From: Nitrospirota bacterium
GTDB taxonomy: Bacteria > Nitrospirota > Thermodesulfovibrionia > UBA6902
Length of the DNA: 64,000 nucleotides
Reading direction: 5' to 3'
Assembly (NCBI GenBank): GCA_016213935.1
Contig: JACQZG010000006.1
Location: forward strand, 60,622-124,621
In this document: positions 1 to 64,000 of the stretch, one piece after another
Layout of the letters: each line of letters opens with the position of its first letter
Numbering within the stretch: position 1 is the first letter of the stretch
The notes under the pieces: model-generated
What the model saw: only the letters and a program-made list of their open reading frames with translations
Database searches by the model: none
What the model was told of the DNA's origin: nothing
Made by a program: the position numbers and the translations under genes

Positions 1-45
1 CAGTATCTTAGGAAGGCGGGACAGGAGCTTACAATCATTAAAGAC

Positions 46-2025
46 ATGAAAGTGTCTGAATTGACGCAATGGCGAAAAGAGCGTATGGATGATGCTGCAA
101 TACTCTTCAGAAACTCCTCTTTTTCTAAACTGGTCATACGATATTTTAATAATCCCGAAGATCACGACGCGCGGAAACAGCTCTTGGAATGGATGAGCAA
201 ATTTCAAGGCAGGAACGAGTTCAACAATATACGTTTACTGGATATTCATGGCTTCACCCGCCTCTCTGTGCCGGGCAATCTGACACCTGCAACCCCCGGT
301 GAATTAAAGGATATTTCAGAGGTCATTAGGTCCGGACAGCCGTCTATAACCGATTTCTACCGCAGCGGCAACGACCAGGGAATTTATTTAGCTGTGCAGA
401 TCCCGATCCTGAACGAGGAGCTCGGACATGCGCTCGGCATTCTCTCTTTGCGGCTCGATCCTAAAGAATATCTCTACCCTTCAATCCAGCACTGGCCGAC
501 GCCGAGCAGTACCGGTGAGACGCTACTCATCAGACGAGAAGGCGATGAAGTCGTATATCTTAACGAACTTAGGCACCGCAGGGATACGGCCTTTTCCTTA
601 CGCTTACTTCTCAGCAGAAAAGACCTTCCAGCCGCGATGGCTGTGTTAGGCACAACCGGCATTGTCGAAGGAATCGATTACAGAGGCGTGTCTGTCATGG
701 CGTCAATAGGGGTGATACCCGATTCCCCGTGGTTTTTAGTTTCAAAAATAGATAATGATGAGATATATGCCCCTATAAGGGAGAGGCTTTGGATCGTGGT
801 TATTTTCGTCGTCCTTCTGCTCCTCGGCTCGGGATTAGGCGTCGGGCTTGTCTGGCGGCAGCAGAGACTTCGCTTTTACAAAGAACGTTATAAAATTACG
901 GAGGCGTTGCGCGTGAGCGAGGCGAACTATCGGGTATTGTTCCGTGAGATGTTGAGTGGTTTTGCCAGAAACGAAATTATCTGCGACTCTCATGGTCGCC
1001 CTATTAACAGCCGGTATCTGGAGATCAATCCTGCCTTCGAACGCATAACCGGATTGAAGGCGGAAGAAGTGGTAGGCAGAACAATACTGGAAGTGTTTCC
1101 TTCACTCGAACCGTCCTGGATAGAGATCTTTGGCAGAGTGGCGCTGACCGGCGAGTCGATACATTTCGAGAAGATCGCCTCTGCATTGGGTATTTGGTTC
1201 GACGTGATGGCTTTCTGTCCTGCGCCCAACCAATACGCCTGCACTTTTACCGACATCACCGAGCGCAAGCGGGCAGAAAAGGAGCTCGAGCAGAAGAACA
1301 GGGAACTTGAGCAGATGGTCTATGTCTCATCGCATGACCTTCGCGCTCCTCTTGTCAATATAAGCGGCTACAGCGGCCGACTTGCGAGACTGTATGAGAA
1401 GATTGAAACCCTTCTCGGCGCAATGCAAATTCCCGAGGAACTCAGAAAAGACCTCTCTTCCTGCTCCGCCGAGATGGCTGAATCTCTTGATTATGTCCAA
1501 TCAAGCGTCATAAAGATGGAAAAACTTCTTAAAGGGCTTCTGGATTTTTCCCGTTCAGGCAAGGTTGAGATAAAAACAGAAAGACTTGACATGAATGATC
1601 TGATTGCCCGGGTTTTTGAAACTTACAGTTCGGTGATGAATGAGTCAGGAATAATCAAAGAAGTCTCTGATCTGCCTGAATGCACGGGAGACAAGCTTCA
1701 GATAAGCCAGGCATTCAGCAACCTGATAGGCAATGCCATTAAATTCCTTGACCCCGCGAGAAAAGGGATAATAAAAGTCTCTGGCAGGAGGGAAGGAAGG
1801 GAATCAGTATATTGCATTGAGGACAACGGCATAGGCATCGCCCCGGAACATCAAAAGAAGATATTTGACGTATTTTATCAGCTTGCCACCTCCGCAGGAG
1901 GGGAAGGCTTGGGCCTGAGCATAATTCACAGGATAATGGAGAGGCACGGCGGAAAGGTGTGGCTTGAGTCTGAAGCGGGCAAGGGAAGCAAATTTTTTGT
2001 TCAACTGCCGGGCACGATGAAGTAG
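46..2025 (+). CDS. Sensor histidine kinase with N-terminal sensor region, TM segment, PAS domain, HisKA and HATPase_c
   Basis: ORF translation shows a hydrophobic TM stretch (WIVVIFVVLLLLGSGLGVGLVW), a PAS-like block, a SSHDLRAPL H-box, and C-terminal GIGIAPEHQ and GGEGLGLSI ATPase motifs. Confidence 0.85.
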   Translation: MKVSELTQWRKERMDDAAILFRNSSFSKLVIRYFNNPEDHDARKQLLEWMSKFQGRNEFNNIRLLDIHGFTRLSVPGNLTPATPGELKDISEVIRSGQPSITDFYRSGNDQGIYLAVQIPILNEELGHALGILSLRLDPKEYLYPSIQHWPTPSSTGETLLIRREGDEVVYLNELRHRRDTAFSLRLLLSRKDLPAAMAVLGTTGIVEGIDYRGVSVMASIGVIPDSPWFLVSKIDNDEIYAPIRERLWIVVIFVVLLLLGSGLGVGLVWRQQRLRFYKERYKITEALRVSEANYRVLFREMLSGFARNEIICDSHGRPINSRYLEINPAFERITGLKAEEVVGRTILEVFPSLEPSWIEIFGRVALTGESIHFEKIASALGIWFDVMAFCPAPNQYACTFTDITERKRAEKELEQKNRELEQMVYVSSHDLRAPLVNISGYSGRLARLYEKIETLLGAMQIPEELRKDLSSCSAEMAESLDYVQSSVIKMEKLLKGLLDFSRSGKVEIKTERLDMNDLIARVFETYSSVMNESGIIKEVSDLPECTGDKLQISQAFSNLIGNAIKFLDPARKGIIKVSGRREGRESVYCIEDNGIGIAPEHQKKIFDVFYQLATSAGGEGLGLSIIHRIMERHGGKVWLESEAGKGSKFFVQLPGTMK

Positions 2026-2055
2026 TTGAAAGTTAAGAGTGAAGGAAAAAATATT

Positions 2056-2487
2056 ATGAGCGATAAAACGATAATTCTTCTTGCAGAAGACGACAGGGGC
2101 CACGCAGGGCTTATTAAAAGAGGGCTTAAGCGGAACTCCATAGACAATAAGGTGATTCATTTTGCCGACGGGCAGGAGGTGAGGGATTTTTTGTTCAGCG
2201 ACAGGCATATTGTTCAGAGGGAGAAAGACGCCTCTTATATATTGCTTTTGGATATCCGAATGCCGAGGCTTGACGGGATATCAGTGCTTCAGCAGGTTAA
2301 AAACCACAATGAGCTCAAGAAAATCCCCGTAATCATTATTACTACTACTGACAACTCTTTTACCATAAATCAGTGCTTTCAGTTAGGGTGCGCCAAGTAT
2401 CTTGTGAAGCCCGTCGGCTTTGAAGAGTTTGAAAAAGCGATGGCTGACCTCGCGGAATTTATAAAGACACTGATGCAGGTTCAGTGA
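2056..2487 (+). CDS. Single-domain CheY-like response regulator receiver; the track ORF begins 2026 with an alternative TTG, ATG at 2056 is the likelier start
   Basis: MSDKTIILLAEDD...LLLDIRMPRLDG receiver motifs; immediately follows the kinase stop; GAAGGA SD-like sequence before the ATG. Confidence 0.8.
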   Translation: MSDKTIILLAEDDRGHAGLIKRGLKRNSIDNKVIHFADGQEVRDFLFSDRHIVQREKDASYILLLDIRMPRLDGISVLQQVKNHNELKKIPVIIITTTDNSFTINQCFQLGCAKYLVKPVGFEEFEKAMADLAEFIKTLMQVQ

Positions 2488-2503
2488 GTTTTTATGGCAC
2501 AAT

Positions 2504-2536
2504 AAAAAAAGGAGCAACATTAAGCTGCTCCTTTTT
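2504..2536. terminator. Bidirectional rho-independent terminator between the response regulator (+) and groEL (-)
   Basis: aaaaaaaggagcaacattaagctgctccttttt: 7-bp stem aggagca/tgctcct flanked by an A-run and a T-run. Confidence 0.6.
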
Positions 2537-2560
2537 CGTGACAGGTTATCAGCAGGCGGT

Positions 2561-4210
<1,650 letters not shown>

Positions 4211-4236
4211 CTAAATCGTTTTTATTGGTTATTTGC

Positions 4237-4524
4237 TTACTCGATAATGCCGAGGACGTCATCTTCTCTTATGATGAGAAAGTCTATGTCGTCAATATTG
4301 ATCTTTGAGCCTGAATATTTATCAAAAAGAACAACATCGCCTTTTTTGATCTCCATCTTCTGCAGTTTGCCGTCATCGGTTATTCTGCCCGGGCCGACAG
4401 CGACCACCTCGCCTTTCTGAGGCTTTTCCTTGGCTGAGTCGGGGATGTAAAGGCCCCCTGCGCTCTTTTCAGGTTCTTCAGAATATTTGACCAATATCCT
4501 GTCCTTAAGCGGTTTGAACTTCAT
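4237..4524 (-). CDS. groS: Co-chaperonin GroES (10 kDa)
   Basis: MKFKPLKDRILVKYSEEPEKSAGGLYIPDSAKEKPQKGEVVAVGPG is the classic GroES sequence, upstream of groEL on the same strand. Confidence 0.95.
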   Translation of the reverse strand: MKFKPLKDRILVKYSEEPEKSAGGLYIPDSAKEKPQKGEVVAVGPGRITDDGKLQKMEIKKGDVVLFDKYSGSKINIDDIDFLIIREDDVLGIIE

Positions 4525-4596
4525 CGTGGTTTCTCCTTTCTTATTGAATTTTTGGGTTGAATTTTACCCTTGTTTTCTGTAAGTTCAGCAGTATGC

Positions 4597-4623
4597 TTAG
4601 CACTCATTATAAAAGAGTGCTAA
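4597..4623 (-). promoter_or_regulatory. CIRCE element (HrcA operator) in the groES leader
   Basis: TTAGCACTC-attataaaa-GAGTGCTAA: a perfect 9-nt inverted repeat with a 9-nt spacer, matching the CIRCE consensus, about 75 nt upstream of the groES start. Confidence 0.9.
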
Positions 4624-4680
4624 AAAACAAAATAAATAATAGCAGAGTTGTTTAAATATTGCAAGAGCCGGGGAGGGAGG

Positions 4681-5370
4681 TTAATAGGAAAACATTCTCC
4701 TCTTTATGCTGCCGGAGAGCATCAATATAATAATGATGCCGGCAATGAAACCGCCTATGTGGGCAAACCACGCGACTCCGCCCTGGTCTGCGACGCCTTT
4801 GCTTATCATCCCGTTTATTATCTGGATAACTATCCAGAATCCTATTACAAAGAAAGCCGGAAGCTGTATGACCCGGATGAAGAAACCGAGAAATATAATG
4901 GTGTGTATGCGCGCGCGGGGAAAGCGTATCATGTATGCTCCGAGCACTCCCGATATCGCCCCGCTTGCGCCTATCATCGGCGCGGCCGAGGAAGGGGAAG
5001 TAAGGGTGTGCCCGTACGCGGCGGCAACTCCGCAGAGTATATAAAAGAGTAAAAACCTGAAGTGGCCGAGCGTGTCTTCAACATTATTCCCGAATATCCA
5101 GAGGTACAACATGTTGCTTCCGAGGTGCAGTACGCCTCCGTGCATGAACATAGACGTGAAGATGGTAAGCGACGGATGGATGGGCTGAACCTTTTTCATG
5201 GATATCAGATAGGAGGGGATTGCCCCGTAAGAATATACCAATGTTTTATAAGCATTCACGTCGGCCACGGCGGTGAGCATATAGAAAAATACCGCCATGT
5301 TTGAAACGATAAGAAGCAGTGTTATAAAGGGGAATGTGCGGGCAGGGTTGTCGTCTTTGTAAGGGATCAT
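4681..5370 (-). CDS. Rhomboid-family intramembrane serine protease
   Basis: Multi-TM protein with a GASGAISGVLGAYM serine motif and a downstream AHIGGFIAGI histidine helix. Confidence 0.8.
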   Translation of the reverse strand: MIPYKDDNPARTFPFITLLLIVSNMAVFFYMLTAVADVNAYKTLVYSYGAIPSYLISMKKVQPIHPSLTIFTSMFMHGGVLHLGSNMLYLWIFGNNVEDTLGHFRFLLFYILCGVAAAYGHTLTSPSSAAPMIGASGAISGVLGAYMIRFPRARIHTIIFLGFFIRVIQLPAFFVIGFWIVIQIINGMISKGVADQGGVAWFAHIGGFIAGIIIILMLSGSIKRRMFSY

Positions 5371-5457
5371 GTCAGCTCAAAATATCGCCTAATGGTTATT
5401 CTATCAAAGGCAGAGGTTTTATTCCCGTGATGTTATAATAAATAAGGAAATGACATA

Positions 5458-5796
<339 letters not shown>

Positions 5797-6021
5797 ATGT
5801 CATTCCCGCTTTAACTGCCCGCACTGCTATTTCGTCTTAACCTTATGTCGTTTAACTTGTAATTCCCTTTAGCTTGCTGCAGGGTTTCCTTTAGGATATT
5901 CCACGAAATCCGGATGCGGGGTTTGTCCATTAAGCAGAAGATGGAACTTAAAGATTCATCACAATAGACGGGCGCGGGTTATGATATAATATTTTTTCTT
6001 AAAAAAGGCAAAGGGAGTTTT

Positions 6022-7137
6022 ATGAAGAAAGAAGAAAAGGGACACAAGCATTTCAGGTGCAGACAGCCCCTTAAGCCTAAGGGCATAAAAAAGGGCATGA
6101 AGGTTGACGATGTCATAGAGAGCGCGATGTTTTCCTTTAACGCCGGGGCGTTCAGAAAGGCATGCGAGCTTTTTGCCGGCCACGTGGTTTCTGAAAATGT
6201 AAGGGTAGGGGTTTCTCTCGCGGGCGCCCTCGTCCCCGCAGGAATAGGCCGGAGCTGCCTCATCCCCCTGATGAAGGCCGGCATGGTTGACTGGATAGTA
6301 TCCACGGGGGCTAACCTCTATCATGACCTTCATCTGATATTAGGATACGATTTCTGCAGGGGGCATGCCGATGCCGATGACACGCAGCTCAGGGAGAAAG
6401 GGATCATCAGGATACATGATATTTTTCTCGATTATGATGCCCTGCTCGATACGGACAGTTTCATAAGAAAGACGATAAGCAATTATTTTTCAGGAAAGGG
6501 CGAGCCCTGCTCGAGCGCCGATATCCATGCGGCCCTCGGAAAAGAGATTATCAGGATAAAGCCGTCTTTAAAGAATGAAAGCGTTTTGGCTGTTGCTTAT
6601 GAATGCGGGATACCTGTTCACACCTCTTCGCCCGCCGATTCGAGCATTGGGATGAATATAGCCGCGCTTATGCTTGAGGAGAAGCCTGTTCCGTTTGATA
6701 CCCATAAAGATGTCAATGAAGTTACGAGCTATGTCTATGACATAAAGAAGAGGGGCGGCGAGAGCGCGGTGCTTTTGCTCGGGGGCGGAAGCCCTAAAAA
6801 CTTTGTGCTCCAGACTGAGCCTCATATACAGGAGGTGCTCGGGCTCCCTGAGTCAGGGCATGACTTCTTTATCCAGTTCACAGACGCGCGGCCGGATACA
6901 GGCGGCCTTAGCGGCGCGACTCCTTCAGAGGCTGTGTCTTGGGGGAAGATAGACCCGAACGCGCTTTCAAAAACAATAGTCTCATACGGCGATTGCAGCC
7001 TGATGCTTCCATTCTTTGTCAGCTACGCGCTGAACAGATCCAAACCCCGCCCGAATTCAAGGCTCTTTGAGAAGAAAGAGAAGCTCGTAAAACAGCTTAA
7101 AGACGATTACAGGAAGAAGGGCAGTTATAAGAAGTAA
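6022..7137 (+). CDS. Deoxyhypusine synthase-like (homospermidine synthase-like) protein
   Basis: ORF features include ...WIVSTGANLYHDL and LLLGGGSPKNF; length and the STGAN motif resemble the DHS family. Assignment is from memory only. Confidence 0.6.
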   Translation: MKKEEKGHKHFRCRQPLKPKGIKKGMKVDDVIESAMFSFNAGAFRKACELFAGHVVSENVRVGVSLAGALVPAGIGRSCLIPLMKAGMVDWIVSTGANLYHDLHLILGYDFCRGHADADDTQLREKGIIRIHDIFLDYDALLDTDSFIRKTISNYFSGKGEPCSSADIHAALGKEIIRIKPSLKNESVLAVAYECGIPVHTSSPADSSIGMNIAALMLEEKPVPFDTHKDVNEVTSYVYDIKKRGGESAVLLLGGGSPKNFVLQTEPHIQEVLGLPESGHDFFIQFTDARPDTGGLSGATPSEAVSWGKIDPNALSKTIVSYGDCSLMLPFFVSYALNRSKPRPNSRLFEKKEKLVKQLKDDYRKKGSYKK

Positions 7138-7267
7138 CAAACGAGGAAGCCGTTAGTATCTCTGCATCTATCGCAAGTCTGGCCCGTCTCATCTATGAGC
7201 CTTTGCCATTGGATTGTTAATGTTTTAGTTTTCATTTAATGTTCACTGTTGTCTAACTATCAACAAG

Positions 7268-7678
7268 TTATTTGAACGGATTTATTACTTCAAGGCCCGG
7301 ATAATTGAAATCTTTTGCATTCCGCGTAACCAGTCGCAATTCATGGTGCAAGGCAGTTGCGGCAAGAAGGCTGTCGATGCTGGGGACCGGGCGCCCGACC
7401 TTTGCAAGAAGACTGCCCCAACGGTCTGCCACGGCAATATCAACAGGAAGCACCCGTCCATCAAACCATGCCGGAAGTTCATGTTCCAGCCAGAGGCGCA
7501 GTTTCTCGCGCCGTTTTCCGTCAGTAAGGGAATCTATGCCCTTGCGAATCTCGCCGAGTGTCAGGACGCTCACAAAGAGTGCGTCACCGGGCAGTTGATC
7601 GAGCCATGTAATCACCGACTTGTTCGGGTTGCGGCAGATCGTCTCTGATAAAATATTGGTATCGAGCAGATAACTCAT
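7268..7678 (-). CDS. vapC: PIN-domain toxin VapC
   Basis: MSYLLDTNILSE... with acidic PIN residues; overlaps the upstream antitoxin gene by 4 nt. Confidence 0.85.
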   Translation of the reverse strand: MSYLLDTNILSETICRNPNKSVITWLDQLPGDALFVSVLTLGEIRKGIDSLTDGKRREKLRLWLEHELPAWFDGRVLPVDIAVADRWGSLLAKVGRPVPSIDSLLAATALHHELRLVTRNAKDFNYPGLEVINPFK

Positions 7679-7926
7679 GCGATCTCAGCTTTGCGCGTTA
7701 GTGTTTGCTCGCGCTTCAGTTTAAGTTTCATACCGTAAAGCGGCGAACGGCGCATGAATTCCACGAAACTCCCTCTTGGATGCCTGAGTTGTTCATATTC
7801 CTCTCTTGAAATCACTACGGCGGTTTGTTGCCCGTGAATAGTGATATTCTGAGGGCCTTCCTTTGTCGCCTTTTTAATAACCTCGCTCAGGCGTGCCTTT
7901 GCCTCCTGTAACTGCCATGTAGCCAT
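7675..7926 (-). CDS. vapB: Phd/YefM-family antitoxin (VapB partner); the track ORF extends to 7947, the ATG at 7926 carries a GGAGG SD
   Basis: MATWQLQEAKARLSEVIKKATKEGPQNITIHGQQTAVVISREEYEQL matches the Phd/YefM fold pattern. Confidence 0.8.
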   Translation of the reverse strand: MATWQLQEAKARLSEVIKKATKEGPQNITIHGQQTAVVISREEYEQLRHPRGSFVEFMRRSPLYGMKLKLKREQTLTRKAEIA

Positions 7927-7963
7927 GACAACCTCCTTTTGGTTCACCCTCGATAATCCCTAA

Positions 7964-7989
7964 ATATAGTCAGTCTGGTCAGACTATAT
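7964..7989 (-). promoter_or_regulatory. Inverted repeat upstream of the vapBC operon; candidate antitoxin operator
   Basis: atatagtcagtctggtcagactatat: perfect 8-bp outer arms, about 40 nt upstream of the vapB start. Confidence 0.45.
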
Positions 7990-8031
7990 TATCACTTTTG
8001 GGAAAGGTTTGCAAAGGTCTGCCTGCACTTT

Positions 8032-9249
8032 TCACACATTCGTCCTGTGCACGCCGGCGGGGCGCCATGCCGGAGAGATGACCGCGGGGCGTGAAGTATA
8101 CGGCATATAAGCCGCCCATGATACCGTGGAGTCGCCGTGCCTGTCATTGATGCCGTCCGCCGTGTTAAGCAGGTTCTCTTTTTTCAGATGGCCTGAAAGG
8201 AGGTTTAACTGCGCAGGCATCCCCGTTTCCCTTAACCCTGACAGGCTGACGCCGAGAAGCCTTACCGAGTCGCTGAGTTTAATCCCCCTGATTATCTCCA
8301 TCGCGGTGTTGTGTATCTCATGAGTGTCATTGATGTGCCTGTTTATCTTAAGCTGTTTTGTGAATGTCCTGAAGCTCTTGTACCTTATGGTTACAGTCAC
8401 GGTATCGCCCGCGAGTTTATATCTTCTCGCGCGCCTGCCCGCCATTTCAGAAAGCTTAAGCATGTAAGCCTCTATCTCTTCTTCACGCCATATGTCGCGC
8501 GGAAGCGTCATGCTGTGCCCGACCGACTTTGCCGTCTCCTCATTGCTCATCACGGGTGAAGTGTCTATGCCCATTCCCATGAGCTTGAGCCTCTCGCCTA
8601 TTATCCCGAACCGGCTTTTAAGCAGGCTTACGGGCGCCCTGCCGAGTTCACCGCAGGTTCTTATGCCGAGCGCCCCGAGCTTTTCAGCAATCTTTCCGCC
8701 TATTCCCCAAAGCGCGTCAACAGGAAGACGCTCAATCGCCTCCGGTATCTCTTCCTGCCTGATAAATTTCAGCCCGTCAGGTTTTGAGATGTCGCTTGCG
8801 AGCTTTGCCATGAGCTTGTTCGGCCCCATGCCTATCGTGGCGTTAAGCCCGAACCTCTCCTTTATCTCCCTCTTTATCATCTTTCCGATTTCGATCGGGC
8901 TTCCGAAAAGTTTGAGCGAGCCTGTTATGTCGAGAAATGCCTCGTCGATCGAATAGACCTCGACCTCTGAGGTATATTTTGAGTAAATCTCCGTAAGCAT
9001 CCTGCAGGTATGCGTGTATTTGCCGTTGTTTCCCGTGACAAATATCAGTTTTGGGCAGACCTTTTTCGCCTCCCAGACATTCATGCCCGTCTTTACTCCG
9101 AAACTCCTCGCTTCATAAGACGCGGTCGTGATGACAGTTCTCTTTCCCGAACCTATGACAGCCACGGGCTTTCCGCGCAGGGCAGGGTTGCTCTGCTGCT
9201 CCACGGACGCAAAGAATGAATCCATGTCAACAAGCAATATTGTTCTCAT
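8032..9249 (-). CDS. dinB: DNA polymerase IV (Y-family, DinB)
   Basis: MRTILLVDMDSFFASVEQQSNPALRGKPVAV, the SIDEAFLD motif and Y-family palm/fingers blocks. Confidence 0.9.
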   Translation of the reverse strand: MRTILLVDMDSFFASVEQQSNPALRGKPVAVIGSGKRTVITTASYEARSFGVKTGMNVWEAKKVCPKLIFVTGNNGKYTHTCRMLTEIYSKYTSEVEVYSIDEAFLDITGSLKLFGSPIEIGKMIKREIKERFGLNATIGMGPNKLMAKLASDISKPDGLKFIRQEEIPEAIERLPVDALWGIGGKIAEKLGALGIRTCGELGRAPVSLLKSRFGIIGERLKLMGMGIDTSPVMSNEETAKSVGHSMTLPRDIWREEEIEAYMLKLSEMAGRRARRYKLAGDTVTVTIRYKSFRTFTKQLKINRHINDTHEIHNTAMEIIRGIKLSDSVRLLGVSLSGLRETGMPAQLNLLSGHLKKENLLNTADGINDRHGDSTVSWAAYMPYTSRPAVISPAWRPAGVHRTNV

Positions 9250-9494
9250 ATCCCTGCCTCCACCCCCTCGAGCACCCAGTTTATCGAGCCTGTATTGAAG
9301 CTAAGTTCATAAAGCGTTGCCCCGTCAGTTACGGAAAAATGCATAAGCCTGCCCGCGCCTTTGGACGTTATCCATTCGTATGTGACGTCTTTTACATTTA
9401 TCTGCCGGTTCGACCACCTGAACCTTAAAGGCCTGAGCCTCGAATTTCCCAAGAATGCGGCTATCACAGAGACCTCTTCTTCCACCCGGACCAC
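9246..9494 (-). CDS. Hypothetical 82-aa protein translationally coupled between lexA and dinB
   Basis: ORF overlaps the lexA stop by 1 nt and the dinB start by 4 nt; I do not recognise a family. Confidence 0.5.
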   Translation of the reverse strand: MVRVEEEVSVIAAFLGNSRLRPLRFRWSNRQINVKDVTYEWITSKGAGRLMHFSVTDGATLYELSFNTGSINWVLEGVEAGI

Positions 9495-10108
9495 TAAAGC
9501 CTCCTCAATATTCCTTTCACCCTGCCGATTATCTTAACCTCTTCTGCCTTGAATACCATCGGTGTCATCTCTTTATTCTCGGGCACGAGCCTGACGATGG
9601 TCTTTGCCAGAAAGAACCTTTTTACTGTTGCTTCATCTTCAATTAGCGCCACAACGATATCGCCGTTCTTCGGCTCTGCCTCAGTCGATATCAACGCTAT
9701 GTCGCCCTCTAATATTCCGGCATCTATCATGCTGTCGCCTTTTACCCTGAGCGCAAATCCGCCTTCAACTTTGAAAAGGTTTTTATCTATGTTTATGTAC
9801 CCCTCAATATTTTCCACAGCCAATACCGGCGCGCCTGCCCTTACGGTTCCGAGAAGGGGGATCTTATTTTTTTCAGCCGGATTAACGCCGGCAATCTCAA
9901 GAGACCTCTGTTTCTGGGGGGATTTTTTGAGCAGTCCTTTTTTTGCCAGGGCATTTATATGAGACTGTGCAGAGAGGGGGCTTGCAAAACCGAAACCACT
10001 CGCCACCTCCCGCACAGTCGGGGGGAACCCGTTGTCAATTATATGTTTTTTGATAAAATCAAAGACCGCAAGCTGTTTCACGGTCGGCTGTCTCATCTTC
10101 TGCGCCAT
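9494..10108 (-). CDS. lexA: LexA repressor; the track ORF begins at a TTG at 10123, ATG at 10108 is more likely
   Basis: N-terminal winged HTH (VREVASGFGFASPLSAQSHINALAKKG), an AG cleavage site (VRAGAP) and the S24 peptidase motif GDSMIDAGI...K. Confidence 0.9.
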   Translation of the reverse strand: MAQKMRQPTVKQLAVFDFIKKHIIDNGFPPTVREVASGFGFASPLSAQSHINALAKKGLLKKSPQKQRSLEIAGVNPAEKNKIPLLGTVRAGAPVLAVENIEGYINIDKNLFKVEGGFALRVKGDSMIDAGILEGDIALISTEAEPKNGDIVVALIEDEATVKRFFLAKTIVRLVPENKEMTPMVFKAEEVKIIGRVKGILRRL

Positions 10109-10112
10109 GAAA

Positions 10113-10134
10113 CTACTATACAAATGTATAGTAG
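10113..10134 (-). promoter_or_regulatory. Putative LexA operator (SOS box) abutting the lexA start
   Basis: CTACTATACAAATGTATAGTAG: 10 of 11 arm positions are palindromic. It resembles the E. coli-type TACTG(TA)5CAGTA box with CTAT in place of CTGT. Confidence 0.65.
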
Positions 10135-10245
10135 TTTTGTCAAGGGGGAATACTGCCTGACGGCAACCGCTTAGTACTTAAAAATTATCTTGAAGTAAGT
10201 TAACGGCATATGTTTTAATTCAAGAAACTAATTGGGAGGTAACAG

Positions 10246-11017
10246 ATGATTAAGAAAAAGGTCGCGGCATTATTGATTCCATTTCTATTAATCGTTGTGT
10301 TATATGGCTGTGCTTCGATACCGCCATTGCCTGAAACGATAAATATTGTCCCTCCATCACCGGATGTCCCTCCTAAATTAGCCGCGTTATCAGGTGGTTG
10401 GAAAGGTAATTTTAACAGTCTCGTAAATGTTACCGTTATCGTTGAAAAAATAAATGTTAATGAAGCTGAAATTATCTATAGTTGGGGTGATGCTCCCCAT
10501 TTAAATGCAGGATATGTATATGCCAAGAGTCAAGTGCTTAACGGTGATTCCATTCAATATACTGATGCAGAAGGAGGTGTATTGACATTAGTAATGGAGC
10601 AGGAGCCTGATAATGTAACAGGATATAGAGATAACCCCTATTTCAGAAAATGTTTCATCTGAATTAGCGGGATTTTTAGGGGTATGGGAGGGGAAATGGG
10701 GCGCGATGCAGGGATTGGATACGATGTTTATTATCGAATATATTGATAATGAAAAAGCAGAGGTTACTTTCAGTTTTGGCGGTGATGCGTCTGGGTATAT
10801 GAATTTTACGGGTAAGGTTCTTCAAGGGCCTACAATTCAATGGGAAATGGACAAACTACTTGGAATACTCAAAGATGAGGAAATGAAAGATTTCAAATGT
10901 CCGTGCATTATGTCCTTTAAATTGCGGAATGATGCTGACAAGCTTATCGGTTTTTTTGAATTTCCGACCTACGATGTCAAGATACGTGGAGATTTCAGCC
11001 GGAAGGTAATTCAATAA
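10246..11017 (+). pseudogene. Lipoprotein gene with two tandem homologous domains, split by a frameshift near 10590-10660
   Basis: Lipobox LLIVVLYGCAS; repeat 1 (GGWKGNFNS...IIYSWGDAP) in frame 1 and repeat 2 (GVWEGKWGA...VTFSFGGDA) in frame 2 are clearly homologous, so one gene was broken by an indel or a sequencing error. Confidence 0.5.
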
Positions 11018-11154
11018 CTTGCCGATTTTCAGCAGACTTTTTTATTAAGTTAATATAGGTTGAACGTTGCTTGCGTTCTTCTTCTCTTGATTTATAATCT
11101 ACTTGTGGCAGTTGGTAATTCTTCAAGTGAAAAATAACGATTAATGGAGGCATC

Positions 11155-11523
11155 ATGTTTAAAAAGTTTTTAATCGGAATAGCATTGATGTTGGCAATCT
11201 GCCTTACAATCGGGTTCGGCACCGGATATGCCAAATCCGAAAAAGAAAAAGGGAAACCTGACACGGAAAATGTCGAAAAGGGCAAAGATAAATCAGACAA
11301 CGATGCAGAAGATGAGGATGATGACGATAAAGACAAAGGCGAAAAGGTGACCATATGCCATTACCCTTCAGGTGATACTGAAAAGGGCCAGACTATTTCG
11401 ATTGGCAAAAAGGCGGCTGAAAAACATGTGAAGAAGCATGGCGATACCTACGGCCCCTGCACCGGCGACGAGACGAGCGAAATTGAAAAGAAAATAAAAT
11501 CCTGGTGGGAGTTCTGGAAATGA
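11155..11523 (+). CDS. Small secreted protein with a D/E/K-rich low-complexity linker and a Cys/His-containing C-terminal region
   Basis: Signal peptide MFKKFLIGIALMLAICLTIGFGTGYA, then an EKEKGK...DEDDDDKDKGEK tract, then ICHYPSG...KHVKKHGDTYGPCTGDE. Confidence 0.45.
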   Translation: MFKKFLIGIALMLAICLTIGFGTGYAKSEKEKGKPDTENVEKGKDKSDNDAEDEDDDDKDKGEKVTICHYPSGDTEKGQTISIGKKAAEKHVKKHGDTYGPCTGDETSEIEKKIKSWWEFWK

Positions 11524-12149
11524 GGGTCATTCTGAGATATCTATCCAACATATCGCATGTTATGTTTTTTTCATTGTATATCATAATCTCAGGCTGCGGG
11601 GCGGGGACGCTCAGCCTGAAACATGAGCCTTTGCCCGGCGGAGATAATCTTCTTGCGGCTGTTCCTTCGGCAAGAATAAAGCTGCTTTCCTTTATAGACA
11701 GCAGGGAGGGGCATCCCGGGCCCGAACTGGCCGGCGGCATACAGCGGAATGTAGGCGGCCCTGTGTATGATATTATGTCGGAGCGGCCTGTCCCTGAAGT
11801 GGTGCATGAGGCTCTTAAAACAGAACTCATAAGAAGCGGGCATAAGATTGTCGAGGATAACGAAGATTTTTCCGTAAAGGGTGAGATAAAAACCTTCTGG
11901 CTCAGAACAGAGCCGGCGCCTGACTATGTAGTCCTCAGGGCAGAGGCTGCCCTTTTACTTGAGGTGATAAACTCCGGCAGCGGCAGTTCATCCATTCTCG
12001 GCCCTTACAACTCGATGAATATGGAGACAAGGTTTATAGGTTCAGACGACAGCAGTGTTTCTGAACGAATACTTGTAAAGGCATTGGGCATTTTAATGCA
12101 GAAGATAGGCGCGGACTCGCAGTTCGCGACCGCGTTGCGTAAAAAGTGA
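11505..12149 (+). CDS. Hypothetical lipoprotein; the true start is probably the internal ATG near 11562
   Basis: MFFSLYIIISGCGAG lipobox, then a soluble domain. Confidence 0.5.
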   Translation: MGVLEMRVILRYLSNISHVMFFSLYIIISGCGAGTLSLKHEPLPGGDNLLAAVPSARIKLLSFIDSREGHPGPELAGGIQRNVGGPVYDIMSERPVPEVVHEALKTELIRSGHKIVEDNEDFSVKGEIKTFWLRTEPAPDYVVLRAEAALLLEVINSGSGSSSILGPYNSMNMETRFIGSDDSSVSERILVKALGILMQKIGADSQFATALRKK

Positions 12150-12215
12150 TCCTGATTTTTTTAGCGCTACCCTGTGCTATAATTAACGACTTTCCGTTTC
12201 AAACTAATAGAGTTA

Positions 12216-14069
12216 ATGGCCGATTACTACCACAAATTTCAGATACCCGTAATGGGAACAGGCCACTCGGCCGACACGCCCATAAGGGTTGCCCATCTCG
12301 GGATAACCTCTGTTATCTCGCTCGTAGATGACATCCTTCTCGAACAAATCAGAAAGTATTATTGCGCGAAGTTCAGCCTCCCTTACTCTGAGATTACAAG
12401 AAATGAAGAAGACGGCAGGGCAAAAAGGATAACCGCTTATCTTGACGCCGTCAATCAGATCGTCAGCCTTAAACTCGATGCCTTAAAGAGAGCGCCTTTC
12501 TCGCCCGGCAATGACAAGTGCCTGTACTTCGAACTTCTGCCTGATGAGAGCCCGCTCAGGGCTGATTACATGAAGATGGCCTCCATGAAGCCCGGCCCTG
12601 AGAGGGAGTTTTTGGAAAAAGAACTTACCGGGAAGATGCTTCCCGGCTCTATCGATGTGAACATAATGGCGAAGCTCGACAACACGAATTATGACGCAGA
12701 CGGCAATCCTCTTCCTGACGAATACAGCGACGCGAAGGCCGCGCTGAGAGGTTATGCTAAGAGTTCCTTAAAGTCCGCGGTCGAGCTTTCAGCAGGCATG
12801 AACCAGAGGCTCCTTAACTACATAACCGAGTTCAGTGATTTCTACAGGAATGAAAACGGAGAGATAAAGAAGAGGATAATCCTGAAGGTGAGCGATTTCC
12901 GTTCATCCATGATACAGGGGAAATTCCTTGCCAAAAAAGGGCTTGAGGTCTATGAATACCGGATAGAATCAGGGCTCAACTGCGGCGGCCATGTATTCCC
13001 CACCAACGGCGTTCTCCTCCCGGTGATACTGCGGGAGTTCAGGGAAAATCGTGAAAGGCTGGGGAGAGAGTTCCTTCCTCTGATAGAGAAATATTATGAA
13101 AAGACGGGACGGAAATTCCCGGCGTCTGCCAGAAGTTTCCGCCCGTTTGTAACTGTTCAGGGAGGCATAGGCACATATGCCGAGACCCGCAGGCTTATGG
13201 AAGATTTCGGCATGGACATAACGGGGTGGGGGACGCCTTTTCTGCTCGTTCCTGAAGCGACATGTGTTGACAGGGCAACGCTTGAGCTTCTGATGCGGGC
13301 AGGCGAAGATGACCTTTATATAAGCGACGCCTCGCCTATAGGAGTCCAATTCAGCAATGTGTACGGTACGGGAGCAGGGCTTTGGGCGAGGAAGAGGTTT
13401 AAGGAAGGAAGGGCAGGCTCTCCGTGCGGGAAGAGTTTCCTGAAATTCAACACCGAGTTCACAAAAAAGCCGATATGCCTTTCATCGAGGCAGTACGAAA
13501 AGCTGAAGCTTGAGCAGATCGCGGGGATGGATATAAATGAAGAAGAAAGAAACAGGCTCATTGAGAATGTCATTAACAAGGAATGCATCTGCGACCAGCT
13601 CGGCAACGGCTGTCGCATAGCCCTCGGTATTGTGAACGAGAAGGACGCGCCCCAATGCATGTGCCCGGGCCCCAATATAGCATGGTTCAGCAGAACCTAT
13701 TCGCTGAAGGAGATGGTCGGCCATATTTACGGCAGGATACCTTCGCTCGTGCCTCCCGAACGGCCGCACATGTTTGCAAAGGAGATCGAGCTTTATGTCG
13801 ATTATTTCGAGAAGAAGGCGGCTGATTCTCCATTAACTCAGAATGAGATAGGCACCCTCAGGGAGTTTAAAGAGAACTTCAAGAGGAGCCTCCAATTCTG
13901 CGCCGAGATTTCAAAAGGAGAGGCTTATCCCGGCGAAAATCTCAGATCTCTCGCGGATTACGTAGAAAAGCAGGGGCAGCGCTTTGAGCTTATCTATGAA
14001 AAATTTCAGAAGAAAGCCGGGAGCGCCGATTTAAAGAAGCCGCAGCTCAGTACTTCAGGCCAAGATTGA
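12216..14069 (+). CDS. Hypothetical 617-aa protein with a Cys cluster (CICDQLGNGC...CMCPGP)
   Basis: Long uninterrupted ORF with good coding character; no family recognised. Confidence 0.55.
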   Translation: MADYYHKFQIPVMGTGHSADTPIRVAHLGITSVISLVDDILLEQIRKYYCAKFSLPYSEITRNEEDGRAKRITAYLDAVNQIVSLKLDALKRAPFSPGNDKCLYFELLPDESPLRADYMKMASMKPGPEREFLEKELTGKMLPGSIDVNIMAKLDNTNYDADGNPLPDEYSDAKAALRGYAKSSLKSAVELSAGMNQRLLNYITEFSDFYRNENGEIKKRIILKVSDFRSSMIQGKFLAKKGLEVYEYRIESGLNCGGHVFPTNGVLLPVILREFRENRERLGREFLPLIEKYYEKTGRKFPASARSFRPFVTVQGGIGTYAETRRLMEDFGMDITGWGTPFLLVPEATCVDRATLELLMRAGEDDLYISDASPIGVQFSNVYGTGAGLWARKRFKEGRAGSPCGKSFLKFNTEFTKKPICLSSRQYEKLKLEQIAGMDINEEERNRLIENVINKECICDQLGNGCRIALGIVNEKDAPQCMCPGPNIAWFSRTYSLKEMVGHIYGRIPSLVPPERPHMFAKEIELYVDYFEKKAADSPLTQNEIGTLREFKENFKRSLQFCAEISKGEAYPGENLRSLADYVEKQGQRFELIYEKFQKKAGSADLKKPQLSTSGQD

Positions 14070-14577
14070 CATTCCCCTCAGTATCGAGGCTTATCAGTCT
14101 CTTGTAATGGATTGAATAAAGGTGCCTTGCCTTCTCATGGTCGCCGTGTATATTGACTACGTTGGCTATATAAAGTGTATGGTCTCCTGTCTCGACCTCC
14201 CTGACGACCTTGCACTCATACGCCACGGTCGCCCCTTCAATAATGGGGACATCGACCTCTTTCGCTTTCAGCGGCACAAATGACGTCTCCTGAAACTTGT
14301 CAAGGTCCTTTCCGCTTCTGGTGCCGCAGAACCACGCGTCTTTTGCCTGTTCCTCTGAAGGAAAGCAGAGCACGAACTCCTTGTGGTGTTCAAGGCACTT
14401 ATGAGAATACCTCTCGCGCCCCACGGAAATCGCTATCATGAGAGGGCTCCATGAGGTGAACATCCACCACGAAAGCCCGATTATATTCGGCCTCTCCCGT
14501 TCATCCAGCGTCACCGCAAGAGTGTAAGGGAAGGGCGACGCAAGTTCAAAAGCCTCATGCCTGTCTATAGGTTTCAT
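14047..14577 (-). CDS. Flavin reductase-like (FMN-binding split-barrel) domain protein
   Basis: Overall pattern (…IIGLSWWMFTSWSPLMIAISV… hydrophobic core, 176 aa) matches flavin-reductase-like domain proteins. Confidence 0.65.
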   Translation of the reverse strand: MKPIDRHEAFELASPFPYTLAVTLDERERPNIIGLSWWMFTSWSPLMIAISVGRERYSHKCLEHHKEFVLCFPSEEQAKDAWFCGTRSGKDLDKFQETSFVPLKAKEVDVPIIEGATVAYECKVVREVETGDHTLYIANVVNIHGDHEKARHLYSIHYKRLISLDTEGNVNLGLKY

Positions 14578-14689
14578 GGCGGTTCCTTATTAATAATACT
14601 TTACTGATTGGAGATGAGATAGGCAAGAGGAGAGAGGATGCACACCCCTTGCCCCTCTTGATAGCGGGGAATGACAATGATCACCGCTC

Positions 14690-15596
14690 TCAAAAACCTT
14701 TCTTTAAAAACGCCTCGATCTTATCAAGCGCGGGGATACCCTTTCTTCCGCCGATGCTTTCGCATTTCAACGCGGCAAATGCCGAGGCAAAGCGCACGGC
14801 ATCTTTTATATCCCATCCCTTAAGCAGGCCGTATATATAACCGCCGTGAAAGACATCGCCGGCTCCGGTTGTGTCTGCCGCTTTGACCTTGAACGCGGGC
14901 GTATGAAATATCTCATCACCGCACATTGTTACACTGCCTCTTTCACCGAGCGTTATCGTAACCGCTTTTGCGCCGAACGGTCTCATCTTTAATATCGCCT
15001 TAAGCGGGTCAAAAACTTCCGAACCTCCTGCGTATTCTATTGCGAACTCCTCTGAACAGACTATGTAATCCGATGCTTCCGCAATCTCGGTCATGCCTTT
15101 GCGCATCCTTCCGGCGTCAAGCATGACAGGGATGCCTTTTTCAGATGCCGTGCGTGCGGCGTATAAGGATACTTCGCTCATCAGGCCGTCCAAGAGCAGC
15201 ATCTCCGCGCCTTCAAGGAAAGCGTGCGGCAGTTCTTTGTTTTTAAGCGGCTCCCCTGCCGGCCTTTTCCAGAAGATGGTTCTCTTTCCGCTCTTCTCTT
15301 CTACGAGTATAAAGGCCATCTGGGACTCACAGCCTCTTCTCTTTATAATCCCTGAAACATCAACGCCTTCCCTGATAAGTGAATGTGTTATCTTTTCGCC
15401 GGCTTCGTCATCGCCTGTTATCCCGATAAAGGAGCAGTCGGCACCGAGCCTCGCGAGGCTCACAAGCGCAGTAGCAACAGGCCCTCCGCCTTCTATCGCC
15501 CATTCAGCCACTTCTTTTTTCGTGTCGGGCTGAGGAATGCCGTCAACTATAAAGATATGGTCAAGAGAGCACTGGCCGATTCCGACTACTTTCATA
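14690..15596 (-). CDS. PfkB-family carbohydrate kinase; the track ORF extends to 15934, start at MKVVGIG seems right
   Basis: MKVVGIGQCSLDHIF..., GG motif, C-terminal DTTGAGDVFHGGYIYGL anion hole (ribokinase-like). Confidence 0.8.
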
Positions 15597-15701
15597 ATGA
15601 AATCATAATGACGGAGAAGGGATAATGCAAGCGTTAAAAGGCAGAAGGGGCAGAAACATATAGCTTGACTACAATCAGCTATTAGTTTTATCCTTACTTT
15701 C

Positions 15702-17078
15702 ATGAAAAAGCTGTGGGGCGGAAGGTTTGGCGAAGAGACGGAAAAGGCGGTTGAGAGTTTCACGTCGTCTCTGCCTTTTGACGTGCGTTTGTGGCGGTAT
15801 GACATCGAGGGCAGTATGGCGCATGTGGCCATGCTCGGAAAACAAAAGATTCTGTCCGCGAATGAAGTCCGAAAAATCCTGAAAGGGCTTAAGGAGATAA
15901 GGGAAGAGATAGAGAACGGAAAGTTCAGGTTCATGCCTGAATATGAAGATGTTCATATGAATATTGAGAGCGCCCTCATAAAAAAGGCCGGGCCAGCAGG
16001 AGGAAAGCTTCACACTGCAAGAAGCCGCAATGACCAGGTCGCGCTCGACCTGCGGCTCTTTTTAAGGGATGAAATAAAGTCGGTAATTAAGCTCATTAAG
16101 TGGCTCCAGAGAGTCTTGGTTTCGCTTGCAGGGAAGCATATCCGCACCATAATGCCGGGGTATACGCATCTTCAGAAGGCTCAGCCTGTCCTTCTTTCAC
16201 ATCACCTGCTTGCTTATTATGATATGCTTGAGCGCGACAGGCAGAGGCTTGAAGCCTGCCTCACGAGGATAAATGTGCTGCCCCTTGGCTCTGCGGCCCT
16301 TGCTGGCACAACTCTTCCTATCGACAGAAAACATGTTGCGCGCCTTCTCAAATTCCCTTCAGTATCTGAAAACAGCATTGACGCTGTTTCGGACAGGGAC
16401 TTTGTCATTGAGTTCATATCTGCCGCGGGCATTATAATGGTTCACCTCTCAAGGCTTTCGGAGGAGCTTGTCCTCTGGAGCAGCGACGAGTTCTCTTTCA
16501 TAGAGCTTCCCGACGCCTTTACGACAGGCTCAAGCATAATGCCCCAGAAGAAGAACCCGGACGTGCCCGAACTTGTGAGGGGAAAGAGCGGAAGGGTATT
16601 CGGGAATCTCATGGCCATGTTAACGGTCATGAAAGGGCTTCCCCTCTCGTACAACAGGGATATGCAGGAGGATAAGGAGCCTCTCTTTGATACCGTTGAC
16701 ACTGTGAAATCCTGCCTCCATATTATTACTCTTATGCTCCCGAAGATAAAGTTCAATAAAAAGGCGATGAAGGAGGGGACGGGCAGGGCGTATCTGACAG
16801 CGACCGATGTCGCTGAGTATTTAGTAAGAAAAGGGATGCCCTTCAGGGAGGCGCACAAGGTCACGGGCATGATGGTAAAGCATTGCATCGGCCAGAAGAA
16901 AAAGATTGAAAGCCTTGAGCCTTCGGAAATGAAAAGGTTTTCAAAAATGATAGGGGAGGATATTTTCCATTTTATTACCGCGGAAGCTTCTGTCGAGAAT
17001 AAAAAATCCTTCGGCGGCACCTCAGGAAAGAATGTTTCAGCCCGTTTAAGAAGTTTAAAAAAGGGCGGTGAGAAATGA
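15702..17078 (+). CDS. argH: Argininosuccinate lyase
   Basis: MKKLWGGRFGEETEKAVESFTSSL..., the GSSIMPQKKNPD signature and TARSRNDQVALDLRLF. Confidence 0.95.
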   Translation: MKKLWGGRFGEETEKAVESFTSSLPFDVRLWRYDIEGSMAHVAMLGKQKILSANEVRKILKGLKEIREEIENGKFRFMPEYEDVHMNIESALIKKAGPAGGKLHTARSRNDQVALDLRLFLRDEIKSVIKLIKWLQRVLVSLAGKHIRTIMPGYTHLQKAQPVLLSHHLLAYYDMLERDRQRLEACLTRINVLPLGSAALAGTTLPIDRKHVARLLKFPSVSENSIDAVSDRDFVIEFISAAGIIMVHLSRLSEELVLWSSDEFSFIELPDAFTTGSSIMPQKKNPDVPELVRGKSGRVFGNLMAMLTVMKGLPLSYNRDMQEDKEPLFDTVDTVKSCLHIITLMLPKIKFNKKAMKEGTGRAYLTATDVAEYLVRKGMPFREAHKVTGMMVKHCIGQKKKIESLEPSEMKRFSKMIGEDIFHFITAEASVENKKSFGGTSGKNVSARLRSLKKGGEK

Positions 17079-17248
17079 TTTTCGCGTCAAGAGCCTTTGC
17101 CAAAGCTCTCTTTGTTGTACTGATCTTCATCAGTATGCTCACTCTTTTTTCCGCCTGCGGCAGAAAAGGCGACCCAATCCTTATCATCCCTGACGAGAAG
17201 GCGGCATCAGATAATTCCCAACCGCAGAAAGAAAAGGGGGGCCATTGA
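17075..17248 (+). CDS. Unannotated 57-aa mini-lipoprotein (LptM/YifL-like); its ATG overlaps the argH stop (ATGA)
   Basis: MIFASRAFAKALFVVLIFISMLTLFSACGRKGDPILIIPDEK...: signal peptide, lipobox cysteine, then a CG(R)KGxP motif. Too short for the ORF track. Confidence 0.45.
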   Translation: MIFASRAFAKALFVVLIFISMLTLFSACGRKGDPILIIPDEKAASDNSQPQKEKGGH

Positions 17249-17826
17249 TGAAGCAGAAGATATTGGAAGCATTTAAAGAGAGCATCTCTGTCCAGGAGAG
17301 GTTCATAAGCGAAAATATCGATTCCGTTATACAGGTTTCAAATCTCATCGCAGGCGCATTTAAAAACGGGGGGAAGCTCCTCCTTTTCGGCAACGGCGGA
17401 AGCTCCACGGATGCGGCGCACATAGCCGCCGAGTTTGTCGGCAGGTTCAAGATGGAGAGGCCCGCGCTTCCCGCGATCGCTCTCAATACTAATATGGCGA
17501 TAGTCACCGCGGTAGCGAATGATTATGATTTTTCTGAGATATTTGCCCGCCAGGTCAAGGCGCATGGACATGAAGGGGATGTTGCGGTAGGGATAAGCAC
17601 GAGCGGCAATTCACCTAACGTCGTCAAGGCGATAGAGGCTGCCGCGAAGAAGAAGATGATGACGGTTGTTCTCACGGGCGCTTCGGGCGGCAGGCTCAAG
17701 TCAATGGCTGACCATGTTTTTGCAGTCCCGTCGGATAATACCCCGAGGATACAGGAGACGCATATCATACTCGGCCATGTCATCTGCCAGATAGTAGAGG
17801 AGATACTTTTCAAGTCTCACGGGTAA
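17248..17826 (+). CDS. gmhA: Phosphoheptose isomerase (SIS domain)
   Basis: GKLLLFGNGGSSTDAAHIAAEF...VGISTSGNSPNVV SIS motifs. Confidence 0.85.
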   Translation: MKQKILEAFKESISVQERFISENIDSVIQVSNLIAGAFKNGGKLLLFGNGGSSTDAAHIAAEFVGRFKMERPALPAIALNTNMAIVTAVANDYDFSEIFARQVKAHGHEGDVAVGISTSGNSPNVVKAIEAAAKKKMMTVVLTGASGGRLKSMADHVFAVPSDNTPRIQETHIILGHVICQIVEEILFKSHG

Positions 17827-17892
17827 CGGCTTTGTGAGCCTGACAAATCCTCTCAAATTGAAATCGTCGCGCCGAATTATTAATAATAAGAA

Positions 17893-19293
17893 ATGGAACT
17901 TTCTGTTGTAATCCTTGCGGCAGGGCTTGGGAAGAGGATGAAGTCCCTTAAGCCCAAAGTACTTCACGAGGCACTGGGCAAGCCGATGCTTCAGCATGTC
18001 ATGGACGCTGTGATGCCTCTGAAGCCTGTGAGGACAGTGATTGTTGCGGGCAGCGGCGCGGATGCCGTGATGAAGGAGGTAACCGGAAGCGGCCTCTCTT
18101 TCGTTATTCAAAAGAGGCTTCTCGGGACAGGCGACGCCCTTTCCACCGCGAAAAAGGAACTGAGCCGCAAGGGCACGATTCTTGTACTTAACGGCGACTG
18201 CCCTCTTATCACAACAAAAACCCTCAGAACTTTTCTTTTGCGGCACAGGCGCGGCGGGAATTGCCTATCCTATCTCTCTTTTGTGAATGATTCTCTTTCC
18301 GGTTACGGAAGGACTATACGGGACGGCAAAGGCAGAGTTGCCGGCATTATCGAGGACAAACATGCTTCAGTCGCTGAAAAAGCTAAATTCAGGGAGTTTA
18401 ACGGCGGCGTTTACGTCATGGAGCATGAGGCTCTCGGCTTCCTGAACAGAATAAAAAGGAACCCCTCTTCAGGCGAGTATTACCTGACAGACCTGATTGC
18501 CATTCTCTTAAAGGCCGGGAAAAAGGTAGACACATATATCTGTCCGGAAGAAGATATACTCGGCGTCAACAGCAGGGAAGACCTTTGCAGAGTTTCAAAG
18601 GTGTTGCAGGAGAGGGTAATATCAGGCCTGTTGAAGAAAGGCGTGACCTTCACCGATCCCTCAAGGTCTCTGGTTCATTCCCGAGTCACCATAGGAAAAG
18701 ATACGGTCATATACCCGAATACTTACATTGAAGGGAAGAGTTCGATAGGCAGCGGCTGCGTTATTTATCCCGGCTCAAGGATCATTGACAGCATTATCGG
18801 AGACGATGTGAAGGTGAAGGACAACTCCCTTATCGAAAAGAGCATAGTAAAGAAGGGCGCCTCCATCGGCCCTATGGCGCACCTGAGGCCCGAGAGCGTC
18901 ATCGGAAGCGGCGCAAAGGTCGGCAACTTTGTGGAGATAAAAAAATCCACGCTCGGCAGAGGCGTAAAGGCATCTCACTTAAGCTATCTCGGCGACGCCG
19001 TTATCGGCGATGACGTAAATATAGGCGCGGGCACCATTACCTGCAACTATGACGGCAGGAAGAAGCATAAGACCGTTATAGGCACCGGCGCGTTTGTCGG
19101 AAGCGATACACAGTTTGTCGCGCCTGTTACGGTCGGAAAAGGGGCATACGTGGGCGCAGGCTCGACCATCACAAAAGATGTCCCTGATTTCGCGCTCGGC
19201 GTCAGCAGGTCTGAACAGAAGAACATCGCCGGCTGGGGAAGAACAAACAAGTTAAAAGTTAAAAGTGTAATGTTAAAGGTAAAAGGTAAATAA
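17893..19293 (+). CDS. glmU: Bifunctional GlcNAc-1-P uridyltransferase / GlcN-1-P acetyltransferase
   Basis: MELSVVILAAGLGKRMKS... nucleotidyltransferase N-terminus plus a hexapeptide-repeat C-terminal domain. Confidence 0.93.
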   Translation: MELSVVILAAGLGKRMKSLKPKVLHEALGKPMLQHVMDAVMPLKPVRTVIVAGSGADAVMKEVTGSGLSFVIQKRLLGTGDALSTAKKELSRKGTILVLNGDCPLITTKTLRTFLLRHRRGGNCLSYLSFVNDSLSGYGRTIRDGKGRVAGIIEDKHASVAEKAKFREFNGGVYVMEHEALGFLNRIKRNPSSGEYYLTDLIAILLKAGKKVDTYICPEEDILGVNSREDLCRVSKVLQERVISGLLKKGVTFTDPSRSLVHSRVTIGKDTVIYPNTYIEGKSSIGSGCVIYPGSRIIDSIIGDDVKVKDNSLIEKSIVKKGASIGPMAHLRPESVIGSGAKVGNFVEIKKSTLGRGVKASHLSYLGDAVIGDDVNIGAGTITCNYDGRKKHKTVIGTGAFVGSDTQFVAPVTVGKGAYVGAGSTITKDVPDFALGVSRSEQKNIAGWGRTNKLKVKSVMLKVKGK

Positions 19294-19416
19294 AATAATA
19301 ACAAATAACAGAGGTTGAAACTTTAAACTGATTTTGCAAGAAGCTCTAAGAAACATATATAAATAACGATGTTAATTCCCTTCACTTTCAACTCTTAACT
19401 CTTAACTTTTTATATC

Positions 19417-21107
19417 ATGTGCGGAATAGTCGGTTATATCGGAAAGAGAAACGCAATACCTATCCTTATCGATTCTCTTAAGAGGCTCGAGTACAGGGGC
19501 TATGATTCAGCGGGAATTGCCTATATCGAGGATAAGAGGATAGATGTACAGCGGTGCGAAGGCAAGATAAAGAAGCTTGAGTCATGCATAAAGAGTAAAA
19601 ACCTGAGCAGTACGGCAGGCATCGGCCATACAAGATGGGCGACTCACGGCAGGCCTTCTGTATCAACAGCTACACAAAAGAAGGGCTCGATATCGTAAAA
19701 GCGACTAAAGAATCGCTCAGGAGGATAGAAGGCGCGTACGCTCTCGGGATAATAAGCGAAGATGAGCCTGACAGGATAATCGCAGTCAAGAAGGACAGCC
19801 CGCTTGTACTCGGCTTAGGCAAGAATGAGTTTTTTATAGCCTCCGACATTCCGGCATTCCTTAAATATACGCGTGACGTTATCATCCTCGAAAACAATGA
19901 GTTGGCAGTCATAACGAATGACGGGATATCCATAGAAGGGGTCTCTGCGGAGAGTTTTAAAGAGAGGGTCACAAAAATCACATGGAGCCCCTCAATGGCT
20001 GAAAAAGGCGGCTACAGGCACTTTATGCTCAAAGAGATACATGAACAGCCCCAGGCGATTACAGATACGATAAGGGGGCGCGTCTCTATCGAGGAGGGCT
20101 CGGTAAACCTTGCCGAGTTCTCATTCAGCGAGAAGGAGTTGAAAAAACTTAATAAGGTCTTTCTCGTGGCGTGCGGCACATCGTGGCATGCGGCTCTCGT
20201 AGGAAAATACATGATTGAAGACCTCGCGAGAATTCCTTGCGAGGTTGATATTGCTTCGGAGTTCAGGTACAGGGAGCCGGTTCTTCCCTCTAACAGCCTC
20301 ATTACGGTCATTACGCAGTCAGGGGAGACCGCAGATACCCTTGCCGCCCAGAGGGAGGCCAAGAAGCGGGGAGCAAAAGTTTTGAGCATATGCAATGTGA
20401 TAGGCAGCACATCTTCACGGGAGGCTGACGGCGTATTCTATACTCATTCCGGCCCTGAGATAGGCGTTGCGTCCACAAAGGCATTTACGACTCAGCTTAC
20501 CGCGCTCTATTTTTTTGCGATAGCCCTCGCAAGGGCAAAAAAGAGCATTAGCAAGAAGACGGCAAGGGAGTTGCTGAAAGAGGCGCTTCTCCTTCCTGAA
20601 AAGGTGGAGCAGGTGCTTAAGCTTGAGGATTCTATCCTTAAAATCGCAAAAAAGATATGTAATGTCAGCGACTTTCTTTATCTCGGCAGGGGAGTAAATT
20701 ACCCAATTGCGCTTGAAGGGGCGCTGAAGATGAAGGAGATATCCTATATACACGCCGAAGGTTATCCCGCGGGCGAGATGAAACACGGCCCCATCGCGCT
20801 TATTGACAAGGATATGCCCGTGCTCGCGCTTGTGCCGGGGCGCGGCGAGAAGATATATGAAAAGATTTTGTCCAATATAGAGGAGGCCAAAAGCAGGAGG
20901 GGCAAAGTCATCGCCATAGCTGTCAAAGGCGATGAAAAGGCCATGCGCAATTCGTCCCACATCATCTTTATCCCCGCGACCAACCGTTATCTTTCGACCA
21001 TTCTTTTCGCGATACCGCTTCAGTTGCTCGCTTACCACACCGCTGTTCTGAGGAAATGCAATGTGGATCAGCCGAGAAATCTGGCCAAGAGCGTTACTGT
21101 TGAGTGA
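19417..21107 (+). pseudogene. glmS: Glutamine--fructose-6-phosphate aminotransferase, disrupted (track ORFs 19417-19698 and 19635-21107 lie in different frames)
   Basis: MCGIVGYIG...[12 protein letters not shown] then shifts frame. By recalled comparison with E. coli GlmS, roughly 50-56 aa (the NAHPH...HNGIIEN block) are missing between HGxPS and the ...RIEGAYA block. Both SIS domains and the C-terminal ...QPRNLAKSVTVE are intact. Confidence 0.7.
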
Positions 21108-21270
21108 TTGGTGTTTCTCTTTTCTTCATTTTTTCAATAAGTCTCTTTTTAAGAGGTTCAGCTTCTGACTGAATTGATATGATCCGTTCCTTTACTGACA
21201 AACGTTTCATTCTTTCATAATTTGCTTCTCTTTCCGAATGAAGCTGCTTCATGATTTTCGGTTCATTCAT
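21094..21270 (-). CDS. Small 58-aa ORF, possibly a TA-module component, convergent with and slightly overlapping the glmS 3' end
   Basis: MNEPKIMKQLHSEREANYERMKRLSVKERIISIQSEAEPLKKRLIEKMKKRETPITQQ, preceded by GGAGGA; charged and helical like small antitoxin or addiction-module proteins. Confidence 0.35.
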   Translation of the reverse strand: MNEPKIMKQLHSEREANYERMKRLSVKERIISIQSEAEPLKKRLIEKMKKRETPITQQ

Positions 21271-21303
21271 TATTATCCTCCTGAATCCAGCTTTTTCAAG
21301 AGC

Positions 21304-21563
21304 TATACTCCAGCTTTATTCGCAAATCGTTCAAGCTCAGTGTAATGCATAAGGTGAACACCTGCTACATTAGCTAGTTGCTTGGCTGACTTGGTATAAG
21401 AGGTATTAGACACAACAGCAGCAATGTTTGCTTTCTCAAATTTTTTGCCAGCAATTACTTCTTGTACTGCTCCATTACCAACAGGCTTAGAATATTTCTT
21501 ACACTGAAAGACCGCTTTTATATTACCGCGATTTGCAATAACATCAATACCTTGATCGCCTCC
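21304..21563 (-). pseudogene. C-terminal fragment of an Mrr-cat-type restriction endonuclease
   Basis: Minus-strand translation ...GDQGIDVIANRGNIKAVFQCKKYSKPVGNGAVQEVIAGKKFEKANIAAVVSNTSYTKSAKQLANVAGVHLMHYTELERF* carries the Mrr_cat D-x-GID...QCK+Y motif. The frame is closed by TAA TAA directly upstream, so the N-terminus is missing. Confidence 0.6.
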
Positions 21564-21902
21564 TTATTATGTTCCTTCAATAGCCAACAAGTTATTAGTT
21601 TTCTGGATAATAACAAGATTCTTTAGCCGGGTCAATGAAATAATTGATAAAGTAAAAGTAAAACCAGATTCCCGATAAAATCCTCCAACAGTTGGTGACC
21701 TTAGGCACGGGGATGGCAGAAAAGACAGAAACCTCAGTGAATTTGGATTATCCGCTTGAAATCAGAAGGAACAAGCCTCTCTCTTCACAAATTTCTCAGC
21801 CGAATCTGATATAATAAAAATCACCTATATATAGATAATTCCCCGGTTACCCCGTTAATCAATATCATATGACGGATATCGCATCTAAAAACGAGGTCAT
21901 GT

Positions 21903-24014
21903 ATGGCTAAACATTCTTTATTGGAAGGGCTCAACCCGCAGCAGCAAAAAGCTGTTTTACATATTAAGGGGCCCATGCTTGTGCTTGCGGGCGCCGGCAG
22001 CGGCAAGACCAAAGTAATTACCCACAGGTTCGCTTATCTTTCGAGCGCCTGCGATGTCCAGCCGTCATCCATCCTCGCAATGACATTCACGAATAAGGCT
22101 GCCAATGAGATGAGAGAGAGGGTTGAGGAGCTTACCGGAAAGGGGACAAGAGGGCTTTGGATAGGCACGTTCCATTCTCTTTCAAGCAGGATATTAAGGA
22201 AAGAGATAGAAAAGCTCGGCTACGGCAGGGACTTTTGCATATATGACGAGAGCGATACGAGCAGCCTTATCAGGTCTATACTCAAAGAATTCAGGATGCA
22301 CGAAGCGCTTTACAAGGGGATAGCGTCGCGCGTATCTTCTCTTAAGGCCTCTCTTGTAAGCTCCGAGGCGCTTATCGCAAATGAAGAGAGCTACGGTTTC
22401 GATGAAAAACTCGCAAAGGTTTACGTCAGGTATCAGGAGGACCTGAAAAAGAACAACGCCCTTGATTTCGACGACCTGATAACGTGCACGGTAAAACTCT
22501 TTGAGGAACACCCAACTGTCCTTAAAAAGTATCAGGATGAATTTGAGCATATAATGATCGACGAGTTCCAGGACACAAACCTTTCCCAGTACAGGCTTTC
22601 GAGGCTCCTTGCCTCCAGGCATAAAAATATATTCGTCGTCGGGGATGACGACCAGAGCATATACAAGTTCAGGGGCGCGGAGATAGGCAATATACTCAAT
22701 TTTGAAAAGGACTTTTCAAAGGCAAAGGTAATCAGGCTTGAGCAGAATTACAGGTCAACGCAGAACATACTCGATGCCGCCGGCAGCGTGATAGAGCAGA
22801 ATGAATCGAGGAAATCCAAAAAGCTCTGGACAGACAGGGGCAGGGGAGAGAAGATATCCTACTGCATAGCAAATAATGAACAGGAAGAGGGCGGTTTTAT
22901 AGCCCAGACCATAAAGGACCTCTATCTGAAAGGCAAGTATTCCTACGGCGATATGACCATCCTCTACAGGCTGAATCAGCAGTCGAGGGTCCTGGAAGAA
23001 TCGATGCGCGGAAGCGGCATCCCTTATAATGTCGTGGGCTCGATAAGTTTCTACAGGAGAAAAGAGGTGAAGGATATCATCTCTTATCTGAAAGTTATAA
23101 ATAACCCGAATGATTCGGTAAGCCTGAAGCGCATAATCAACTCGCCCCCGAGAGGGATAGGCAAGACTACGCTTACGAGGCTCGGGAACGAGGCAAAGAA
23201 GAAAGAGAAGAGCCTCTTCGGGATCATGAAGCATGTGGTCAAAGGCAACGGCTACTCTTCCTCCTTCAGGGATAAGATAAAAGGCTTCACATCCCTGATG
23301 GACGAACTTATAGGGGATAAGGATGCGGAGCTTTCGGAGCTGATAAACCTGATATACGAAAAGACCGGCTATCTCGAGTGGGCGGGCGAAGAGAAGCGCG
23401 GCAACCTCATGGAGATCATAAGCTCTGCCGAAGGCAAGGCAATGGAGGATTTTCTGGACAACGCGTCGCTCTTCAGCGCGCATGACGAGGAAGAGACAAA
23501 GGATACGGTCTCTCTCATGACGCTTCATACGGTCAAGGGGCTTGAATCGCCCGTTGTCTTTATCGCGGGGCTCGAAGACGGGCTCATGCCGCATTTTTAC
23601 TCCATCAACAGGGATGACGAGATTCAGGAAGAGAGGAGGCTCTTTTATGTCGGCATGACGAGGGCGCGCGACATTCTCTTTCTGTCAGGAGTGAAAAGGA
23701 GAAAGCTTTACGCCTCGGTGCAGGACCAGCAGCCTTCGAGATTCCTAAGCGAAATACCTTCGGAGTGCTGCTGTTATATAGAGAAGAGGCCGAGGACAGG
23801 GGCTCTTAGCAAGGGTGCGCGTGTAATACAGATGAGGCCGCGCAGCACCTCCCCTTTTGCAACCGGGGTGAGGGTGCGCCATCCGAAGTGGGGCGAGGGG
23901 GTCGTAAGAGACAGTTACGGCGAAACTGACGACACCAAGGTCATGGTCAACTTCCCGTCCGTAGGCATAAAGAGGCTGTCTCTTAAATTCGCGAATCTCG
24001 AGAAAATAAGATGA
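21903..24014 (+). CDS. uvrD: UvrD/PcrA/Rep-family ATP-dependent DNA helicase
   Basis: LNPQQQKAVLHIKGPMLVLAGAGSGKTKVITHR Walker A; SF1 motifs including DEFQDTN and VGDDDQSIY. Confidence 0.9.
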   Translation: MAKHSLLEGLNPQQQKAVLHIKGPMLVLAGAGSGKTKVITHRFAYLSSACDVQPSSILAMTFTNKAANEMRERVEELTGKGTRGLWIGTFHSLSSRILRKEIEKLGYGRDFCIYDESDTSSLIRSILKEFRMHEALYKGIASRVSSLKASLVSSEALIANEESYGFDEKLAKVYVRYQEDLKKNNALDFDDLITCTVKLFEEHPTVLKKYQDEFEHIMIDEFQDTNLSQYRLSRLLASRHKNIFVVGDDDQSIYKFRGAEIGNILNFEKDFSKAKVIRLEQNYRSTQNILDAAGSVIEQNESRKSKKLWTDRGRGEKISYCIANNEQEEGGFIAQTIKDLYLKGKYSYGDMTILYRLNQQSRVLEESMRGSGIPYNVVGSISFYRRKEVKDIISYLKVINNPNDSVSLKRIINSPPRGIGKTTLTRLGNEAKKKEKSLFGIMKHVVKGNGYSSSFRDKIKGFTSLMDELIGDKDAELSELINLIYEKTGYLEWAGEEKRGNLMEIISSAEGKAMEDFLDNASLFSAHDEEETKDTVSLMTLHTVKGLESPVVFIAGLEDGLMPHFYSINRDDEIQEERRLFYVGMTRARDILFLSGVKRRKLYASVQDQQPSRFLSEIPSECCCYIEKRPRTGALSKGARVIQMRPRSTSPFATGVRVRHPKWGEGVVRDSYGETDDTKVMVNFPSVGIKRLSLKFANLEKIR

Positions 24015-24283
24015 AGGTTGAGGACGTATCCCTGCTCGCACGGCTGAAGCTCGCGGATGAGGAGAAGGTTCTTTTTTCAGAACAGTTAGGCAAGGTTATC
24101 GGCTACATCGACAAGCTGAATGAGCTTGACACGTCAGGCGTTGAGCCGACCTCTCATGTGCTTCCGCTCAAAAATGTCTTCAGGGAAGACCGCCTCTCAC
24201 CCTCTCTCCAAAGGGATGACGCCCTCAGCAACGCTCCCGACGGCAGGGGCGGCTTCTTCAGGGTTCCGAAGATAATAGAATAA
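24011..24283 (+). CDS. gatC: Asp/Glu-tRNA amidotransferase subunit C
   Basis: 90 aa starting MKVEDVSLLARLKLADEEKVLFSEQLGKVIGYIDKLNELDTSGVEPTSH, typical of GatC. Confidence 0.85.
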   Translation: MKVEDVSLLARLKLADEEKVLFSEQLGKVIGYIDKLNELDTSGVEPTSHVLPLKNVFREDRLSPSLQRDDALSNAPDGRGGFFRVPKIIE

Positions 24284-24316
24284 AATTCAGAATCGGCACG
24301 AGGTAATAAAAACACC

Positions 24317-24667
24317 ATGTTCAGATGCATGCTCAGGGCAAAGATTCATAACGCGACGGTGACAGAGGCAAACATCAGGTATGAAGGCAGTTTGACCATC
24401 GACGAACTGCTTCTCGCTGCAACAGGCATAAGGCCTTACGAGCAGGTACAGATAAGCAATCTCAATAACGGCGAGAGGTTCGAGACTTATGTAATTCCCG
24501 GGCCTCCCGGTTCCGGCGTTGTCTGCCTCAACGGCCCGACAGCCCGCAAAGGCGAGGTCGGCGACAAGATAATCATCTTTTCATATGAATACGTGAATCA
24601 GGAAGAGATGAAGGCCTTTCTACCGAAGATAGTCCTCCTTGACGAAGCAAACAGGATCACCGGCTGA
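24317..24667 (+). CDS. panD: Aspartate 1-decarboxylase (pyruvoyl-dependent)
   Basis: MFRCMLRAKIHNATVTEANIRYEGSLTID with the Gly-Ser self-cleavage site. Confidence 0.9.
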   Translation: MFRCMLRAKIHNATVTEANIRYEGSLTIDELLLAATGIRPYEQVQISNLNNGERFETYVIPGPPGSGVVCLNGPTARKGEVGDKIIIFSYEYVNQEEMKAFLPKIVLLDEANRITG

Positions 24668-24874
24668 ACGCTTTAGAGCGCCTCTGATTTTGTCCCAAAC
24701 ATATCAGATTCGCATCCCCTGTTTCAGCTTTTAACTTTCCTCAAATTCTCTTGCTAAATAATTGGTGAAGAGTTATAGTATCCAGTATATTTGGGGCGTA
24801 TTTTTCTCTTGACAGAATTCGGCCCTGATATTCACCGCCGGAACGGCAATAACCCTTTTTCTTAGGAGAATTAA

Positions 24875-25324
24875 ATGACACTTTCTGACCGCTTATCATC
24901 CGACCTCAAGTCCGCCCTCAAATCAAATGATAAGGCAAGGGTGTCGATTCTCAGAATGATAAAGGCCGCATTGAAAAACAAAGAGATAGACAAAGGCGGG
25001 CTGCTGAGCGATGACGAAATAATCTCTATTCTCAACTCCTTTGTGAAGAAGGGGAATGAATCGATAGAACAGTTCACAAAGGCAGGGCGTTCAGAGCTTG
25101 CCGACAAGGAGAAGCAGGAGGTCGGTATCGTAAAGGAATACCTGCCGCAGCAGCTTTCGGAAGACGAGATATCGGCGGTTGTGAAGGATGTCATGAACGA
25201 GACAGGGCTCAAAGGCGCGGGCAGTTTCGGCCAGGTGATGAAGGCTGTCAGCGCAAAGACAAAAGGCAGGGCGGACGGCAAGACGGTAAGCGCGGTCGTG
25301 AAAAAACTTCTTGAGGAGGCATAG
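24875..25324 (+). CDS. GatB/YqeY domain protein
   Basis: MTLSDRLSSDLKSALKSNDKARVSILRMIKAALKNKEID is the YqeY family pattern. Confidence 0.8.
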   Translation: MTLSDRLSSDLKSALKSNDKARVSILRMIKAALKNKEIDKGGLLSDDEIISILNSFVKKGNESIEQFTKAGRSELADKEKQEVGIVKEYLPQQLSEDEISAVVKDVMNETGLKGAGSFGQVMKAVSAKTKGRADGKTVSAVVKKLLEEA

Positions 25325-25326
25325 AG

Positions 25327-26292
25327 GTGAAGCTGAAAAATATATATGAAACGGTTGTAGAGAAGGGGATTGACGTTGACCCGCGCGGCAGAAAGTCGGT
25401 TCAGAAGGCGCTTGCTAAGGCGAAGAAACGTTACGAAGGAATGAAGGAGGATGAAAAGAAATATTTTGACGAGGAGAGCCTTAAAAATCCCTATTCGGAC
25501 ACGAGGATACTTCACGGGACCGGCAATGAAGATGTAAAGACCCTGCTTGCCGGAATCGATATCGGCGTGGCAGAGATACTTCTTGCCGACAGGCTCTCTT
25601 CGAAGGGGAAGAGGATCGACCTTGTCGTCTCTCATCATCCGGGAGGAAAGGCGTACGCGAGCCTATATGAAGTAATGGGCATGCAGGCAGAGATATTCAG
25701 CCTCTTCGGCGTGCCGATAAATGTTGCCGAGGGGCTACTCGAAGGAAGGGTTAAGGAAGTGGAGAGAAGAATCTCCCCGGTCAACCATACGCAGGCGCTT
25801 GATGCCGCGAAACTTATCGATATACCGTTCATGTGCGCCCACACGCCTGCCGACAATCATGTTTCGGGATATCTTCAGAAGATATTTAACAGAAAGAAGC
25901 ATGACACGGCCGGCGACGTGCTCGACGCGCTTTTAGAAATACCGGAGTATCAGGAAGCGGCTCGCAATAACGCGGGGCCCAAGATATTTGCCGGGAACAA
26001 GGCGAGGAGCGCGGGAAAGGTCTTTGTGGACATGACCGGCGGCACAGGCGGCCCGAAAGAGATATATGAAAAACTCTCCGCATCTGGCGTCGGGACTGTC
26101 GTAGGCATGCACATAGGGGACGACCACAGGAAACTTGCCGAAGATCACAACGTCAATGTCGTCATAGCCGGCCATATAGCAAGCGACAATCTCGGGATGA
26201 ACCTTCTATTTGACGAGATAGAGAAGAAGGGGCGGCTGAATATTATTGAATGTTCCGGCTTCAGGAGATTCAGCAGGATTAAGAAGAAGTAG
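25327..26292 (+). CDS. Nif3-family (YqfO/YbgI-like) dinuclear metal centre protein, GTG start
   Basis: LVVSHHPGG...AGHIASDNLG metal-binding motifs; tentative. Confidence 0.6.
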   Translation: MKLKNIYETVVEKGIDVDPRGRKSVQKALAKAKKRYEGMKEDEKKYFDEESLKNPYSDTRILHGTGNEDVKTLLAGIDIGVAEILLADRLSSKGKRIDLVVSHHPGGKAYASLYEVMGMQAEIFSLFGVPINVAEGLLEGRVKEVERRISPVNHTQALDAAKLIDIPFMCAHTPADNHVSGYLQKIFNRKKHDTAGDVLDALLEIPEYQEAARNNAGPKIFAGNKARSAGKVFVDMTGGTGGPKEIYEKLSASGVGTVVGMHIGDDHRKLAEDHNVNVVIAGHIASDNLGMNLLFDEIEKKGRLNIIECSGFRRFSRIKKK

Positions 26293-26401
26293 CCATATTA
26301 AGTTTGTGCTTAATTTCTGCATCACAATATTAAAGTTTTTAGTTGTCAGTTGTTAGTTTTCAGGCTAACAGCTAAAAACTAACAGCTAAAAACTAATAAT
26401 C

Positions 26402-28108
26402 ATGCCTTCAAACGACAGCAGCCTCGAAGAGATAAAGAGCAGGATCGATATCGTTGAAATGATATCTGAATATGTTTCTCTGAAAAAAGCGGGGCACAAC
26501 TGGAAGGGCCTCTGCCCTTTCCATTCCGAAAAGACCCCGTCTTTCATGGTAAATCCCTCCAGGCAGATATATAAGTGTTTCGGGTGCGGCAGCGGCGGGG
26601 ACATCTTCTCTTTCGTTATGCAGCATGAGAACCTCGGCTTCAGGGAGGCTCTCGTGCTTCTGGCAAAAAAGGCGGGCGTCACGCTGAAGGATACGGGCAT
26701 TGGCGCGGGGGCCGCGGGCGAAAAGGAAGAACTTTTCAATATAACCAGGCAGGCGCTCGATTTTTTCAGGCAGAGCCTTACAAAGAGCCTGAAGGCGGCA
26801 GACTATCTGCGAAAGAGAGGCGTGGGCGAGGACGCGCAGAATTTTTTCAGCCTCGGCTACGCTCCGAGGTCATGGGACGCCTTAAAGAATCATCTCGAGG
26901 GAAAGGGATTCAGGACAGAAGCGTTGCTCAAGGCAGGGCTTATCGTCAGGGGAGATAAAGGGCTTTATGACAAATTCAGAGACAGGGTCATCTTCCCGAT
27001 ATTCAATCTTCAGGGAGAGGCTGTTGCCTTCGGGGGCAGGGTCATGGACAGCTCCGAGCCCAAGTATCTTAACTCTCCTGAAACGCCCCTCTTCAATAAA
27101 AGCAGGATGCTCTACGGGCTCAATAACGCAAAAAAACATATCAAAGACGCGGGCAGCGCCCTGCTTATGGAAGGGTATCTCGATGTGATAACGGCTTATA
27201 CGAATGGTTTTAAAAACGCGGTCGCGCCGTTAGGCACCGCGTTTACGCAGGAGCAGGGGAAGCTCATAAAAAGGTTTACGGACAACGCCATACTCTTTTT
27301 TGACAGGGACGAGGCCGGCGTAAAGGCGGCAAAAAACGCGACAGGGATACTCGTTGGATGCGGGCTTAATGTCATGCTCTCTTCTCTTCCGGAGGGGGAA
27401 GACCCTGACAGTTTCATAAGGCGGCAAGGCAGTGAAGCCTTTAATAAACTCCTCGGCAATCCTCTTACGCTTATTGATTTTTTACTTCAGCAGAAGAAGC
27501 AGAGACACCAAATTATCGGCGACGCGGTCGAGATAATCTCAAAGGCCGATGATCTTTCTCAGGCAGTGCATGTGAGGAGGCTCTCCGAAAAACTGAAACT
27601 GGAAGAGCGCCATATTTATGAGGAGATCGGGAAGATAAGGCAGAAGGCGAATAGGGAGGCCGGCCGGGCAGAGAAATCGCCCGAGCTTGTCCTGAGCAGA
27701 AAAAAGCCCAAACCTCTTGACGAAATGTATATAATTAAACTGCTCCTGCAGTTTCCGGATAAAAGCGGAGAGATATTTGCGTCGATAAAAGAAGATGATT
27801 TCCAGGATCCTGCGGCAAGGTCTGTTTTAAAAAAAATAAGAGGGGGGCTTACTGATTTCGATAAGCTCATTCTTCAATGCGAAGAAGGCGAGAAATGGCT
27901 TCTCAGCGACGTCATCTTCAAAAACGACTTTGAAGACCCTGACAAGGTTTTGAAGGACTGCCTGCGCTGCATAAAAGAGAAGAAGCATAAGCTTCAGCTT
28001 CAGGAACTGAGGGACAGGATAAGGGATGCCGAGCTGCGGAAAGACGACGAACTGCTTAAAAAACTTTTAATGAGACAGGACAGCCTTCAGAAAACCGCCG
28101 GCAGGTGA
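26402..28108 (+). CDS. dnaG: DNA primase
   Basis: [30 protein letters not shown] zinc ribbon, then a TOPRIM domain (EGYLDVI). Confidence 0.92.
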
Positions 28109-28109
28109 T

Positions 28110-29609
28110 ATGAGTGATTTTGTAGATATATTCATGCCCGATGACGAAGATGACCTCGAACTTCTCGAGAGCGCCGAAGAGGGAGAGGAGCAGGATGAGG
28201 CAAAGACCCCCGCTTTTCAGGATGAGATCTCCACTGACGACCTTATAAGGATATACCTTAGGGACATGGGCGCGCTTCCGCTTCTCAGCAAGGAGGAGGA
28301 GATAGAGGTCGCAAAGAACATCGAGGCAGAGAACGAGAAGCTTCGCCGCATAGTCTTCGCCCTCCCCTTTGTCATAAAGAAGGTGATAGCTTTGCAGGAA
28401 GTTTTTAAAGGCAACGGCGTCGCGATAGAGGAACTTATCTCTTACGCGGACAATATTTCCGATGCGGACAGGCAGAGCGTCAATGACCATTTCTCAAAGA
28501 CATTGAAAACAATAAAGAGCCTTTACTCCAAAAGAGAGATATTAGTAGCCCAGTTCAAGCAGAAAGGCATTCCCGCCGAAAAGAAGGCCTCATTAAAGAA
28601 CGCCCTTGAGGAGAATCAGAAGGAGATATTCAGAAAGATCTCGGAACTGAGGCTTGAGGAGAAGGTTATCAGCCTCTTCATCGAACAGTTCAAGGAAAAA
28701 CTCGCCAGGCTCGGCGTGCTTAGAAAAAGCGCAGGCCGCGCGGAGGGCAGAAGCGAAGACGGCCAGCCTGACATTAAAACCGTAAAGGCGGAGATTGCCG
28801 AGATAGAGACTTTACTTGGGCTGGATTATGCAGAGGCAAAAAAAGTCCTGAAACTCCTCGCATATCATGAAAAGAGGGTGCTTCTCGTAAAGAGAAGGCT
28901 GATAGAGGCGAACCTCAGGCTTGTCGTCAGCATGGCAAAGAAGTATATGGGGCGGGGACTGGGTCTGCCCGACCTTGTTCAGGAAGGGAATATAGGGCTC
29001 ATAAGGGCTGTGGAAAAGTTCGAATACCGCAGAGGCTATAAATTCAGCACCTATGCGACATGGTGGATAAAGCAGGCGATAACCCGTTCTCTCGCCGACT
29101 GCGCGAGGACGGTCAGGATCCCGGTTCATGTCGTAGGCACTCTAAGCTGTTTTGCGAAGGCGTCGAGGGAGCTTGTCCAGGAGCTCGGCAGGGAGCCTTC
29201 CCCCGAAGAGATTGCCGAGAGGATGGGCATAAGCAATGACAAGATGAAGGAGATTATGGAGATAGCGAAAGAGCCTGTCTCTCTCGAGACTCCCATAGGC
29301 GAAGGAGCAGACACATATCTCCTCGACCTTCTTGAAGACAAGACCGCCCTCTCTCCCCTGGATTCCGCCATTCACAATAACCTTCAGGAGCAGATAGAAA
29401 AGATAATGAGGACACTCTCTCCCAAGGAGTCGGAGATAATCAAGCGGAGGTTCGGCATAGGAGAGGGGCACCCCGAAACGCTCGAAGAGGTCGCGCAGAA
29501 GTTCAATGTCACAAGGGAGAGGATAAGGCAGGTCGAGGCGAATGTGCTGAGAAAACTGAGGCACCCTTCGAGGACCAAATGGCTCAAGGAGTTCATGGAC
29601 AAGAGCTGA
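28110..29609 (+). CDS. rpoD: RNA polymerase sigma-70 (primary sigma factor)
   Basis: Region 2.4 ([13 protein letters not shown]), region 4 and an acidic N-terminus; the dnaG-rpoD operon arrangement. Confidence 0.95.
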
Positions 29610-29718
29610 GCCGCGGCTGTAATCTTCCAGCCAACCTGCGTTTTTCAAGGCTGTATTGCAAAAATATTCCTCTCTTTGTTATAGTTTATACCTGAGTTTT
29701 TTCTTTGGGGAGGTCACA

Positions 29719-29919
29719 TTGAAAGAGGGAATACATCCGGAAAACAAGGCAGTGAAGGCGGTCTGCGCGTGCGGAGAGACATTCAGCGTAATGTCGACGC
29801 AGCCCTCCATTCACGTGGACATCTGTTCGAAATGCCATCCTTTCTTCACGGGCAAGCAGAAGCTCGTTGACGCCGAGGGAAGGGTCGAGAAGTTCAGAAA
29901 AAAGTACGCAAAAAAGTAG
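29719..29919 (+). CDS. rpmE: 50S ribosomal protein L31 (zinc-ribbon type), probably a TTG start
   Basis: [10 protein letters not shown]...CACGETF...[13 protein letters not shown]; the track ORF (29656) starts further upstream. Confidence 0.85.
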
Positions 29920-29932
29920 CGCCGTTATTAAA

Positions 29933-29980
29933 GGGAACCCGTTTTGTCAATATGCTATGGCAGGCGGGTTTCCTTTTTTT
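29933..29980 (+). terminator. Rho-independent terminator after rpmE
   Basis: gggaacccg...cgggtttcc followed by TTTTTTT. Confidence 0.5.
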
Positions 29981-30092
29981 ATGCCCTAAATAGATTAGGG
30001 CAGGCAGGCCGGAATGACGTTTAAACGGCCTCTCAGCTCTGCTGCGAAACAGTTAATTTGAATTGTTATTTAATCAGGAGATGTTTTAGAAG

Positions 30093-31160
30093 ATGCTGTT
30101 GGACAAATTTGAAGAGATAGAGAATAAATACAATGAGGTGACGGAACGCCTCTCTGACCCGGCCGTCTTCTCGGACTTTACCGTAAGCCAGAAGTATTCA
30201 AAGGAGCAGGCGGCTCTCGCCCCCCTTGTAAAAAAGATAAGGGAGTTCAGGAAGAACCTCGCTGATATAAGAGATACGGAAGAACTCCTCCGCTCCTCAG
30301 TTGATGATGAGATGAGAGAGCTTGCCGTGGCAGAGCTTGCCGAACTCAAGGCGAAGACGCCCCTTATCGAGAGCGAGATTAAGCTCATGCTCATTCCCCG
30401 CGACCCGCGGGACGAAAAGAACATTATCCTCGAAATCAGGGCGGGCACGGGAGGTGAAGAGGCCGCGCTATTTGCAGCTGAGCTCTTCAGGATGTACGGC
30501 AAATATGCCGAGCGCATGAAGTGGAAGGTTGAGATAATGGATGTGAGTTCCACAGGGCTCGGCGGGATAAAAGAAGTGGTGGCTTCGGTGCAGGGCAGGG
30601 AGGTCTACAGCCGCCTCAAGTACGAGAGCGGCACTCACCGGGTCCAGCGCGTGCCCGCAACAGAAACATCAGGCAGGGTTCATACGTCGGCCGTGACGGT
30701 TGCCGTTCTGCCGGAAGCTGAAGAAGTGGACGTAAAGATAGTGGAGAGCGATCTGAGGGTTGATACATACTGCGCCTCAGGCCCGGGCGGGCAGGGAGTG
30801 AATACGACATATTCAGCGGTCAGGATTGTCCATACACCTACCGGCCTTACCGTGCAGTGCCAGGACAGCCGCTCACAGATAAAGAACAGGGAAAAGGCGA
30901 TGAAGGTGCTGAGGGCGAGGCTTTATGAACTTGAGTGCCAGAAGATTGATGCCGAGAGGGCGGAGAGCAGAAAATCACAGGTGGGCTCAGGCGACAGAAG
31001 CGAGAAGATAAGGACTTACAATTTCCCTCAGAACAGGCTCACTGACCACAGGATAGGGCTTACGCTTCACAGGCTTGCTGTTATCATGGAAGGCGACCTC
31101 GATGAGATAATAGACAGCCTGATCGCGTATTATCAGGCTGAAAAGATAAAGGAATTATAA
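30093..31160 (+). CDS. prfA: Peptide chain release factor 1
   Basis: GGQ motif ([11 protein letters not shown]) and the PxT-region context; RF1 length. Confidence 0.95.
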
Positions 31161-31162
31161 AG

Positions 31163-32026
31163 ATGAATGCCATGCGTAAGATAAGAGATGTTTCGGAATT
31201 TCTCGGCGGACGCGGAATCACTTCTGCCGAAAGAGAGGCTGAATTGATCATAAGGCGCGGGCTTGGAATGGACGCTGTAACGATATACAGAGATGATCCT
31301 TCTCTCACTGAAGTCAATGAAGAGTTTGTTTCGGAAATGGCGTTGAGAAGGTCAATGCGCGAGCCGCTTCAGTATATACTGGGAAGCGTGGATTTCATGG
31401 GGCTTGAGATATCGGTCGGGAAAGGTGTTTTAATCCCGAGGCCCGAGACAGAGCTTTTGGTTGAACAGGCTGTAAAGATAGCTCACAGCTATCAGCTATC
31501 AGCTATCAGCAAAGAATTAACAATTCTCGACCTCTGCACGGGAAGCGGATGTATCGCTCTTGCTCTTGCGTCGGAATTCAGAAACGCCCGTGTCCTCGGC
31601 GTCGACATCTCGGATGACGCGCTGAGCTACGCAATAAAGAATGCGGAGATAAACGGCATTTTAAACGCCTCTTTTATTAAAGGGGACCTCTTTAAGCCGC
31701 TAAGCCCTAACCTTTCTTTTGACCTCATAATCTCCAATCCCCCTTATATAAAAAGCGGGGATATTTCTTCACTTCAGCCCGAGATAAGTGAGTGGGAGCC
31801 TTTAAACGCGCTTGACGGCGGCCATGACGGCCTTCTTTTATACAGGAAGACAATTCTTGCGGCATGCGATTTTTTAAATGACAAAGGCATGCTGATATTT
31901 GAGCTTGGCGCAGGATGTGCCGAAGATGTTGTATCTTTGATGAAGAGCGCAGGATACATTAATATTGAAACCATGAAAGATTACGCAGGCATAGAGAGGA
32001 TAGTAAGCGCGCGATGGACAAGATAG
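31163..32026 (+). CDS. prmC: Release factor glutamine N5-methyltransferase (HemK/PrmC)
   Basis: DLCTGSGCIALAL SAM motif I and NPPY catalytic motif; directly follows prfA. Confidence 0.9.
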   Translation: MNAMRKIRDVSEFLGGRGITSAEREAELIIRRGLGMDAVTIYRDDPSLTEVNEEFVSEMALRRSMREPLQYILGSVDFMGLEISVGKGVLIPRPETELLVEQAVKIAHSYQLSAISKELTILDLCTGSGCIALALASEFRNARVLGVDISDDALSYAIKNAEINGILNASFIKGDLFKPLSPNLSFDLIISNPPYIKSGDISSLQPEISEWEPLNALDGGHDGLLLYRKTILAACDFLNDKGMLIFELGAGCAEDVVSLMKSAGYINIETMKDYAGIERIVSARWTR

Positions 32027-41946: not shown

Positions 41947-42043
41947 TTGCTTGCTGACCCTATTATCACTCCCAACTCCTCCCTCATCTACTCCACCACA
42001 TCCACATGTAATAAAGATAAAACCCCACAGGAGATAGGCTTTA

Positions 42044-42442
42044 TTATCCGTGGCTGCTCACTCTTGCGGCAAGGAAGCTTCCAATCAGAGCCCCAAAGGA
42101 ATCAGCAATAACATCGCCGATTGATGCGATCCTTCCCGGGACATAATACTGGTGAAGCTCATCGCTGATGCCGTAAATGACCGCAAAGACTGCCGAGATC
42201 AGAAAAAGATACCTTCTTACCCCGCTATTCAGAAGAGAGAAGTAGAGCAAAAGAGCAAGCATGAAATAAACAAAGGCGTGGATAATCTTGTCTGTGCCGT
42301 GTATTGGGGGAGGCAGCAGATTACTCTGTGAAGATAGATAGAATACCAGCCCCATATAGCTTATCGTGAAGAACCAGAGGATAACCGCTGTCAGTCTGTT
42401 TGTCCGCCCCACTTTCTTCATCAGTTGAATATTTCCAGCCAT
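42044..42442 (-). CDS. VanZ-like family membrane protein
   Basis: 4-TM protein with KIIHAFVYFMLALLL and ISDELHQYYVPGR motifs. Confidence 0.7.
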   Translation of the reverse strand: MAGNIQLMKKVGRTNRLTAVILWFFTISYMGLVFYLSSQSNLLPPPIHGTDKIIHAFVYFMLALLLYFSLLNSGVRRYLFLISAVFAVIYGISDELHQYYVPGRIASIGDVIADSFGALIGSFLAARVSSHG

Positions 42443-42789
42443 ATTAATACTCTGTGGAGCAGTCCGCCGACAAGCACGGCAAACGGAAAGATAAAGGCTG
42501 TCATGAGAAAGGCTGTTTTAGCTTCGCGCTCTTTTATTATCATGAAGAGGTTTGCAATGCACGGGATAAAGAGGGTTATGGTCACAAGGCTTACCACCAC
42601 TTGCTCTGTGTTGAGCAGCCCCTGCTCCTGCATGGCGAATATTCCGGCTGAGCCGTAATCACGCCGCAGAAAACCTATCAGGAAGGCTTCAGTTGCCTTC
42701 GCGGGCAGACCGAGAACCGTTACAACTATAGGTGATCCAAGCCTTTCAATAAACGGAAGGAAGACCAGAGGGGCACGTCTACACATCAC
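42421..42789 (-). pseudogene. C-terminal remnant of a FeoB-type ferrous iron transporter (gate/nucleoside-recognition region)
   Basis: ...SLVTITLFIPCIANLFMIIKEREAKTAFLMTAFIFPFAVLVGGLLHRVLIWL aligns from memory with the FeoB C-terminus; no N-terminal GTPase domain or upstream continuation. Confidence 0.55.
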
Positions 42790-42862
42790 ACAGGCAAAGC
42801 AAGAAGAGTAAAAAGAGGAGGGGCTCTGTCAGGCATTTTTTTAAAGGGCTTGAGCTATTATG

Positions 42863-43043
42863 TTCATGCAGCGTTCAGCGGATGTATCCGTGCCAGAGCC
42901 TTTTTATTCTCTTTTTGCGCAAGCCAGATATCAACGGCACGCTGGGCATCCAGCCGGAATTCAGGGGTATTGCCGAACAATAGAGACAGGCGCAAAGCCA
43001 CAGAAGGCGTAACAGCCCTGTGTTCCCGCAGGATTTCATTCAC
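42863..43043 (-). pseudogene. C-terminal remnant of a HigA-like (XRE HTH) antitoxin
   Basis: Minus-strand translation VNEILREHRAVTPSVALRLSLLFGNTPEFRLDAQRAVDIWLAQKE matches the C-terminal half of the HigA/VapI HTH; the upstream frame has no Met and hits a stop, so the N-terminal helices are missing. Confidence 0.45.
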
Positions 43044-43150
43044 TGTTAAACACGAATGGCTTGAGAAATAGGGTATAATTATAATCAGTTAAGAGGTAAC
43101 GTATGCAGACAGTGGACTTTAGACTATGGACTTAAAAACAGGAGGATCCC

Positions 43151-43405
43151 ATGGATAAACTTCTTAAGATAGACAAAACTGGTGATTCAAGACTTCTCAA
43201 GGAAATAAAGAAATCATTGGGCTTGAAACTTGATGATGAGCTCTTCTTGTTCAGCGGGAAAGATTATCTTGTAATTAAAAAGGTTCAGAGACCTTCCCTT
43301 TCAGCGCGTTTCAAGAGCCTCTCTGAAAAGGTGGAGAAACGATTTAAAAAAGAAGGGGTAAAGGAAGATGTAGTAGTTGAGGCCATTAAATGGGCAAGAA
43401 GGTAG
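43151..43405 (+). CDS. Putative antitoxin (AbrB/SpoVT/VapB-like) of a PIN toxin
   Basis: 84 aa, overlaps the downstream PIN gene by 16 nt; a swapped-hairpin-like N-terminus (KIDKTGDSRLLKEIKKSLGLKLDDELFLF). Confidence 0.5.
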   Translation: MDKLLKIDKTGDSRLLKEIKKSLGLKLDDELFLFSGKDYLVIKKVQRPSLSARFKSLSEKVEKRFKKEGVKEDVVVEAIKWARR

Positions 43406-43806
43406 TGCTTGATACGAATGTGTTTGTTTCAGCGCTGGGCTGGAAAGGAGCATCTCGAAATATTTTCAACAATTGCATTGACGGAGATTTGGAATTATTC
43501 ATTTCTACCGAGATATTCGATGAAATTAAAAGGGTCTTGAATTATCCTAAATTTAAGTTCAGTCAGGACGAAATTTCCGAGTTTTTGGATCAGATATTGG
43601 AAGCCGGCAATTTTGTTGAAACGAAGGTCAAGGTAGACATAATCAAGGACGATCCAAGTGATAACAAATTTCTGGAATGCGCGGCAACTGTAAATGCAGG
43701 CTTTGTTATAAGCAGGGATCCGCATATATTGAAAATTAAAGAGTTTGAGGGGATAAAGCTTATGTCTCCTGAAGATTTTACAAAGGCGGGGTATGGCGGA
43801 CGGTAG
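43390..43806 (+). CDS. PIN-domain toxin (VapC-like)
   Basis: MGKKVVLDTNVFVSAL...ISTEIFDEIKRVL... with conserved acidic PIN residues. Confidence 0.8.
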   Translation: MGKKVVLDTNVFVSALGWKGASRNIFNNCIDGDLELFISTEIFDEIKRVLNYPKFKFSQDEISEFLDQILEAGNFVETKVKVDIIKDDPSDNKFLECAATVNAGFVISRDPHILKIKEFEGIKLMSPEDFTKAGYGGR

Positions 43807-43978
43807 AGAAATGCAGAACTTGAAATCTTTACGGGAGGGAACAAAATCAGAAAAGACGCTGATATTACTAAAAAAGACATCGGGTGCATGGAGAGGGCTT
43901 GTTGATTCAGAGAAATTAAAACATGATATTTATTCAGACAGGCTTATATCAAGAAGACTACAGGACGTGAATGTTTAA
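43793..43978 (+). CDS. Small 61-aa ORF, possibly an orphan antitoxin-like protein
   Basis: ...ILLKKTSGAWRGLVDSEKLKHDIYSDR resembles the GxWKG motif of small addiction-module proteins; weak. Confidence 0.3.
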   Translation: MADGREMQNLKSLREGTKSEKTLILLKKTSGAWRGLVDSEKLKHDIYSDRLISRRLQDVNV

Positions 43979-44203
43979 CTTTTATTAAACGGCATAATCG
44001 CAGGCAGCGCTTACACCCTTCTCTCCCTTTCAGCACAAATTGTAAATACTATTGACATATTGTACGGCATGATTTAGGCCCGGCATTGCTTGTTTACGGC
44101 GGAGAGCAGGAGATGGTCAAAGGGAAAATAAAGGTACTTCCATGGAGGAAACTGTCTGCTTATTGAAACAAAACAGGGAAAAAAGAGATGATATTTTAAA
44201 CCT

Positions 44204-46099
44204 ATGAACCGCTACGTTATTCTCGGCACAGCCGGACACATTGACCACGGAAAGAGCGCGCTTGTTAAGGCGCTCACAGGCACAGACCCTGACAGGCTGA
44301 AGGAAGAGAAGGCGAGGGGAATCACCATTGACCTCGGTTTTGCAGACCTCTCATATCCCGACGGGCTCAGGGTGGGCATCATCGATGTGCCGGGGCATGA
44401 GAGGCTTGTGAAGAACATGCTTGCGGGCGCAAGCGGTATCGATATCGTCCTCATGGTGATAGCGGCTGACGAAGGAATAATGCCGCAGAGCAGAGAGCAC
44501 CTCGCCATCTGCAACCTTCTCAAAGTGAAGAAGGGCATCATCGCCATCACAAAATCCGACCTTGTTGATAAAGAGTGGCTTTCTCTTGTCATTGAAGAGG
44601 TGAAGGAGTTTGCGAAAGGGACATTTCTCAAAGGCGCCGAAATAATCGCGGTCTCCTCAAAAACGGGCGAGAATCTTGATCTCTTAAAAGAGAAGATAAA
44701 AGAGGCGGCATCCGGCGTTGAGCCCAAGCATGAGAAGGCTGTCTTCAGGCTTCCTGTTGACAGAGTATTTACTCTTAAGGGTTTCGGCACGGTTGTCACA
44801 GGCACCTCCATTTCAGGAAGCATTAAAACGGACGCGCCTGTTGAGATACTTCCCAAGGGAATCGCGGCAAAGGTGCGGGGGCTTCAGAGCCACGGTGAGG
44901 CCATTGAAGCCGCATATGCCGGGCAGAGGGTTGCGGTAAACCTTCTTGGCGTTTCAAAGGATGAGATTCAGAGGGGGGATGTGCTGGCGACCCCGGGCAA
45001 ACTGAAGTCTTCCCACGTTGTTGACGCCGAGATAGAACTTCTTAAGGATTCTCCTCTCAATTCCCTCAAGAACAGGAGCCTCGTGCATTTCCATGCCGGC
45101 TCATCCGAGATTACCGGAAGGATAATCATATACGGAAAGGATGAACTGAAACCCGGAGAGGATGCTTTATGCCAGTTCCGCTTCCCAAAGCCGGTCGCGC
45201 TCATGGCGGGCGACAGGTACATAATCAGGCGCTTCTCCCCGCTTATGACGATTGGAGGGGGCGAGGTTATTGACCCGTCGCCGAGGAGGAGAAAGAAGGG
45301 GCAGGATATTGAGGGTCAGAGCGTCTTTGTTGAAGGTAGCCTCTCTGAAAAGATAGCCGCAAAGATACGGCAGAAAGGGCTCCAGGGCCTTTCACGCGGG
45401 GAGCTTGAAGGCTGGATAATGGCAGAGCTTGCGGACATAAATTCCGCCCTCGATAAACTTATCAGCAGGGGCGAGATCATGAAGTGCGAAGAGCGGCTCA
45501 TCCATAAAGATGCCTTTAATGATTTCTCAGGCGGCATCATCTCAATGCTCAGGGATTTTCACGCAAAGAATCCGCTCAAGCCGGGCATGCCGAAAGAGGA
45601 GATACGGTCATCTTTTCAGGCTATTGACCAGCGGCACTTTGACGGTTTGCTCGCAAAAGTCAAAGATATTGTCTTTGATAAAGAGGTGATAAAGTTAAGC
45701 GCATTCAGGCTCTCTTTGAGCGAAGGAAACAAGGAAACAAGGGAGAAGATTTTAAAGGCTCTCGATGCATCGGAATTTCAGCCCCCGACAGATGAAGAAC
45801 TCGCCGCACTGGCCAGGGTTGACAAGAAAGAGGTGGCCGAGATACTTAAGATAATGGCAAAGGAAGGGGAGATTGTGAGGATAAAGGACTCCATATATAT
45901 ATCAAAGCCAAACCATTCAAAGATGATCGAGAGGCTGAAGGGCTTTTACTCGAAAAAAGCCGAGATGACGGTCGGCGAGTTCCGAGATATTCTTAACACA
46001 TCGAGAAAATACGCGCTCCCTTTCCTTGAATATCTCGACGGCAGCAGGATAACGATGAGGGTGGGCGACGTTAGGAAGTTTCTTTATAAAGGGCAGTGA
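44204..46099 (+). CDS. selB: Selenocysteine-specific translation elongation factor
   Basis: GTAGHIDHGKSALVKALTG G1 motif, DVPGHERL, and winged-helix mRNA-binding C-terminal domains; total 631 aa. Confidence 0.92.
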   Translation: MNRYVILGTAGHIDHGKSALVKALTGTDPDRLKEEKARGITIDLGFADLSYPDGLRVGIIDVPGHERLVKNMLAGASGIDIVLMVIAADEGIMPQSREHLAICNLLKVKKGIIAITKSDLVDKEWLSLVIEEVKEFAKGTFLKGAEIIAVSSKTGENLDLLKEKIKEAASGVEPKHEKAVFRLPVDRVFTLKGFGTVVTGTSISGSIKTDAPVEILPKGIAAKVRGLQSHGEAIEAAYAGQRVAVNLLGVSKDEIQRGDVLATPGKLKSSHVVDAEIELLKDSPLNSLKNRSLVHFHAGSSEITGRIIIYGKDELKPGEDALCQFRFPKPVALMAGDRYIIRRFSPLMTIGGGEVIDPSPRRRKKGQDIEGQSVFVEGSLSEKIAAKIRQKGLQGLSRGELEGWIMAELADINSALDKLISRGEIMKCEERLIHKDAFNDFSGGIISMLRDFHAKNPLKPGMPKEEIRSSFQAIDQRHFDGLLAKVKDIVFDKEVIKLSAFRLSLSEGNKETREKILKALDASEFQPPTDEELAALARVDKKEVAEILKIMAKEGEIVRIKDSIYISKPNHSKMIERLKGFYSKKAEMTVGEFRDILNTSRKYALPFLEYLDGSRITMRVGDVRKFLYKGQ

Positions 46100-46153
46100 T
46101 TACGGCTTCAATTAGGGATGCTCATCTGATACAATAGGCTGTAACTTATTATT

Positions 46154-46252
46154 GGGAGCGTATAGGGTTCTGGTGTCTCTCCCGGACTTCAAATCCGGTG
46201 TTGCCTGGCCAAAACCGGGCAGGGTGGGTTCGATTCCCACACGCTCCCGCCA
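46154..46252 (+). tRNA. selC: tRNA-Sec (UCA anticodon), about 99 nt including the encoded CCA
   Basis: GGGAGCG...cggacTTCAAAtccg anticodon loop, a long variable arm and GGGTTCGATTCCCAC T-arm ending CCA; sits 55 nt after selB. Confidence 0.85.
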
Positions 46253-46255
46253 ATA

Positions 46256-46504
46256 CTATTTCTGAAGAGAATCCTTTATGATCTTTAACTTCTTGAGCGT
46301 GTAGGCAAGCCCGACCCACGTGACAGAGAAACAGATAAATATTATTCCGATACTGAAATAAAGAATCTCCACTATCATCTGCTGAGTGACGCTCTCTTCA
46401 GAGTAGAGAGCCTTCATGATATTCTCTCCGAACCCTCCGTATATCGCATATAATCCGAACGCTCCAATAATCACAGCTAAAAAGTTTAACGCAAATCTCA
46501 TCAT
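46256..46504 (-). CDS. Hypothetical small 2-TM membrane protein
   Basis: 82 aa with two hydrophobic helices. Confidence 0.4.
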   Translation of the reverse strand: MMRFALNFLAVIIGAFGLYAIYGGFGENIMKALYSEESVTQQMIVEILYFSIGIIFICFSVTWVGLAYTLKKLKIIKDSLQK

Positions 46505-46567
46505 GGCCTTATCCTCCGCACGTTTATTATTAGAATAATACAGATTCAGAAATTTTGCTGTGCCGGT

Positions 46568-48040
46568 TTAAACTTTATTAAGCTCGCTTATCTCGTTGAA
46601 ATACTCCTGGCATTCGAGAAAGGCATCCACGACATCCGGGTCAAAGTGCTCTCCGCGCTCGGATTTGATTATTTCAACGGCCTTCTCATGACTCATTTCA
46701 TCCTTATAATGCCTCTTTGACCTCAGCGCGTCATAGACGTCGCAGAGGGCGAATATTCTCGCTTCAAGAGGTATCTTGTCACCCTTGATGCCGATGTATC
46801 CCTTGCCGTTGTATTTTTCATGGTGGTAGGCGCAGATATTTTTGGCAATCTCGAAGAAGGGTTGCTTCGTCGTGAACTTCTCTATATCGTTCTGCAGAAG
46901 CTGTTTCCCGATGAATACATGCTTCTTGATGATATTGAATTCCTCGTCAGACAGCCTTCCCGGCTTAAGAAGCACAGAGTCCGGTGTCGCCACCTTGCCT
47001 ATATCGTGCAGAGGGGATGCATCTGCTATACAGACTAAGAAATCTTTGTCTATGGTCTTCCGGTATTTGGACTTTTTTCGCATATGTTTTGAGAGGAGGA
47101 CGGCATACTCCTTGGTCGAGTTGAGGTGGCGGCCGGTTGTTTTATCCCTCCACTCCGTTGTGTCGGCAAGAGAGTGAATGATGATTTTTTGCGCGCCTAT
47201 CAGCTCTTTGAACCTTGAAATATTTAAATAAGCGAGAAGTATCAGCAGAGAGATAAAAAGGATGGTCAGGATCACGGGGATGGTTGCCCTTTCGTAAATC
47301 GTCTTCTTGATGAATTCCTCGTTTGAACGGGTTCCGAGAAGTATATTTATTTCTGAGGTGATGTTTGCGGTTACATAGTGAAGAGTGTCATGTTTTGAAA
47401 GGTATATCTTGCCGTTACGGCCCAGGATATTATAGTGCAAATTCGTGGTTTCAACTGACTCGTCAGAGTTGAATGTAACAGCATTGCCTGTGTCATTAAT
47501 TATAAATATATTATCAGGAAGCAGGCGCAGCATATTAAAGACAGATACGGTTGCATTCAATTCCCCCTTTTCAGCGCCTTTGATATCAGTAATAGGAGTG
47601 GCTATCTCCGCCATTTTAAAGCCCCTGATATTCCTCGGGTCATATGAGCTGTTGACTGCGGTTAATACCTCATTGCCTGAACCATCAACTATTCTCAGCT
47701 TATATATCTCCTTGTGGTTGGCCATCAGGACTTGGAGGTTTTTCGCTATGTCTTCTTTTTCCGCCATATCTCTATAATTGCCGTATGCAAAGGTTTTCAA
47801 GCTCGGGATGCTGCTCAGAAAGAGGATGTTGTTTTTTATGTCTGTGAAGTGGATCTCAACTATTTTTTTGGAGGTGTTAAGGGATATTTTTTGATTGCTG
47901 TCATTAAATCTTATTTCAGAATCGAGCATCTGGTTTATGGCATTTAATATGATGAAGCCGATGATTATGCAGATCAATACAAAGGTCGTAATGGATGCGG
48001 CATTTTCCCTGACAACGCTTCTCATATGGTCACCTTGCAT
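46568..48040 (-). CDS. HD-GYP domain phosphodiesterase with an N-terminal TM/periplasmic sensor region
   Basis: HDIGKVATPDSVLLK...HHEKYNGKGY HD-GYP motifs; N-terminal TM helix plus an extracytoplasmic domain. Confidence 0.8.
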   Translation of the reverse strand: MQGDHMRSVVRENAASITTFVLICIIIGFIILNAINQMLDSEIRFNDSNQKISLNTSKKIVEIHFTDIKNNILFLSSIPSLKTFAYGNYRDMAEKEDIAKNLQVLMANHKEIYKLRIVDGSGNEVLTAVNSSYDPRNIRGFKMAEIATPITDIKGAEKGELNATVSVFNMLRLLPDNIFIINDTGNAVTFNSDESVETTNLHYNILGRNGKIYLSKHDTLHYVTANITSEINILLGTRSNEEFIKKTIYERATIPVILTILFISLLILLAYLNISRFKELIGAQKIIIHSLADTTEWRDKTTGRHLNSTKEYAVLLSKHMRKKSKYRKTIDKDFLVCIADASPLHDIGKVATPDSVLLKPGRLSDEEFNIIKKHVFIGKQLLQNDIEKFTTKQPFFEIAKNICAYHHEKYNGKGYIGIKGDKIPLEARIFALCDVYDALRSKRHYKDEMSHEKAVEIIKSERGEHFDPDVVDAFLECQEYFNEISELNKV

Positions 48041-48459
48041 TAAGTGTATATCACTTTATGCCCCCGCGCAAACAGCGGAAAGTTGTGTGGAGAGTTCGCC
48101 TTCTTGAAGGGGGTGATTGAAATCTTTACCTCATTGCCGTCTTGATTTATAATAATAAAATCGTAAAGTTGGGGGTCGGCTGGCTATGGATGAAGACAAA
48201 GAGAATAATTATTCCGGGCAGTTAGGAGAGGAGATTTCTTTCAGCGGGGGGGAAGCGCCTGCAGGAGGTGAGAATTCCCCCGAGGCAACTGAATACCGGA
48301 AATTCGGAAGAAGGACATTAAGGGACAGAAGAAGTCTATGGAAAAATTCCAAGTATAAAGGGCCTAATCGGAGATTTCGAAACAGGAGGAGCAGAAAGGA
48401 CAGAAGAGACGGCAACGAGCCCGTGGATGATCTCGGAAAGTATATCCCGTAGGATATAG

Positions 48460-49014
48460 CTACTCATAGTGGAAGTCGTAGAATCTCAGGCCTGCCGGGT
48501 CATCATTTTCGTGAATGGTCACTCCACGAAAAGTCCCCACCTCTTTAAAATTGTATATGTTATAGCCTTCAACAATCTTTTGGGTTACAGAATGCACCAA
48601 TGTCCCCTCCGCATTAAAAAAGTCTATCTTTAATGAGCCGGGCGGCTGGCCATGCCCCATGATAAAACATAGTGATTTGGCATCGGTGTCAAGGAGGAGA
48701 GATATCGGCCCTTTGTAAGTGACCTCCGAATAAATTGTATTTATCTTGCCCATCGGGTCCACAAAGAGTTTGCCAGCGGGTGAAAGCGTCAGGGGATTTA
48801 CAGGCTGCCCCGTGATTTCAGGCCCTGATAATGACTGCCCGGCAAAAGTCTGAGCAAAACTGCCGCCGGAGGCTTTTATCAGGGCTCCGGACTTGGCATT
48901 GCTTAAATTGATTTCATTCTCTGCCAAGGCCATGCTTGCGCTTCCGAATAATAGAGTGATTATTATCAGGGCGGTAGTCTGTTGTCTCATTTGCGCCTCC
49001 TCATGAAACTTCAT
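48460..49014 (-). CDS. Hypothetical secreted protein
   Basis: N-terminal signal peptide (TALIIITLLFGSASMALA). Confidence 0.45.
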   Translation of the reverse strand: MKFHEEAQMRQQTTALIIITLLFGSASMALAENEINLSNAKSGALIKASGGSFAQTFAGQSLSGPEITGQPVNPLTLSPAGKLFVDPMGKINTIYSEVTYKGPISLLLDTDAKSLCFIMGHGQPPGSLKIDFFNAEGTLVHSVTQKIVEGYNIYNFKEVGTFRGVTIHENDDPAGLRFYDFHYE

Positions 49015-49133
49015 TAAAGTCTTGTCAACGGTAATTCTGACAAGTTAATCGGCAATGAAGACAGTTATAAGATTGAAATTATTATAGATAATATCAGCCC
49101 GTTAAGCAATTAAAGAAAGAGCAATCCGGTTTG

Positions 49134-49775
49134 TTAGGGCAATGCCTTGTTAATGCGTTTTAACCTTTCATCTTCCGATGAAATCGTAAGAACCATCTCT
49201 CCGCCGGAATTGCCCCCGAAATTTTCAAAAGCTCCCACAAGAAGATAGTCTATTGTCTTTCGGAGGTTTGAGCTGTCATCCTGGATGTTGGCCTTGCAGG
49301 TCCAAAGGGGTTTTGAACTGCCTGAAAAATTTTCAGAGGCAAAGAGGCGGAGCAGAAGGTGTTTTGTATACTCGATCTCCGTGCTTGTGCTGCGTTTGCT
49401 CTCGAAGCGCCCCGTAAAAGCGTTTAACGCAAAGCCGCTGTCGGTTGTTGAGGCTGTTTTGCCCGTGTCTATGCCGTATTCGAAAAGAAGGACATAATCC
49501 GCGTCTGAAATATTTTCCACAGGCTTATAACCATAAGCCGAGAGGGCTTTGTTTATCTTTTCCGCGGTCTCCATCTCGAGTATGAGGTTTCGGGTCTCTT
49601 TTTTAGTGTAGACCATGACCCTTTTCTTTTCTGAAAGCCGGAGGTTATCAGCCGTGTCAGCATGGAGATGAATGTCATATTTTGCGGCATGGCCGGCACA
49701 GGCGTAAAGAAATATCGCTGTGCAGGAGGAGATGCCCGCAGCAACGAGTAATATTATAAATCTCATTATTTTCAT
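49134..49775 (-). CDS. Hypothetical lipoprotein
   Basis: Signal peptide with a candidate lipobox (GISSC). Confidence 0.45.
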   Translation of the reverse strand: MKIMRFIILLVAAGISSCTAIFLYACAGHAAKYDIHLHADTADNLRLSEKKRVMVYTKKETRNLILEMETAEKINKALSAYGYKPVENISDADYVLLFEYGIDTGKTASTTDSGFALNAFTGRFESKRSTSTEIEYTKHLLLRLFASENFSGSSKPLWTCKANIQDDSSNLRKTIDYLLVGAFENFGGNSGGEMVLTISSEDERLKRINKALP

Positions 49776-49912
49776 TGGTAAAAAAACTGAAAATGCTGTT
49801 TGACGCCGCTTGATTTGAGAGTATTATAAAACATTTGTGTCAGGCATCGCCTAATAAGAAGGAGAGAGTTGGATTAAATGAGGGGGTGGTGGGCGGAAAC
49901 TGTAACAGCCTT

Positions 49913-51022
49913 TTATCTGCTGTATGAATTGCTTTTCAGCTTTCCTCCGACAGGCCCGCCTTCGATCATATTCATCAGCTCTTCAGGCAATGGAGAAGTG
50001 GTGACCGCCTGATCTCTTGATATGCTGCCTTCTCTGAAAAGCTTCAGCAATGACTGGTTCATTGTCTGCATACCGTATTTTGACTGGCCGGTCTGCATCA
50101 TTGAATAAACCTGTTCAATCTTGCCTTCCCTGATAAGGTTCCTTATCCCGGGGGTCGGGACAAAGACCTCTGCGGCCATGCACCTTCCGCCGCCCTGCCT
50201 TGCAAGCAGGTTCTGAGATATTATTCCTTCAAGGACAAATGAGAGTTGGACTCTCACCTGTGACTGCTGCCCTTGAGGGAATATATCCAGTATACGAGTG
50301 ATGGTTTGCACCGAGGTGTTCGTATGAAGAGTTCCAAATGTAAGGTGGCCTGTTTCAGCAATTGTCATCGCGGCCTCGACCGTCTCGAGATCTCTCATCT
50401 CTCCGATAAGCACGACATCAGGGTCCTGCCTAAGTATGTAGCGCAGGGCGTTCTTGAATGATTCCGTGTCAGAGCCGACCTCCCTCTGGTTTACGAGGCA
50501 CTTCTGATGATTATGCAGGAATTCTATCGGGTCTTCGATCGTTATTATATGGCCTGACTGTTCTTTGTTTATCTTGTCTATTATCGCGGCGAGAGTGGAA
50601 GATTTGCCAGAACCAGTAGGGCCTGTCACAAGGATAAGCCCTCTCGGTTTTGTCGTGAACTCTTCACTGACAACGGGCGGAAGCCCGAGCTTTTCAAAGG
50701 GCATTATCTCATAAGGTATCGTCCTTAATGCTGCGGACATCGCGCCTCTCTGCATGAACATGTTTGCCCTGAACCTGCAGAGGCCTTTTACGCCGAAAGA
50801 CAGGTCAAGCTCGTTAGTCTCTTCGAACTTGTTCTTCTGCTTGTCCGTAAGCACGCTGTAGAGGAGCGCCTTTGTGTCGGATGGCGAAAGGATAATGTCA
50901 TTGGCAGGGATAAGTTCCCCGTCTATCCTCATGCGGGGTGGCGACCCTGAGCTTATATGAAGGTCTGACCCGCCCTTTTTAACGAGTATCTCAAGGAGTT
51001 CGTATAATGTAGGTCCCGGCAT
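49913..51022 (-). CDS. pilT: Type IV pilus retraction ATPase PilT
   Basis: GLILVTGPTGSGKSSTLAA Walker A, the ...HIITIEDPIEF... block and His box. Confidence 0.9.
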   Translation of the reverse strand: MPGPTLYELLEILVKKGGSDLHISSGSPPRMRIDGELIPANDIILSPSDTKALLYSVLTDKQKNKFEETNELDLSFGVKGLCRFRANMFMQRGAMSAALRTIPYEIMPFEKLGLPPVVSEEFTTKPRGLILVTGPTGSGKSSTLAAIIDKINKEQSGHIITIEDPIEFLHNHQKCLVNQREVGSDTESFKNALRYILRQDPDVVLIGEMRDLETVEAAMTIAETGHLTFGTLHTNTSVQTITRILDIFPQGQQSQVRVQLSFVLEGIISQNLLARQGGGRCMAAEVFVPTPGIRNLIREGKIEQVYSMMQTGQSKYGMQTMNQSLLKLFREGSISRDQAVTTSPLPEELMNMIEGGPVGGKLKSNSYSR

Positions 51023-51065
51023 GTAATAATTTTAAGGTTTTGCCTGATAATTTGCAACAGAGGTT

Positions 51066-51980
51066 TTATTTTTTTAAAAGAACTTTGCCGTAAAGGAGGG
51101 TTTCTATCTCTTCTTCATCAGCTTCAGGCAGGGCAATGTTGTCAAAAAGCTTCCAAGTTTCAACATGCTCTGCCGAAGAGCCCGGAGCCATACTTTTCAG
51201 CGGGGAGAGGGTCTCCATTTCGAGCATGAAATCGTTTACATATGTTTCGTATGAAACTCCGAAATCAGGGTATAAAGACCCTTCCCGATGCTTGCAGTGT
51301 TTGATGAAAAGATGGTTATTATTGAAGTACGCGGCCCAGCCTTTTTCATTTGGGATGCCTAACTTGAACGGCTGCTGTACGGCCGGGTCTTGCCTGAGCA
51401 TTATGTATTTATTTCTCAAAAAAAGCCTCGGGTCGTTTAATTCCGAATACGGCCATAAAGAAATTATCCTGTTAGGAAGCAGGCCGGTATCTTTCCCTGT
51501 ATTCGGGATTATCTCTGTGCCTCCCGTTGCCATAGCGGTCAGGCTCCAGACGGATAATTCAACAGGCGCATTGCCTTTATTGATAAGGCGGTGAAGCAGA
51601 TGCACTTCAGTGCTGTCAGATGACAGCGTGATCTCCATCTCCTTCTTAATACCGGTCAATCTCTCAACATCCTGCGAAAGTTTTATTCCATCTTGAATTT
51701 CATGCCATGCTACAGGCGAATTATCAGGAACATATGTGCGCACTCTGTCTTCGGGGCTGTGCCAGAGGCGATGCCCTCCGTATATCCTCCATTCGTCCCC
51801 TCCGGTCATTCCTTTAGTAGACTTTATAACGCAGAGTTCATTCTTTTTGCCAACGAACCCGTATCTTATTATTCTCGGCCCGACATCAGTTGTTGCCACA
51901 AGGTCAACAACCCCGTTTGAAATCTGAACGCAGTTTTCCCATCCAGCAAATGATATTTTTTTTATGGTCACGTTCGGCAT
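51066..51980 (-). CDS. Hypothetical 304-aa protein
   Basis: Good coding ORF immediately downstream of pilT; no family recognised. Confidence 0.5.
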   Translation of the reverse strand: MPNVTIKKISFAGWENCVQISNGVVDLVATTDVGPRIIRYGFVGKKNELCVIKSTKGMTGGDEWRIYGGHRLWHSPEDRVRTYVPDNSPVAWHEIQDGIKLSQDVERLTGIKKEMEITLSSDSTEVHLLHRLINKGNAPVELSVWSLTAMATGGTEIIPNTGKDTGLLPNRIISLWPYSELNDPRLFLRNKYIMLRQDPAVQQPFKLGIPNEKGWAAYFNNNHLFIKHCKHREGSLYPDFGVSYETYVNDFMLEMETLSPLKSMAPGSSAEHVETWKLFDNIALPEADEEEIETLLYGKVLLKK

Positions 51981-52210
51981 AAGATTTCCCTAAAATTATA
52001 CACATTGTTGCTCAATATAGTTACCTTCATGGTATTGAATTAGCGCATAAGGTATTTACCCTGATAATACGAAGCTATTTACCTGAGGAAGCTGTTTTTG
52101 CCTCTTTCAAAGGCTTCAATTCGGTTTTTTATCAATTCACATTCATTCAACCGTATTTGCACAGCAAAAACTCATTAAAATCAATAGGTTCACAAAATTA
52201 TATTTTTTGC

Positions 52211-52239
52211 TTGACATATACAATATATTGTGGTTTAAT
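52211..52239 (+). promoter_or_regulatory. Putative nrdJ promoter (TTGACA, 17 nt, TTTAAT) with an NrdR box in the spacer
   Basis: ataCAATATATTGtgg at 52218-52233 matches 14 of 16 positions of the NrdR consensus acaCwAtATaTwGtgt; ACAATATATTGT is a perfect 12-bp palindrome. Confidence 0.6.
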
Positions 52240-52372
52240 TTCCTATCTCATCTAAATAGAGTATAATTACTTTGCCACTCTAAAAAATAATATTTGCTGA
52301 ATCAGGCAAACAGCAGGGTGGTTTTATTTTAGAAATCAATTAATATCGTTTAATTTTTTATAAGGAGATGTT

Positions 52373-53767
52373 ATGGCAGAATTATTATCCGGCAAATTGA
52401 ATCTATTGCCAAACGCGTTGAAAGTGATCCAGAAGAGATACTTACGAAAGGATGAAGAAGGCAATGTCATCGAGAGCCCTGATGATATGTTCAGGAGGGT
52501 CGCAAGGGTCATTGCATCCGCAGACGCTAAATTCGGCACATCCGAGCCCAGGATCAAAGAGGTTGAAGAAGAATTTTATAACCTGATTACGTCGCTGAAA
52601 TTTCTGCCGAACAGCCCAACTCTCATGAATGCCGGAAGAAGGCTGGGGCAGCTCTCGGCGTGCTTTGTCCTTCCTGTTGAGGATTCCATGGAATCCATTT
52701 TCGAGGCTGTGAAGAATGCCGCGCTTATCCATAAGTCCGGAGGGGGTACAGGATTCTCTTTTTCAAGGCTCCGGCCAAAGGGCGATATAGTCGGCTCCAC
52801 CAAAGGCGTATCTTCAGGCCCCATCTCATTCATGACGGTCTTTGATTCAGCTACAGAAGCGATTAAGCAGGGCGGTACGAGAAGAGGCGCCAATATGGGC
52901 ATGCTCCGCATTGACCATCCCGACATACTCGAATTTATAACTTCAAAGGATGACTGCAGCAAGCTCAACAATTTCAATATCTCTGTCGCGCTCACCGACG
53001 AATTTATGGATGCCTTTGAAAAAGACGGCGAGTATGAGCTGAAGAATCCGCACGACGGCAAGGCTACGCGCAGGCTGAAGGCAAAATATGTCTTTAATCT
53101 TATCGTAAATCATGCATGGAAGAACGGGGAACCCGGCATAATCTTCCTTGACAGGATGAACAGCGACAACCCTACCCCGGGCATAGGGCAGATCGAGAGC
53201 ACAAATCCATGCGGCGAACAGCCTTTGCTTCCCTACGAATCCTGCAATCTCGGCTCCATAAATCTTTCTAAATTCGTGAAGGGGTTTGAAACATCCGCAG
53301 ATGCAAAAAGTTTCTGCGTTGACTGGGAATCGCTCGGGGAGACGGTGCACTCAGCCGTGCACTTTCTTGACAATGTGATAGAAGTGAACAAGTATCCTAT
53401 CGAGAAGATAGAGGAGATGACAAAGGCCAACAGAAAGATAGGGCTCGGCGTGATGGGGTGGGCGGACATGCTCGTGCAGCTTGGCGTACCCTATAACTCT
53501 GAAGAGGCTATCTTGCTCGGCACGGAAGTAATGAAGTTCATACAGGATGAGGGCAGGAAGATGTCGTCCGAGCTTGCTGAGGAGAGAGGCGTCTTCCCGA
53601 CTCACGGCGAAAGCATTTATAAAGACAGGATGAAGCTCAGAAACGCCACCGTCACGACCATTGCCCCAACCGGCACGCTCTCTATAATAGCAGGCTGTTC
53701 AAGCGGCATAGAGCCTCTCTTTGCGGTATCTTTTGTCCGCAATGTCCTTGAGGGGACAAAACTTTAG
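52373..53767 (+). CDS. nrdJ: Class II (adenosylcobalamin-dependent) ribonucleotide reductase NrdJ, N-terminal 464 codons, ending at an in-frame TAG
   Basis: NrdJ-type N-terminus [24 protein letters not shown]...; terminates ...GTKL* and continues in the same frame (next feature). Confidence 0.85.
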
Positions 53768-53770
53768 GAG

Positions 53771-54658
53771 GTGAATCCCTATTTTGAAAAGATGGCGAGA
53801 GAGAGGGGATTCTGGAGCAGGGAGCTTATTGAGGAGATAGCTGAGAAAGGGACGCTTCACGGAGTTGCCAATGTGCCTGATGATGTGAGAAATATCTTCA
53901 CTACGGCCCACGATATAACTCCTGAAGACCATGTAAGGATGCAGGCCGCGTTTCAGAAGCATGTTGATAACGCTGTTTCAAAGACCGTTAATTTCCCCAA
54001 CAATGCAACTCAAAAAGATGTTGAGAATGTATATCTCCTCGCATATACGCTTGGCTGCAAGGGCGTAACCGTATACAGGGACGGGTCGAGGGAGGAGCAG
54101 GTCCTCTCAACAGGCAAGACTGCGGGCACCGATGAGAAGAAGAGCGACTCGCCCCAGAAGATAGTTCCCAAGAAGAGGCCTGAGACTATTTACGGCACAA
54201 CTACCCTTATGAATACCGGATGCGGCAATCTTTATGTAACCATTAATGAGGACCATAACGGAAACCTTTTCGAACTCTTCACACGCATGGGCAAGGCAGG
54301 AGGCTGCGCGTCAAGCCAGGCAGAGGCGATAGGAAGGCTGGTGAGCCTCGCATTCAGGAGCAATATAGACTCGCATGAGATCGTAAAACAGCTCAGGGGA
54401 ATAAGCTGCCACAGCCCTGCATGGGCAAACGGCGGAAAGATATCCTCATGTTCAGACGCCATATCAAAAGCCATTGAAAGATATGCCGAGCACGGGGATA
54501 AGGCCGACGGCAACGGCAACGGCTCGCACGGCAGGGAGAAGAAGGGGATTAAAGAGAAGATAATATTCTGCGGGGCGTGCCCGGACTGCGGAGGGGCGGT
54601 GGAGCACGAAGGCGGCTGCGCGGTATGCAGGGACTGCGGCTTTACGAAGTGTTATTAG
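53771..54658 (+). CDS. nrdJ: NrdJ C-terminal continuation (295 codons), same frame as the upstream part, includes a C-terminal Cys-rich tail
   Basis: EVNPYFEKMARERGFWSRELIEEIAEKG...VTVYRDGSREEQVL..., ending CGACPDCGGAVEHEGGCAVCRDCG. 53771 minus 52373 is 1398, a multiple of 3. Confidence 0.8.
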   Translation: MNPYFEKMARERGFWSRELIEEIAEKGTLHGVANVPDDVRNIFTTAHDITPEDHVRMQAAFQKHVDNAVSKTVNFPNNATQKDVENVYLLAYTLGCKGVTVYRDGSREEQVLSTGKTAGTDEKKSDSPQKIVPKKRPETIYGTTTLMNTGCGNLYVTINEDHNGNLFELFTRMGKAGGCASSQAEAIGRLVSLAFRSNIDSHEIVKQLRGISCHSPAWANGGKISSCSDAISKAIERYAEHGDKADGNGNGSHGREKKGIKEKIIFCGACPDCGGAVEHEGGCAVCRDCGFTKCY

Positions 54659-54899
54659 TCGGGAAGAGGTAAGGGCACTGAATCAAAACGGCGCAGCAAT
54701 GCAGTATTATGTAAAGTTCGCAGGGGCATGGGGAGCCATGTCCCTGTTTTGCTTTTCCCCTCTAAGAAGAGGGCCTGCCTGCCGGTAGGCAGGGCACAAG
54801 GGTGTGTTTAAATCGGAATCTGTTTTTTGGTCATTCCCGTCAACCTCGGCTGATCCGCTGGGGCGGAAAAACGGGAATCCAGAATAAGGAGGTTATACT

Positions 54900-55964
54900 A
54901 TGGCAACATTCGAACAAGAAGAAGTAGTAAAAAAGGAACTAAAAAATGTTCTTGCAGGTTTATCTCAAATTAATCCTAAAGAGTTAGTTAGAGCAAATGA
55001 GCTTGGAAATGACTTCAACTTTGAGCCCGGTCTTCAAGCATTTGAAAGGACTCTGAAACTTTTTCAAGATCTCCATGAAAGCAATCTCGATAATGTTTCG
55101 CATAATGTATTAAAGACTATTTCAACTAATGCAAAGGATGCGCATGCCAAATTAACTGCTATACAAACATTTTCACCTGCGCAACATCAAAGTCCGTTTA
55201 ATGTCCGCAATGATTTAATTAATCAACTCCGTGATTCATATGATACTTATTTTGCTGCAGTTTCTCCTGTGATTGCTTATTCAATAAGAAAAGGAACAGA
55301 TTTTGGAGCGCTTGAAAAGAAAGCTCAGGAAGCAGTTTCTTCCATGGATGCCTATAATAAAGACCAAATAGAGAAACAAAAACATGTTTCTTCTGAGATG
55401 GAATCAGTACTACAAAAAGTGAGGCAGGCTGCTGCTGAGGTTGGTGTTTCTCAACATGCTACTCATTTTAAAGAAGAAGCACAAAGTCATGAAGTGTCAT
55501 CGAAGAAATGGCTACGGGCAACAATAGTTGCCGCGATACTGACAATTGCATGGGGGATTATATCTTTTTTTATTCACCCAAAAGGACATCCCATAGAGAC
55601 GGATATCTCAACAGCACAAGCAGCTCAATTAATAGCACCATCAACATCACAGGTAATTCAATTTACTGTAGCAAAAATCATAATTCTGTCAGCACTTTAT
55701 TATATTCTTGTTTGGTGTGCAAGAAATTATAATGCACATCTTCACAATTTCGTGGTAAATAAACATAGACAAAATTCACTAAGCACTTTTGAAACATTTG
55801 TTAAAGCTGCAGGAAATGATCAAGATACAAAAAATGCTGTATTGATTCAAGCAACTCAATCAATCTTTTCCGCACAATCAAGTGGATACATCCACAAAGA
55901 ACATGAAGCAGAATCACCCAATAAGTTTATTGAGATATTGCGAGGAACTGGACAAAGAACGTAG
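54900..55964 (+). CDS. Hypothetical protein (354 aa) with a long N-terminal helical/coiled-coil region and two TM helices; AT-rich
   Basis: TM helices LRATIVAAILTIAWGIISFFI and VAKIIILSALYYILVWCA; codon usage differs from its neighbours. Confidence 0.5.
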   Translation: MATFEQEEVVKKELKNVLAGLSQINPKELVRANELGNDFNFEPGLQAFERTLKLFQDLHESNLDNVSHNVLKTISTNAKDAHAKLTAIQTFSPAQHQSPFNVRNDLINQLRDSYDTYFAAVSPVIAYSIRKGTDFGALEKKAQEAVSSMDAYNKDQIEKQKHVSSEMESVLQKVRQAAAEVGVSQHATHFKEEAQSHEVSSKKWLRATIVAAILTIAWGIISFFIHPKGHPIETDISTAQAAQLIAPSTSQVIQFTVAKIIILSALYYILVWCARNYNAHLHNFVVNKHRQNSLSTFETFVKAAGNDQDTKNAVLIQATQSIFSAQSSGYIHKEHEAESPNKFIEILRGTGQRT

Positions 55965-55985
55965 AATCATAATGTAAAAGAAACC

Positions 55986-56138
55986 TATGACCCCTTCTAC
56001 CACCATAATCATCGGCGATAGCAGGAGAATGGATGAACTCAAAGATGAATCCGTTCATCTCGTCATTACTTCTCCGCCTTACTGGCAGTTGAAAGACTAC
56101 GGTAACGGAAGCCAGATAGGGTTTAATGAAAGCTATTA
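55986..56138 (+). pseudogene. N-terminal 50-codon fragment of an N6/N4 DNA methyltransferase
   Basis: MTPSTTIIIGDSRRMDELKDESVHLVITSPPYWQLKDYGNGSQIGFNESY* has the typical MTase N-terminus with the (S/D)PPY motif, then an immediate stop. Confidence 0.6.
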
Positions 56139-56149
56139 GGATTTAATAG

Positions 56150-56458
56150 ATGGGAACAGAAGACGATTTAGAGTTTCTTAAGGTTTTTCCTAAAAATGCG
56201 AACGATATGTATGTAGTTTATGACCGATTTACATTTGATGATCTTTTTCGATCATTGCTTGCAAATGGTTATTATCATGAAGATGCCATGTATTTCATGT
56301 TGGCTAATTGTTCAATGAGTGCGATTGTTTTTCAGGAAAGGCTTCATAATAGGAAATATCGAAAACTTAAAGCAGAGGATACACTACCGTCTAATGAGGC
56401 TGATTGGAAGAGAAAAGTTATTAATGATTTTATTGAGGTAGCAAGAGCATGTGATTAA
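56150..56458 (+). CDS. Hypothetical 102-aa protein (AT-rich)
   Basis: ORF only. Confidence 0.3.
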   Translation: MGTEDDLEFLKVFPKNANDMYVVYDRFTFDDLFRSLLANGYYHEDAMYFMLANCSMSAIVFQERLHNRKYRKLKAEDTLPSNEADWKRKVINDFIEVARACD

Positions 56459-56557
56459 TAAACTGGACTCCTGTTTTCACGGAAGTGACTTTCTCTCACA
56501 GGAATATAGGAGATAAGATAAATTAAAGAAAACTTTTAAAACAAGAGGAGGCACACA

Positions 56558-56848
56558 ATGGCGAATAAACCGAATGAGATACGGATCGCTATCCCGCCCG
56601 ATGTGCAGGCCGGAGTTTACGCGAACAGCATGACAATCACTCACACGAAAGAGGAATTCATAATGGATTTCGCGCTCGTGACCCCGCCTGCGGGCACTGT
56701 GAACGCGAGGGTTATCACAAGCCCGGGGCATGTAAAGCGCATAATATCCGCCCTGCGCGAGAATGTCCGCAGGTATGAGGCACAATTCGGCGTTATCTCC
56801 GAGGCGGCCGAGCCGAAGGGCAAGGGGCCGATAGGGTTTAATGCGTAG
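56558..56848 (+). CDS. Conserved hypothetical protein, possibly DUF3467
   Basis: MANKPNEIRIAIPPDVQAGVYANSMTITHTKEEFIMDF... preceded by a strong GGAGG RBS. Confidence 0.5.
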   Translation: MANKPNEIRIAIPPDVQAGVYANSMTITHTKEEFIMDFALVTPPAGTVNARVITSPGHVKRIISALRENVRRYEAQFGVISEAAEPKGKGPIGFNA

Positions 56849-57047
56849 CAAATGAGGCAGTATTCCTCTATTGTCTGATATAATTGATGGCTTAAAAACA
56901 TTTCGTCATTGACCAAAAATACCTCTCTTTAGCAAAGAGGGGTCAGGGAGATTTTATGAATAAATAAATCCCCCTTCATCCCCCTTTTACAAAGGGTGAG
57001 TACATGTTAGCTTGCGGGAATGACGGAGAAGGAGCGGAAATTTTTCA

Positions 57048-57488
57048 ATGCGCCCGGAATGGGATGATTATTTCATAGAGATAGCAAAGGTCGTATCTTC
57101 GAGGTCAACATGCCTCAGGAGGAGATACGGCGCGGTTATTGTAAAAGACAAGGTGATAATAAGCACCGGATATAACGGCTCGCCCCGCGGCATAGACAAC
57201 TGCATAGACCTCGGCAGGTGCGTTAGGAAGGAGCAGAACATTCCCTCGGGTGAGAGGTATGAACTCTGCGAGGCCGTGCATGCCGAGCAGAATGCCATAA
57301 TCAACGCCCCGCCCGAACGGATGAAAGACGCTGTCATATATATCGCCGGTTTTGAGGAAGATAAAAGCTTTGCCAACGGTATGCCGTGCAAACTCTGCAG
57401 CCGGATGATACGGAACTCGCAGATTAAAGAGGTCATATACCTCAAGAGCGGCGGCGGGCTTGAACGCGTTGATGTGCAGAACCTTTGA
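57048..57488 (+). CDS. dCMP deaminase (ComEB-like cytidine/deoxycytidylate deaminase)
   Basis: HAEQNAI zinc motif and PCKLCSRMI. Confidence 0.85.
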   Translation: MRPEWDDYFIEIAKVVSSRSTCLRRRYGAVIVKDKVIISTGYNGSPRGIDNCIDLGRCVRKEQNIPSGERYELCEAVHAEQNAIINAPPERMKDAVIYIAGFEEDKSFANGMPCKLCSRMIRNSQIKEVIYLKSGGGLERVDVQNL

Positions 57489-58459
57489 TAATGAATTTGG
57501 ATTTAACTCTCCACAGAGGCGGCAGGGATAAGCCTGTCGCCATTCTTATTCACGGCCTCGGAGTTGACAAGGGAATCTGGACAGACCCTCTTAATACAAG
57601 GCTCTTTGCAGAAAATATTTCTCTCAAGATATTTGCCGCCGGGAAACCTATTAAACAAACTTCGAAAGAAGACAAAAAGATAACGATAGGCGATATACCC
57701 GAAAGAATTGACGGTCTATGGCCCGCATTAATTGATGAAGGATACAATCTCGTAACATGGAGCCAGAAGAGGCCGGTCGGCCATATCGACATTGTAATTG
57801 CTGAACTCAAGGAAGTGCTATCGCGGATTTTGGAGATGTTTCCCAACAGCCCGGCGGCATTAATAGGCCACAGCAGAGGAGGGCTTATCGCGAGGAAGCT
57901 GATGGAAAAGGAGCATCCTGCCGTAAGGGCGCTGATAACGATAGCCACGCCTCATTCGGGAAGCTCTCTCTCAACAATTGCAGGATATATTTCGCCTCTC
58001 GCGTCTCTTCTTAAAAAGCTCTTGCCCGAAGAGGAGCATGGAACGGTCACGAGGACTCTCAAAAAAAGCACCGAATTTCTGACCGGGGAAGCGCTTAAAG
58101 AACTAATGCCCGGCTCGGATTTTTTTAAGGAGCTTTCTGATTCGCCGGCAAAAGGTATTGAATACCTCTCGTTCGGAGGAACCGAGCCGAGACTTGCCAC
58201 TCTTTATAAACTGAAACAAGGCGGAGAGGGGGCAGAGTTTGTCCCTTTGATAGAGATTCCGGATTCGCTAATAAATCTTCTGCCTTCTTCTTTAATGCTT
58301 GAGGAACTTCTTCCCGGCAAGGGTGACGCGCTTGTCTCCGCAAAGAGCTCGGTTATGCCGTGGGATTCGGAGCACTATGACGTGCCCGCAAACCATATCA
58401 CCATAATGTGGAACAGGACTGTGATAGAGAAAACGAAAGAGGTTCTCAGAAGAATCTGA
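57485..58459 (+). CDS. Alpha/beta-fold hydrolase (lipase/esterase-like)
   Basis: AILIHGLG and a GHSRGG nucleophile elbow. Confidence 0.65.
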   Translation: MIMNLDLTLHRGGRDKPVAILIHGLGVDKGIWTDPLNTRLFAENISLKIFAAGKPIKQTSKEDKKITIGDIPERIDGLWPALIDEGYNLVTWSQKRPVGHIDIVIAELKEVLSRILEMFPNSPAALIGHSRGGLIARKLMEKEHPAVRALITIATPHSGSSLSTIAGYISPLASLLKKLLPEEEHGTVTRTLKKSTEFLTGEALKELMPGSDFFKELSDSPAKGIEYLSFGGTEPRLATLYKLKQGGEGAEFVPLIEIPDSLINLLPSSLMLEELLPGKGDALVSAKSSVMPWDSEHYDVPANHITIMWNRTVIEKTKEVLRRI

Positions 58460-58520
58460 GAACCTCTGCTACTGTTTTTTCACCCTTCCCTTAATCCCCT
58501 CCCATCAAGGGAGGGTTTTA

Positions 58521-59951
58521 TTAATACCTGTAATGCTCGGGCTTGTAAGGGCCTTCGGCAGAGACGCCGATGTAATCAGCCTGCGCCTTTGAGAGCTTTG
58601 TAAGCCTCGCGCCGATCTTCTGCAGATGGAGCCGGGCTACTTCTTCATCGAGCTGTTTTGAAAGCCTGTAGACCTTCTTTTCATAGACATCCCTGTTCTT
58701 CCAGAGGTCTATCTGCGCCAGCGTCTGGTTGGTGAAGCTGTTTGACATGACAAATGAAGGATGCCCCGTGGCGCATCCGAGATTGACGAGCCTGCCTTCT
58801 GCAAGAAGGAATATCGAGTGCCCGTCAGGGAATATGTATTTGTCCACCTGCGGCTTTATATTTACTTTACGGATTCCCTGATAGGCGTTGAGTTTATCAA
58901 CCTGTATCTCATTGTCAAAATGCCCTATGTTGCAGACGATAGCCTGGTCTTTCATCCTGACCATATGATCGATGGTTATGATGTCCCTGTTGCCGGTAGC
59001 GGTTACATAGATATCGCCTTCGCTGAGGGCGTCTTCGACTGTTGCCACCTCAAACCCCTCCATCGCGGCCTGCAGGGCGCAGATAGGGTCTATCTCTGTA
59101 ACAATTACTCTTGAGCCATACTCTTTCAATGATTTGGCGCATCCTTTGCCAACATCACCGTAACCGCAGACAACAGAGACCTTGCCCGCAAGCATAACAT
59201 CCGTCGCCCTTTTTATTCCGTCGGCGAGAGACTCTCTGCATCCGTAGAGATTGTCAAATTTGGACTTTGTGACAGAGTCGTTCACGTTTATCGCCGGAAC
59301 AAGGAGAGCCCCTTTAGCCATCATTTCATATAATCTGTGCACGCCCGTAGTAGTCTCTTCGCTCACGCCCTTCCATTCAGGCACTATCCTGTGCCATCTT
59401 CCGCTGTCTTCAGAGAGTATCTTTTTTAACAGGGCATTAATTATTTTCAGTTCATTATTATCGGTTGGTTCGTCGAGGATTGACGGGTTCCTTTCAGCTT
59501 CGTAACCCCTGTGAATAAAGAGAGTGGCGTCTCCCCCGTCATCGACTATTAACTGAGGCCCGAGCCCTCCGGGAAACGACAATGCTTCATTGGTGCACCA
59601 CCAGTATTCTTCAAGCGTTTCGCCTTTCCACGCAAAGACAGGAATGCCGGCTTTTGCAATCGCCGCGGCGGCATGGTCCTGCGTCGAGAAGATGTTGCAG
59701 CTTGCCCACCTTACGTCAGCCCCGAGTTCAACAAGGGTTTCGATGAGGACAGCCGTTTGTATCGTCATGTGGAGAGAGCCGGAAACTCTTACGCCCTTTA
59801 ACGGTTTTCCCGAAGCGAATTTCTCGCGCACCGCCATGAGGCCCGGCATCTCTTTTTCGGCAATCTCAATCTCTTTTCTTCCCCAGTCGGCGAGCTTTAT
59901 GTCAGCGACTTTATAGTCCGCAGTTTTTTTATTTGATGTGGCAGTTGTCAT
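58521..59951 (-). CDS. ahcY: Adenosylhomocysteinase
   Basis: [39 protein letters not shown]..., an NAD Rossmann motif ([12 protein letters not shown]), a C-terminal PEHYRY. Confidence 0.95.
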
Positions 59952-59965
59952 GATGACCTCATTAT

Positions 59966-61129
59966 TTATATTTTTGCATCCTTCTTAAGTGTCTCGGCAA
60001 GGTCTGTCTTTTCCCATGTGAAGCCCTCGCCTTCTCTTCCGAAATGCCCGTATGCCGCAGTCGCGCTGTATATCGGCCTTAACAGGTTAAGCATCTTTAC
60101 CAGCCCTCTCGGCCTGAGATCAAAGTGCGCCCGCACAAGCTCAATAAGTTTATCGTCTTCAATTTTCCCCGTGCCGAATGTTTCGATGCTTATCGATATG
60201 GGTTCGGCAACGCCGATGGCATAAGAGACCTGAATCTCACAGCGGTCTGCAAGGCCTGCCGCAACAATATTTTTTGCGACATAACGGGCGGCGTAAGCAG
60301 CAGAGCGGTCAACCTTTGAAGGGTCTTTTCCGGAAAACGCGCCTCCTCCGTGGCGAGCGGCTCCGCCGTAAGTATCAACGATGATCTTTCTGCCGGTGAC
60401 GCCGCAGTCTCCCACAGGCCCTCCAATGACAAAACGCCCCGTGGGGTTTATGTGAAATTTGGTGTTTGTGCTTATGAAATCCGCAGGGAGGACAGGGAGT
60501 ATTATCTCATCCATGACAGCCTCTTTAAGGCTTTTGTAATCAATGTCAGGCGTATGCTGTGTCGAGAGGACGACCGCGTCGATGGCAACGGGTTTACTGT
60601 CCTGATAGCGGAAGGTTACCTGGCTCTTTGCGTCGGGGCGAAGCCACGGCAGTGTCCCGTTCTTTCTGACCTCAGCCTGCCGCCTCATTAGACGGTGCGC
60701 GTATGTTATGGGAGCGGGCATCAGCACATCGGTTTCGTTTGTCGCGTAGCCGAACATTATGCCCTGGTCTCCGGCGCCCTGCTCATGGTCGTTTGTCTCA
60801 TTGACGCCGAGAGCGATATCCGCCGACTGCTTGTCTATCGAGGTGAGTACGGCGCAGGATTCCCAGTCAAAACCCATATCAGAGCTGTTATACCCTATGC
60901 GCTTGACAGTCTTGCGCACGACATCATTCATGTCTACCCATGCCTTTGTGGTGATCTCACCTGATATCAGTACCATCCCCGTATTCACGAGAGTTTCGCA
61001 TGCTACGCGGGCAAGCGTGTCCTGCTCGAAGATGGAGTCAAGAATTGCGTCAGAGATCTGGTCTGCGACTTTATCTGGATGCCCCTCTGATACGGACTCA
61101 GACGTGAACAGATAATTTTTCTTCTTCAT
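59966..61129 (-). CDS. metK: S-adenosylmethionine synthetase
   Basis: [25 protein letters not shown] and the [19 protein letters not shown] signature. Confidence 0.95.
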
Positions 61130-61282
61130 TAAGCCCTCCGGTTGAGTGATATCATTTATTAAATAATTTTTATTTTGTTATTGTCAAGGTAAATAGATGC
61201 CTCAATTCGCAATAATCAGGTTTGCTTACTCAAATCTCAGTGAGTTATATTAAAAAATTGGCGCAGTAACCATTATATATTC

Positions 61283-63796
61283 ATGCTCGATAATATTGTC
61301 ATCAGGAAGGCAAGGGTTCACAACCTCAAAAATATAGACCTTCGCATCCCCCGCGGCAAATTCACCGTCATAACCGGCCCCTCAGGTTCTGGAAAGTCGT
61401 CGCTTGCCTTTGATACTATCTACGCCGAAGGGCAGAGGCGCTTTGTCGAGAGCCTTTCGGCATATGCAAGGCAGTTCCTTGAACAACTGCAGAAGCCTGA
61501 CGTTGATTCTATCGAGGGGCTCTCTCCCTCGATTGCTGTGGAACAGAAGCTCCAGGCAGGGAATCACCGTTCTACCGTCGCTACGATAACGAAAATATAC
61601 GATTACCTGAAGGTTGTGTATTCGAGGATAGGAAGGCTGAACTGCCATAAATGCGGAAGCCCGATAACAACGCAGGGCCTCTCGAGGATAGTCGAATCAG
61701 TTGCATCCCTGCCTGAGGGGACCCGCATCCAGATACTCTCTCCTGTTGTGATGGGGCGCAAGGGCGAGCACAGGAAGGAGCTGCTCGAGGCGAGAAGGAG
61801 GGGGTTTATCAGGGCAAGGATAGACGGCGAGATGGCTGATATCACAAAAGACCTGAAGCTCGGCAAACATAAAAGGCACAACATAGACATCGTTATCGAC
61901 AGGCTTATAATAAAGCCCGGCATAGACAGGTATCTCTCAAAGGCGATAGCCGATGCCGTGGATATGAATGATGTTGTAATAATTAATGATACAGACAATG
62001 GCAAAGACATCTTTTACAGCACTAAGCTCGCCTGCCCCAAATGCGGGATAAACTATCCTGAGATCAGCCCGCGCTTCTTTTCTTTTAACAGCCCGTTCGG
62101 CGCGTGCCCCGCGTGCAAAGGGCTCGGCCACACAGGCGTTGACGAGGAGGGGCATGACGCCGGGAGGCCGGCTGTTTGCCCCGAATGCGGAGGGATGAGG
62201 CTGAGGCCCGAAGCGCTCAGCGTTACGGTCAGCGGCCTTCATATAGGCGAATTCCTTTCAGTCTCCATAAATGACGCAACACGCCTAATCAACGGATTAA
62301 AACTTAATGCGGCGGAAGAGGCAATCGCTTCAAAAGTGCTCAAGGAGATAAAAGAGAGGCTCTGTTTTTTAGAGGATGCCGGCCTCGGGTACATATCTCT
62401 TGACAGGCCTGCCCCAACCCTTTCAGGAGGGGAGATACAGAGGATAAGGCTTGCGGCGCAGATAGGCTCATCTCTTTCAGGAGTCCTTTATATATTTGAT
62501 GAACCGAGCATCGGCCTTCACCCGCGCGACTGCGGCAGGCTCATCCAAAGCATGATGAAGTTAAGGGATATGGGCAATACCGTGATAGTGGTTGAGCATG
62601 ACGAGGAGACGATCAGAAAGGCTGATCATATAATTGACATGGGCCCCGGGGCCGGAGTTCACGGGGGGTATGTTGTCGCCGAAGGCAGCATCAGTGATAT
62701 ATCCTTTAACCGCAATTCACTGACCGGGCTTTATCTAAGGGGTGAGAGAGCCATCGGCCTGCCTGATTCGAGGAAACGCGGCAGGGAATCGATTAAGGTG
62801 ATTGGCGCAAAAGAGTTCAACCTTAAGAATATAGATGTCGAATTCCCTCTCGGGCTCTTTACCTGCGTTACGGGTGTTTCCGGCTCAGGCAAGAGCACTT
62901 TGGTGCTTGATATTCTCTATAATTCGCTTGCAGAGAAGCTGTATTCATCAAAGGCTCTTCCCGGCAGGCACGAGCGCATAGAAGGCATTGATAAGATCGA
63001 CAAGGTGATAAATATCGACCAGTCTCCTCTTGGGAGGAGCCCGCGCTCAAACCCTGCCACATATACAGGGATCTTCACGATCGTGAGGAGCCTTTTTTCG
63101 CAGGCAACAGATTCGAAGGTGAGAGGGTATAAACCGAGCAGATTCAGTTTTAATGTCGCAGGCGGGAGATGTGAGGCTTGCGGAGGCGACGGCCTCGTGA
63201 AGGTCACGATGCACTTTTTGCCCGATGTATATGTCCCGTGCGAATCCTGCAAGGGGGCGAGATATAATAAGGAAACGCTCGAGATAAGGTATAAGGGGAA
63301 AAACATCTCCGAGGTTCTCGGCATGACCGTAACCCAGGCGCTTGATTTTTTTGAAGCTATCCCGCAGCTCAGGAGAAAGCTTATGACTCTTGCGAGGGTG
63401 GGGCTCGGCTATATAGAACTCGGACAGTCGGCTACCACCCTTTCCGGCGGTGAGGCGCAGAGAGTGAAACTCTCGAAGGAGCTTAGCAGAAGAGCGACCG
63501 GAAATACATTGTATATTCTCGACGAGCCTACGACAGGCCTCCATTTTGTGGATATAGAGAAGCTTCTCGATGTATTGAGAGAGCTTGTGGAAGCCGGCAA
63601 TACCGTCATAGTGATTGAACATAATCTTGAAGTGATAAAGAATGCCGATTATATAATAGACTTGGGGCCCGAAGGCGGGGACAAGGGAGGAAAGGTGATT
63701 GCTTTGGGAACTCCAGAAGATGTTGCCGGAAATCCGGCGTCTCATACAGGGGCTTTTCTCAGGGAAAAATTATCGGCTAAAGAGGTGAAGGCATGA
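61283..63796 (+). CDS. uvrA: Excinuclease ABC subunit A (837 aa; appears to lack the insertion domain)
   Basis: Two ABC modules (GPSGSGKSS..., GVSGSGKST...), zinc modules (CPKCG...CPACKG; CEACGGDG...CESCKG) and the C-terminal ...[18 protein letters not shown]. Confidence 0.9.
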
Positions 63797-64000
63797 AAAA
63801 GAAAGCAGTCGGCAGTCGGCATTCAGCATTCAGGTTTATTTTATCCGCTATTCTCTATGCTCTATCAGCTATTCTTCTGTTCTCGGGCTGTCAGAAGCAA
63901 GATAGGCTCTTCAAGAAGGAACGGAACCTGATGCACACATTTGTCACTATTACCGTTGTCAGCAACTCCGAAAAAGAAGCCGAAAAGGCTATTGACGCCG
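63793..64000 (+). CDS. Partial ORF (5' end only): lipoprotein, possibly ApbE-like FAD:protein FMN transferase
   Basis: Lipobox LLFSGCQ then ...[10 protein letters not shown] resembling the ApbE N-terminus; truncated by the window end. Confidence 0.4.

Follow-up and report, generated by a model that had tools for sequence, protein, structure and literature searches.

The window analysed here, that is, the whole 64-kb stretch of DNA from a Nitrospirota bacterium, carries on its minus strand a compact cluster of genes for a LexA repressor, a small protein of 82 amino acids (aa) and a Y-family DNA polymerase, arranged as follows:

9494..10108, minus strand: lexA, ATG start, 204 aa (ORF list)
9246..9494, minus strand: imuB-C, the 82-aa ORF, GTG start
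8032..9249, minus strand: dinB, 405 aa

The stop codon of lexA shares one base with the GTG of imuB-C (TAGTG), and the stop codon of imuB-C overlaps the ATG of dinB by 4 nt (ATGA). A sequence-only reading had described three minus-strand genes with 1- and 4-nt overlaps, translationally coupled and forming an SOS-type operon; both junctions are seen, the coupling is supported, and the SOS assignment is borne out by the identities of the two outer genes. LexA contains both an N-terminal winged-helix DNA-binding domain (Pfam LexA_DNA_bind, PF01726, 8.6e-19) and a C-terminal S24 peptidase domain (Peptidase_S24, PF00717, 9.5e-33), and scores 209.6 bits against the TIGR00498 equivalog (cut-off 110.95). 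An Ala-Gly cleavage site is found at residues 91-92 (RAGAP, 90-94) and a catalytic dyad at Ser126 (GDSM, 124-127) and Lys163 (TVKR, 161-164), all in columns that are invariant in an alignment with nine other LexA proteins; by these features, the lexA product is an autocleavable SOS repressor.

DinB matches Pfam IMS (PF00817, 3.7e-52) and IMS_C (PF11799, 1.9e-27) and reaches 313 bits with the NCBIfam equivalog PRK02406 (cut-off 256). The catalytic residues D8 and D102-E103 are intact, and the C-terminal part carries several motifs that are kept across loci: a clamp-type motif, QLNLL, at 347-351, a conserved stretch resembling the RecA N-terminus (RecA-NT-like), LLNTADGINDRHGDSTVSWA, at 360-379, which gives a weak DUF4113 match (E 0.011, 16.2 bits, cut-off 24), and a conserved tail, ISPAWRP, at 391-397. 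The dinB product is thus predicted to be a catalytically competent DNA polymerase IV with an extended C-terminus. A RecA-NT motif is carried by the 'GeoPolY-like' polymerases (PMC6511836; Timinskas & Venclovas 2019), and the window dinB is, as in these polymerases, coupled to a standalone imuB-C gene.

The 82-aa ORF has 14 close homologues with 59-100% identity and 35 invariant positions, among them R30, with R24 nearly so, and a profile search with its family retrieved 719 cluster representatives (50% identity clusters) at E<=1e-3; judged by this conservation, it is a real gene. Its product had been thought to match no family, a view that changes on profile comparison with the C-terminus of a bona fide ImuB. 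DUF6504 (PF20114) spans residues 423-500 of the true ImuB of Sinorhizobium (30.7 bits), and alignment of the family profile with the C-terminus of this ImuB in hhalign gave a probability of 93.8% and an E of 1.7e-7. The window protein itself scores 16.9 bits with DUF6504 (E 0.0079), below the gathering threshold of 24.2, and the same domain is matched by 61 of 95 family representatives (E<=0.01; best 8.7e-9), which together place the window protein outside the curated Pfam model but on a diverged branch of its superfamily. In addition, the family HMM matches an ORF adjoining lexA on plasmid pSD of Geobacter anodireducens (1.3e-29). The identity of the family was reached via the locus tag GSU0042, the Geobacter prototype of the ImuB-C superfamily, whose members are mostly combined with DinB and LexA (PMC3765255; Aravind, Anand & Iyer 2013). 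By homology, therefore, the 82-aa protein consists of an ImuB-C domain on its own, like GSU0042, and is a Nitrospirota member of that group.

The traits of the superfamily are present in the window protein: about 80 residues, a mostly beta composition, a C-terminal Trp, conserved basic residues and no catalytic motif. W73 is the sole invariant column among 95 diverse ImuB-C members, and the consensus GR at 29-30 is represented by N29-R30. The AlphaFold model (pLDDT 94) has seven beta strands and no helix; ImuB-C has been described as a beta-barrel of novel fold (PMC12926913). Besides DUF6504, no other Pfam family is matched by the 82-aa protein, NCBIfam gives no match, and a PDB sequence search with the family profile returned nothing below E 0.29; a literature search for the name 'DUF6504' found no paper. 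Seven stretches of a protein of 4098 aa (P0079) also match the ImuB-C profile; this is an Ig/cadherin-repeat surface protein, and the match was rejected as spurious.

To place imuB-C in its genomic context, 57 loci were surveyed from Nitrospirota, Thermodesulfobacteriota (including Geobacter), Elusimicrobia/Endomicrobiales, Spirochaetia and Calditrichota. The three genes lexA, imuB-C and dinB are adjacent in 29 of the 57 loci; another 10 have imuB-C with dinB and no adjacent lexA, and 11 have lexA with imuB-C while dinB is displaced or absent. Overall, imuB-C is flanked by lexA and/or dinB in 54/57 loci, with lexA adjacent in 40 and within about 1 kb in 2 more.

Standalone ImuB-C proteins are described as functionally uncharacterised (PMC6511836, PMC12926913, PMC8072749). 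The window protein most likely assists the Y-family polymerase as a small partner without catalytic activity of its own; the sequence-only reading had likewise proposed an accessory factor for translesion synthesis, in agreement with what the literature proposes for the ImuB-C family. In AlphaFold models of the mutasome, ImuB-C touches the PHP domain of DnaE2 as well as ImuA (PMC12926913).

Two other roles deserve consideration. As first proposed by Aravind et al. (2013) (PMC3765255), ImuB-C would be a sensor of damaged DNA that recruits Pol IV, DnaE2, SplB-like radical SAM enzymes and Ku/ligase. The variety of repair contexts is in line with this proposal, as imuB-C is found not only with dinB but also beside radical-SAM/DUF5131-like genes (L025, L027 and L029), beside DUF72 in some loci, and with dnaE2 in Deinococcus (PMC8072749), and the radical-SAM neighbours suggest that a role restricted to the polymerase may be too narrow. 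However, basic and acidic residues balance in the window protein (9 of each), and the resulting net charge of about 0 is unusual for a protein that binds DNA; the 2026 AlphaFold models assign protein-protein contacts to the fused domain (PMC12926913). The sensor role seems rather unlikely. The second role, also unlikely in our judgement, and a shade more so, is that of a modulator of the SOS switch, acting on LexA repression or cleavage or on RecA activity in the manner of DdrR, DinI or phage gp7, and not as a polymerase subunit. Support for it comes from loci in which the lexA/imuB-C junction of 0-3 nt is retained where dinB lies 1-3 kb off, separated by unrelated genes (7 loci), or is not seen within at least 1.5 kb (4 loci), and from L055, where an S24 peptidase gene is followed by imuB-C with no polymerase gene. 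Against it, imuB-C overlaps or abuts dinB in the 10 loci with no adjacent lexA, including those of Caldithrix abyssi and two Nitrospira MAGs; moreover, the ImuB-C domain is fused to a Y-family module in ImuB, and there it is modelled to touch DnaE2 and ImuA, not LexA (PMC12926913). A partnership of ImuB-C with DinB thus remains the preferred reading.

Upstream of lexA, promoter and operator elements are superimposed:

10138..10143, minus strand: -35 hexamer TTGACA of the operon promoter (promoter scan, 17-nt spacer)
10115..10120, minus strand: -10 hexamer TATAGT, doubling as the right operator arm (promoter scan)
10110..10137: predicted LexA operator, a 13+13-nt inverted repeat AAACTACTATACA-AA-TGTATAGTAGTTT
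10114-10133: conserved 20-bp box within the predicted operator, core TATAC-N4-GTATA

The promoter has 11/12 σ70-like matches and is the best site found by the promoter scan within 7600-10400; the operator is observed to overlap both its spacer and its -10 hexamer. The 22-bp palindrome CTACTATACAAATGTATAGTAG noticed earlier at 10113-10134 is correctly placed, and the true repeat is longer: a repeat finder gave arms at 10110-10122 and 10125-10137, 13 nt each, 2 nt apart and 100% complementary, so placed that the palindrome lies 1-4 nt before the lexA ATG (10108). When up to 3 mismatches are allowed, the 20-mer core occurs once in the 64 kb and not at all in 100 dinucleotide-preserving shuffles, and a position matrix made from 23 orthologous lexA-upstream sites (information 29.9 bits) gives the lexA site 31.4 bits and the runner-up in the window 1.1 bits. 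The palindrome is therefore not a chance repeat. A search for extra copies had been proposed; the matrix scan of the 64-kb window detected none beyond lexA, with uvrA (61283) and a uvrD-like gene (21903) both lacking the box, and support for a regulon therefore has to be drawn from orthologous promoters and other lineages.

Among the orthologous promoters, 23 from two Nitrospirota clades have the TATAC-N4-GTATA core beside TTGACA ahead of lexA, and TTGACA is kept at an equal distance in L001, L002, L004 and L006-L013. The predicted SOS box thus combines dyad symmetry, overlap with the lexA promoter and orthologous conservation (23 loci). The outer positions differ by clade (ACTATAC vs AGTATAC) while TATAC-N4-GTATA is constant, and for this reason an alignment with the E. 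coli CTGT-N8-ACAG box, to which the CTAT/ATAG positions had been likened, was rejected. In other lineages, a metagenome scan located the exact 20-mer, with its A/T-rich centre, immediately upstream of lexA (15 loci), DUF72-polY-dnaE2 (5), DUF4130 (4), a radical-SAM/HhH repair protein (3) and dnaE2 (3), amounting to about 30 metagenome contigs from other lineages. LexA of these foreign contigs is just 31-38% identical to that of the window, and these LexA proteins have their nearest named relatives in 'Actinobacteria/Humimicrobiaceae' and 'Verrucomicrobiota' MAGs. The motif is hence not lineage-specific, contrary to the earlier suggestion, because the 20-mer also precedes lexA and translesion genes in those lineages.

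Counted from the end of the -10 hexamer, the first base of the lexA start codon (the A at 10108) comes 7th, and 7th to 9th in relatives. Since the -10 hexamer ends 6 nt before the ATG, no Shine-Dalgarno sequence is seen before lexA, and the spacing is alike in 11 relatives, the lexA mRNA is probably leaderless.

The palindrome very probably serves as the operator of LexA, as had been suspected from the outset; given its overlap with the promoter and its conservation at lexA, it is the best candidate, and we infer from this that LexA binds it. The alternative is that it serves another regulator, of the CsoR/RcnR or HxlR type, or is just a symmetrical promoter. The same 8-nt arms do precede CsoR/RcnR-family genes at 17 metagenome loci and HxlR genes at 3, and the arm sequence by itself does not identify a LexA site, because around a G/C-rich centre these arms serve repressors of the CsoR/RcnR type. 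But the centres of CsoR-type sites are G/C-rich (CCCA, TAGG, CCGG), whereas those of the window and the lexA-linked sites are A/T-rich, and no CsoR/RcnR- or HxlR-type gene is located near the operon; on centre composition and gene context, the CsoR/RcnR reading was rejected. In addition, the box stays with lexA over two Nitrospirota clades despite different flanking genes and precedes canonical SOS genes elsewhere, and LexA autoregulation is, to our knowledge, the rule in characterised systems. An operator for a regulator other than LexA, or no operator at all, is accordingly very improbable.

As a whole, the locus is likely to be a LexA-autoregulated, DNA-damage-inducible lexA–imuB-C–dinB operon of the Geobacter sulfurreducens type, in which ImuB-C acts as a partner of DinB. 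In the undamaged cell, a LexA dimer would sit on the 20-bp box TACTATACAAATGTATAGTA and keep RNA polymerase off, because the box is situated between the -35 hexamer and the ATG, with the -10 hexamer inside it. Upon damage, RecA filaments would trigger LexA self-cleavage at Ala91-Gly92 by Ser126/Lys163, and the released promoter would give rise to a tricistronic, probably leaderless mRNA. From this mRNA, imuB-C and dinB could be translated by coupling through the 1- and 4-nt overlaps, each with its own predicted Shine-Dalgarno sequence inside the preceding gene. DinB would serve as a competent Pol IV equipped with the beta-clamp motif, the motif resembling the RecA N-terminus and the conserved tail, and the 82-aa beta-barrel ImuB-C, most likely its non-catalytic partner, would help to assemble or license a PolY-RecA-ImuB-C translesion complex. 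That the small protein is instead an SOS-induced cell-division inhibitor analogous to SulA, YneA or SidA, the other role offered by the sequence-only reading, is suggested only by its size and its position in an SOS operon and is exceedingly improbable for what is modelled as a compact, soluble, all-beta barrel with a net charge of about 0, homologous to a polymerase-associated domain of ImuB and syntenic with Y-family polymerases.

The operon is of an already described type, now found in Nitrospirota, and is largely ordinary; it adds a Nitrospirota example of ImuB-C and overturns nothing in current understanding. Standalone ImuB-C proteins are nevertheless widespread, as the size of the family indicates, and their neighbours are the error-prone polymerases of stress-induced mutagenesis. 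What synteny sharpens is the question of why imuB-C remains with lexA once dinB has moved off. The operator analysis, for its part, leads to a putative LexA motif with a TATAC half-site, not found described as such in the searchable literature, that precedes canonical SOS genes in several lineages and may be of help in annotating the SOS regulons of uncultured phyla and in tracing how LexA specificity evolves. It is conceivable, though doubtful, that all of this belongs together, with TATAC-AWWT-GTATA as an undescribed class of LexA motif, a minimal translesion/repair regulon and ImuB-C tied to LexA. If so, the motif would be common to such unrelated lineages as Nitrospirota, Humimicrobiia-type 'Actinobacteria' and some Verrucomicrobiota-like organisms, and the regulon would consist of lexA, imuB-C, dinB, dnaE2, DUF72, DUF4130 and the radical-SAM protein; the coupling of imuB-C to lexA, which outlasts the loss of dinB, would then hint at a role in the SOS switch, alongside or instead of that with the polymerase.

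Among known systems, the closest is lexA1–GSU0042–dinB1 of Geobacter sulfurreducens, which has the same gene order, with lexA, an ImuB-C protein of about 80 aa and an active Y-family polymerase (PMC6511836, PMC3765255). In one account (PMC6511836, citing Jara et al. 2003), the Geobacter lexA-imuB-C-polY operon is described as LexA-autoregulated, damage-induced and a single transcription unit. The ImuB-C of plasmid pSD provides a link by sequence, and the polymerase of a Geobacter-like locus (L048) carries, as in the window, the clamp motif, the RecA-NT-like motif and an ISPAWRP-type tail. The two differ in phylum, the window coming from a Nitrospirota MAG, and in their operators, which read TATAC-N4-GTATA in the window versus, reportedly from the 2003 work of Jara and colleagues, a consensus of GGTTN2CN4GN3ACC for Geobacter LexA, with GGTTGTCATACAGCAACC at L048. 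Unlike in Geobacter, the -10 hexamer of the window lies inside the operator and lexA is apparently leaderless.

Like the window operon, the ImuA–ImuB–DnaE2 mutasome of Mycobacterium, Caulobacter and Pseudomonas, exemplified here by Sinorhizobium plasmid p2 (L061), places translesion synthesis under SOS control. In the mutasome, however, the ImuB-C domain is fused within ImuB, whereas in the window it is a separate protein, its Y-family partner is catalytically intact, and the operon has neither imuA nor dnaE2. In Deinococcus, as described in the literature, lexA also heads an operon with a standalone ImuB-C of 80 residues, but the gene order, lexA-imuY-imuB-C-dnaE2 in Deinococcus deserti, differs, and with an inactive Y-family member it is DnaE2 that acts as the polymerase (PMC8072749). 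Pol V (UmuD'2C-RecA) of E. coli and YqjX/YolD–YqjW of Bacillus subtilis share with the window the logic of a small beta-rich protein co-expressed with a Y-family polymerase that has a RecA-NT-like motif and a conserved tail (PMC6511836). The window ImuB-C, whose only Pfam match is DUF6504, has no sequence relation to the small partners of these systems, and ImuB-C is reported not to share the SH3-like core of UmuD' and YqjX (PMC12926913); self-cleavage is not to be expected, since ImuB-C lacks an S24 peptidase domain. Lastly, the operator resembles the LexA boxes GAAC-N4-GTTC of Firmicutes and Actinobacteria and TGTTC-N4-GAACA of Verrucomicrobia (PMC4951493) in being a dyad with a 4-nt A/T-rich spacer over the lexA promoter, and is set apart from them by its half-site, TATAC in place of GAAC or TGTTC.

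The locus is highly probably a LexA-autoregulated lexA–imuB-C–dinB operon, an operon type already in the literature, with the following genes and promoter.

9494-10108, minus strand: lexA, ATG start, 204 aa
9246-9494, minus strand: imuB-C, the 82-aa ORF, GTG start
8032-9249, minus strand: dinB, 405 aa
10143-10138, minus strand: −35 hexamer TTGACA of the strongest σ70-like promoter of the region (11/12 matches)
10120-10115, minus strand: −10 hexamer TATAGT, 17-nt spacer from −35

The three genes overlap as the sequence-only reading had described, by one base at the lexA/82-aa junction (TAGTG) and by four at the 82-aa/dinB junction (ATGA), and the Shine-Dalgarno sequences of the two downstream genes, GAGGAGG and GGAGG, sit within the preceding genes. 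The lexA product has the sequence of a canonical LexA: both Pfam domains, a TIGR00498 score of 209.6 bits (cut-off 110.95), an Ala-Gly pair at 91-92, and a Ser/Lys dyad formed by residues 126 and 163. The third protein is a predicted Pol IV with intact catalytic residues (D8 and D102-E103), containing IMS and IMS_C domains (Pfam) and matching PRK02406 at 313 bits (cut-off 256). Its C-terminal extension of ~55 residues carries a clamp-type motif QLNLL, a stretch LLNTADGINDRHGDSTVSWA with a weak DUF4113 match, and the tail ISPAWRPxGV, which is kept in Nitrospirota and delta-proteobacterial relatives, a Geobacter-like locus among them.

The 82-aa product, previously said to match no family, belongs to the ImuB-C superfamily, so that the family of the middle gene, too, is already in the literature. 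The protein is identical to HY809_01365 of a Nitrospirae MAG and has 14 close homologues (59-100% identity, 35 invariant positions); the profile search suggested earlier, run with these homologues, retrieved 719 cluster representatives at E ≤ 1e-3, of which 164 pass E ≤ 1e-10. Their lengths fall almost without exception between 78 and 90 aa. Pfam DUF6504 is matched only weakly by the protein itself (16.9 bits, cut-off 24.2), but it is hit by 61/95 diverse relatives, and one relative carries the NCBI name 'DUF6504 family protein'. A literature search for DUF6504 found no paper; the family name was reached by searching for the Geobacter locus tag GSU0042, which led to the definition of the superfamily by Aravind, Anand & Iyer in 2013 (PMC3765255). 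There, ImuB-C is a β-strand domain of ~80 residues with a conserved Trp near the C-terminus, occurring as a C-terminal fusion in ImuB and as a standalone protein, the latter 'most frequently' paired with DinB, often plus LexA (PMC3765255). The middle gene is assigned as a standalone ImuB-C because DUF6504 lies at residues 423-500 of ImuB from a Sinorhizobium imuA-imuB-dnaE2 cassette (30.7 bits, above cut-off), the 95-sequence family profile aligns with the C-terminus of this ImuB (hhalign probability 93.8%, E 1.7e-7) and matches a lexA-adjoining ORF on the Geobacter anodireducens plasmid pSD (1.3e-29), W73 is the sole invariant column of a diverse ImuB-C alignment, and the AlphaFold model has seven β strands (pLDDT 94).

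The palindrome reported before lexA is present and extends further than first stated, over 10110-10137, as an inverted repeat of two perfectly complementary 13-nt arms separated by 2 nt. It occupies the promoter spacer and takes in the −10 hexamer, and the same layout, TTGACA then box, is found 5' of lexA in relatives. Allowing 3 mismatches, the window has a single copy of the 20-bp core, against none in 100 shuffles, and in a matrix scan of the window the lexA site scores 31.4 bits and all else ≤1.1 bits. The consensus of 23 sites from two Nitrospirota clades is TAcTATACAwwTGTATAgTA (29.9 bits of information), in which TATAC and GTATA are essentially invariant and the outer positions are clade-dependent (ACTATAC vs AGTATAC); the conserved core is thus a dyad with a 4-nt spacer, TATAC-N4-GTATA, and the suggested kinship to CTGT-N8-ACAG does not hold. 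One Nitrospirae MAG has an additional box-like site, AATACAAATGTATA, in the lexA/imuB-C interval (locus L016, 3988-4001). The A of the lexA ATG is the 7th base past the −10 hexamer, and the 7th to 9th in 11 relatives; lexA lacks a preceding Shine-Dalgarno sequence, unlike the two genes downstream of it. On the simplest reading, the lexA mRNA would be leaderless or nearly so, a modest new element.

Metagenome contigs scanned for TACTATACNNNNGTATAGTA yielded at least 120 loci, and when the ORFs immediately flanking each site are clustered, two unrelated classes separate among the matches listed. Class 1 sites have A/T-rich centres, as in the window, and stand directly upstream of damage-response genes.

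Genes at class 1 sites, among the matches listed
lexA as first gene: at least 15 loci
DUF72, then a Y-family homologue and DnaE2: at least 5 loci (L073, L097, L100, L104, L125)
DUF4130 as first gene: at least 4 loci
Radical-SAM/HhH protein: at least 3 loci
dnaE2 as first gene: at least 3 loci

Boxes before other DNA-repair genes, for which a genome-wide search had been advised, occur in contigs of other lineages, and since the motif precedes canonical SOS genes elsewhere, the window palindrome is credible as a predicted LexA box. It had been suggested as a possible lineage-specific motif but is not specific to this lineage: the class 1 LexA proteins are, among the matches listed, only 31-38% identical to that of the window. 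The nearest named relative of one such LexA (L172) is from an Actinobacteria/Humimicrobiaceae MAG (98%), and that of the L152 LexA is from a Verrucomicrobiota MAG (67%). The LexA proteins of L152 (762-1395), L063, L141, and L147 are 48-67% identical to LexA of a 'Verrucomicrobiota bacterium' MAG. In these four loci, lexA stands behind a TACTATAC-N4-GTATAGTA box whose final base is the A of the ATG; the published LexA motif of Verrucomicrobia is TGTTC-N4-GAACA (PMC4951493). In class 2, the TACTATAC/GTATAGTA arms enclose 4 nt rich in G/C, and the sites precede genes for metal-sensing repressors of the CsoR/RcnR family (PF02583) in at least 17 loci (L062, L067, L071, L085, L094, L102, L113, L126, L132, L133, L135, L138, L142, L154, L160, L167, L174). 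By sequence, these sites look like the class 1 boxes but are operators of a different family of regulators, so that two unrelated families would share nearly identical arms around different centres. HxlR regulators are preceded by at least 3 further sites, whose centres are A/T-rich. No description of a TATAC-N4-GTATA LexA box was found in the searchable literature, although one may still be published; the predicted box and its spread across lineages would be a modest new element. DUF72 (PF01904) genes also recur near SOS/translesion genes at L052 (1733-2548) and L050/L051 (3392-4210), one between imuB-C and dinB and one upstream of imuB-C-polY. To our knowledge, no repair role has been assigned to DUF72.

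Within the window, the proposed look for further box copies at uvrA and uvrD was negative, the matrix finding no LexA-type box upstream of either gene.

21903-24014: UvrD/PcrA-like helicase
61283-63796: UvrA, 837 aa as called

These absences point to a small SOS regulon with translesion synthesis at its core. The uvr genes of Geobacter are reportedly (Jara et al., 2003) likewise outside LexA control. Between dinB and a deoxyhypusine-synthase-like gene (6022-7137) lie a Phd/YefM antitoxin (7675-7947) and a PIN/VapC toxin (7268-7678), a pair that looks like a local insertion because it is missing at the corresponding position in the related loci L001, L002, and L004. An inverted repeat, AATATAGTC-N10-GACTATATT (7963-7990), overlaps the promoter-like site of the pair and may be an antitoxin operator. 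Elsewhere in the window are dnaG followed by an rpoD-type sigma-70 gene (26402-29609) and the selenocysteine elongation factor SelB (44204-46099).

Neighbourhood conservation of the 82-aa ORF, another check proposed from the sequence, was examined in 57 loci, some being redundant pairs, from Nitrospirota (Thermodesulfovibrionia, Nitrospira), 'Deltaproteobacteria'/Thermodesulfobacteriota including Geobacter, Elusimicrobia/Endomicrobiales, Spirochaetia, and Caldithrix.

Arrangement of imuB-C neighbourhoods
lexA, imuB-C, and dinB adjacent: 29/57
lexA–imuB-C, dinB 1-3 kb off beyond unrelated genes: 7/57
lexA–imuB-C, dinB absent within 1.5 kb or more: 4/57
imuB-C–dinB, no lexA adjoining: 10/57
Neither lexA nor dinB as neighbour: 2/57
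One flank cut by contig end: 5/57 (lexA–imuB-C 3, imuB-C–dinB 1, neither 1)

imuB-C accompanies lexA as faithfully as it does dinB, a modest new element. At L025 (904-2843), L027 (4326-6530), and L029 (595-2648), the genes after lexA–imuB-C encode an unannotated 311-365-aa protein and a radical-SAM/DUF5131-like protein instead of DinB; such neighbours agree with the broader links to repair described in 2013 (PMC3765255). In Caldithrix abyssi (L046/L047), imuB-C–dinB has no adjoining lexA and is preceded, at ~4960-4975 and just downstream of promoter-like TATTAT/TATATT, by a perfect palindrome, GTGTAC-GCAA-GTACAC, which could be the LexA box of that organism.

As to function, there is a slightly better than even chance that the main role of ImuB-C is that of a non-catalytic partner to the Y-family polymerase in a PolY-RecA-ImuB-C complex, given the synteny, the homology to the ImuB domain, which AlphaFold models set against DnaE2 and ImuA (PMC12926913), and the analogy with UmuD' and YolD (PMC6511836). 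As a rival reading, the persistence of lexA–imuB-C coupling suggests a role at the LexA/RecA switch. A sensor of damaged DNA, as proposed in 2013 (PMC3765255), fits poorly with a net charge of ~0, and no support was found for the SOS-induced division inhibitor raised from the sequence. The box resembles GAAC-N4-GTTC and TGTTC-N4-GAACA in its 4-nt-spacer dyad form (PMC4951493), and the operon has the same gene set as the Geobacter 'lexA-imuB-C-polY operon', a damage-induced, single transcription unit (Timinskas & Venclovas 2019, PMC6511836).

Follow-up and report, generated by a model that had tools for sequence, protein, structure and literature searches.

A blunt 145-nt deletion interrupts glmS in a metagenome-assembled Nitrospirota genome

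The glmS gene encodes glutamine--fructose-6-phosphate transaminase, the enzyme that opens amino-sugar synthesis and so the route to cell-wall precursors. It is indispensable to bacteria with de novo peptidoglycan synthesis, except where amino sugars are provided, and a glmS copy that cannot be read through raises the question of whether the organism has lost the gene or the deposited sequence misrepresents it. Such a copy lies in a stretch of 64,000 nucleotides from a Nitrospirota bacterium (assembly GCA_016213935.1, contig JACQZG010000006.1, positions 60,622 to 124,621), hereafter the window. An earlier note, made by reading this DNA and comparing it with the E. coli sequence, had proposed an internal deletion of about 160-170 nt plus a frameshift in the glutaminase domain, and had attributed the damage either to an assembly collapse or error or to a genuine inactivation compensated by amino-sugar uptake. 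Here we define the lesion by comparison with orthologues, consider what the retained parts of the gene and its surroundings say about the age of the lesion, and weigh the explanations for its origin.

At the glmS locus (19417-21107), the plus strand carries two overlapping ORFs in different frames, as the note had described, one of 93 aa (19417..19698) and one of 490 aa (19635..21107). The 93-aa ORF starts with MCGIVGYIG, with the Cys nucleophile directly after the initiator Met (aligned to Cys1 of the E. coli enzyme, PDB 1JXA), contains the HTRWATHG motif and follows the GlmS sequence as far as HGRPS (codon 81, last base 19659), after which 12 out-of-frame codons lead to a TAA. The 490-aa ORF opens with nine unrelated codons and then follows the GlmS sequence from INSY (19662) to the C-terminus (QPRNLAKSVTVE; KSVTVE). 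It includes two SIS stretches (Pfam, 1.5e-57), and its LAKSVTVE tail is identical to that of the orthologues. The NCBIfam equivalog model for glmS, TIGR01135, matches over positions 1-80 in the N-terminal fragment and 132-607 in the C-terminal fragment, leaving positions 81-131 unmatched, and neither ORF matches a Pfam GATase/glutaminase family to threshold. The SIS domains and C-terminus are intact, as had been claimed, with the model matched through to its last position (607 of 607), and the distance from HGRPS to RIEGAYA is indeed about 20 codons. The retained 1,686 nt of glmS are free of additional stops and frameshifts, and there are no N bases anywhere in the window. Instead of a continuous frame of about 610 codons, the locus consists of 93 and 490 aa in separate frames. 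Table 1 gives the positions of these segments and of the neighboring features.

Table 1. Segments of the interrupted glmS gene and features around it; positions count from the first nucleotide of the window.
Feature	Position	Strand	Evidence or remark
Intact glmU (466 aa), the gene immediately 5' of glmS	17893..19293	+	TIGR01173 531.6 bits (cut-off 366.85), profile 2-450/452; MBI4842973.1
glmU-glmS intergenic region, 123 nt, AT-rich	19294..19416	+	aligns with the L164 intergenic region
glmS codons 1-81, start of the glutaminase (Ntn amidotransferase) domain	19417..19659	+	translation; TIGR01135 profile 1-80/607
Deletion junction	19660..19661	+	145 nt gone between; G opens former codon 82, T closes former codon 130
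Out-of-frame tail of the N-terminal ORF, ends in TAA	19660..19698	+	ORF list and sequence
glmS codons 131-611 and stop: glutaminase remainder, linker, two SIS domains, KSVTVE tail	19662..21107	+	TIGR01135 132-607/607, 602.6 bits
58-aa ORF over the glmS stop codon, hypothetical, HY809_01435	21094..21270	-	MBI4842974.1
Truncated Mrr-type restriction endonuclease remnant in the enlarged glmS-uvrD spacer	21306..21563	-	Pfam Mrr_cat 4.3e-16, profile 31-113/115
murA, intact, UDP-GlcNAc consumer	32014..33264	+	TIGR01072 587.9 bits (cut-off 392.7)

The closest matches in a search of a collection of 5.8 billion proteins were 611-aa GlmS proteins from Thermodesulfovibrionia/Nitrospirota metagenome-assembled genomes (MAGs), three of which (P0001, from GCA_030646035.1, P0002 and P0003) served as references for identity. 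The DNA of the locus was compared with that of three orthologues, L161 (GCA_030646035.1), L162 (a JGI metagenome contig) and L164 (a Logan contig). All three DNA alignments gave one 145-nt gap and nothing else, so that the size proposed earlier was a modest overestimate. Since 145 equals 48 x 3 + 1, the change of frame stems from the same single event, and the frameshift that the note had listed as a separate lesion disappears as such. Because this one blunt deletion takes out part of the glutaminase domain and shifts the frame, full-length GlmS cannot be made from the recorded sequence. In the protein alignments 49 residues are absent, residues 82-130 of the 611-codon gene, and the retained N-terminal and C-terminal parts are 77-78% and 80-81% identical, respectively, to the three references. 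The segment absent here is present in every one of the 117 full-length homologues (608-628 aa) that are closest to the gene. It contains 19 of the 190 columns that do not vary among these homologues, within the NAHPH, HNGIIEN and TDTEV motifs. The glmS of the window is defective but in other respects a usual gene of the Thermodesulfovibrionia type; as recorded it is a pseudogene, and it represents no novel class of feature or system.

E. coli GlmS (PDB 1JXA, 4AMV and 2J6H; glutaminase domain 1XFF) has the same two-domain architecture, and in alignment with it the parts kept in the window correspond to residues 1-81 and 131/132 onward, with E. coli residues 82-130 absent. The gap falls at these residues in all alignments, which bears out the claim that the NAHPH...HNGIIEN segment with the oxyanion hole is missing, and the E. 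coli sequence on which the earlier note relied proved accurate against 1JXA and 4AMV. Following the published E. coli numbering (Isupov et al. 1996; Teplyakov et al. 2001), the retained part includes Cys1, Arg73, Trp74, Thr76 and His77, and the removed part includes the oxyanion-hole residues Asn98 and Gly99 as well as Asp123, a ligand of the alpha-amino group of glutamine. With the oxyanion-hole residues and Asp123 gone, the glutaminase half is predicted from the sequence to be unable to function.

The junction itself provides information on how the deletion could have arisen. The window reads GCCTTCTG followed by TATCAAC across the join. In the orthologues, the left breakpoint follows GCC(G/T)TC(A/G)G and precedes AG, and the right breakpoint lies between GCCATCT and TATA. 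The retained and deleted ends share no bases, so that the join is blunt and without microhomology; no repeat was found at the two breakpoints in the intact orthologues, nor was any relevant direct repeat found in this region of the window. Spontaneous deletions in bacteria are usually flanked by short direct repeats. Slippage through the nearby GCCTTCT/GCCATCT similarity was considered and set aside, as it would yield a 147-nt in-frame product, unlike the one observed. In the absence of microhomology and repeats, neither slippage nor repeat collapse is supported; of the two explanations offered by the earlier note, the collapse falls away, and an assembly error of another kind and a genuine inactivation both stay under consideration.

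We found no clear sign of relaxed selection on the retained parts of glmS in either conserved columns or divergence ratios. The window differs at only one of 171 invariant columns of the 117 homologues, by a conservative change from L to M, and in a leave-one-out comparison 16% of the intact homologues score as badly at invariant columns as the window does. At columns conserved to 90% the window has 15 differences, mostly conservative changes, compared with a mean of 6.6 (sd 3.9), a mildly high count in a genome that is an outlier of the homologue set. The ratio of the window-L161 divergence to the L161-L162 divergence is 1.45 for the C-terminal part of glmS, compared with 1.29 for argH, 1.43 for gmhA and 1.16 for glmU; for the N-terminal part, with its 81 residues, the ratio is 2.4, based on small numbers. 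Since the retained parts appear undecayed, the lesion would be either evolutionarily very recent or not biological.

The surroundings of the gene are similarly well preserved. The gene order argH-gmhA-glmU-glmS-uvrD-gatC-panD-yqeY-NIF3-dnaG-rpoD is common to the window, L161 and L162, so that the broken gene occupies the orthologous position, and all neighbors except glmS have the expected length and domains. The glmU gene is indeed intact, as the note had stated from its reading, and so is murA; the steps after GlmS are therefore kept. Among roughly 66 ORFs of the window that were compared with Pfam or NCBIfam, there was no second glmS, no nagA, no nagB and no recognizable amino-sugar transporter. 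A second ORF of 490 aa (46568-48040) was considered as a glmS copy and turned out to encode an HD-GYP-type protein.

The spacers on both sides of glmS have features of their own. An imperfect 34-nt inverted repeat (19246-19279 and 19378-19411) pairs the lysine-rich 3' end of glmU (AAGTTAAAAGTTAAAAGTG) with the sequence before the glmS start (AACTCTTAACTCTTAAC); its arms lie around the 123-nt spacer, which is kept in L164, and the corresponding spacers of L161 and L162 are only 6-30 nt long. A regulatory RNA in this unusually long spacer was considered and is not supported, since Rfam gave no match at 19150-19750, including the glmS ribozyme, even at E<=10, and predicted folding was no better than that of shuffled sequences (z = +1.39 for the window and +0.17 for L164). 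Downstream, the glmS-uvrD spacer (21108-21902) is 795 nt in the window; L161 has 134 nt in this place, and the spacer of L164 extends over about 1.8 kb with a PIN-domain ORF and a 131-aa ORF inside. The Mrr remnant in this spacer is 86 aa long, has two in-frame stops immediately upstream and lies 200 nt 3' of glmS. The 58-aa ORF, which has no Pfam match, is identical at 55 of 58 positions to its counterpart in L164 (2145-2321), where it stands beside an intact glmS, although the two glmS genes share no more than about 80% identity; the ORF may represent a small conserved gene or belong to a mobile module. Immediately 5' of it is a promoter-like TTGAAA-16-GATAAT (21299-21272). In this lineage the region 3' of glmS is a variable site of insertion and decay, reminiscent of attTn7, although no transposase genes were seen.

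Several other features of the window were recorded. A selenocysteine toolkit is encoded by selA (34551-35942; MBI4842988), selB (44204-46099; MBI4843000) and tRNA-Sec (46154-46248; Rfam 74.1 bits), so that some in-frame TGA codons elsewhere in the genome may specify Sec rather than stop. Between 36000 and 42000 lies an island of low GC content (35-40%, compared with about 49% elsewhere) that contains DUF1828, an NMT1-type substrate-binding protein with an ABC ATPase, DUF4062 and a radical SAM protein, together with a 181-aa ORF without significant Pfam match at the position expected for a permease; the island was probably acquired horizontally. A tmRNA gene is present at 5458-5796 on the plus strand (RF00023, 174.3 bits), and across the whole window tmRNA and tRNA-Sec were the only Rfam matches at gathering score. 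Finally, two toxin-antitoxin-like loci were seen, one with a PIN domain protein preceded by a Phd/YefM antitoxin (7268-7678 and 7675-7947, minus strand), the other a second PIN protein, PIN_3 (43390-43806, plus strand).

The deposited record offers a further view of the lesion. The source MAG is listed at NCBI as "Nitrospirae bacterium" with HY809_ locus tags, and eight proteins of the window are identical to its products. The 617-aa protein at 12216 is MBI4842967.1 (HY809_01395), and MBI4842974.1 is HY809_01435; between the two there are seven protein steps and eight locus-tag steps, which leaves one locus without a protein. No RNA gene was found by Rfam in this interval. Given one proteinless locus and no RNA gene, the locus-tag arithmetic indicates that the proteinless locus, presumably HY809_01430, is almost certainly glmS, already annotated as a pseudogene. 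Five exact variants of the N- and C-terminal parts were looked up as possible "partial" glmS proteins, and none was present in the protein collection; together with the absence of N bases, this indicates that the lesion is not a masked gap. A record with two partial proteins flanking a gap is likewise unsupported, as the locus tags fit a single pseudogene locus.

Independent assemblies of the same organism were also sought. Exact look-up of glmU, the 93-aa ORF, the 490-aa ORF and uvrD in a gene-position index gave no independent assembly across the junction. Protein searches with both glmS fragments returned nothing closer than 72-81% identity, and the GTDB representative genomes and JGI metagenomes contained no relative closer than 71% (glmS) or 59% (glmU). 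A Logan contig from SRR12113406, a run that at least includes this organism, has an identical rpoD and is only 2.4 kb long.

For the origin of the lesion, we infer from the intact remainder of the gene, the intact neighborhood and the blunt, repeat-free junction that a fixed biological loss is most likely not the cause. Because glmS is essential, real pseudogenes should be strongly depleted among genes of its kind, whereas assembly errors fall at random. A gene that normally cannot be lost, intact pathway partners, undecayed remnants, a blunt junction and the uncurated short-read nature of the MAG all favor an error of local assembly or scaffolding, or the capture of a minority allele, and we regard such an origin as slightly more probable than not. 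Two contigs would have been joined at a scaffolding point without the intervening sequence of about 145 nt; alternatively, a defective minority allele could have been taken into the consensus. The realistic form of an artefact is a blunt mis-join at a scaffolding point, not a repeat collapse. The style of the accessions and locus tags suggests that the MAG probably comes from the groundwater project PRJNA640378, whose methods comprise MEGAHIT assembly and IDBA-UD scaffolding with no curation step described (PMC7906910). This project includes several Nitrospirae bins of 47-48% GC and 7-36x coverage, none of which could be matched to the MAG. Local assembly errors that corrupt protein-coding genes have been documented in uncurated MAGs, with IDBA-UD suspected to be especially prone to them, and Chen et al. 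2020 point out that such errors spread incorrect gene sequences into public databases (PMC7111523). The recorded sequence shows neither an N run nor any other trace of scaffold joining, which counts against an artefact.

The window contains another damaged core gene that bears on this question. The gene nrdJ for the vitamin-B12-dependent ribonucleotide reductase (52373-54658, plus strand) is interrupted by an in-frame TAG at 53765-53767 (EGTKL, stop, EVNPYF), giving two ORFs of 464 and 295 aa in the same frame that abut at 459/462 of the NCBIfam NrdJ model NF006417. Homologues have a conserved Leu, Ile or Phe at the position of the TAG and relatives read straight through it, and the stop is likely the result of a TTG to TAG change. 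Split nrdJ genes are known in Pseudomonas. Since such a substitution is unlikely as an Illumina assembly error, it hints at real inactivating mutations in this genome, and, taken together with the truncated Mrr gene, the nrdJ stop points to real gene decay at or near the glmS locus.

These two damaged genes are part of the case for a genuine and very recent deletion that is fixed or dominant in the population, with survival ensured by a second glmS, by salvage of GlcNAc/GlcN from the community or by an ammonia route (NagB in reverse), which we consider a serious possibility, albeit one that we do not prefer. Also in its favor, the lesion stands in the deposited sequence without Ns, the locus tags between HY809_01395 and HY809_01435 suggest that it was annotated as a pseudogene, and some bacteria, Tannerella forsythia among them, live without the gene (PMC5790795). 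However, glmU and murA are intact here, whereas T. forsythia has lost glmS, glmU, murA and murB together (PMC5790795), and the roughly 66 ORFs scanned in these 64 kb include none of the genes, from nagA and nagB to an amino-sugar transporter or a second glmS, on which such an organism might draw. In addition, the retained 1,686 nt lack signs of relaxed selection, and a junction with zero microhomology is atypical of deletions by replication slippage. If the deletion were real and dominant, a free-living groundwater Nitrospirota of the class Thermodesulfovibrionia would only now have given up GlcN6P synthesis from glutamine, with glmU and murA still in place, and would live either as an amino-sugar auxotroph on GlcNAc/GlcN from its community, a "Black Queen" loss, or by an ammonia-dependent route, possibly through the fragment with the two SIS domains; this fuller scenario we hold to be rather unlikely.

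It is much less probable still that the C-terminal ORF with its two SIS domains is expressed alone as a GlcN6P deaminase or ammonia-dependent synthase, comparable to archaeal GlmD or NagB-II, so that the gene would have taken on a new role rather than been lost. The isomerase half and C-terminal tail are perfectly preserved, in-frame ATG codons exist at 19635 and 19995, the latter with a GGAG 7 nt upstream, and there is weak similarity to the NagB-II and GlmD models. Nevertheless, the fragment scores 602.6 bits with the glmS equivalog, compared with 122.6 for NagB-II (NF046059; cut-off 430) and 95.7 for GlmD (NF041128; cut-off 580), so that it neither exceeds the cut-off of either family of stand-alone SIS deaminases nor matches one better than glmS. 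The SIS part still follows a glutaminase remnant of about 110 residues and has no start with a ribosome-binding site that is its own: the GGAG-ATG at 19995 is identical in intact orthologues, where it reflects the conserved codons of ITWSP.M and is thus not an adaptation, and no Shine-Dalgarno-like sequence lies upstream of the ATG at 19635. To our knowledge, E. coli GlmS cannot use free ammonia. The last explanation, that the segment is naturally absent in this clade, as the earlier note had allowed, or that it is encoded by two functional genes as a natural split, has a negligible probability and found no support, since the alignment of orthologues placed the segment in 117 of 117 homologues with 19 of 190 invariant columns inside it, glmS is one gene of 611 aa in the closest relatives that share the synteny, and the two ORFs, which overlap in different frames, are even in combination 49 residues short.

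If the lesion is an assembly error, as we favor, it is a further case of a corrupted core gene in an uncurated public MAG and calls for caution in inferring amino-sugar auxotrophy or cell-wall metabolism from this genome. If it is real, a free-living bacterium would very recently have lost a gene that is essential almost everywhere, which would point to a dependence on amino sugars of the community. In either case, the organism should not be counted as glmS-negative in metabolic reconstructions until the reads have been examined.

Comparison with known systems places the locus closest to its own relatives. The intact GlmS of related MAGs (P0001, P0003 and L164) shares with the window the MCGIVGYIG N-terminus and the KSVTVE C-terminus, and in these MAGs the gene stands in the same argH-gmhA-glmU-glmS-uvrD order; they have a continuous glmS of 611 codons, whereas the copy in the window lacks the 145 nt (codons 82-130) and is frameshifted. 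Tannerella forsythia, which is naturally without glmS and depends on the salvage of amino sugars (PMC5790795), resembles the window in having no functional glmS, but it also lacks glmU, murA and murB, whereas the window has glmU and murA intact beside a fresh-looking glmS remnant. An assembly error at this locus would be of the kind documented for MAGs (PMC7111523), with a single corrupted coding gene, the syntenic stretch around it intact, and an uncurated genome built from short reads.

Follow-up and report, generated by a model that had tools for sequence, protein, structure and literature searches.

The catalytic subunits of ribonucleotide reductases (RNRs) have been found split into separate reading frames in more than one setting. 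In Aeromonas phage Aeh1, NrdA belongs to the "genes in pieces", its frame being split by a homing-endonuclease gene, and activity is reportedly retained. Among the class II enzymes, a split form, NrdJa/NrdJb, was found in Pseudomonas aeruginosa and other Proteobacteria (Crona et al. 2015, PMC4520616). The Pseudomonas split has a conserved and specific position, past the complete core for catalysis and cofactor binding, and separates a NrdJa of 734 aa from a NrdJb of 229 aa, the latter being involved in thiol-disulfide exchange only (Crona et al. 2015, PMC4520616). The best 120 database relatives of the nrdJ gene analysed here belong to Nitrospirota/Thermodesulfovibrionia, and each of them is a single protein of about 750-800 residues, the closest being 82% identical. 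In literature searches, neither the sequencing run SRR12113402 nor in-frame stops in nrdJ were found to be covered, and the matches listed for nrdD/nrdJ included none from Thermodesulfovibrio.

The nrdJ described here was found in the window (the whole 64-kb stretch of DNA that was analysed) and is interrupted by one in-frame amber codon. Similarly to the Pseudomonas pair, it presents a class II RNR as two consecutive reading frames. However, the cut falls inside the barrel, at about position 420 of the 523 positions of the PF02867 profile, leaving ~100 positions downstream; in addition, the split occurs in no relative, and the two frames are separated by a single codon without intergenic spacer and without start signals belonging to the second frame. 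Since the cut lies inside the catalytic barrel, this split does not resemble NrdJa/NrdJb. As in Aeh1 NrdA, the catalytic subunit of an RNR is interrupted inside its catalytic domain, but the locus has no intervening mobile gene, only TAG and GAG being present between the open frames. It also resembles an ordinary nonsense polymorphism or young pseudogene of a natural population or metagenome-assembled genome: the disabling change is a single substitution, the flanks and regulatory signals are intact, constraint is not relaxed, and the population shows signs of heterogeneity at the amber site; the only difference is that nrdJ cannot normally be dispensed with in the absence of a second RNR. The locus fits either such an ordinary nonsense polymorphism or an artefact of the consensus.

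Architecture and signals of the interrupted nrdJ

The nrdJ gene spans positions 52373-54658 on the forward strand and carries one TAG inside its frame at 53765-53767, with no frameshift and no gap at this point according to the reading of the open frames and their translations. The upstream ORF (52373-53767) comprises 464 codons, and the local reading is ...GAG GGG ACA AAA CTT TAG GAG GTG AAT CCC.... Past the amber codon, the same frame (GAG GTG AAT...) translates as EVNPYFEKMARERGF... and ends at the TAG at 54656-54658. The comparison with the NF006417 profile (NCBIfam, B12-dependent RNR, 759 positions) revealed that the N-terminal piece corresponds to positions 9-459 (E 2e-247) and the C-terminal piece to positions 462-758 (E 2e-115); because the two pieces match adjacent parts of the profile, the TAG occupies exactly one codon position. 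The single interruption proposed in the first-pass annotation, free of frameshift and gap, was thus borne out by the translation and by these colinear matches.

The 5′ part of the gene (52373-53764, forward strand, 464 codons) encodes the all-alpha N domain (PF00317, E 6e-26), most of the barrel, and the active-site N-x-C-x-E motif in the form STNPCGEQ, which contains NPCGE. The 3′ part (53768-54658, forward strand, 296 codons plus the TAG stop) encodes the last fifth of the barrel, a TSCPD domain (PF12637) and a cysteine-rich Zn-finger tail, CGACPDCGG...CAVCRDCGFTKCY. The barrel domain PF02867 is therefore split by the TAG, with profile positions 1-347 upstream and 423-523 downstream. The N-terminal piece alone scored 602.7 bits against TIGR02504 (NrdJ_Z), for a cut-off of 399.95. 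The intact NrdJ proteins of Thermodesulfovibrionia/Nitrospirota (e.g. P0001-P0006, with 80-82% identity) present the same domain order and have 750-790 residues, compared with 761 codon positions here, and the local motif EGTKL-Y-EVNPYFEK is common to both. They differ in having Tyr where the present gene has TAG, and neither piece of the latter reaches the NF006417 cut-off alone, the 961 bits required being attained only by both pieces together (823 bits for the N-terminal and 387 for the C-terminal one). Apart from the uninterrupted frame, every feature tested places the gene in the NrdJ family.

The expression signals around nrdJ are in place. A Shine-Dalgarno sequence, AAGGAG, is found at 52362-52367 on the forward strand, 5 nt before the ATG at 52373, and a strong terminator-like hairpin (54720-54747) with a 12-bp stem, followed by a T-rich tail, is located after the gene, at 54720-54757 on the same strand. 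Upstream, a consensus scan revealed an NrdR-box-like palindrome (ATACAATATATTGTGG) at 52218-52233 on the forward strand, which was the sole match in the window to ACACWATATATWGTGT at no more than 3 mismatches (it has 2, and the chance expectation is 0.27 per window). This palindrome is flanked by a perfect TTGACA upstream (52211-52216) and a TTTAAT downstream (52234-52239), both read by eye; as TTTAAT has no A at position 2, these hexamers are not reported by the promoter scan. The earlier statement that nrdJ sits behind an NrdR box consequently holds as to the presence of one NrdR-like site, although this site carries 2 mismatches and no second box was found nearby at up to 4 mismatches. It had also been stated that the window encodes no other RNR, and none was seen among the large ORFs tested.

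Family profiles were also compared with about 30 further window genes, among them groEL, uvrD, dnaG, rpoD, prfA, argH, glmU and glmS, as well as dinB, uvrA, metK, ahcY, pilT and selB. About two dozen of these matched a family over most of the profile and the others matched nothing, and no other broken gene was seen among the ~30 scanned. Errors are not widespread in the assembly, nor is the genome undergoing decay.

Origin of the amber codon and its decoding

The residue at the position equivalent to the TAG is strongly conserved among the close relatives. Among the best 120 relatives, Tyr occupied this site in 104 of the 105 proteins in which the motif could be located, and the alignment of the 30 closest full-length proteins showed Tyr in all of them. 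Among the homologues from 73 species-representative genomes, the ten most similar (protein identity of 72-76%) had Tyr, encoded by TAT in seven cases and by TAC in three, the more distant homologues having V, I, L, T or P, and a stop at the equivalent site was present in none of these 73 genomes. Moreover, a degenerate DNA pattern corresponding to E-G-T-K-x-TAG-E-V-N-P was scanned over 241 million JGI metagenome records, together with a control pattern with TAN. The TAG version gave no match in these 241 million records, and the control recovered 32 metagenome contigs, all with TAY (TAT in 26 and TAC in 6). Orthologue alignment, which had been suggested as the means of recovering the ancestral codon, thus gives Tyr (TAT/TAC), and comparison of these codons indicates that the amber codon at 53765-53767 most probably arose from it by one third-position transversion.

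The possibility that relatives might share a two-ORF layout, raised in the same annotation as one that would tell against a lesion, received no support, since the site could be traced in 105 related loci and none of these was split. All of them were open across the site, and in 89 of the 105, which have stops on both sides, the open frame measured 739-879 codons. There was one source of confusion in the databases, where about 10 proteins of ~295 aa starting with MEGTKL(I/L)EVNP, i.e. five codons before the site, mimicked a recurrent C-terminal gene. Two of them (L083 and L084) were rejected because their contigs start 3 and 20 nt upstream of that ATG, and a long contig (L082) was rejected as a frameshift-ridden assembly in which nrdJ is in pieces of 229, 68 and 296 aa. 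These proteins are gene-calling artefacts due to contig edges or frameshifts and do not represent a conserved split.

Relative to its intact orthologues, the frame of this nrdJ is disrupted, as in a pseudogene or loss-of-function allele. Exactly one lesion is present, with no additional lesions and no relaxed constraint downstream. The identity of the C-terminal part to an outgroup of 24 proteins was 0.773, versus 0.730-0.752 in six intact close relatives, and that of the N-terminal part to the same outgroup was 0.754, versus 0.735-0.746 in intact close relatives. The absence of relaxed constraint downstream of the TAG implies that the change either took place very recently, is not real, or does no harm; therefore, if this allele is a pseudogene, it is a very young one.

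As regards decoding, TAG is a normal terminator elsewhere in the window, as had been pointed out for the histidine kinase (stop at 2023-2025) and rpmE (29656-29919). It terminates 11 of the 53 window ORFs of at least 120 aa, among which are also prmC and nrdJ itself, whose natural TAG end coincides with the end of its homologues. RF1 (prfA) is intact in the window (523 bits, for a cut-off of 400), and so is PrmC. Since TAG is an ordinary terminator and RF1 is intact, TAG is not reassigned, and a genome-wide reassignment was excluded for this window on the same grounds. The recoding machinery found in the window, selB and a tRNA-Sec with anticodon TCA, serves UGA/selenocysteine only. Rfam and tRNA scans of the 64-kb window yielded only this tRNA-Sec and a tmRNA, with no CUA-anticodon tRNA or other UAG-decoding element, and no stimulatory RNA structure was found after the nrdJ stop (z = -1.1). 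Programmed readthrough had been listed among the possible explanations; however, as the TAG is not conserved in orthologues (no TAG against 32 TAY in the JGI contigs, and no stop in the 73 species genomes), this codon is not a programmed recoding site.

Independent assemblies of the source population

A scan of genome contigs yielded only relatives with an identity of 76% or below, and the two window proteins are absent from the clustered protein collection. The exact look-up of the 464-residue product retrieved one Logan contig, of 1557 nt, from run SRR12113402. This contig was 100% identical to window positions 52210-53766 and ended with ...AAACTTTA, one base before the G of the TAG; the next known contig of this run begins at 54304 and was also 100% identical to the window. 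In the sibling run SRR12113406, a contig ends at 52239, which results in a 30-nt overlap with the start of the 1557-nt contig. As this overlap is exactly k-1 (k = 31), the two look like consecutive unitigs of a de Bruijn graph. Over 3.9 kb, five differences separate the SRR12113406 contig from the window, namely two 1-nt indels and three SNPs, of which two fall at third codon positions of pilT. These differences indicate a population microdiversity of ~0.1%, with contigs breaking at variable bases.

The contig end at 53766 places a branch of the graph between the k-mer that ends at 53766 and the one that ends at 53767. This branch stems from a second base at 53767 or, which is less plausible, from one at 53736, where a conserved Val codon has its middle base, even though the contig end is formally as compatible with a variant at the one position as at the other. 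The chance of an unrelated break falling exactly there was estimated as about one in a thousand, considering a gene of 2.3 kb and ~3 breaks. It would follow that, among the reads of this population, the third base of the amber codon occurs in two allelic forms, the alternative base being deduced from the contig end. The exact product look-up revealed no contig with the TAG itself, or with the complete 464-codon ORF plus TAG, from either sibling run. Likewise, the look-ups of MNPYFEK..., VNPYFEK... and EVNPYFEK... recovered no downstream sibling contig with the alternative allele.

Considering these observations, the interrupted nrdJ is probably a real, young nonsense allele, unfixed in the population and captured in the assembly consensus. 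The recent nonsense mutation proposed earlier fits the evidence, given the ancestral Tyr, the absence of any stopped or split relative and the unrelaxed downstream constraint, and the base-call error that had been named beside it fits the same evidence. A TAT or TAC to TAG transversion would have affected the Tyr codon of an otherwise intact nrdJ, in an allele that retains its NrdR-box-like site, Shine-Dalgarno site and terminator; the source population is probably still mixed at this codon. Termination at the UAG mediated by RF1 would release a 464-residue fragment, and this fragment should be inactive, since it is devoid of the last fifth of the barrel (~100 of the 523 profile positions), of the TSCPD domain and of the Cys-rich tail that re-reduces the active site. 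In class II RNRs, turnover requires this Cys-rich C-terminal domain, by which electrons reach the active site (Loderer et al. 2017, PMC5704485). No more than traces of full-length NrdJ, by near-cognate readthrough, or of the C-terminal piece, by restart at the GTG at 53771, might be produced. The allele would then be an ordinary null or strongly hypomorphic variant rather than an evolved recoding site or split gene, and it may be tolerated by means of another RNR or of co-existing wild-type cells. Against this explanation stands the fact that, if nrdJ were the sole RNR, a true null allele would be too rare and could not have been assembled.

Rival readings and consequences

The amber codon might also be a consensus or base-call artefact, in which case the cells would carry TAT/TAC in an intact gene and the G at 53767 would derive from a sequencing, polishing or bubble error, or from a rare variant promoted to the consensus. 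The fact that nrdJ is perfect apart from one base is in line with such an origin, as is the behaviour of the independent assembly of the population, which breaks at exactly 53767 instead of confirming the G and leaves no contig on record with the complete 464-codon ORF plus TAG. Nevertheless, no other broken gene was found among the ~30 checked in the window, the assembly was accurate as judged by independent short contigs that were 100% identical over 1557 and 2128 nt, and assemblers usually retain the better-covered arm of a bubble, which would imply that TAG reads are numerous. An artefact is, on this evidence, unlikely. It is very improbable that the stop is suppressed and that a suppressor tRNA, pyrrolysine or near-cognate readthrough of the UAG (inserting Tyr, Gln, Lys or Trp) yields enough full-length NrdJ. 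The part downstream of the TAG is indeed fully conserved, the tolerance of Y, V, I, L, T and P at the site across the family means that almost any inserted residue could work, and a low RNR level may suffice. But a TAG at this codon is conserved in no relative, TAG ends 11 of the 53 window genes in the presence of an intact RF1, the sole recoding machinery of the window is dedicated to UGA, and neither a CUA-anticodon tRNA in the window nor any remarkable RNA fold after the stop was seen.

A two-piece enzyme was also considered, in which translation would restart at the GTG at 53771 or at the ATG at 53792 and the fragments of 464 and ~290 aa would assemble into an active NrdJ. The start codon placed 3 nt after the stop makes termination-reinitiation mechanically possible; the active-site motifs are all in the first piece, with the barrel end and the redox tail in the second, and working split RNRs do exist, as exemplified by the Pseudomonas NrdJa/NrdJb (PMC4520616). 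The first-pass annotation had called attention to an AGGAGG directly before this GTG as a possible signal for re-initiation giving a NrdJa/NrdJb-like enzyme. The AGGAGG is present at 53766-53771 on the forward strand, composed of tAG, GAG and Gtg; however, it overlaps the first G of the GTG, leaving zero spacing, and its distance to the next ATG (53792) is 20 nt. Relatives read TAY GAR GTN at these positions. Since the T/C-to-G change itself creates the AGGAGG, and the latter overlaps the GTG, there is no evolved start signal. In the 17 window genes with recognisable Shine-Dalgarno sites, these were 4-14 nt upstream of the start, mostly 5-6 and never 0, that is, no window gene has one at the spacing seen here. 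Re-initiation of the kind proposed is not supported either by the cut inside the barrel domain, away from the Pseudomonas site, by the related loci, the layout being absent from all 105, or by the ~295-aa MEGTKL... proteins of the databases, which look like C-terminal pieces but are artefacts. A functional two-piece NrdJ is thus most improbable.

As found here, the amber nrdJ matters little in itself, being one premature stop in a single haplotype or consensus from an uncultured population of Nitrospirota (Thermodesulfovibrionia-like). It does call for caution in the use of such genomes, because annotation will show two NrdJ fragments or a pseudogene, and metabolic reconstruction may wrongly score the genome as being without RNR. 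The consequences would be different if the TAG were real, dominant and located in the sole RNR, NrdJ being then made by efficient readthrough of UAG-GAG-GUG or from reassembled barrel-cut fragments, a combination that is quite improbable. In that case, a newborn gene in pieces would have been caught at its origin, with the mutation making its own AGGAGG, and an allele that was fixed, still functional and the sole RNR would show the one-step origin of a split or recoded essential enzyme.

Two further elements near the amber codon were considered and discarded. A consensus-like promoter site at 53661-53688, which could have served as an internal promoter for the 3′ piece, was rejected since the regional count of such sites was at chance level (5 found versus 4.1 expected). 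The Met codon at 53792 was not retained as a feature of the amber allele either, given that four intact relatives also have ATG there. The amber allele reads EKMAR at this Met, and most relatives read EKIAK.

Apparent C-terminal NrdJ proteins and a promoter-like site

About ten database 'proteins' of approximately 295 aa corresponded to the NrdJ C-terminal part (P0154, P0158, P0159, P0162, P0164, P0171, P0175, P0178, P0179 and P0182; loci L082–L084), and every one of them began with MEGTKL, a start placed five codons before the position of the TAG (53765–53767) that interrupts the class II ribonucleotide reductase gene nrdJ. These entries mimicked a conserved split nrdJ, a reading that was ruled out by the inspection of three of the underlying contigs: the two short ones (L083 and L084) carried first-ATG calls at the contig edge, and the long one (L082; ENA ERZ1286166 contig_1088) belonged to a frameshift-rich long-read assembly. 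Within nrdJ, approximately 80 nt upstream of the TAG, a σ70-like sequence (TTGCCC-16-TATAAT, 53661–53688) matched 10 of the 12 canonical nucleotides; σ70-like sites occurred at chance level in this region, with five found versus 4.1 expected.

Population microdiversity and contig boundaries

The comparison of window positions 48341–52239 with L118, a Logan contig of the sibling run SRR12113406, revealed SNPs at 48437, 50666 and 50720, two of them in pilT and each of these at a third codon position, and also one 1-nt indel each at 48451 and 48458. For this population, sampled in both runs, the differences amount to a microdiversity of about 0.1%. The further Logan contig boundaries, at 54304 (start of L085, run SRR12113402) and at 52210/52239 (start of L001, same run, and end of L118), look like graph branch points. 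Where L085 starts, the branch would reflect a variant at either 54303 or 54334, the latter a third codon position of nrdJ.

Translation genes and the surroundings of nrdJ

The selB gene (631 aa, with EF-Tu GTPase and SelB winged-helix domains) was directly followed by a tRNA-Sec with anticodon TCA (46154–46252; joint span 44204–46252); selenocysteine is used by the organism through UGA recoding. RF1 (prfA) was intact in the rpmE-prfA-prmC cluster (29656–32026), in which TAG served as the stop codon of both rpmE and prmC. A tmRNA gene encoding the tag peptide ANTELALAA was found at 5458–5796 (ARAGORN and Rfam RF00023, 174 bits).

A dCMP/cytidine deaminase gene was located near nrdJ in the window (57048–57488) and likewise in the contig of a distant relative (L084, 943–1407), which may point to a conserved deoxynucleotide-metabolism neighbourhood. 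At the Pfam thresholds applied, four sizeable ORFs matched no family: those of 617 aa (12216–14069), 184 aa (48460–49014) and 213 aa (49134–49775), and one of 354 aa (54900–55964) directly downstream of nrdJ, which was also carried by the Logan contig.

Follow-up and report, generated by a model that had tools for sequence, protein, structure and literature searches.

Genes embedded in BREX and type I restriction-modification (R-M) systems have been found to be enriched for defense genes (Payne et al., 10.1101/2024.01.29.577857), and DUF6161 proteins of Pseudomonadota without known homology were flagged as defense candidates by a language model (10.1101/2025.01.08.631966). Among membrane proteins, the SLATT families (SLATT_1 to SLATT_6) pair two transmembrane (TM) helices with cytoplasmic helical extensions and have conflict-system neighborhoods. 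The locus described here lies in a stretch of 64,000 nucleotides from a Nitrospirota bacterium (contig JACQZG010000006.1), the whole of which was analyzed and is referred to as the window. Between nrdJ (Ribonuc_red_lgC plus TSCPD domains) and a DUF3467 gene (E of 8e-19), an AT-rich islet carries, as an earlier sequence-only reading had described, three open reading frames (ORFs). All are on the + strand: 54900 to 55964 (354 amino acids [aa]), 55987 to 56139 (50 aa), and 56150 to 56458 (102 aa). The interpretation favored, with fair confidence, is that the islet represents what is left of an R-M/defense gene cluster that was horizontally mobile and lodged in a variable spot 3′ of nrdJ and that the 354-aa protein, with its two TM helices (2-TM protein), is a defense-associated candidate.

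The 354-aa membrane protein and its family

The first ORF (54900 to 55964, + strand) is an intact gene for a membrane protein. The long helical N terminus and the two TM helices previously placed near residues 210 to 270 were in agreement with the hydropathy peaks at residues ~203 to 228 and ~251 to 275 and with an all-helical AF2 model. The N-terminal part (residues ~1 to 132) is predicted to be a cytoplasmic helical bundle, from which a long stalk helix leads into TM1, and a variable loop separates TM1 from TM2. In the family alignment this short loop, predicted to be periplasmic, is the most variable part, and the C-terminal helical segment is highly conserved (H282 N283 N287 H289 R290 N292 ... 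D307 K311). The gene is under purifying selection, with dN/dS values of 0.21 against the homologue in locus L001 and 0.16 against that in L007. The description of the locus as eroded therefore applies to the methylase gene discussed below and not to the 2-TM gene. No functional defense partner is left beside the window copy.

The family is large. At least 427 close homologues were found, and clustering at 50% identity gave 4,442 clusters at an E value of ≤1e-3, of which 1,821 were at ≤1e-30. Among 185,579 species representatives, 77 loci were recovered, scattered over more than 20 phyla. Members also occur in the cultured bacteria Kordia algicida (strain OT-1, L040), Flavobacterium stagni (L027), and Vibrio tubiashii. 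Profile searches of the 354-aa and 102-aa proteins, proposed by the sequence-only reading as a check, returned no PADLOC-DB v2.0.0 family at an E value of ≤1 for either, the PDC candidates being included for the former. The 354-aa protein also had no match in PHROGs and nothing in Pfam or NCBIfam below an E value of 0.03 or near any curated cutoff. A weak Pfam match to 8xMP was dropped, as the literature on it gave nothing.

One curated family was reached through other members. The window protein itself did not match DUF6161 (PF19658; gathering score, 27 bits) at an E value of ≤1, but the family member P0103 passed that cutoff with 32.4 bits, its residues 148 to 321 aligning to profile positions 47 to 214 of 216, a span that takes in the pair of TM helices, the helix ahead of them, and the conserved helix at the C-terminal end. 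Any match to DUF6161 was seen in 3 of the 118 members scanned, the two besides P0103 having E values of about 0.004, and it was the only family model whose cutoff any scanned member passed. As to the modularity of the protein, hhalign gave a probability of 97.4% for the C-terminal module alone. The same 2-TM-plus-helix module occurs with a different N terminus in Piscirickettsia plasmid proteins. Judged from these few members, the C-terminal 2-TM module of the family appears to be remotely related to DUF6161. The likeness to SLATT proteins that had been suggested earlier found no support at the sequence level: the window protein had no SLATT match, and searches with the SLATT Pfam models (PF18181 and related) were negative for all of 40 members and for all but one of 78 representatives, giving a single weak match in 118 (SLATT_1, E value of 0.002, below threshold).

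The defense context proposed for the 2-TM protein found good support in its neighborhoods in other genomes. Within two genes of the focal gene, R-M families were the commonest Pfam families (N6_N4_Mtase, 6; N6_Mtase, 5; Methylase_S, 5; Eco57I, 4; ResIII, 4, two of which were RecG helicases; HNH_2, 3; BsobI, 1; and C5 methylase, 1). The 145 control genes taken from these loci at distances above 5 kb included no R-M family with two members, and the 25 families listed for them contained none. In L008, L005, and L009, a full methylase gene and restriction enzymes still adjoin the 2-TM gene, the order in L008 being PstI-type methylase and endonuclease, 2-TM gene, BsobI-type methylase and endonuclease, and a 421-aa methylase; across the relatives, the restriction enzymes are BsobI, PstI-type, HNH_2, EcoO109I, or MjaI. 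The 2-TM gene lies inside type I hsdR/M/S operons in L017 and L065. In L046 it is found in the order BrxC, 2-TM gene, 200-aa ORF, BrxX/PglX, with BrxC and BrxX/PglX supported by PDB sequence matches at E values of 7e-14 and 8e-44, and L035 is a second BREX locus with a family member. These embedded copies are on the same strand as the surrounding type I R-M or BREX genes, with gaps of 19 to 37 nucleotides (nt) or overlaps. On the V. tubiashii plasmid pFP31, the homologue WP_272788435.1 is part of a cassette array with attC-like repeats, among genes for Hhe, a HEPN-associated protein, GIY-YIG, and AbiH. A 320-aa ORF in L066 that clustered with the family, seemingly a second copy, looks like a single-linkage artifact and was set aside.

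Gene calls in the comparison loci were crude ORF picks, and the Pfam search returned family counts rather than assignments, so that per-locus counts are approximate; as roughly counted in the cluster and Pfam tables, loci with a nearby R-M or BREX gene make up only about one-fifth to one-quarter of the total. It is conceivable, though doubtful, that the 2-TM protein has no role in defense and is an accessory membrane protein (serving, for example, in stress, the envelope, or transport) that merely shares variable regions or cassettes with R-M genes. Consistent with this, most neighborhoods contain no recognizable defense gene, and many are of a housekeeping kind, with class II ribonucleotide reductase (RNR), RecG, malate/lactate dehydrogenase (Ldh_1 domains), and tRNA synthetases; no partner gene is conserved across the loci, and PADLOC offers no match. 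However, the tight same-strand embedding in R-M and BREX operons is poorly explained by a shared hot spot alone, and both the enrichment of R-M families beside the gene relative to the distant controls and the integron array copy among the Hhe and AbiH genes argue for a connection with defense.

Two more specific roles were also weighed. By analogy with PrrC in EcoprrI, the protein might be a guard of R-M/BREX immunity that would sense phage inhibition of these systems and kill or arrest the cell via the membrane. Its embedding specifically in type I R-M, type II R-M, and BREX loci is what such a guard would show, as is the junction of the 2-TM gene with the 5′ end of the same methylase, which is retained in the window, L001, and L007. 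This seems unlikely given that many copies, including that of the window, have no intact R-M partner and yet are under purifying selection and that the R-M and BREX partners are of unrelated types. A superinfection-exclusion-type inner-membrane protein, which would block the entry of phage DNA without killing the cell, is still harder to credit. The predicted inner-membrane hairpin with its variable periplasmic loop would suit it, and one homologue was found in a metagenomic siphovirus, but 50,697 phage records yielded none, and the conserved parts of the protein are predicted to be cytoplasmic, not periplasmic.

The methylase stub and orf102

The second ORF (55987 to 56139, + strand) retains only the first 50 codons of a gene for a type II N4/N6 DNA methyltransferase and is a dead stub. 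It matched the PADLOC MTase_II model PDLC03259 (E value of 1.2e-18, profile positions 3 to 49 of 423). The 421-aa N6_N4 methylase of L008, which consists of PF01555 and an SNase-like C terminus, shares 81% identity with it in its first 50 residues (11559 to 11702); against PF01555 the stub scored 12.9 bits (cutoff, 26.7). As in type II beta-class N4/N6 methyltransferases (PF01555), catalytic motif IV (SPPY, within TSPPYW) is present in the 50 N-terminal residues that are left, but the ORF ends at codon 50 with a TAG. Motif I, which binds AdoMet (FxGxG), and the target-recognition region would lie beyond this point, so that there is no full catalytic domain. A tblastn search of the 64-kb window with the 421-aa homologue recovered only residues 6 to 58, and no endonuclease ORF was found in 54700 to 56540. 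Cut before motif I and with no cognate endonuclease, the stub is non-functional, and an intact methyltransferase with its endonuclease, which would constitute a working R-M system, is absent from the islet. The sequence-only reading had envisaged a former R-M or BREX/DISARM-like system. The stub is indeed a remnant of a type II methyltransferase, but it resembles ordinary enzymes of that type rather than PglX or DISARM methylases, and no PglX/BrxX-type methylase, BrxC, PglZ, or DrmA-type partner was found in the islet.

A search of relatives for the full-length methylase, as had been recommended, recovered the 421-aa gene in L008 and graded remnants elsewhere, with L173, L084, L085/86, the window, L007, and L001 carrying ever shorter pieces, down to ~15 to 21 codons in L007 and L001. 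This comparative series supports the reading of the islet as a decayed R-M locus. Since the stub and the 102-aa ORF (orf102) recur together in other contigs, the decay is old and forms a shared series, and it is not a purely local event. Among the stub matches listed (120 of 124), all were 34 to 88 aa long; the search evidently favored short proteins, as the full-length L008 methylase was not returned. The breakpoints of short N-terminal database fragments are spread over many positions between residues 40 and 88, and given this spread and the bias of the search, a recombination hot spot at about codon 50 of the methylase was largely rejected.

The stub could instead be a small ORF that is maintained as such, or it could form the beginning of a gene that is expressed by reading through the TAG. 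Three observations favor this: most differences among the stubs of the window, L084, and L085 are synonymous (dN/dS, 0.04 to 0.05); in L173, a TAG at the identical codon (GFNESY*) is followed by an open frame of ~190 more codons with 80% identity to L008; and an in-frame TAG (53765 to 53767) is present in nrdJ of the window as well. Nevertheless, methylase-like sequence in the window extends at most 3 to 4 codons beyond the TAG, and TAG is the normal stop of 9 of 46 long ORFs, among them nrdJ and the 2-TM gene. A low dN/dS would be expected as well if the copies had diverged while intact and were then truncated independently, and the scattered breakpoints of the database fragments, like the still shorter remnants of L001 and L007, also speak against this alternative, which is considered highly improbable. 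Reassignment of TAG, for which the in-frame TAGs in nrdJ and the methylase had made a candidate, was rejected because of the same 9 of 46 ORFs.

The third ORF, orf102 (56150 to 56458, + strand; locus tag HY809_01625), had been counted as part of the decayed locus; it proved to be a conserved small gene rather than debris. It has ~20 homologues of ~100 aa each with 52 to 75% identity, and its dN/dS is 0.10 to 0.20. In other loci it is preceded by the same methylase stub, by a 362-aa PD-(D/E)xK-like ORF, or by intact R-M genes. It may travel with this methylase/nuclease cassette, at the 3′ edge. Its AF2 model (pLDDT, 62) was too poor for a structure search.

Composition, borders, and exchange of the islet

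The islet extends approximately from 54800 to 56540 (no strand assigned) and was delimited by GC content, blastn, and dS. As anticipated in the sequence-only reading, its composition deviates from that of the surroundings: GC content is 0.34 to 0.385 over 54800 to 56600 in 400-nt windows, compared with 0.46 to 0.56 (about 0.50) in both flanks and a mean of 0.472 for the whole window, and the GC3 values of the 2-TM gene (0.21) and orf102 (0.24) contrast with 0.50 to 0.69 for neighboring genes. Positions 54868 to 56029 are 94% identical to L001 by blastn, whereas the flanking core genes are 72 to 78% identical. Correspondingly, dS between the window and L001 is 0.12 for the 2-TM gene and 0.76 to 2.4 for five flanking genes (those for DUF3467, dCMP deaminase, a hydrolase, AdoHcyase, and MetK), from which it follows that the islet was exchanged horizontally and recently. 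L091, L094, and L095 are syntenic with this region, with pilT, a 304-aa gene, nrdJ, the dCMP deaminase gene, and the hydrolase gene all present, but the interval from nrdJ to the deaminase gene is occupied by an RlpA-like gene and contains no 2-TM homologue.

That the islet is native and vertically inherited, with low expression or relaxed selection as the only cause of its AT-richness and with the gene for the 354-aa protein belonging to the core of the lineage, is already contradicted: L001 does have the same gene before DUF3467 and a downstream gene order in common with the window, but the dS contrast, the missing gene in L091, L094, and L095, its different position in L008, and its occurrence in only 77 of 185,579 species representatives across many phyla mark the islet as foreign and the gene as non-core. 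An element bounded by an integrase and att sites was not recognized either: none of the islet ORFs encodes an integrase, no tRNA lies at the borders (the nearest, tRNA-Sec, is 8 kb off), and no flanking direct repeat of more than 25 nt was detected, nor does any bracket the islet.

The spacer between nrdJ and the 2-TM gene contains the upstream border. A terminator-like hairpin followed by a T-run (54720 to 54747, + strand) has a 12-pair stem with 7 GC pairs and the tail TTTGCTTTTC. It is probably the nrdJ terminator and belongs to the native, GC-rich side of the spacer, GC content around it still being 0.475 to 0.56. This hairpin was not in the sequence-only reading. The two inverted repeats that were reported there are both present, neither with an assigned strand: a near-perfect palindrome, CCTGCCTGCC/GGTAGGCAGG, at 54774 to 54793 (10-nt arms, 90% complementary), and an 8-nt repeat, ATTCCCGT...ACGGGAAT, read directly from the sequence at 54833 to 54878, with arms at 54833 to 54840 and 54871 to 54878 around a 30-nt loop. 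The latter is just 5′ of the ribosome-binding site of the 2-TM gene, a Shine-Dalgarno sequence AAGGAGG (54886 to 54892, + strand) read directly 7 nt before the ATG, and the tract of 94% identity with L001 begins within it, at 54868. No RNA family was detected in 51900 to 57100 (Rfam, E value of ≤1), so that the spacer repeats do not correspond to any known sRNA or riboswitch. The spacer 5′ of the 2-TM gene also yielded no sigma-70-like promoter.

Proposed role and comparison with known systems

In itself, the islet illustrates the ordinary flux and decay of R-M genes. It does, however, belong to a clean natural decay series of an R-M cassette, and it exemplifies the exchange of a putative defense gene between diverged genomes at the same chromosomal site. 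Of wider interest is the 2-TM family, which is very large and whose representative in the window matches none of the curated libraries searched. Its habit of occurring inside type I R-M and BREX loci, beside type II R-M genes, and in an integron array is of a kind through which new anti-phage systems have repeatedly been discovered, making the family a reasonable new defense candidate.

In the proposed mechanism, the 2-TM protein would be a stand-alone defense-associated membrane protein and the selected cargo of the islet. With both termini presumably in the cytoplasm, the conserved C-terminal 2-TM-plus-helix module might be the effector part and the N-terminal helical bundle the sensing or regulatory part. 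Phage infection could then trigger a change at the inner membrane, either permeabilization of the abortive-infection type or a block to DNA entry. More broadly, and only tentatively, the family may represent widespread single-gene membrane-acting anti-phage systems that combine a DUF6161-like C-terminal effector with exchangeable N-terminal sensors and that may back up R-M or BREX systems disabled by phages. Because members are present in the cultured, tractable bacteria K. algicida, F. stagni, and V. tubiashii, the hypothesis is directly testable.

Three described systems are closest to the 2-TM family. With PrrC in EcoprrI and other "guilt-by-embedding" genes (10.1101/2024.01.29.577857) it shares tight same-strand insertion among hsdR/M/S or brxC-pglX genes; it has no sequence similarity to PrrC, however, and as a membrane protein it lacks nuclease and ATPase domains. 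The SLATT layout of two TM helices and cytoplasmic helical extensions and the conflict-system setting are also found here, but the 2-TM hairpin of the 354-aa protein lies C-terminal to a large helical domain, and the examined loci revealed no link to SMODS, SLOG, or other nucleotide-signaling genes, none of which was among the listed top Pfam families within two genes in at least 75 loci. DUF6161, an uncharacterized family, is matched in the C-terminal module only; beyond this module, the 2-TM family carries a conserved helical bundle of ~135 residues as an extra N-terminal domain.

A foreign, recently exchanged islet

Three ORFs on the same strand were identified in the AT-rich islet between nrdJ and a DUF3467 gene, where the sequence-only reading had placed them: a gene for a 354-aa two-transmembrane (2-TM) protein at 54900-55964, a 50-aa methylase stub at 55987-56139, and a 102-aa ORF (orf102) at 56150-56458. 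The neighbors were also as described, with Ribonuc_red_lgN, Ribonuc_red_lgC, and TSCPD in nrdJ and DUF3467 (E 8e-19) in the downstream gene. GC content was 0.34 to 0.385 over 54800-56600 versus 0.46 to 0.56 on both sides, and GC3 was 0.21 in the 2-TM gene, 0.24 in orf102, and 0.50 to 0.69 in the surrounding genes. The spacer after nrdJ contains a terminator-like hairpin followed by a T-run (54720-54747) and both inverted repeats remarked on earlier, a palindrome at 54774-54793 and an 8-nt repeat at 54833-54840 and 54871-54878; no Rfam family matched the islet or spacer region. A good ribosome-binding site (AAGGAGG, 54886-54892) lies upstream of the 2-TM gene. Another AT-rich stretch (GC 0.30 to 0.37), at 51800-52400 between a 304-aa gene and nrdJ, had no Rfam match from 51900 onward and is presumably the "first islet" of that reading or an nrdJ regulatory region. 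The window also carries a tRNA-Sec gene (anticodon TCA, 46154-46252) and a tmRNA gene (tag peptide ANTELALAA, 5458-5796).

A 95%-identical 2-TM protein is encoded on L001, a contig from another genome that shares with the window the downstream order DUF3467, dCMP deaminase, hydrolase, AdoHcyase, MetK, and UvrA. Positions 54868-56029 are 94% identical to L001, and all flanking genes are 72 to 78% identical. The dS (Nei-Gojobori) was 0.12 for the 2-TM gene versus 0.76, 1.2, 2.4, 2.4, and 1.4 for five flanking genes; therefore, exchange of the islet came long after the split between the two host genomes. The dN/dS of the 2-TM gene was 0.21 against L001 and 0.16 against L007, and the gene is evidently under purifying selection. 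Eighty nrdJ-bearing metagenome contigs were fetched for synteny, and the closest of these (L091, L094, and L095) carried no 2-TM homologue; an RlpA-like gene, as read from the sequence, separates nrdJ from the dCMP deaminase gene there. In L008, a Nitrospirota MAG contig, the 2-TM gene lies beyond the deaminase gene, within a larger island. The GC contrast and the missing homologues argue against a core gene lacking compositional deviation, and native, vertically inherited DNA is a scarcely tenable explanation of the islet. No integrase, tRNA, or bracketing repeat was found at the islet, and the simplest inference is transfer via homologous recombination through the flanks.

Within nrdJ, an in-frame TAG (53765-53767; …GTKL*EVNPYFEK…), overlapped by an AGGAGG motif, yields ORFs of 464 and 295 aa in the same frame. 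In relatives, the gene is a single ORF of 740 to 840 aa in which this codon specifies Tyr (TAT/TAC), Leu, Ile, or Val; a nonsense mutation, an assembly error, or a split gene might account for the TAG. Five of about 78 loci (the window, 52373-54658, and L008, L019, L050, and L055), representing three Nitrospirota and two Bacteroidota, have a class II RNR large-subunit gene no more than about 4.2 kb from the 2-TM gene. L169 likewise has this methylase stub close behind nrdJ, separated from it by a different gene, of 305 aa. Such arrangements could mark a recurrent hot spot downstream of the RNR gene or, alternatively, a functional link.

Decay of the methylase cassette

The stub matched PADLOC type II methylase models, the best being PDLC03259 (E 1.2e-18, profile positions 3 to 49 of 423), and its full-length relative in L008 is a 421-aa PF01555 protein, 81% identical over the stub. 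A tblastn search of the 64-kb window with the 421-aa methylase found nothing beyond the stub, and the gene is therefore truly truncated rather than split. Motif IV (TSPPYW) is present; the remnant is dead, and a stub that still functions is most improbable. The L008 methylase (11544-12809) is itself an unusual fusion, an N6_N4 methylase with a C-terminal region weakly like staphylococcal nuclease (SNase, E 4.5e-6).

The contigs form a decay series of one cassette, in the order methylase, 362-aa putative nuclease, and orf102. The methylase is intact in L008 and broken at residues 51 and 244 in L173; L084 retains the stub together with the 362-aa ORF and an orf100; in L085/86, the stub is frameshifted and accompanied by an unrelated small ORF and an orf100; and the window has the stub and orf102. 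The stub is down to about 21 codons in L007 and to about 15 codons in L001, which is without orf102. The earlier idea of an eroded restriction-modification (R-M) system is supported by this recognizable series, which shows erosion to be an old, shared, and continuing process. In the Ignavibacteriaceae contigs (L173-175), the order is methylase residues 1 to 244, the 362-aa ORF, an orf102-like 84-aa ORF, and RE_MjaI. Their 362-aa ORF is 71% identical to its L084 counterpart, which, by our reading, carries a putative PD-(D/E)xK-like motif. Their methylase is interrupted in frame by a TAG at the codon where the window stub also ends (GFNESY* in L173 and the window).

The stubs at 55987-56139, L084:2438-2602, L085:22-174, and L173:4001-4153 differ almost only at synonymous sites (dN/dS 0.04 to 0.05). 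A database search with the stub gave 124 matches from many phyla, some on contigs of >100 kb; the 120 listed were all 34 to 88 aa, which search bias explains in part, not fully.

The orf102 product had 20 homologues of about 100 aa (52 to 75% identity), including an exact match to the NCBI Nitrospirae MAG protein HY809_01625, and a dN/dS of 0.10 to 0.20; it is not debris. In other contigs, its homologue comes right after a window-type stub followed by a 362-aa ORF (L084) or a 72-aa zinc-ribbon ORF (L085/L086); in L087/L088, the genes just ahead of it encode Eco57I-type and N6_N4 methylases and a PLD-type nuclease.

Sequence and topology of the 2-TM protein

Searches with the window protein gave nothing useful in PADLOC or PHROGs, no match in Pfam or NCBIfam that fell below E 0.03 or approached a curated cut-off, and only generic helical matches among PDB structures. 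An end-to-end alignment was obtained for >427 close homologues (about 340 aa; 42 to 95% identity), and when 1.84 billion cluster representatives were searched with a profile, 4,442 passed E<=1e-3, 1,821 of them also E<=1e-30. The family has several conserved blocks within the N-terminal 135 residues, a conserved amphipathic helix ahead of TM1 (LEKVRQAAAEVGVAQHA.HF), and, directly after TM2, a nearly invariant segment, A.RHN.VVNKHRQNALSTFETFVKAA.D..TKNAVL.QAT.SIF, with conserved H282, N283, N287, H289, R290, N292, D307, and K311. Hydropathy places the TM helices at about 203-228 and 251-275, and the alignment varies most in the loop between them. The protein lacks a signal peptide, and each helix is flanked by basic residues at its cytoplasmic end; accordingly, both termini are probably cytoplasmic. 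In the AF2 model (mean pLDDT 82; >90 for residues 1 to 130), the N-domain is predicted as a helical bundle, and very long helices (135-224 and 249-304) would form a membrane hairpin and cytoplasmic stalk.

One family member, P0103, clears the DUF6161 gathering score over residues 148 to 321; a DUF6161 signal of any kind was seen in only 3 of 118 members scanned. A Piscirickettsia plasmid protein has the C-terminal 2-TM module alone in common with the family (hhalign probability 97.4%, E 9e-12) and differs at its N-terminus. It was therefore concluded that the architecture is modular, with a conserved DUF6161-like 2-TM module and a family-specific N-domain. The SLATT affiliation suggested from the sequence found no support in Pfam scans of the window protein and family members; of that reading, the observations and the R-M erosion stood. 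The gene is split or truncated in L018, L019, L064, and L071 (e.g., 132+166, 182, 107+239, and 134+116 aa), which, with ORF calling being crude, fits frequent loss of an accessory gene.

Family neighborhoods and a candidate defense role

One genome per species was scanned, giving 77 loci from >20 phyla, with cultured carriers including Flavobacterium stagni, Kordia algicida, Pontimicrobium, Gilvibacter, and Daejeonella. ORFs were called crudely and clustered, and two genes on each side of the 2-TM gene were scanned against Pfam; R-M families were the commonest. Downstream were N6_N4_Mtase (6), Methylase_S (3), HNH_2 (3), Eco57I (2), and one each of BsobI, N6_Mtase, and C5 methylase; upstream were N6_Mtase (4), ResIII (4, two being RecG helicases), Eco57I, MmeI_Mtase, Methylase_S, integrase, and SLFN/AlbA_2 (2 each). 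Among 145 control genes taken from these loci at distances of >5 kb, no R-M family had two members, and none was among the 25 families listed.

In L008, the 2-TM gene lies between a PstI-type methylase and endonuclease and a BsobI-type methylase and endonuclease, followed by the 421-aa methylase; in L005 and L009, it precedes an HNH_2 endonuclease and two methylases. EcoO109I-type endonucleases occur in L037 and L039 and C5 methylases in L011, L019, and L039. In L017 and L065, from different phyla, the 2-TM gene sits inside type I hsdR/hsdM/hsdS operons, directly followed by an ORF of 211 or 299 aa (N-terminus MKEDILEQ…; L017:9082-9717 and L065:9036-9935) that had no Pfam or PDB match and may be a partner gene in this subgroup. 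L046 has the order BrxC, 2-TM, 200-aa ORF, and BrxX/PglX (PDB sequence matches, 7e-14 and 8e-44), with gaps of 19 and 26 nt and one 4-nt overlap, and L035 has a similar order of BrxC-like, 2-TM, and PglX-like genes. On the Vibrio tubiashii plasmid pFP31, a full-length homologue (30% identical) lies in a cassette array with attC-like repeats of about 130 nt, among neighbors including Hhe, a HEPN-associated protein, a GIY-YIG nuclease, and AbiH. The homologue and the GIY-YIG nuclease gene appear to occupy one integron cassette (L176:6995-8790), with attC-like copies at 6888-6927 (weak) and 8795-8928 (full). No homologue was found in 50,697 phage records; one (30% identical) was found in a metagenomic siphovirus.

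The intact, selected 2-TM gene thus belongs to a large family habitually embedded in or adjacent to DNA-modification-based defense loci, and we infer that it is the selected cargo of the islet and encodes a stand-alone, defense-associated membrane protein. A rough tally of the cluster and Pfam tables puts an R-M or BREX gene close by in a fifth to a quarter of loci, and the remaining neighborhoods look housekeeping; a passenger membrane protein without a defense role is an appreciable, if unlikely, alternative. For the defense-associated protein, the conserved C-terminal module would be the effector part and the N-domain the sensor part, and on infection the protein might permeabilize the membrane or block DNA entry. 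A PrrC-like guard of R-M and BREX systems, such as those embedding the gene in L017, L065, and L046, is doubtful, and action by superinfection exclusion is less probable still.

As an R-M remnant, the islet is an ordinary locus. New defense systems are enriched among genes embedded in BREX and type I R-M systems (10.1101/2024.01.29.577857), and a language model singled out DUF6161 proteins as defense candidates without known homology (10.1101/2025.01.08.631966); both papers are context for the defense reading, not validation. The 2-TM family is plausibly a new single-gene defense candidate, one of many from guilt-by-embedding.
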